A DNA stretch of 22,293 nt from the NCBI GenBank assembly GCA_031431875.1, contig JANPEF010000098.1, positions 1 through 22,293 on the forward strand, written 5' to 3'. The notes under the pieces are model-generated. The model had not been told where the DNA came from. It was given only the letters and a program-made list of their open reading frames with translations, and made no database searches. Origin of the DNA: Candidatus Eiseniibacteriota bacterium. GTDB lineage: Bacteria > Eisenbacteria > RBG-16-71-46 > DASYSL01. The position numbers and the translations under genes are program-made. Numbering within the stretch: the stretch's first letter is position 1; each line of letters opens with the position of its first letter. Of this stretch, positions 1 to 22,293 are shown one piece after another.

Positions 1-807
1 CCCGGCCTGCCCGACGGCATCCCCATCCTCGGCGTGGCCGGCGACCAGCAGGCGGCGCTCTACGGCCAGGGCTGCACGACGCCGGGCGCGATCAAGAACA
101 CGTACGGCACGGGCTGCTTCCTGATGGCGTTCACGGGGACGAAGCGCGTGCCGTCGAAGCACGGCCTGCTGACGACGGTCGCCTGCGCCGACGACGGATC
201 GCCGGCCTACGCGCTCGAGGGCGCGGTGTTCATCGCCGGCGCGGCCGTGCAGTGGCTGCGCGATGGGCTGGGTGTGATCGCCAACGCCGCCGAGACCGAG
301 GCGCTGGCGCGCTCCGTTCCCGACACGGCGGGCACCGTGTTCGTGCCGGCGTTCGTCGGCCTGGGCGCACCGCACTGGGATGCCGAGGCGCGCGGCGCCT
401 GGCTGGGCTTGACGCGCGGCGCCGGCCGCGCCCACCTGGTGCGCGCGGTGCTCGAGTCGATCGCGTGGCAGACGCGCGACGTGGTCGAGGCGATGGCCAA
501 CGACGGCCTGCCGCGGGGGCGCACGTTGCGCGTCGACGGCGGCGCGACCGCGAACGGCTTCCTCATGCAATTGCAGGCCGATGCGCTGGGTGTCCCGGTG
601 GTGCGCCCGCGCATGGTCGAGACGACCGCACTTGGCGCGGGTCTGCTGGCGGCGCGCGCGCTGGGGTGGAAGGCGGCCGGAAGCGAGGCGCGCGCGGAAG
701 GTCGCACGTTCAAGCCGCGCGCGGGGCGGGCTGCGGGGCGCGCAAGGGCGGAGGCGGCGGCACGCTGGGCGGCGGCGATCGAAGCGGTGCGGGGCATGGC
801 GCGATGA
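1..807 (+). CDS. glpK: Glycerol kinase, C-terminal part (5' truncated by the window)
   Basis: Frame is open from base 1 ([23 protein letters not shown]). FGGY/GlpK motifs: [61 protein letters not shown]. Confidence 0.95.
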
Positions 808-1262
808 CCGCCGAACCCACCAACGCCGAGATCGAGGCCATCGTCCGCGCCATGCGCGTCATCGCCGTGCTCGGCATGAAGGACGAGTCGCGCGCCGGCG
901 AGCCCGGGCTCGAGATCCCGCGCATGCTGGTCGAGCAAGGGTTCGAGGTGATCCCGGTCAATCCCACCATCGCCAGCGCGCTGGGCCGCCCGGCCTATCC
1001 GCGCCTGTCCGACGTGCCGGTGGCGTTCGACCTGCTCGATGTGTTCCGCCGCGCGGACCGCATTCCGCAGATCGCCGACGAGGTGCTCGCCCTCGCGCCC
1101 GACCGAAGACCGCGAGTCGTCTGGCTGCAGAGCGGGATTCGGCACGACGTGGCGGCGTCTCGGTTACGCGCGGCGGGAATCACGGTAGTGCAGGACGCGT
1201 GTCTCGGAGTGCTGGCGGCGCGGTACCTGCCACGACCGCCGGCAAGCCCGGGCACAGCCTAG
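804..1262 (+). CDS. CoA-binding protein (YccU / CoA_binding_2 family)
   Basis: ATG 804 overlaps the glpK stop (ATGA). Motifs [46 protein letters not shown]. Confidence 0.9.
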
Positions 1263-2134
1263 GCCCCGATCCGGTTCGTCCCCAGCACGTGCCGGTCGAG
1301 CCAGCGTGCAAGGTCGGCGAGCACGCGATTGCGGTCCAGCTCGTTGAGCGGTTCGTGGAACATGCCGGGATAGATCCGCGTCTCACTGCCGGGCACGGTT
1401 GCCAGACGCATGAACTTCTGCGCCGCGTCGACGCTCGCGATCGGATCGGTTGCGCCGTGCAGGAGCAGGACCGGCGCCTCGAGGATCGCGTCCTGCCCGC
1501 TCTCGACTCCCGCGCGCAGGCGGGCCTGGGCGGCGCGCATCGCGGTGAAATAGCGCGCCGTCATGACGCGCACCACGGCGGGGTCGGCGTCGTAGGCGGC
1601 GACGATCGTCTCGTCGTGCGACATCTCGTGGCCGCGCAGCCCGGTCGCCTGCGCCAGCCGCGGCAGGATCCACGACACCGCGTTGGCCAGCGCGACCTTG
1701 AACGGCGGCAGCACCTTCGACGCGGCGAAGAACGGCGCGACCAGCACGAGACCATGGAAGATGCCGCGGTGCGCCGGGAGCCACTCGGCGGCCAGCAGGC
1801 CGCCCATGCTCGCCCCGAGCAACGCGCGCCGGGCGGGCAGGCGACGCTCGCTCTCGAGCACGCCGACCACCGTGGTGAGATCGTCGTGGAGCGCCTGCCA
1901 CGAGGGCGTGTGCCCGCGCGGCCCGGTCGACTTCCCGTGGCCGCGCGCCTCGATCACGAAACTGGAGTAGCCGCGCGAGGCGAGCTCGGTCTGCAGGCGC
2001 GCGTAGCGCCCGGCGTGCTCGGCGAAACCGGGGACGATCACGACGCCGCCGCGCGGATCGGCGACGGGATGACCGACGACGTGCAGGCGCACGCCGTTCG
2101 CCGGGACCGTCATCTCGAATGGGGTGTTCGCCAT
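1259..2134 (-). CDS. Alpha/beta hydrolase, lysophospholipase / monoglyceride lipase-like
   Basis: PGFAEHAGRY, RGHGKSTGPRGH, nucleophile elbow GASMGG, LLLHGATDPI, YPGMFHEPLNE. Start taken at ATG 2134 (MANTP), just downstream of the SDR stop. Confidence 0.9.
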   Translation of the reverse strand: MANTPFEMTVPANGVRLHVVGHPVADPRGGVVIVPGFAEHAGRYARLQTELASRGYSSFVIEARGHGKSTGPRGHTPSWQALHDDLTTVVGVLESERRLPARRALLGASMGGLLAAEWLPAHRGIFHGLVLVAPFFAASKVLPPFKVALANAVSWILPRLAQATGLRGHEMSHDETIVAAYDADPAVVRVMTARYFTAMRAAQARLRAGVESGQDAILEAPVLLLHGATDPIASVDAAQKFMRLATVPGSETRIYPGMFHEPLNELDRNRVLADLARWLDRHVLGTNRIGA

Positions 2135-2150
2135 GGCGCGGGAAAGACCG

Positions 2151-2882
2151 TCAGCCGCGCTTCGGGGGATGCAGGGGCCGCAGGTGGACCTGCGACACGA
2201 GCGCATTCGGCGAGGCCGTGACGATCGCCAGCGCCGCGTGCGCGACATCGTCGACGGTGAGGCGGCCCGCAGGCTCGCGGCCGCCGGCGAAGTCGGTGGC
2301 GGTCGAGCCGGGGCAGATCGCGGCCACGCGAATGCCGAAGTGGCGCAGCTCGAGCATGCACGCCTCGCTGAAGCCCATGAGGCCGAACTTGGTCGCGTTG
2401 TAGCCCGACAGGTTCGGGTTGGCGACGAGGCCGGCGACCGATGCGATGTTGAGGATCGTGCCCGAGCCCTGGCGCTTCATCGCCGGAACGACCGCGCGCG
2501 TGCACAGGAACGGCCCGCGCAGGTTGACGCCGAGCATCTCGTCGAACTGCTCGATCGTCATTGCGTCGACCGGGCCGAAGTGGCCCAGCCCGGCGTTGTT
2601 CACCAGGATGTCGAGGCGGCCGAATGCGTCGAGCGTCCCCTGGACCATGCCCTCGACCGAGCGATCGTCGCGCACGTCGGCGGGCACGATGATGGCGCGC
2701 CGGCCGAGCGCCTCGATCTTCTTCGCCAGGTCCTCGAGGTCGGGCACCGTGCGCGCGGCGAGCGCCACGTCGGCGCCGGCGCGGGCGAGCGCCAGCGCGA
2801 CGCCGCGGCCGATGCCGCGCGACGCGCCGGTGACCAGCGCGGTCTGGCGGGCGAGTGGATGCGCCGCGCCGGGGGCGGACAT
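2151..2882 (-). CDS. Classical short-chain dehydrogenase/reductase
   Basis: TGASRGIG, DILVNNAG, NIASVAG, YNATK, ICPG. ATG 2882 is 1 nt after the upstream stop. Confidence 0.93.
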   Translation of the reverse strand: MSAPGAAHPLARQTALVTGASRGIGRGVALALARAGADVALAARTVPDLEDLAKKIEALGRRAIIVPADVRDDRSVEGMVQGTLDAFGRLDILVNNAGLGHFGPVDAMTIEQFDEMLGVNLRGPFLCTRAVVPAMKRQGSGTILNIASVAGLVANPNLSGYNATKFGLMGFSEACMLELRHFGIRVAAICPGSTATDFAGGREPAGRLTVDDVAHAALAIVTASPNALVSQVHLRPLHPPKRG

Positions 2883-2883
2883 C

Positions 2884-4287
2884 TCAGCGCTCCTCGTCGT
2901 CGTCGCCGTCGCGCCAGCGCGTGGCGGCCTCGGCGGCGGCTTCGTCCTCGACGTCGCCTTTGTGGGAGACGGGCGCCGGAGCGGTCTCGCCCACCAGCTC
3001 GGCATCCTCGGGCAGCGTGAAGGCCAGTCGCCTCGAGTCGAGATCGACCTTGCTGACGATGGCGTCGACCTCCTGGTCGAGCCGGTAGCGCTCGCTCGGG
3101 TGATGACCCCACGGCGTCGAGAAGATGTTCGAGATGTGGAGCAGGCCGAAGATGCCGGGCTCGAGCTCGATGAAGACGCCGTACTCCTTGACGCCGCTCA
3201 CCCGACCGTGGACGGCGCTGCCCACGTCGTACTTGGAGGCGGCGTGCAACCACGGGTCGTCGGTGAGCTGCTTCAGGCCGACGGAAACGCGGCCGTTGCT
3301 CTCCTCGACCTCGAGCACCTGCACCCGGAGCTTCTGGTTGAGCGTGACGATCTGGCCCGGGTGCCGCACGTGCTGCCACGCCATCTGGCTGACATGCAGC
3401 AGCGCATCGACGCCGCCCAGGTCGAGGAACGCGCCGAACTCGGTGATCGACTTGACCGTGCCCTCGACGACGTCGCCGGGGACCCACGTCCGGTTGCTCC
3501 ACACCTGCGGGTCGCCCCGTTCGGCTCGATTGCGCTCGAGCGCGGCCATGCGCTGCGCCAGCTTGCCGCGCGCCCACGGCGCGTCGGGCGCAGCGGCGCC
3601 GAAGGCGGGTTGGGCGTCGTCGTCGCGCATCGCGCCCCCGCGCGTGCTGCGGGGCAGCGCGCCCTCGCTGCGCGGCCAGCCTCCGCGCTCGCCGCGGTCG
3701 CCGTCGCGCCGTTCGCTGCGGTCGGCCCGCTCGGCTCGCTCGATCCGCTCGTGTCGCGAGGCGGGGCCGCCGGCGGCGTCCATGCCGTGGCCCCCGTCGA
3801 TACGCTCGAGACCGGGGATCTCGAGCGGGTCGAAATTCCCGCCCGATGCCGAAATGAGGTCGTAGGAGACCGAGCCCGGCACGCCCGAGATGATCACTTC
3901 CTTGCCAAAACGATTGCGGGCCATGGTCACGACGCGCAGGAAGTCGCGGTCGCCCGTCATCAGGAGGACGGTCGGGATGGCGGCACGATCGAGCATCGTC
4001 TCGATGATGTCGCTCAGCATGTCCATGTCGGCGCCGGACTTCTTGCGGTCCCCGACCTGGTGTGCCTGCACGTTGACCGCGGTGATGCCCGACACCTGGA
4101 GATCGCGCAGGACGTCCGAGGGGAAGTCCTCGAAGTCGGCGTAGGCGCGCGCGATGTTCACGAGGCCGTATTTCCGGGCGGTTTCGATGAGCAACGAAGC
4201 CCGAGGTTCGACCCCGTAGGCGTTCAGTGTTCCGAAGCGGATGTTCTCGAAATCGATGAAGAGCGCCACTTCCTTACGTGGTTCCAC
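2884..4287 (-). CDS. NYN (LabA/DUF88, PIN-fold) putative ribonuclease fused to two S1 RNA-binding domains
   Basis: N-terminal ALFIDFEN, RAYAD, KKSGADMDM, LLMTGDRDF (NYN acidic motifs). C-terminal GTVKSITEFGAFLDLGGVDALLHVSQMAW...VSVGLKQLTDDPW...EYGVFIELEPGIFGLLHIS (two S1 repeats). GTG start with GGGAG at 4298-4302. Confidence 0.9.
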   Translation of the reverse strand: MEPRKEVALFIDFENIRFGTLNAYGVEPRASLLIETARKYGLVNIARAYADFEDFPSDVLRDLQVSGITAVNVQAHQVGDRKKSGADMDMLSDIIETMLDRAAIPTVLLMTGDRDFLRVVTMARNRFGKEVIISGVPGSVSYDLISASGGNFDPLEIPGLERIDGGHGMDAAGGPASRHERIERAERADRSERRDGDRGERGGWPRSEGALPRSTRGGAMRDDDAQPAFGAAAPDAPWARGKLAQRMAALERNRAERGDPQVWSNRTWVPGDVVEGTVKSITEFGAFLDLGGVDALLHVSQMAWQHVRHPGQIVTLNQKLRVQVLEVEESNGRVSVGLKQLTDDPWLHAASKYDVGSAVHGRVSGVKEYGVFIELEPGIFGLLHISNIFSTPWGHHPSERYRLDQEVDAIVSKVDLDSRRLAFTLPEDAELVGETAPAPVSHKGDVEDEAAAEAATRWRDGDDDEER

Positions 4288-4528
4288 AGTCCATTGTCTC
4301 CCTGGAGGCGACGAATCGCCTGGGTCCGGCCCTGGATCGCGATCGGGGGACTCACGAGGGGAACAATGCCAAGGATGCGAATCCCGCGGCCGGGTATCTG
4401 AATGTGCGTCGCGCGACGTCCTGTCCGCGACGCTGTTGCCGAGGTCCGTTCAGCCGGTTTCGTATTCCTTGAGCGCGCGCGAAAGCCCTTCGCCGTGGTT
4501 CGCCCGGGATGTTCGCGGCTCGCGAACG

Positions 4529-4534
4529 ATCATA
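4529..4534 (-). promoter_or_regulatory. Putative sigma70 -10 element (TATGAT) for the NYN-S1 operon
   Basis: Minus strand reads gtcggcTATGAT in an AT-richer patch of the 4288-4568 intergenic region. No good -35 seen. Confidence 0.45.
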
Positions 4535-4568
4535 GCCGACACAACGGCGAAAATCCTACGACAAACAT

Positions 4569-4928
4569 TTATCCGGAGGTCGCGGGAGGGTCCTGTTGAT
4601 CCGGGCGGAGCCCCAGGGCCCCCTGCACCTTGCCTTCGAGCGAGAGCGGTTCGCCCCGTCGCTCGTCGATGCGCAGGTGCGTGACCACGCGATCGGTCCC
4701 CGTGTGCAGGTCGAACGTGGCCGTGTGCAGCGCGCGAGCCAGTGCGAGCACGTCGTCGAGGGGACCCTCGACCAGCGTGCCCATGGCGGTGAGCTGGTGG
4801 GCGAGGCCGCTGGCCTTCACCAGCGGGAGGAGCGCGCGGATGAACTCGCGAATGGTGGCCTCCCCGGTGCCCAGCGGCGTGATGAAGATCTCGGCAACGA
4901 TGGGGCGGCGGGGATCGAACGCGTGCAC
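4569..4928 (-). CDS. MTH1187/YkoF-like (thiamine-binding family) protein
   Basis: IVAEIFITPLGTG, SGLAHQLTAMGTLVEGPLDDVL, RVVTHLRIDERR, SLEGKV. Start GTG 4928 is inferred. Confidence 0.85.
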   Translation of the reverse strand: MHAFDPRRPIVAEIFITPLGTGEATIREFIRALLPLVKASGLAHQLTAMGTLVEGPLDDVLALARALHTATFDLHTGTDRVVTHLRIDERRGEPLSLEGKVQGALGLRPDQQDPPATSG

Positions 4929-4939
4929 GGAAGTCGGCC

Positions 4940-5560
4940 TCAGGGGCGCGCGGCGGCGCCCGCGCTCGCACTTGCGCGGCGGTAGGCGTCCCAGCTCGTC
5001 GTCTTGTAGTGGCCGTCGCCGATGAAGCGCAGGACGCCGAGGAACTGGTCGGGCTTGACGAAGCCGGGTACCTGCGTGACCAGCGCGCCGTCGGCGGCGA
5101 AGAACAGGGTCGTCGGGTAGCCGGTGATGCGGAACGAGTCGGCGAACTGGCGGTGCGTGCTCTCGACCCCGCCGTAGTCGACACGGCTGTCGTCGTCCTC
5201 GGCGTCGACCCGGGCGGCGATGAACTTGCGCCCGACGAATTCGCGCACGGCCGGGTCGGCGTAGGTCGCCTTGTCCATCTTCCGGCACCAGCCGCACCAT
5301 CGGGTCTGGACGTCGACCAGGAGCGGCCGGCCCGTGCGCTTCGCCTCGGCCAGGCCCTCCTCGAGGTCGGTCCAGCGGATCTTCTCGACTCCGCTGTCAG
5401 CCGCCATGTCGGCCGCCGGAACGGCGGCCCCGCCTCCGGCACTGCCCCCCCGGATCACCTTCGGAGTCGGCCCTTCGCTCTGCGCGGACGCAGGATCGAC
5501 GACGAGAAGCCCGGCGAACAGCGCAAGCAGGACGAGCGGGGCACCCCGGGCGGAACGCAT
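4940..5560 (-). CDS. Secreted thioredoxin-fold protein (DUF255/SoxW-like)
   Basis: Signal peptide MRSARGAPLVLLALFAGLLVVDPASAQ; WCGWCRKM redox motif; cis-Pro loop ITGYPTTLF; VPGFVKPDQF. Confidence 0.88.
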   Translation of the reverse strand: MRSARGAPLVLLALFAGLLVVDPASAQSEGPTPKVIRGGSAGGGAAVPAADMAADSGVEKIRWTDLEEGLAEAKRTGRPLLVDVQTRWCGWCRKMDKATYADPAVREFVGRKFIAARVDAEDDDSRVDYGGVESTHRQFADSFRITGYPTTLFFAADGALVTQVPGFVKPDQFLGVLRFIGDGHYKTTSWDAYRRASASAGAAARP

Positions 5561-5566
5561 GGCGGG

Positions 5567-5575
5567 AGCGTAGCA
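5567..5575 (-). promoter_or_regulatory. Putative extended -10 promoter (TG-C-TACGCT) 6 nt before ATG 5560; probably leaderless
   Basis: Minus strand reads gtgcTACGCTcccgccATG, with no Shine-Dalgarno. Confidence 0.55.
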
Positions 5576-5592
5576 CGCGCTCGAAACGGGCC

Positions 5593-6450
5593 TCAACCGC
5601 GCCCCCGGACCGTGTGCTCGATCATGCCGGTGGGGTCGTTCGGGTCGAACACGACGGCGCACCAGCGCTTGTCGCCCTCGAACTGGCCGGGGTTCACCAC
5701 CCGGGTGCGCCCGATCGTGTCGTGGAAGCGTCCCGAGACCGTCGGGCTCTCGTGGATGTGGCCCGACAGCGACCACGGCGGCTGGTGTCGTTCGATGAAG
5801 TCGCGGAGCGCCCGCGAGCCCACGGGCGCGCCGCCATGGATACGATCGCAGGCCGTGTCGTAGGGCGGCGAGTGCACGACGAACACCGTTCGCGACGGAT
5901 CGGTACGCGCGCCCAGGTCGGCCAGCGCGTCGGCGATGGTCGCGCCGCGGGCGGCGGGGTCGAAGCGGAACTCCTCGAGACCCCCGGGGGTCGAGCGCAG
6001 GCCGTCGAGCGCCACGCCGGGCGGCGAATCGGCGGTGTCGAAGCGCTCCCAGTCCTTCATCGAGAACGGGGTGATCGGCACCCACGACAGGCCGGCCAGC
6101 GCCAGGCCGCCCTCGGCGGGGCCGAGTTCGTGGACGCGATCGTGGAGCACCGACCAGAGCGCGGGGTCGCCGGCCTCGAGTGCGTCGTGGTTCACGGCCC
6201 AGTCGTCGTTGCCCATGAGAATGAACAGGCGCACGCCCGGAGACGCGGCGCGAACGCGCTCGGCATAGGCGCGGAACGGCCCGGTCCAGAATGCGCGCTG
6301 CACGGCGGAACCTTCGAAGACCCGGGTGTGCGGGCCCAGGTCGCCGCCCAGGATCACGACGGAAGGCCGGTGCTCCGCCGCCGCGGCGACGAGCGCTTCG
6401 TAGAACGGAAGATGCCCGTGGAGGTCGGAGGTGAAGATCCAGCGTCCCAC
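5593..6450 (-). CDS. Calcineurin-like metallophosphoesterase
   Basis: SDLHG, GGDLG, GNDD, HSPPY, LSGHIHE, VVNPG motifs. Confidence 0.9.
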   Translation of the reverse strand: MGRWIFTSDLHGHLPFYEALVAAAAEHRPSVVILGGDLGPHTRVFEGSAVQRAFWTGPFRAYAERVRAASPGVRLFILMGNDDWAVNHDALEAGDPALWSVLHDRVHELGPAEGGLALAGLSWVPITPFSMKDWERFDTADSPPGVALDGLRSTPGGLEEFRFDPAARGATIADALADLGARTDPSRTVFVVHSPPYDTACDRIHGGAPVGSRALRDFIERHQPPWSLSGHIHESPTVSGRFHDTIGRTRVVNPGQFEGDKRWCAVVFDPNDPTGMIEHTVRGRG

Positions 6451-6465
6451 GGGCAGGCGCCTCGC

Positions 6466-7299
6466 CTAGACGCGGACCACGATCGCCTCGCGGCGCTTGC
6501 TCAGCGACGGAAAGTCGATCGCCTTGAAGATCGTGATCCGGCCCGCGTAAGAGACCTTGACGACGTACGCGTCGCCGGACGTGCCTGCGGAGTCCCCGTA
6601 GGCGACGGCAAACAGGTACTTCCCGCCGCCCGAGGTCGTTCCTTCGCCGAGGATGTTCGGCGTACCGTACTGCTGCACGATCACCAGTGCGCCGTCGAGC
6701 GCCAGTCCGCTGGTCGCGTCCTCGACCTTGATGTCGTAGGTCGTCGAATCGGCGCCCGGGGTGGCCAGGTCGCGCCGCAGCTCGAACGAGATCGGCGGCC
6801 CGCTCTCCCCGGCCACCTGCATCCTGGCGAACAAGGCGTCGGCGGGAATCCCGACGGTCAGCTTCCGCGTGATGATGAGGTCCTTGATCGTGATCGTCTG
6901 CAGCGTGTCCCCCGACAACCCGACGTTGCACTCCTCGTCGGCCGTATAGCGGGCCAGCGGCGTGATCACGTACACGCGCGCCGTGTCGAGACCCTCGAGG
7001 CGCAGCTCGAGTCCGCCACGGGCCTCGCAACCGTTGTGGAACACGGTCTGCACCTTGACGCGCACGTCCATGACGACGGTGGTGAGCGTGTCCGTGGGTA
7101 TGCCGTTCACCTTGATCGTGTCGTTGCGCGTCGTGTATCTGGTCACGTCGTAGGCAATGCCGGGCACCGGCAGCGCGTTCTGGATGGTCCGCCCCTCCTC
7201 GCTGCAGCCCGCGAGCGCGGCGGCGGCGGCGGCGGCAAGGACCGGGGCGGCAAGGCGGACACGGGTGAAAACGCCGGGGAATCGTGCAGTCGGGGTCAT
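6466..7299 (-). CDS. Hypothetical lipoprotein, beta-rich, with a possible carboxypeptidase-regulatory-like C-terminal domain
   Basis: ATG 7299; basic N-terminus, Ala-rich h-region and lipobox LAGC; C-terminal IKVEDATSGLALDGALV...GTTSGGGKYLF. Confidence 0.75.
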   Translation of the reverse strand: MTPTARFPGVFTRVRLAAPVLAAAAAAALAGCSEEGRTIQNALPVPGIAYDVTRYTTRNDTIKVNGIPTDTLTTVVMDVRVKVQTVFHNGCEARGGLELRLEGLDTARVYVITPLARYTADEECNVGLSGDTLQTITIKDLIITRKLTVGIPADALFARMQVAGESGPPISFELRRDLATPGADSTTYDIKVEDATSGLALDGALVIVQQYGTPNILGEGTTSGGGKYLFAVAYGDSAGTSGDAYVVKVSYAGRITIFKAIDFPSLSKRREAIVVRV

Positions 7300-7305
7300 G
7301 GATCG

Positions 7306-7314
7306 ACGATAGCA
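7306..7314 (-). promoter_or_regulatory. Putative extended -10 promoter (TG-C-TATCGT) 6 nt before ATG 7299; probably leaderless
   Basis: Minus strand reads gtgcTATCGTcgatccATG, with no Shine-Dalgarno. Confidence 0.55.
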
Positions 7315-7343
7315 CACACCTCCGCGCCGGCAGGACCCCCGGC

Positions 7344-7373
7344 TTGACCCCCGGTCGGGAGAGCCGCCATACT
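7344..7373 (+). promoter_or_regulatory. Putative sigma70 promoter TTGACC-N18-CATACT
   Basis: -35 at 7344-7349 and -10 at 7368-7373; purine-rich RBS AGGAAGGAAGG before ATG 7438. Confidence 0.6.
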
Positions 7374-7437
7374 TTCGACGTCGACGCCCGCCGCCCCACT
7401 CGCCGTCCCCCGGACGGTTCCGTTCAGGAAGGAAGGC

Positions 7438-8661
7438 ATGAGCCCTCAGCGCAGCCCGTTCGTCGCCCTTGCGTCTCCGCTCCTCGCTGTCGCGCTCCTG
7501 GCCATCGCCCTCTTCGCTGCCGCGCCCACCGTCGCCGCCCAGTCGGCGACGACGCAGAACGCGTCCCGCTTCCGGAATCCCGGCTTCGAGGACGGCGGCC
7601 TGTTCAACCCGAGCGACTGGGACACCACGGTCGCCGGTGTGCCCACCGTCCTCTTCTACTGGGATCCGGACGTGACGCACGGCGGCACGCGATCGGCCAG
7701 CATCGTCAATGCCGGCGACGCGATCCCGGTCTGGCACAACTGGAACCAGATGCTGCCGCACGCCGGCGACCTGGTCGGGCGCGACCTCGAACTCACGGTC
7801 TGGGTTCGTTCGGCGCAGATGAGCGGCGGCCGCGGCTACGTGATGCTGCAGGCCTACCGCGACACGGTGATGAACAAGGCGCTCGACGAGGGCACCACCC
7901 GCGAGCAGGCGCGCGTGACGATGGGCTACAAGTACGCCGATGATCCGCAGCTCGAGACCGGCTGGGCGCGCCAGTACTTCTCGGCCGACGTCGACGAGTG
8001 GACGGCGAAGACGGTGCGTCTGCACGTGCCGCCGACCACCAATCTGGTGATCATCCGACTCGGTATCTTCGGCAGCGGGCAGGTGTGGTTCGATGACGCG
8101 CAGCTGGCGATCAAGCCGGCGGCGACGCAGGCGCTGCCACTGGGCAAGAACCTGCTGGCCAACCCCGGATTCGAGCGGCCGCTCGACGAGTGGGAGTTCT
8201 CGATGCCGCCCACGCCGCAGGCCGCCATCGCGCGCGACTCGTCGGTCGCCCACACGGGCCGCTTCTCGGCGAGGTACACCGCACCGGTCAAGGCGGCGTT
8301 CCAGACCTACATGAACACCTGCCAGGTGTGGAACGCGCGCAACCTGTCGGGCCGCCGCGTGCGCCTGTCGGGCTGGGGCAAGACCGAGAACCTGGTCGAC
8401 AGCGCCTACCTGAGCGTGTTCTCGACCGGGCTGTACGGCGTCGCCAGCTCGCTCGCCGGAGACGCGTTCACGGGCACGCGTGACTGGTCGTTCTACTCGG
8501 TCGAGTTCGACGTGCCGAAGGACACCTACACCGTCTGGGCCCGCGCCGGCGTGCAAGCGTCGCCGGGCAAGACGTGGTGGGATGACCTCAAGTTCGAGGT
8601 GCTCGGCGCCTCGCCCAAGCCCGCCGCCAAGCCCACCCCCAAGACTTCAACGGGGCGCTGA
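7438..8661 (+). CDS. Secreted protein with two CBM_4_9-like (galactose-binding fold) domains
   Basis: Signal peptide ending VAA-Q; two repeats, NPGFE..W..HGG/HTG..GR.(L/V).L..W..W....VP....G..W(F/W)DD; Pro/Lys-rich tail. Confidence 0.75.
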   Translation: MSPQRSPFVALASPLLAVALLAIALFAAAPTVAAQSATTQNASRFRNPGFEDGGLFNPSDWDTTVAGVPTVLFYWDPDVTHGGTRSASIVNAGDAIPVWHNWNQMLPHAGDLVGRDLELTVWVRSAQMSGGRGYVMLQAYRDTVMNKALDEGTTREQARVTMGYKYADDPQLETGWARQYFSADVDEWTAKTVRLHVPPTTNLVIIRLGIFGSGQVWFDDAQLAIKPAATQALPLGKNLLANPGFERPLDEWEFSMPPTPQAAIARDSSVAHTGRFSARYTAPVKAAFQTYMNTCQVWNARNLSGRRVRLSGWGKTENLVDSAYLSVFSTGLYGVASSLAGDAFTGTRDWSFYSVEFDVPKDTYTVWARAGVQASPGKTWWDDLKFEVLGASPKPAAKPTPKTSTGR

Positions 8662-10709
8662 CGATCCCGACCGCCCTGGTCCCGCGCGTCGGACGCGAGA
8701 TCCTGTCCGACTTCGAGCGCGCCTCGCGCCTCGAGTGGCTGGTCACCAACGGGCGCGGCGGGTATGCCGCGGGCTCGGCCGTGGGGGCGGCGACTCGCCG
8801 CTACCACGGCCTTCTCGTCTCCGCGGTGCATCCCCCCATCGATCGCGTCGTGACCATCTCGCACCTCGAGGAGACACTGCAGACGCGCGATGGCGCGTTC
8901 GCGTTGTCGAGCCACCAGTGGCCGGGCGCGGTCTCTCCGCTCGGGCACCTGAACCTCGAGTTCTTCTCGGTCGATCGCCGGCCGACCTGGCGCTGGCGCA
9001 TCGGCGAGCACGTGCTCGAGAAGTCGCTGTTCATGATCCACGGTCGCGAGACGAGCCTGCTCGAGTACCGCCTGCTCGACGGCCCGGAATGCGAGCTCGA
9101 CTTGCGCCCCTTCGTCGTCATGCGCGACCACCATGCCCTGATCCGCGAGAACCGGGCGTTTCGCACCAACGCCGACGTGCTCGACGGGCGCGTGCGCCTG
9201 CGCCCGGCGATCGACCTGCCCGCGCTGTGGCTGTGCCCGAGCGCGGGGCGCTTCCTGCCGTGGCCGGTGTGGTACCAGAACTTCGAGTATGCGTTCGAGC
9301 TCGAGCGCGGCCTCGAGTTCCGTGAGGACGCGATGTCGCCGGGACCCTTCGCGGTGTCGCTCGAGCCGGGGGGGCGCTTCGTGCTCGCGCTGTCGACCGA
9401 GCCCGAGGACGGCGACCACCTGCCGCCCGCCGGCGCGGGGCTCGAACGCTTCGCCGACGCGGCGTGGGCGGTCGAGAACGCCCGGCTCGCGGAACTGGAG
9501 CGTGCGCCGACGCGAGGGCCTCGTGGCGCGGCCGAGGCCGACGAACGCCGCCTGCCCACCGACGCGCTCGCGCTCCTGGCCCGCGCGGCGGACCAGTTCC
9601 TGGTCGAGGGCGGGCATGGCCCGACCGTGATCGCCGGCTACCCGTGGTTCACCGCCTGGGGCCGCGACACGATGATCGCGCTGCCCGGCCTGCTGCGCGC
9701 GACCGGTCGACTCGACGCGGCGCGCGGCATCCTCGGCACCTTTGCGCCGTTCATCGCCGACGGCCTGCTGCCCAACCGCTTCCCCGAGGGCCAGGGTGGG
9801 GAGCCCGAGTACGACACGATCGACGCCGGGCTGTGGTTCGCCGTCGCCGCCGACGCCTACGTGACGCAATCCGACGACAATGCGTTCCTCGACGCGGTGC
9901 TCGCTCCCGCGCTCGACTCGATCCTCGCAGGCTACGCCGCCGGAACACGCTTCGGCATCCGCGCCGCGGCGGACGGCCTGATCGAGGGCGGCGCGGACGG
10001 GCTCGCGCTCACCTGGATGGATGCGAAGATCGACGGCCGGGCGGTCACGCCGCGCCGCGGCAAGGCGGTCGAGATCAATGCCCTGTGGCACAACGCGTGG
10101 GACACGCAGGCGCGCTGGTGCGAGCGCCGCGGCCGCGCCGCCGAGGCGCAGGCCGCCCGCGATCGCGCGGCGGCGATTCGCGCCGCGTTCGCGGCCGCAT
10201 TCTGGAGCCCGGCGCTGGGGTGGCTCGCCGACGTGGTCGACGGCCTCGGCCCCGACCCGGCGCTGCGCCCGAACCAGCTCTACGCAATCGGGCTGCCCGC
10301 GCCGTGCGTCGACAGTGCGATCGCCGCGCGCGTGCTGGAGGCGGTCGAGCGGCGGTTGCTGGCGCCGCATGGCCTGCGCACGCTCGCGCCGGGCGACGCG
10401 GCCTACCGCCCCTTCTACACGGGCGCCCCGCCCGTGCGCGACGAGGGATACCACAACGGCGTGGTCTGGCCGTTCCTGCTCGGCCCCTACCTGAATGCGC
10501 ACTTCCGCGTGCGCGGCCGCTCCGCCACGACGCGCGACCATGCCCGTCGTGTCGTCGCGCCGCTGGTGCACCACATGGCGCACGACGGCTGCCTCGGATC
10601 GATCTCGGAGGTGTTCGACGGCGATGCGCCGTTCACGCCGCGCGGCGGCTTCGCCCAGGCGTGGAGCGTGGCCGAGCTGGCGCGGGTGTGGATCGAGGAA
10701 GATCTGTAG
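8658..10709 (+). CDS. Amylo-alpha-1,6-glucosidase / glycogen debranching enzyme (GDE_N + GDE_C)
   Basis: EWLVTNGRGGYA (from 8733), TRRYHGLL, VIAGYPWF..WGRDTMIALPGL, GLLPNRFP, LTWMDAK..PRRGKAVEINALW, LRPNQL, YHNGVVWP, QAWSVAE. Start is uncertain; CTG 8658 is proposed. Confidence 0.93.
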   Translation: MTIPTALVPRVGREILSDFERASRLEWLVTNGRGGYAAGSAVGAATRRYHGLLVSAVHPPIDRVVTISHLEETLQTRDGAFALSSHQWPGAVSPLGHLNLEFFSVDRRPTWRWRIGEHVLEKSLFMIHGRETSLLEYRLLDGPECELDLRPFVVMRDHHALIRENRAFRTNADVLDGRVRLRPAIDLPALWLCPSAGRFLPWPVWYQNFEYAFELERGLEFREDAMSPGPFAVSLEPGGRFVLALSTEPEDGDHLPPAGAGLERFADAAWAVENARLAELERAPTRGPRGAAEADERRLPTDALALLARAADQFLVEGGHGPTVIAGYPWFTAWGRDTMIALPGLLRATGRLDAARGILGTFAPFIADGLLPNRFPEGQGGEPEYDTIDAGLWFAVAADAYVTQSDDNAFLDAVLAPALDSILAGYAAGTRFGIRAAADGLIEGGADGLALTWMDAKIDGRAVTPRRGKAVEINALWHNAWDTQARWCERRGRAAEAQAARDRAAAIRAAFAAAFWSPALGWLADVVDGLGPDPALRPNQLYAIGLPAPCVDSAIAARVLEAVERRLLAPHGLRTLAPGDAAYRPFYTGAPPVRDEGYHNGVVWPFLLGPYLNAHFRVRGRSATTRDHARRVVAPLVHHMAHDGCLGSISEVFDGDAPFTPRGGFAQAWSVAELARVWIEEDL

Positions 10710-10712
10710 CTC

Positions 10713-11507
10713 CTAGAACTGCCGGCGCAACCACATCCCCAGCGGCTGGTCCGCCGCCGTCAGGATCTTCACCGTCGTCGCCAGCGCCATCAGCACGAGT
10801 AGCGGGCGGATCAGCCGCGCGCCCCACGTGATCGCCGCGCGCGAGCCCAGCCACGCGCCCAGCACCTGCCCCGCGACCATCACCAGCCCCGCCGTCCACA
10901 CGATCTCGCCGCCGAACAGGAAGACGCCGAAGGCCGCGCCGTTGCTCGCCACGTTGAGGAGCCGCGCGTGCGCGGTGGCACGGCGCAGCCCCAGGCCGAG
11001 CAGACCAACCAGCGCGAGCGTGAAGAACGAGCCCGCTCCCGGCCCGAAGAAACCGTCGTAGAAGCCGATCGCCGTCACGGGCAGGAGCGCGAACCACGTC
11101 ATCGACAGGCGCGGCGGGGTCTCGTGATCGGCGACGCGCGGCGAGAACAGGAAGTAGAGCGACGCGCCGACCAGGAGCACGGGGATGATCGCCCGCGCCA
11201 CGCCAGGGTCGACGTGGCTCACCACCAGCGCGCCGGCAAGCCCGCTGAGAGCCGCCGTGGCGACCGCCGGGGCAAACGTGCGCAGCTCGAGGTGGCCCGC
11301 CCGGCCGAACGTGAGCGTCGAGGCGAGGGCGCCGGCGAAGCCCTGGAGCTTGTTCGTGGCCAGGGCGGGGACGGGCGGCAGTCCCGCCCACAGCAACGCG
11401 GGGATGGTCACGAGACCGCCACCGCCGGCCACGGCGTCGACGAATCCGGCGGTCATGGCCGCGAGGAAGAGGAGTCCGAGCGTTTGGGGAGTCACGTCGA
11501 GCGCCAC
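10713..11507 (-). CDS. TSUP (TauE/SafE, YfcA-like) membrane transporter
   Basis: AGFVDAVAGGGGLVTIPALL, ALATNKLQ, GFYDGFFGPGAGSF, LIRPLLV. Start is GTG 11507 or GTG 11495. Confidence 0.92.
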   Translation of the reverse strand: MALDVTPQTLGLLFLAAMTAGFVDAVAGGGGLVTIPALLWAGLPPVPALATNKLQGFAGALASTLTFGRAGHLELRTFAPAVATAALSGLAGALVVSHVDPGVARAIIPVLLVGASLYFLFSPRVADHETPPRLSMTWFALLPVTAIGFYDGFFGPGAGSFFTLALVGLLGLGLRRATAHARLLNVASNGAAFGVFLFGGEIVWTAGLVMVAGQVLGAWLGSRAAITWGARLIRPLLVLMALATTVKILTAADQPLGMWLRRQF

Positions 11508-11587
11508 CGTACAGGGGCCGCCGACGCGGCGCCACCGCGACGACACAACGGCGTGAGGACGGCGTCGCGCGGACCGCGTCTCTCGGC

Positions 11588-11593
11588 TAGAAT
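11588..11593 (+). promoter_or_regulatory. Putative -10 element (TAGAAT) of the CDP-sugar operon
   Basis: ctcggcTAGAAT in the divergent intergenic region, 21 nt before the rfbF GTG. Confidence 0.55.
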
Positions 11594-11614
11594 GCGGCCC
11601 ATGCAGGACACCCC

Positions 11615-12388
11615 GTGAAAGTCATCCTCCTTGCCGGCGGTCTGGGCACGCGCCTGGCCGAAGAAACCTCCGTGCGCCCCAAGCCCATGGTCGAGATCGG
11701 CGGCCAGCCGATCCTGTGGCACATCATGAAGGGCTATGCGCACCACGGCTTCTCCGAGTTCATCGTCGCGCTGGGCTATCGCGGCGACGTGATCAAGGAG
11801 TGGTTTCTCCGTCAGAACGAGCTGATGAACGACCTTACCGTGGACCTGTCGAAGGGTGTCACGACCGTGCACTCGTCGCGCCAGCCGGGCTGGCGCGTCC
11901 ACCTGGTCGACACCGGCGCCGAGACGATGACGGGCGGCCGCATCCGCCGCCTGCGCCAGTGGATCGGCGACGAGACGTTCATGGCGACGTATGGCGACGG
12001 CGTCGGGGACGTCGACCTGCCGGCGCTGCTGGCGTTCCACAAGAAACACGGCAAGCTGGCGACCGTCACCGGCGTCCATCCGCCGACGCGCTTCGGCCTG
12101 CTCGGCCTGACCGGCGACCAGGTGACGCACTTCGAGGAGAAGCCCGCCGGCGCCGAGGGCTGGGTCAACGGCGGCTTCTTCGTGTTCGAGCCCGGCGTGT
12201 TCGACGTCATCGAGGGCGACCACGAACCGCTCGAGCGCGGGCCGATGGAGCGCCTCACCCGCAGCGGCCAGCTCATGGCGTACCTGCACAAGGGTTTCTG
12301 GCAGCCCATGGACACGCTGCGCGAGAAGCAGGAGCTGGAGCGGTTGTGGGCAAGCGGCCGCGCGCCGTGGAAGGTCTGGGAGTCGTGA
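11615..12388 (+). CDS. rfbF: Glucose-1-phosphate cytidylyltransferase
   Basis: ILLAGGLGTRLAEET..RPKPMVEIG..PILWHIMK, VDTGAETMTGGRI, TYGDGV, VNGGFFV, HKGFWQPMDTLREK, APWKVW. Confidence 0.96.
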   Translation: MKVILLAGGLGTRLAEETSVRPKPMVEIGGQPILWHIMKGYAHHGFSEFIVALGYRGDVIKEWFLRQNELMNDLTVDLSKGVTTVHSSRQPGWRVHLVDTGAETMTGGRIRRLRQWIGDETFMATYGDGVGDVDLPALLAFHKKHGKLATVTGVHPPTRFGLLGLTGDQVTHFEEKPAGAEGWVNGGFFVFEPGVFDVIEGDHEPLERGPMERLTRSGQLMAYLHKGFWQPMDTLREKQELERLWASGRAPWKVWES

Positions 12389-13425
12389 AGGTCGTCGTCA
12401 CCGGCAACCTGGGTTATGTCGGCACCGTGCTCACGCCCCTGCTGGTCGCCCGCGGCCACGAGGTGCGCGGCCTCGACACGGGCTACTACGGCGACTGCAT
12501 TCTCGGGCCGGTCGACGAGACGAGCGTCGCGCAGCAGATCAACCGCGACCTGCGCGCCGTCGAGCGCGCCGACCTGGTCGGCGCCGACGCGATCGTCCAC
12601 CTGGGCGCGCTGTCGAACGACCCCATCGGCGAGCTCGACCCGAAGCTGACCGCCGACATCAACACGGGCGCCTCGATCCGCCTGGCCCAACTCGCCCGCG
12701 ACGCGGGCGTGCGCCGCTTCATCTTCGCCTCCTCGTGCAGCATCTACGGCGCGAGCGGCGGCCGGCAGCTCGACGAGGACTCGCCGATGAACCCGCTCAC
12801 CGCCTACGCGCGCTCCAAGGTCGACACCGAGGTCGCGCTGCGGGCCATGGCCGGCGACGGCTTCTCGCCCGTGTTCCTGCGCAACGGCACGGCGTACGGT
12901 TACTCGCCGCGCCTGCGCGTCGACATCGTGGTCAACAACCTGGTCGCCTGGGCGGTCACCACCGGCAAGGTCGCGCTGGCCAGCGACGGCCGAGCCTGGC
13001 GCCCGCTGGTCCACGTCGAGGACATGGGCCGGGCCATGATCGCGGCCCTCGAGGCCGACGCGCGCCGTGTCCACGGCGAGGCGTTCAACATTGGCCGTGA
13101 GGCCGACAACCGGCAGATCCGCGACGTCGCCAACGCCGTCGCCGCCGCCGTTCCCGGCAGCATCGTCACGTTCGCCGAGGGCGCGGTGTCCGACGCGCGT
13201 GACTACAACGTGAGTTTCGCCCGCGTGCGCGCGGCGCTGCCCGCGTTCAAGCCGCAGTGGTCCGTCGAGTCGGGCATCGTCCAGCTGCGCGACGCCTACC
13301 GGAAATTCGAGCTGAGCTACGAGCGATTCGACGGCCGCGAGTTCACCCGCCTGAAGCAACTTCTCCACCTGCGTCGCCTGGGGCGGCTCGACGAGGACCT
13401 GAGCTGGACGGGCCCCTCCGCCTGA
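12385..13425 (+). CDS. Extended SDR nucleotide-sugar epimerase/oxidoreductase (not a canonical RfbG)
   Basis: GTGA overlap with rfbF; TGNLGYVG, HLGALSNDP, ASSCSIYG, YARSK, LRNGTAYG.SPRLR.D, WRPLVHVED. Confidence 0.9.
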   Translation: MKVVVTGNLGYVGTVLTPLLVARGHEVRGLDTGYYGDCILGPVDETSVAQQINRDLRAVERADLVGADAIVHLGALSNDPIGELDPKLTADINTGASIRLAQLARDAGVRRFIFASSCSIYGASGGRQLDEDSPMNPLTAYARSKVDTEVALRAMAGDGFSPVFLRNGTAYGYSPRLRVDIVVNNLVAWAVTTGKVALASDGRAWRPLVHVEDMGRAMIAALEADARRVHGEAFNIGREADNRQIRDVANAVAAAVPGSIVTFAEGAVSDARDYNVSFARVRAALPAFKPQWSVESGIVQLRDAYRKFELSYERFDGREFTRLKQLLHLRRLGRLDEDLSWTGPSA

Positions 13426-13450
13426 AATTGTCCGACCCCGAGGACCTGCG

Positions 13451-13981
13451 ATGATCTTCACCGAGACTCCGCTCGCCGGCGCGTTCGTGATCGCGCTCGA
13501 GACCAAGGACGACGAGCGCGGCTTCTTCGCCCGCGCCTTCTGCCAGAACGAGCTCGCCGAGCACGGTCTCGAGACGACCGTGGCGCAGGCGAACCTGTCG
13601 TTCAATCACAAGCGGGGCACGCTGCGCGGGCTGCACATGCAGAATCCGCCGCACGGTGAGGACAAGCTGGTGCGCTGCATCACCGGCGCCATCTACGACG
13701 CGATCGTCGACCTGCGCCCCGGCTCGCCCACCTACCGACAGTGGTTCGGCGTCGAGCTGTCGGCGGCGAACCGGCTCATGCTCTACGTGCCCAAGGGCTT
13801 CGCCCACGGCTACCAGTCGCTGACCGACGGCAGCGAGGTCCTCTACATGGTCACGCAGTTCTACACGCCCGGCGCCGAGCGCGGCCTGCGCTGGAACGAC
13901 CCGGCCTTCGGGGTCGCCTGGCCGCTGCCGGATCCCATCCTCTCGGAGAAGGACGCCGCGGCCCCGGACTTCACGCCGTGA
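13451..13981 (+). CDS. rfbC: NDP-4-keto-sugar 3,5-epimerase (RmlC/RfbC cupin)
   Basis: DERGFFAR, GTLRGLH, KLVRC..GAIYD..VDLRPGSPT, LYVPKGFAHGYQSL, GLRWNDP, LSEKD. Confidence 0.93.
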   Translation: MIFTETPLAGAFVIALETKDDERGFFARAFCQNELAEHGLETTVAQANLSFNHKRGTLRGLHMQNPPHGEDKLVRCITGAIYDAIVDLRPGSPTYRQWFGVELSAANRLMLYVPKGFAHGYQSLTDGSEVLYMVTQFYTPGAERGLRWNDPAFGVAWPLPDPILSEKDAAAPDFTP

Positions 13982-14907
13982 AGGCGCTGGTCACTGGCGG
14001 CACCGGGTTCATCGGCTCGCAGGTCGTGCGGGCGCTGCTCGCCGCGGGGCACGACGTCCGCGTCGTCGCCCGCGACGGCGCCTCGCGCGCCAGGCTTGAC
14101 GACGTCGCGGGGCGTCTCGAGTGGGTGAGCGCGGACCTGTTCGCAGGCGCCGACGACGACGCGGCGGTGGCGAGGGCCGCGGAGCTCGCGCATGGCGTCG
14201 CTGTCTGCGTCCATGCGGCGTGGTACGCGGTGCCTGGCAAGTACCTTGAGGCGAGCGAGAACCTGGCGTGTGTCACAGGCTCGCTCGCGCTGCTGAGGGG
14301 GCTCTGCGTTGCGCGCGTTCCGCGCGCGATCTATATAGGCACTTGTTTCGAGTACGACTTCGACTTCGGCTGGCTCTCCGAGGACACGCCGACGCGCCCC
14401 GCCAGCCTGTACGCCGCGGCCAAGTGTGCGACCCGGCTCATGGGCGAGCCCCTGGCACAGGCCGGCGGCATCGAGTTCGCGTGGGTGCGGCCGTTCTACC
14501 AGTACGGGCCGCACGAGGATGCGCGGCGGCTCGTCCCCTACGTGATCGACACGCTGCTGGCGGGCAAGGAAGCGGGCGTGACGCGCGGGCTGCAGGTGCG
14601 CGACTTCCTGCACGTCGCCGACGTCGGCGCGGCCATCGCCGCGGTGGCGACCACGAAGGGGCTCACGGGTGCGGTCAACATCGGCTCCGGCCGGCCGGTG
14701 ACGGTGCGCGAGATCGTGGCCACGATCGCCGACGTGCTGGGCTGCCCGGAGAAGGTGAAGTTCGGCGCGCGGCCCGACAACCCGACCGATCCCCCGTTCA
14801 TCTGCGCCGACACGCGCCGCCTGGTCCAAGCGACCGGCTTCGCGCCGCACTTCGACCTGGCGACCGGCCTCGCCGACACGATCGCCTGGCGGCGCGCCCA
14901 CCCGTGA
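13978..14907 (+). CDS. NAD(P)-dependent nucleotide-sugar reductase/epimerase (extended SDR)
   Basis: GTGA overlap; TGGTGFIG, HAAW, GTCFEY, YAAAK, RPFYQYGPHED, QVRDFLHVAD, NIGSG. Confidence 0.9.
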   Translation: MKALVTGGTGFIGSQVVRALLAAGHDVRVVARDGASRARLDDVAGRLEWVSADLFAGADDDAAVARAAELAHGVAVCVHAAWYAVPGKYLEASENLACVTGSLALLRGLCVARVPRAIYIGTCFEYDFDFGWLSEDTPTRPASLYAAAKCATRLMGEPLAQAGGIEFAWVRPFYQYGPHEDARRLVPYVIDTLLAGKEAGVTRGLQVRDFLHVADVGAAIAAVATTKGLTGAVNIGSGRPVTVREIVATIADVLGCPEKVKFGARPDNPTDPPFICADTRRLVQATGFAPHFDLATGLADTIAWRRAHP

Positions 14908-15884
14908 TCACGGTCGGCATCCCGGTCTACAACCGGGCGTCGCTGGTCAAGATCGCCGTCGAGTCGGCGCTGCGCCAGCCGCAATCGGCTGACGAGCTCG
15001 AGATCCTGGTCGTCGACAACGCTTCGACCGACGGCACGTGGGAGGTGCTGAACGGCTACAGGGATCCGCGTCTGCGCGTGGTGCGCAACGACCGCAACCT
15101 GGGCCTGTTCGGCAACTTCAATCGCTGCCTGTTCCTCGCCCGCGGCGAATCCGTGCTCACGCTGTGCTCCGACGACAAGCTCAGCGACGGCTTCCTCGAG
15201 CCGGCGCGGCGGCTGCTCGAAGCGCGGCCCGACGTGGCGATCGTCAGTTCGCGCGGCCGTGCCACCGACGAGGTCAACGGCACGTCCTTCGCCCTGGGCA
15301 ACACGCTGCCGGCGGGTGTGTACGACCCGCAGGATGCGATCGTCGCCGCGCTGTGGGCCCTGGCGACGTACTTCCACAATCCATTCAACTATCCGTCGGG
15401 GCTGCTGGTGCGCACGGCGGTCGCGCAGGCGAAGGGCGGGATGGACGAGGTGCTGGGCTTCGCCGCGGACGTGAAGCTCTACCTGTCGATGCTCGAGGAC
15501 CACGGCCTCGCCATCCTCGATCGGCCGGGCTGCGAGGTGCTGGTCCACACGGGCGCGCAGGCGATCAAGTCGTTCGGCGATCCGCGCTGGGTGCGCGAGT
15601 TCGTCGCGCTGTTCGATCCGTACACTGCGCTACTCGCGGAACGCGGAGTCGACGAGTACGTCCGCTCCCACCTGGGTGGTTACCTGCTGGGGACCACCGT
15701 GCGTCGCCGCGTGCGCGGAGAACGCCTGATCGCCGAGAACTTCCACTCCGAGTTCCGTCGCCGCGGTTATCCGCTCCTGCCGTCGCTCGTCGCGCTCGCC
15801 GACAGCGTGCAGAAGCGCGCCCGCCTGCGCCGCGAGGGCCCGACGTCGAGCCCGGTGCCGGTGCGGCCGCAACCGCTGCCCTAG
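14904..15884 (+). CDS. Family 2 glycosyltransferase
   Basis: GTGA overlap; ITVGIPVYNR, ILVVDNASTDGT, RNDRNLGLFGNFNRCL..ARGE, CSDD. Confidence 0.92.
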   Translation: MITVGIPVYNRASLVKIAVESALRQPQSADELEILVVDNASTDGTWEVLNGYRDPRLRVVRNDRNLGLFGNFNRCLFLARGESVLTLCSDDKLSDGFLEPARRLLEARPDVAIVSSRGRATDEVNGTSFALGNTLPAGVYDPQDAIVAALWALATYFHNPFNYPSGLLVRTAVAQAKGGMDEVLGFAADVKLYLSMLEDHGLAILDRPGCEVLVHTGAQAIKSFGDPRWVREFVALFDPYTALLAERGVDEYVRSHLGGYLLGTTVRRRVRGERLIAENFHSEFRRRGYPLLPSLVALADSVQKRARLRREGPTSSPVPVRPQPLP

Positions 15885-16276
15885 CTTCCCCCACGATCCT
15901 CCGTCTCCACCTCGATCGCGAACGAGCACGTGGCGCACGTGGTGCGCACGTCCTTGCCGAACGGTCCCTTGGCCTCAAACCTGCGCGGCTCGACGCAGCG
16001 TGGGCAGGTGCCCGTCAGCGCCACGATCGAGGCGTGCTCGCGCAGGCGACGCAGGGCGAAGATCGGCGCGGCGATGAGGAATCCCGGGACCAGCACGAAG
16101 TGGGCGATGGGCAGGAGCACGGAGAGAGCGGCCAGAACGACGCACATGCCGGCGGCGCGCAGGGCGCGTCCCCCGCGTTCGGCGGCGTCGCGGGTGCGCA
16201 CGCGGGCCGTGCCGTCCTGCCGGGGCATGCCGAAGATATGGAGCCGTACCGGGACGTCGTGTTCGATCGAGGCCAC
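15881..16276 (-). CDS. Small hypothetical membrane protein with a C-terminal zinc ribbon
   Basis: GGAGG 5 nt before GTG 16276; hydrophobic hairpin CVVLAALSVLLPIAHFVLVPGFLIAAPIFAL; CPRC...CATC. Confidence 0.75.
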   Translation of the reverse strand: MASIEHDVPVRLHIFGMPRQDGTARVRTRDAAERGGRALRAAGMCVVLAALSVLLPIAHFVLVPGFLIAAPIFALRRLREHASIVALTGTCPRCVEPRRFEAKGPFGKDVRTTCATCSFAIEVETEDRGGS

Positions 16277-16308
16277 CGCTTCCTCCGGACTCTCGACCCC
16301 CCCGTCGC

Positions 16309-17547
16309 TCAGGATGCGCCTGCGGCCCCCGCCGGTGCAACCGTCGGCGCCGGTCGCGTCACCCGGGCGGCGAGGAGCGCGCCCGCCACCAGCATCGTCG
16401 CCGCGAGGAGGAACGGCGCGCCGGGCAGGTGGAGATGTGCGCTCTTGCCGATGAACCGCGCGAACACGGCGGTGAAGATCGGCGGCCCGATCATCCCCGT
16501 GATGCCCATCAGGCTGCCGTTGATGCCCTGCAGGCGCCCCTGCTCGGTCGCGTCCACGCGGCGCGTCATGAGGCTCTGCATCGACGGACCGTTGAGGCCG
16601 ATGAGCGCGAACACCGGGATCCCCGCCCAGAACCACGGCGCGCTCGGCGCCAGTCCGTAGACGATCATGCCGACAGCACCGCACAGGAGCCCGATGACGA
16701 GCGCGCGGCGCTCACCGATGGCGCCGACGATCGCGCGCACCAACCCGCCCTGGACGATGATGCTGCACACGCCGACGACCGCCAGCGTCAGGCCGACCGT
16801 GGTCGCCGTCCAGCCGTAGCGATAGCCCGTGTAGAGCACGAACACGGTGTTCAGCACCTGGTGCGCGAGCCAGTACAGGAAACTCACGCCAACCAGCCCG
16901 GTGAGCCCGGGGCGCGTGCGCAGGAGCCCGAGGCCGCCGAAGGGGTTCGCCCGCGCGAGCGACACCGGCGCGCGCCGGTCTTCGGGCAGCGACTCGGGCA
17001 GCACGAACAGGCCGTACGCCGCGTTCGCCAGCGTCAGCCCCCCGGCGACCCAGAACGGCAGGCGGATGTCGATGCCGCCGAGGACGCCACCGAGCGCCGG
17101 CCCCAGCACGAACCCCAGCCCCCACGCCGCGCCGATGCGGCCGAACGCGGCCGCGCGGTGTTCCGGCGCCGTGATGTCGGCGACGTAGGCCGCGGCCGTC
17201 GTCCAGCTCGCGCCGCAGATCCCCGACAGCACGCGCCCCACGAACAGCCAGGCGAGGCTCGGCGCCAGCGCCATGAGCACGTAGTCGAAGGCCAGCCCGA
17301 AGTTCGACAGCAGGATCACGGGCCGCCGGCCGAAGCGGTCGGACAGGGACCCGAGCAGCGGCGAACAGACGAACGACATCAGCGCCCACACGCTGGCGAA
17401 CAGTCCGAAGATCCCGGCCGCGCGCGCGGTGTCGCCGGCGACGAACGCCTCGATCAGTCTGGGCAGCACCGGGATGACAATGCCCAGCGCCAGCACGTCG
17501 AGCACGACCGTGATGAAGATGAAGACCAGCGATGGGGTGCGTTTCAT
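16309..17547 (-). CDS. MFS efflux transporter, TCR/TetA-like (DHA1)
   Basis: LDVLALGIVIPVLP, motif A GSLSDRFGRRPV, GRVLSG, AYVADIT, motif C GFVLGPALGG, LPES, EQGRLQG. Confidence 0.93.
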   Translation of the reverse strand: MKRTPSLVFIFITVVLDVLALGIVIPVLPRLIEAFVAGDTARAAGIFGLFASVWALMSFVCSPLLGSLSDRFGRRPVILLSNFGLAFDYVLMALAPSLAWLFVGRVLSGICGASWTTAAAYVADITAPEHRAAAFGRIGAAWGLGFVLGPALGGVLGGIDIRLPFWVAGGLTLANAAYGLFVLPESLPEDRRAPVSLARANPFGGLGLLRTRPGLTGLVGVSFLYWLAHQVLNTVFVLYTGYRYGWTATTVGLTLAVVGVCSIIVQGGLVRAIVGAIGERRALVIGLLCGAVGMIVYGLAPSAPWFWAGIPVFALIGLNGPSMQSLMTRRVDATEQGRLQGINGSLMGITGMIGPPIFTAVFARFIGKSAHLHLPGAPFLLAATMLVAGALLAARVTRPAPTVAPAGAAGAS

Positions 17548-17630
17548 ACGACGACGGGCATGGCGGCGGCTTTCTCCGGGTCGATCGAGGTGCGGCGTCG
17601 ACGTGTGGCGCGCATCGTACCGGAAACGAT

Positions 17631-17660
17631 GACGCCCCGGGAATCGCTCCCCGGGGCGCC
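17631..17660 (-). terminator. GC-rich hairpin with a GCGA tetraloop downstream of the S8 protease gene; possible terminator
   Basis: Minus-strand RNA GGCGCCCCGGGGA-GCGA-UUCCCGGGGCGUC forms 13 bp including two G-U pairs. It is followed by only a weak U tract (AUCGUUUCC). Confidence 0.55.
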
Positions 17661-17682
17661 GCGCATTTCCTGCGAATCGTGA

Positions 17683-20600
17683 CTACGGCAGCAGCACCAC
17701 GTCCGTGCGGAAGGTTCCGCCCGCGGTACGCGCCGACACGTAGTACTTGCCTGCGCCGACCGCGCGACCGGCGGCGTTCAGACCGTCCCAGCGCACGGAG
17801 TGCAGGCCGGCGTCGAGCGAGCCGTGCGCGAGCGTGCGCACGTGCGCGCCGCGCACGTCGTAGACGGTCACATCGACGTCGCCACGCGTCGGCAGTGCCA
17901 GCTCGATCGCCGCGCGACCATTGCGCGACGGGTTCGCGCCGGCCATGCGCAGGCCGTAGCTCCGCGGCGGGACCGGATCGGCCGCCACCAGGCTGCTGAC
18001 GACCAGCTCGACCGGCACGTCGACCGCGCCCTCGTCCGGATCGTTGCTCGACGCGTGCAGGTTGCCCTGGTATGTGCCGAGCTCGAGGTCCGTCGCGTCA
18101 TAGCCGACGGTCAGGTCCACCGAGCCCCCGGCCGGAACCGTCCCGGCCTGAGGGGTGATCGACAGCCACTCGGGCGTCCGCGTGAACTGCACCGCGAGGC
18201 CGTCGTGGGCGTAGTCGGTGTTGAAGGTGGTCATGAGGCCGATGTCGCGGGTCTCGTTCTGGATGCCGACCGTCGCCGAGCTCCTCGGCGGCGTCATCGC
18301 CAGGTACTGGTAAACGATCCTCCCGCTCGAATAGAGGATGGCCTGGTAGGTGTACGGCCCGCCCGCCGGTGCGCCCGACGTCCAGTGCGGCACCGCCACC
18401 CACGACACGATGAAGCGCGAGCCGTCGTTGTGCGTCCACACCGCACCCGTCGTGCGCAGGTCCATGTCGTCCCAGAACGGGGCGACGAGGCTCTTCGGCA
18501 AGCGGGCCCCGGAACTCGGAAGGGCCTGGTTCGAGTAGGCGCTGTCGGTCTCGGTGAACGACAGCCAGCCGTTGGTGCAGATGTTCACCGTGGTGTGGCT
18601 CGCGCCGTAGAAGGGGAAGGCGAAGCCGATCGGCACGCCGGTCTTCGTGCGATCGTCCGCCGCGAAACCGCCGAGTTGCGTTCCCACGCCGGTGATGTCG
18701 AGCCACGCGAATGCGGGGCCGCCCGGCTCGTCGCTGTCCTTCCACCTGTAGCCGAATGCGTCCGGACCGCCGGCGGCGTCGATCCCGGGGCGCGGGTCGA
18801 CTTCGCCCTTGCCCAGCGCGAGGGCCGCGTACGAGGTGAAGCCCTCGGCGAGCGCATCGACACTGGCGCCGATCGACCAGTTCAGGTCGCTGCCGCCGTC
18901 ATTGGACAGCGTCAACGTCTGCGCCGAGCTCGTGTTCGGTGCGAGGTAGGTGCCCATCGACGCCGCCGACAGCGCCTGGTCCGGCGCCGCCAGGCCCGAG
19001 CCCGTCAGCGCGATGACACGGAACTGCGTGTCGGGATCGTTGCTCTTGATGGTCAGCGTCGCCGGGTAGGCCTGCTCGGCCGCCGGGTTGAAGCTCACGT
19101 TGACGATCGCCGAGCCCAGCGGCGGAATCACCAGCTGGTTGGCATTCGGCGTGTACGCCGCATGGCTCGACGTGACCTCGTCGACGATCAGGGCGTCGGT
19201 GCCGGCGTTCTGGATCGAGACCTGGCGGATCTGCGGGAAGCCCAGGAACACGGGCCCGAAGTCGATCGGATCGGGGGTGGCCACGATGTCCGGCACGCCG
19301 ACGACGTGCAGCAGGCACTCGACGTCGTACTCGGGAACGAGCGGGTCGTTCGACGAGATGCGCACCACGCCCTCGTAGTCGCCGCCGTAGAGGCCGGCGG
19401 CGTTGAAGCCGACCGTCACGTCGGCGAACCCGCCCGCGGGCACCGTGCCCGCCAGCGGCGTCGCGGTGAGCCAACGCGCCGGCGGCGTGAAGCGCACCGC
19501 CTTGCCGTTGGCGATCCAGCTCGCGTTGTTGAAGACGACCTGCAGGCCGTCGTTCCGCAATGCGTTCTGGATGCCGATCGTGTGGCTGGCGTTGGTCGCG
19601 GTGGTGATCGACAGGTACTGGTAGACCAGGCGGCCATCCGGATACAGGTGGATCTGGAACGTGTTCGCCGCCGTCTCGTTGTACCGCGGCACGCCCTGGT
19701 ACTGCACGATGAGCTTCGTGCCGTCGTACTGGTAGTAGGCGTCTCCGAGCGTGCGGAAGTCGAGGTCGTCCCAGAACGGTGCGACCAGGTTCTCCGGCAC
19801 GCCGCTGCCGCTGTTGGGCAGCGTCGTGTTCGCGTAGGCGACTCCCGCCGCGGTGAATGACAGCCAGCCGTTGGTGCAGACGCGGAAGTTGCTGAATGCC
19901 GTGCCGTAGAACGGGAACGAGAAGCCGATCGGGAACGGGCCCAGGTTCTGGTCGTCGCCCGTGAACGGAATCGCGGTGCCCGTGCCCGAGATATCGACCC
20001 ACGCGAAGACGGGGCCGCCCGGTTCGGCGCTGTCCGCCCAGCGGTAGCCGAATGCGTCCGGCCCGCCGGCGTCCAGCGGCATGGGGCCGCCGACCACGTC
20101 GGCCGCGCCCTTCACCCCGAGGACGTTTTCCGCGTCGCCATCGACGTGGCGCGGCGTGCGCGCCTCGAAGCCCGGCGTGCCCGACAGCGCGACCGTGGAG
20201 AGGTCGTAGTCGAGCGCCGAGCCGCCGTGGTTCTCGATGCGCATCGTGCGCGAAACCGCACTGTTGGTGTTGAGCGTCTCCTCGAAGTTGCGCGGATCGA
20301 CCGAGAAGCCCGGTGCCACCACCGCCTCGCCCGTCGCGTGCAGCACGAGGCTCGGCGTGTCGGGGTCGTTGCTCGCGATCGTGACCGTGGCCGCCAGCAC
20401 TCCGGGGTTCGCGGGGCTCCAGGTCAGGGCGACGACCTGCGACGCGCCCGAGGCGAGCGAGAACACGCCGGGTCCGGCGGTCAGGCCGGTCGCGCCCGTG
20501 CCCGCGACGGTCATGCCGGTGACGTCGAGCTGGTCGGTTCCGTTGTTGCTCACCGTCACGTTGCGGCCGTACGAGCCGTCCTCGTACTGCGTGCCGTACG

Positions 20601-22293
20601 TCGAGGTGTCGGGCGTCGCCGTGATGTTCGGCGCACCGATCACCGTGAGCTGCGCCGTCGCGAGGACCGGCGAGTCGTCGGGATCATTCGACAGCACCTG
20701 TACGTTGCCGTCGTAGACCCCGCCGTTGAGCCCGGTGGCATCGAAGTGCACGGCCAGGTTCTGGCTCTGCCCGGCCGGGAGGCGGCCCGACGTCGGCGAG
20801 ACGCTCAGCCACTGCCGCAGCGGCACGAACTGCACGACCATCGCGTCGTGCACGTAGCTGGCGTTCGAGGCGACGGTCAAGCCCACCGTCTCGGTCGCGT
20901 TCTGGATGCCGATGGTGGCGCTGTTGGTCGGCGCGTTCATCGTCAGGTACTGGTAGCGGATCTCACCCGACGGGTAGACGAGGATCTGGTACGAGTACGG
21001 CCCGCCGCTCGCGTAGTGCGGCGCGGCAATCCACGACACGATGAAGCGCGTGCCGTCGTAGTGCGTCCACACGCGCGGCGTGGCGCCGAAGTCGTGGTCG
21101 TCCCAGAACGGGGCGAGCATGTTCTGCGCGCCGCCGGTCGTGGGTAGCGGTCCGTTGCTGTACGCCGTCACGTTATCGGTGAACGTCGCGAAGCCGTTGG
21201 TGCACACGCGCAGGCTCGAGAACGAGTTGCCGTAGAACGGGAAGGCGAAGCCGAGGTTGACCACGCCCGAGATCGCATCGTCCCCGGTGAGCGCCAGCTG
21301 CGTGCCCACGCCCGTGATGTCGACCCAGCCGAACGTGGGGCCGCCCGCTTCGTCACTGTCGACCCAGCGGTAGCCGAAGGCGTCGGGACCGCCGCGGCCC
21401 AGCATGCCGGGGCGCGGATCCTCCTGGCCCTTGGCGAGGAACATCTCGGCCTGGACGGGCACTTCCTCGACGGGAAGCCGGTTGCCGAGCTGCGAGAACA
21501 GCAGCTCCGGCGTCGGCGCCGTCCAGTCGAGGCGGCCCTGGCCGGGGTTCGAAATGGCGATGACCTGGTCCGACTGTGCGCCGGTGAGGAGAGTCTCGGT
21601 GAGCGACGTCGGGGCGAGCGCGATCTGCGGCTCGCCCAGCGTCGTGCCGGTCGCGACGTTCGAGATCGGCCCCTCGTTGCCGAACTCGTCGAGCGCCTTG
21701 AGCGCGAAGTAGTACTGCGTGCTGAACGTGAGGCCCGGAACCTCGAACGTCTCGGCCGCGCCGGCCGGCTGCGGGTCGGGGCCCTCGACCGCGTTCGCGG
21801 CGTCGAACGCCGTCTCATCGGGAATGGGATTCGTCGACCAGCGCACGTCGTAGCGCGAGGCCGTGCCCGTGCCCCCGTCGTCGCCGGTCGCGGTCCACGC
21901 CAGCTCCATCGTGGTCGAGCCGGGGTTCTGCGTCGCCAGGTCGGTGACCTGGTCCGGCGCCGTCGAGTCCGGATCGGCGATGGCGAGAAACACGTTGAGG
22001 CGCGCGCCGCTGACGCACTTGCCGAGCAACGACGGGATCGGGTCGGCCTTGAGGAGCAGCAGCTGCTTCACCTGCAGGTTCGAGGCGTTCGGGAAGCGGC
22101 CCCACACCATGGCGGCCGCGCCCGAGACGTGCGGCGTCGCCATCGACGTGCCCGACAGCAACTGGTAGCCGCCGCCCGGCTGGCACGAGAGGATCTCGTC
22201 GCCGGGGGCGCCGATGTCGACCGACGTCGCGCCAAAGCTCGAGAAGCTGGCGAGACCATCGTTGTGGTCGGTCGCGGCCACGCCGATGATGTA
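17683..22293 (-). CDS. Large secreted S8 (subtilisin-like) serine protease with FN3, triplicated beta modules, Ig-like domains and a C-terminal FlgD-Ig domain (5' truncated)
   Basis: Frame is open to the window edge (YIIGVAATD). ASFSSFG, VDIGAPG, catalytic-Ser motif [14 protein letters not shown]3 [10 protein letters not shown]...[11 protein letters not shown]-terminal NP..VYDVRG..VRTL..WDG.N..G..V..G.Y. Confidence 0.93.
18000..21450 (-). repeat. Three intragenic diverged tandem modules (~1.3 kb period) in the S8 protease
   Basis: [20 protein letters not shown] starts at ~21393, ~20067 and ~18771. Each copy has F.FPFYG, CTNG, APFWDD and SNDP-containing Ig-like segments. Confidence 0.9.

Follow-up and report, generated by a model that had tools for sequence, protein, structure and literature searches.

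The stretch of DNA examined here (the window) comprises 22,293 nucleotides. Its minus strand carries a gene for a 467-aa protein that begins with a LabA/DUF88-type NYN domain and continues, through a disordered linker and a helix, into a pair of S1 domains and an acidic tail. The gene, its parts, and its nearest neighbors are as follows.

2884..4287, minus strand: NYN-S1-S1 fusion gene, GTG start, 467 aa, open reading frame without internal stop
4298..4303, minus strand: Shine-Dalgarno-like AGGGAG read from the sequence, 10 nt upstream of the GTG of the fusion gene
3814..4287, minus strand: NYN (LabA/DUF88, PF01936) PIN-fold nuclease domain, aa 1-158, assigned by profile, alignment, model, and conservation
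4254-4252, 4137-4135, 4029-4027, and 3951-3949, minus strand: putative catalytic D12, D51, D87, and D113, respectively, accompanied by N15, T111, and D115
3580..3810, minus strand: disordered linker rich in R, P, A, E, and G, aa 160-236, with pLDDT <50 at 165-177 and 196-236
3514..3579, minus strand: conserved helix, aa 237-258, with invariant W238, partly aligning to the RpsA D2-D3 linker helix
3268..3477, minus strand: S1a, assigned to RpsA D3 by profiles and alignment, aa 271-340
3223..3267, minus strand: D3-D4 inter-domain linker with invariant W346
3013..3222, minus strand: S1b, with best likeness to RpsA D4, aa 356-425, with family-fixed F380 and N387
2887..2952, minus strand: acidic C-terminal tail, with a short predicted helix at aa 446-457
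2151..2882, minus strand: SDR oxidoreductase gene, 1 nt past the stop codon of the fusion gene
4450..4473, minus strand: relic 3' end of a response-regulator-like gene, 7 codons plus stop

A purine run like AGGGAG also precedes the fusion gene in the g1 and g4 genomes. The initial annotation had described an NYN domain with intact acidic motifs (IDFEN, GADMD, and TGDRDF) and two S1 repeats with the junction GLKQL..DPW, for which one PF01936 and two PF00575 matches were expected. The motifs and the junction are all present in the translation, and the Pfam search returned the expected domains: PF01936 at aa 7-148 (window 4269-3844; E 7.1e-21; 75.7 bits against a cut-off of 24.2) and PF00575 in two stretches (E 4.1e-32), with S1 domains at 3477-3274 and 3228-3016. 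Against NCBIfam, the best stretch was positions 184-342 of TIGR00717, the middle of RpsA, at 164.6 bits versus a full-length cut-off of 577 bits. The same Pfam search of the fusion protein gave no OST-HTH match after the nuclease at E<=0.01 and no match to the NYN_YacP profile PF05991, and the ESM Atlas yielded no usable match to it. In an AlphaFold model built from a 48-sequence alignment (mean pLDDT 72.8, pTM 0.39), the NYN domain and two OB folds were predicted with confidence and the linkers between them with low confidence; the predicted arrangement of the domains relative to one another is left unfixed by the model. The linker varies from 66 to 155 aa across homologues and occupies the position of a helical, probably winged-helix, domain in close relatives.

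Foldseek comparison of the modeled NYN domain identified 2qip (TM 0.83, E 2e-9) and MARF1 6fdl (TM 0.81), with TM values target-normalized, and 2qip was the only significant PDB sequence match of this domain. D12, D87, and D113 align with three aspartates of 2qip, whose residue numbers in the sequence file are presumably 3 higher than in the authors' numbering. D51 is predicted from the model to close strand 2, at a position equivalent to MARF1 D215. The 2qip aspartates were superposed by Chi and White on D13/D118/D143 of a B. fragilis NYN protein, which is described as a Mn-dependent, non-specific ssRNA endonuclease whose activity is abolished by D13A (bioRxiv 2024.04.08.588522). Among 59 homologues, acidic residues were conserved at D12 (58/58), D51 (58/58), D113 (59/59), and D115 (58/59), the last being stricter than in S1-less relatives, where 28 of the 77 proteins with a residue at this position have Asp. 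Position 87 was Asp in 45, Glu in 2, and Ala in 11 of 58 homologues; the D87A proteins retain D12, D51, and D113 and also carry Asp or Glu at 89 and 93. Nei-Gojobori omega values against the four nearest genomes were 0.02 to 0.07 for the NYN domain, 0.06 to 0.17 for the S1 pair, and 0.14 to 0.95 for the linker, as estimated from few, related, GC-rich genomes with synonymous sites near saturation in distant pairs. Judged by these comparisons, purifying selection acts on the putative catalytic D12/D51/D87/D113 and on the S1 RNA-binding residues described below, all of which are intact in the window protein.

The variation at D87 raises the alternative that the protein is an RNA-binding regulator or chaperone, in which the S1 pair works and the NYN domain, as a weak or dead nuclease, would serve as a scaffold or metal-binding module, similar to LabA, which is described from circadian phenotypes only (PMC5499597). 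Because the S1 pair is kept in the 11 of 58 homologues with Ala at this position, some members of the family may do without catalysis. In addition, the NYN domain of the D87A clade is more diverged from the window protein (66 to 70% identity) than is the S1 pair (77 to 83%), and the S1 pair is the best conserved part of the protein (mean column conservation 0.89 versus 0.85). A purely regulatory role nevertheless fits poorly with the complete acidic set in the window protein and 45/58 homologues, with the low omega of the NYN domain, and with the strictness of D115, and the remaining acidic residues of the D87A proteins might compensate for the loss. We therefore regard this reading as rather unlikely.

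To assign the S1 domains, D1-D6 profiles were built from 70 RpsA-like sequences using the E. coli S1 domain limits. The D3 profile scored best on S1a in 48/48 fusions (mean 100.7 bits versus 76.9 for the next), and the D4 profile scored best on S1b in 48/48, although narrowly (mean 65.1 bits versus 61.7 for D5 and 58.8 for D6), while the D1 and D2 profiles gave the lowest scores. The best Foldseek match of the model was 7a05, the NMR structure of V. vulnificus S1 D3-D4 (E 8.6e-21). By sequence, S1a clearly appears to derive from RpsA D3, and S1b likely derives from D4, an identity favored by its placement directly after D3 with the native linker. Hence, the D3-D4 origin suggested at the outset held well for D3 and, for D4, only narrowly over D5. 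The fusion protein aligns to residues 170-309 of E. coli S1, beginning in the D2-D3 linker helix, so that the captured piece would consist of helix, D3, linker, and D4.

Identity of the S1 pair is 75 to 85% within the family, 43% (43.2%) to D3-D4 of the RpsA of the same genome, and up to 48% to other RpsAs. In the S1 tree, the fusion S1 pairs formed one clade (SH-aLRT 99 to 100), with a stem of 2.6 changes per column in a quick tree. A clade uniting the S1 pair with the RpsAs of the phylum was not rejected (p-AU 0.686), in a tree of 41/80 rows without the two paralogues, P0061, and near-identical RpsAs, in which the S1 pair sits on a long branch. As the initial annotation had anticipated, an intact six-domain RpsA (624 aa, exceeding the TIGR00717 cut-off) is encoded elsewhere in the genome. 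The genome also encodes a second S1 paralogue with four S1 domains, which was not favored as the source (33.8% identity versus 43.2% to RpsA). Replacement of RpsA by the fusion in the D87A clade was considered since genome G066 showed no rpsA, and was rejected because such absences reflect contig breaks: in G066, a miaB-like gene, which lies closely 3' of rpsA in related genomes, begins 15 nt from the contig end, rpsA is cut by a contig end in G065, and it is split in two pieces in G064.

The RNA-binding face of RpsA is preserved in both domains. F284/F287/H298/R333 of S1a correspond to E. coli Y205/F208/H219/R254, each of which is required for RNA binding, with Ala mutants being weaker (PMC4176380), and Y369/F372/H384/R420 of S1b correspond to Y290/F293/H305/R341. 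In the S1a set, F284, H298, and R333 were each conserved in 59/59 and F287 in 58/59; conservation of the D4-equivalent set was 59/59, 59/59, 59/59, and 58/58. RpsA D3-D4 is described as the minimal mRNA-binding platform, gripping ∼14 nt of single-stranded RNA (PMC8287937), although its RNA binding is transient and non-specific and full unfolding activity requires D5 (PMC8287937, PMC6237739). Beyond this conserved face, 17 positions carry a residue that departs from the RpsA consensus and is nearly fixed (95% or more) within the family. Among the substitutions are R227 to H306 and E301 to F380, each found in 59/59 fusions; R227 and E301 are among three residues located by PRE beside bound RNA between D3 and D4 (PMC8287937). 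Such newly fixed residues in the cleft suggest that the fusion has its own substrate preference and does not simply copy that of RpsA.

Among the best 59 protein matches, 58 contained PF01936 and PF00575 in one chain, including the window's own; the other fusion proteins were 52 to 92% identical to the window protein, and the remaining match lacked the N terminus. An NYN-only match, P0081, looks like a frameshifted copy in our reading and was left out of all counts. Within the phylum, of which 206 genomes were searched, one Ca. Eisenbacteria family had the fusion in 9/10 genomes, against 0/196 in the rest; the single family genome without it (G069) is 81% complete. In the 8 of these genomes other than that of the window, it is likewise encoded in one reading frame. 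When 185,579 species genomes were scanned GTDB-wide by motif, the same 8 came back, 7 of them with Ca. Eisenbacteria or Eiseniibacteriota as title, plus 3 S1-only matches. An independently sequenced contig from a different study (run X6) covers 3016-3856, the entire linker included, without a gap and with 19 differences. One genome flagged as unpublished (G072) accounts for one of the 9/10, a single synteny locus, one of the omega comparisons, and one full rpsA match out of three, and the conclusions hold without it. The only possible trace of RNA is a 250-nt contig over 4229-4478 in one RNA run, which may be DNA.

The earlier concern that an assembly chimera might be signaled by absence of the fusion from relatives together with a break in the linker can thus be set aside. 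The low-complexity linker and the division of the genome into 166 contigs would have suited such an artefact, but both domains occur together in 58 clusters and in 9/10 family genomes, and an independent contig spans the linker. An origin as a pseudogene or defense-island gene is likewise contradicted by the purifying selection and by the conserved housekeeping synteny described below; PADLOC assigned 0 families to the fusion protein, the neighbors being housekeeping genes, and no copy was found in viral contigs. Taken together, an artefact or defense-island origin has a negligible probability.

Outside the family, searches that reach relatives of this NYN or S1 pair, and not distant NYN-OB fusions, gave no independent NYN-S1 fusion among the 150 best 50%-cluster NYN representatives other than the family's own P0057 (Pfam scan on 108, own S1 profiles on all 150), and none (0/41) among longer NYN proteins. 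Both domains are already labeled in the JGI automatic annotation, and therefore the architecture is present in databases though unnamed.

A close orthologue of the NYN half was found in 11 genomes of three other families (f12, 1/1; f13, 8/8; f14, 2/2), with identities of 62 to 68% and, in one case, 46%. In each of the 10 orthologues that were read, the NYN domain precedes a helical domain and a tail that varies and is often acidic, and none of the 10 contains an S1 domain. A profile of the relatives' C-terminal domain matched 56/150 NYN representatives and 0/59 fusions (best E 3.9). This domain had no match in Pfam or the PDB and Atlas matches under 0.8, and its single-sequence fold gave a pLDDT of 38; the "winged helix" label is tentatively suggested by a helix-helix-hairpin pattern and weak matches, seen in distant relatives only. 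Fusion NYN domains formed one clade in the NYN tree (SH-aLRT 99). From the trees and profiles we infer a single event, in the ancestor of the family that has the fusion, by which a duplicated rpsA segment (linker helix, D3, and D4) took the place of the ancestral helical C-terminal domain of an existing NYN gene. The copy would have diverged fast and then come under strong purifying selection, with rpsA itself kept. The fusion tail is weakly like that of the S1-less orthologues in family f14 (best i-E 0.0045 in a 59-sequence search with composition correction off), a likeness that would fit replacement inside the gene and is, alone, not significant.

In the two other families of the same order, the close orthologue was absent from 92/92 genomes (no match better than E 9.5e-13), so that loss or transfer is also part of the history. 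This absence bears on another alternative, namely, a nuclease devoted to the maturation or quality control of a single stable RNA (rRNA, tRNA, or tmRNA) that the re-fixed S1 cleft would recognize. The many invariant family-specific substitutions in the S1 pair would fit a fixed substrate, and bacterial NYN proteins have been implicated in tRNA/rRNA processing by gene context (PMC5499597). However, with the orthologue missing from 92 genomes of the same order, no essential maturation step would depend on the fusion, and no Rfam family was found in window 1000-8000. Such a role appears quite improbable.

The genomic neighborhood of the fusion (SDR, alpha/beta hydrolase, thiamine-binding protein, and thioredoxin) is a conserved housekeeping stretch. 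The SDR gene, probably co-transcribed with the fusion, lies 3' of it in 6/8 family loci compared (one cut by a contig end), and the alpha/beta hydrolase gene likewise follows in 6/8, with the thiamine-binding-protein gene upstream. In G071, G068, and G064, the response-regulator-like gene represented by the relic is still complete and lies upstream of the fusion. S1-less orthologues have different neighbors. No RNA-metabolism or translation genes were present in the fusion neighborhood, and the promoter/terminator scan returned 0 sites. Elsewhere, the genome encodes RNase E/G, RNase R/II, PNPase, a Smr-domain gene, a separate PF05991 Rae1-like gene (contig C7), and four further PF01936 genes; the genome is 98% complete, and searches for RNase Y and RNase J domains in it gave no match.

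These observations bear on the proposal of the initial annotation that the protein targets 5' leaders or acts in translation surveillance. In that reading, the S1 pair would bind the 5' leaders recognized by RpsA, or mRNA at stalled or idle ribosomes, for cutting by the NYN domain, as a one-chain counterpart of RegB plus S1 or of Rae1. The captured piece is indeed the mRNA-binding platform of RpsA with its RNA-binding residues intact, and related cases are known: T4 RegB is activated by S1 (PMC1702504), Rae1, a nuclease of the NYN group, cleaves upstream of ribosomes that have stalled (PMC12407103), and two cyanobacterial LabA/NYN proteins were co-purified with a ribosome-associated RRM protein (PMC12232666). 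That no RNase Y or RNase J domain was found in the genome also counts in favor of this reading. On the other hand, the fusion lacks the D1-D2 ribosome anchor and D5, the D3-D4 binding it would depend on is the non-specific, transient kind noted above (PMC8287937), and two of the three PRE-located RNA-adjacent positions are fixed to other residues (H306 and F380). The genome moreover has its own Rae1-like, Smr, RNase E/G, RNase R/II, and PNPase enzymes, and translation genes are missing from the neighborhood. Targeting of translation initiation is therefore considered unlikely, and the evidence of this analysis gives no support to 5'-leader targeting or translation surveillance; the observation made in the initial annotation is confirmed and its interpretation partly supported.

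A related and similarly doubtful idea is that of an "S1-decoy" nuclease, in which the neofunctionalized mRNA platform would compete with ribosomal S1 for defined single-stranded translation-initiation regions and hand them to the tethered NYN domain, so that mRNAs not yet on the 30S subunit are cut. If true, this would be a cellular one-chain version of the RegB-S1 mechanism, in which the D87A subclade would represent naturally occurring repressors that do not cut.

The reading we prefer, with a probability of roughly 0.6, is that of a metal-dependent single-strand endoribonuclease whose S1 pair captures the substrate, i.e., a chromosomal, family-specific LabA/DUF88-class NYN nuclease that carries its own module for RNA capture. 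The rigid S1 tandem would grip the ∼14 nt of single-stranded RNA by stacking of aromatic residues and by contacts between arginine and the backbone, and the flexible 66- to 155-aa linker would let the exposed, low-specificity NYN site, with Mn/Mg held by D12, D51, D87, and D113, cut single-stranded RNA nearby. Cleavage products would be finished by the general decay enzymes. Because D1-D2 are absent, the fusion would act off the ribosome. Two systems provide precedents, by analogy, for such a tethered mechanism: cleavage by MARF1 is lost when its RNA-binding LOTUS part is truncated (PMC6217404), and T4 RegB is stimulated in trans up to 100-fold by S1 domains 3-6 (PMC1702504). The smallest S1 piece active on RegB was D4-D5 rather than D3-D4 (PMC1702504), which counts against a direct analogy with the fused D3-D4.

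The closest known designs are the bacterial LabA/DUF88 proteins (NYN.COG1432, LK-nuclease) with OST-HTH/LOTUS domains (PMC2848206, PMC5499597), which have in common with the fusion an N-terminal PF01936 nuclease, a C-terminal RNA-binding module, the lack of an RNA-processing neighborhood, and a predicted role in stand-alone RNA degradation. The fusion differs in carrying a tandem S1 pair traceable to RpsA D3-D4, with its linker, instead of an OST-HTH or a single OB fold of the cold-shock type, as well as in being restricted to one family. The CRISPR-associated B. fragilis NYN (bioRxiv 2024.04.08.588522) has the three catalytic aspartates in common via 2qip, but it is a ∼25-kDa protein of a type III-B CRISPR system, whereas the fusion is multi-domain and has no defense context. 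MARF1 (NYN plus RRM plus LOTUS) is similar in its NYN fold (6fdl) and four-aspartate site, and its activity needs the appended RNA-binding domains, but it is eukaryotic, has other RNA-binding domains, and is recruited through the decapping complex. In T4 RegB (PMC1702504), the C-terminal modules of S1 act as an RNA-presenting cofactor of an endoribonuclease; that nuclease is an unrelated phage enzyme using host S1 in trans, minimally D4-D5, whereas the fusion has a diverged, private D3-D4 covalently attached. Relative to RpsA itself, the fusion retains the RNA-binding residues and the inter-domain Trp and lacks D1, D2, D5, and D6. Rae1/YacP (PF05991) is an mRNA endonuclease of NYN-group fold from a different Pfam family.

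In the literature searched, with subscription papers mostly outside its scope, no description of an NYN domain fused to RpsA-type S1 repeats was found, consistent with the initial view that the architecture was uncharacterized. That view needs qualification, since some bacterial DUF88-OST-HTH proteins with a further S1/cold-shock OB fold were noted in 2010 (PMC2848206); in the supplement of that paper, S1COLD was found in only one, eukaryotic, row. The combination of a LabA/DUF88 nuclease and a re-fixed RNA-binding module derived from RpsA is apparently undescribed, although the theme of NYN plus an RNA-binding domain was already known.

The reach of the finding is limited to one family of uncultured bacteria, and the design of a nuclease with an OB fold is familiar. 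LabA/DUF88 proteins, however, form one of the largest sets of RNases predicted in bacteria, for which hardly any substrates are known, and the NYN.COG1432 class was listed as of unknown function as of 2017 (PMC5499597). Since the substrate module here would come from a well-studied RNA-binding protein with mapped contacts, binding and cleavage should be separable by design, with the S1-less orthologues (62 to 68% identical in NYN) and the D87A subclade as natural controls. For the family itself, the fusion would be a clean case in which part of an essential ribosomal protein was duplicated, grafted onto a nuclease, and re-fixed.

Two short features lie upstream of, or across, the start of the gene that fuses the NYN nuclease domain to two S1 domains:

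4450-4473, minus strand: 3' relic of a response-regulator-like gene (last 7 codons and stop), from comparison with loci L037, L039, and L048
4276-4294, minus strand: out-of-frame ATG and 6-codon frame across the GTG start of the fusion, from the sequence

The response-regulator-like gene, presumably sigma54-type judging by its sequence, was found to be reduced to this remnant in the genome of the window (G000) and in three others of the family, G067, G070, and G072, and to be intact at the same place in G071, G068, and G064, with a length of ∼450 aa. The 3' end that was kept upstream of the fusion may hold a signal acting on that gene in cis. The out-of-frame ATG precedes the GTG by 7 nt, and its frame runs over the latter; this ATG is common to G067, G070, and G072, with TTG in its place in G071 and G068.

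Elsewhere in the window, three further regions were noted:

5593-6450, minus strand: metallophosphoesterase-like ORF, partial PADLOC match
11615-15884, plus strand: nucleotide-sugar-like cluster, read by eye
17683-22293, minus strand: ORF of 1536 aa that runs off the contig end, read by eye

The PADLOC model PDC-S10 matched the first in part (aa 168 to 253, E = 6.2e-9), probably as a generic fold match. By eye, the cluster comprises a nucleotidyltransferase, epimerase/dehydratases, an RmlC-like epimerase, and a glycosyltransferase. The long ORF, also by eye, seems to contain the last part of a subtilase-like domain, a module present three times, and a sorting-like domain at its C terminus.

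G000 also encodes a second RpsA-like protein, on contig C11:

L064:1360-4236, minus strand: RpsA-like protein of four domains and a long tail rich in Gly and Arg

Most genomes of the family contain matches scoring similarly to it. The gene 57 nt downstream is presumably an RNase D, and under that assumed name the neighbors form another S1-repeat/ribonuclease pairing in G000.

The orthologues from other families that lack S1 domains (L015 to L023 and L027) have, at the C terminus, a helical domain of ∼80 aa that lacks annotation; no Pfam or PDB match was found for it, and it is matched in 56/150 NYN representatives. Some of these orthologues have long Asp/Glu tails, and in many the acidic residue D115 is replaced by Arg or His. 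Within the fusion itself, the putative catalytic D87 is replaced by Ala in one subclade (L012 to L014, from G066, G064, and G065, plus 11 protein clusters), in which the linkers are also longer. This subclade is a candidate pseudo-nuclease branch.
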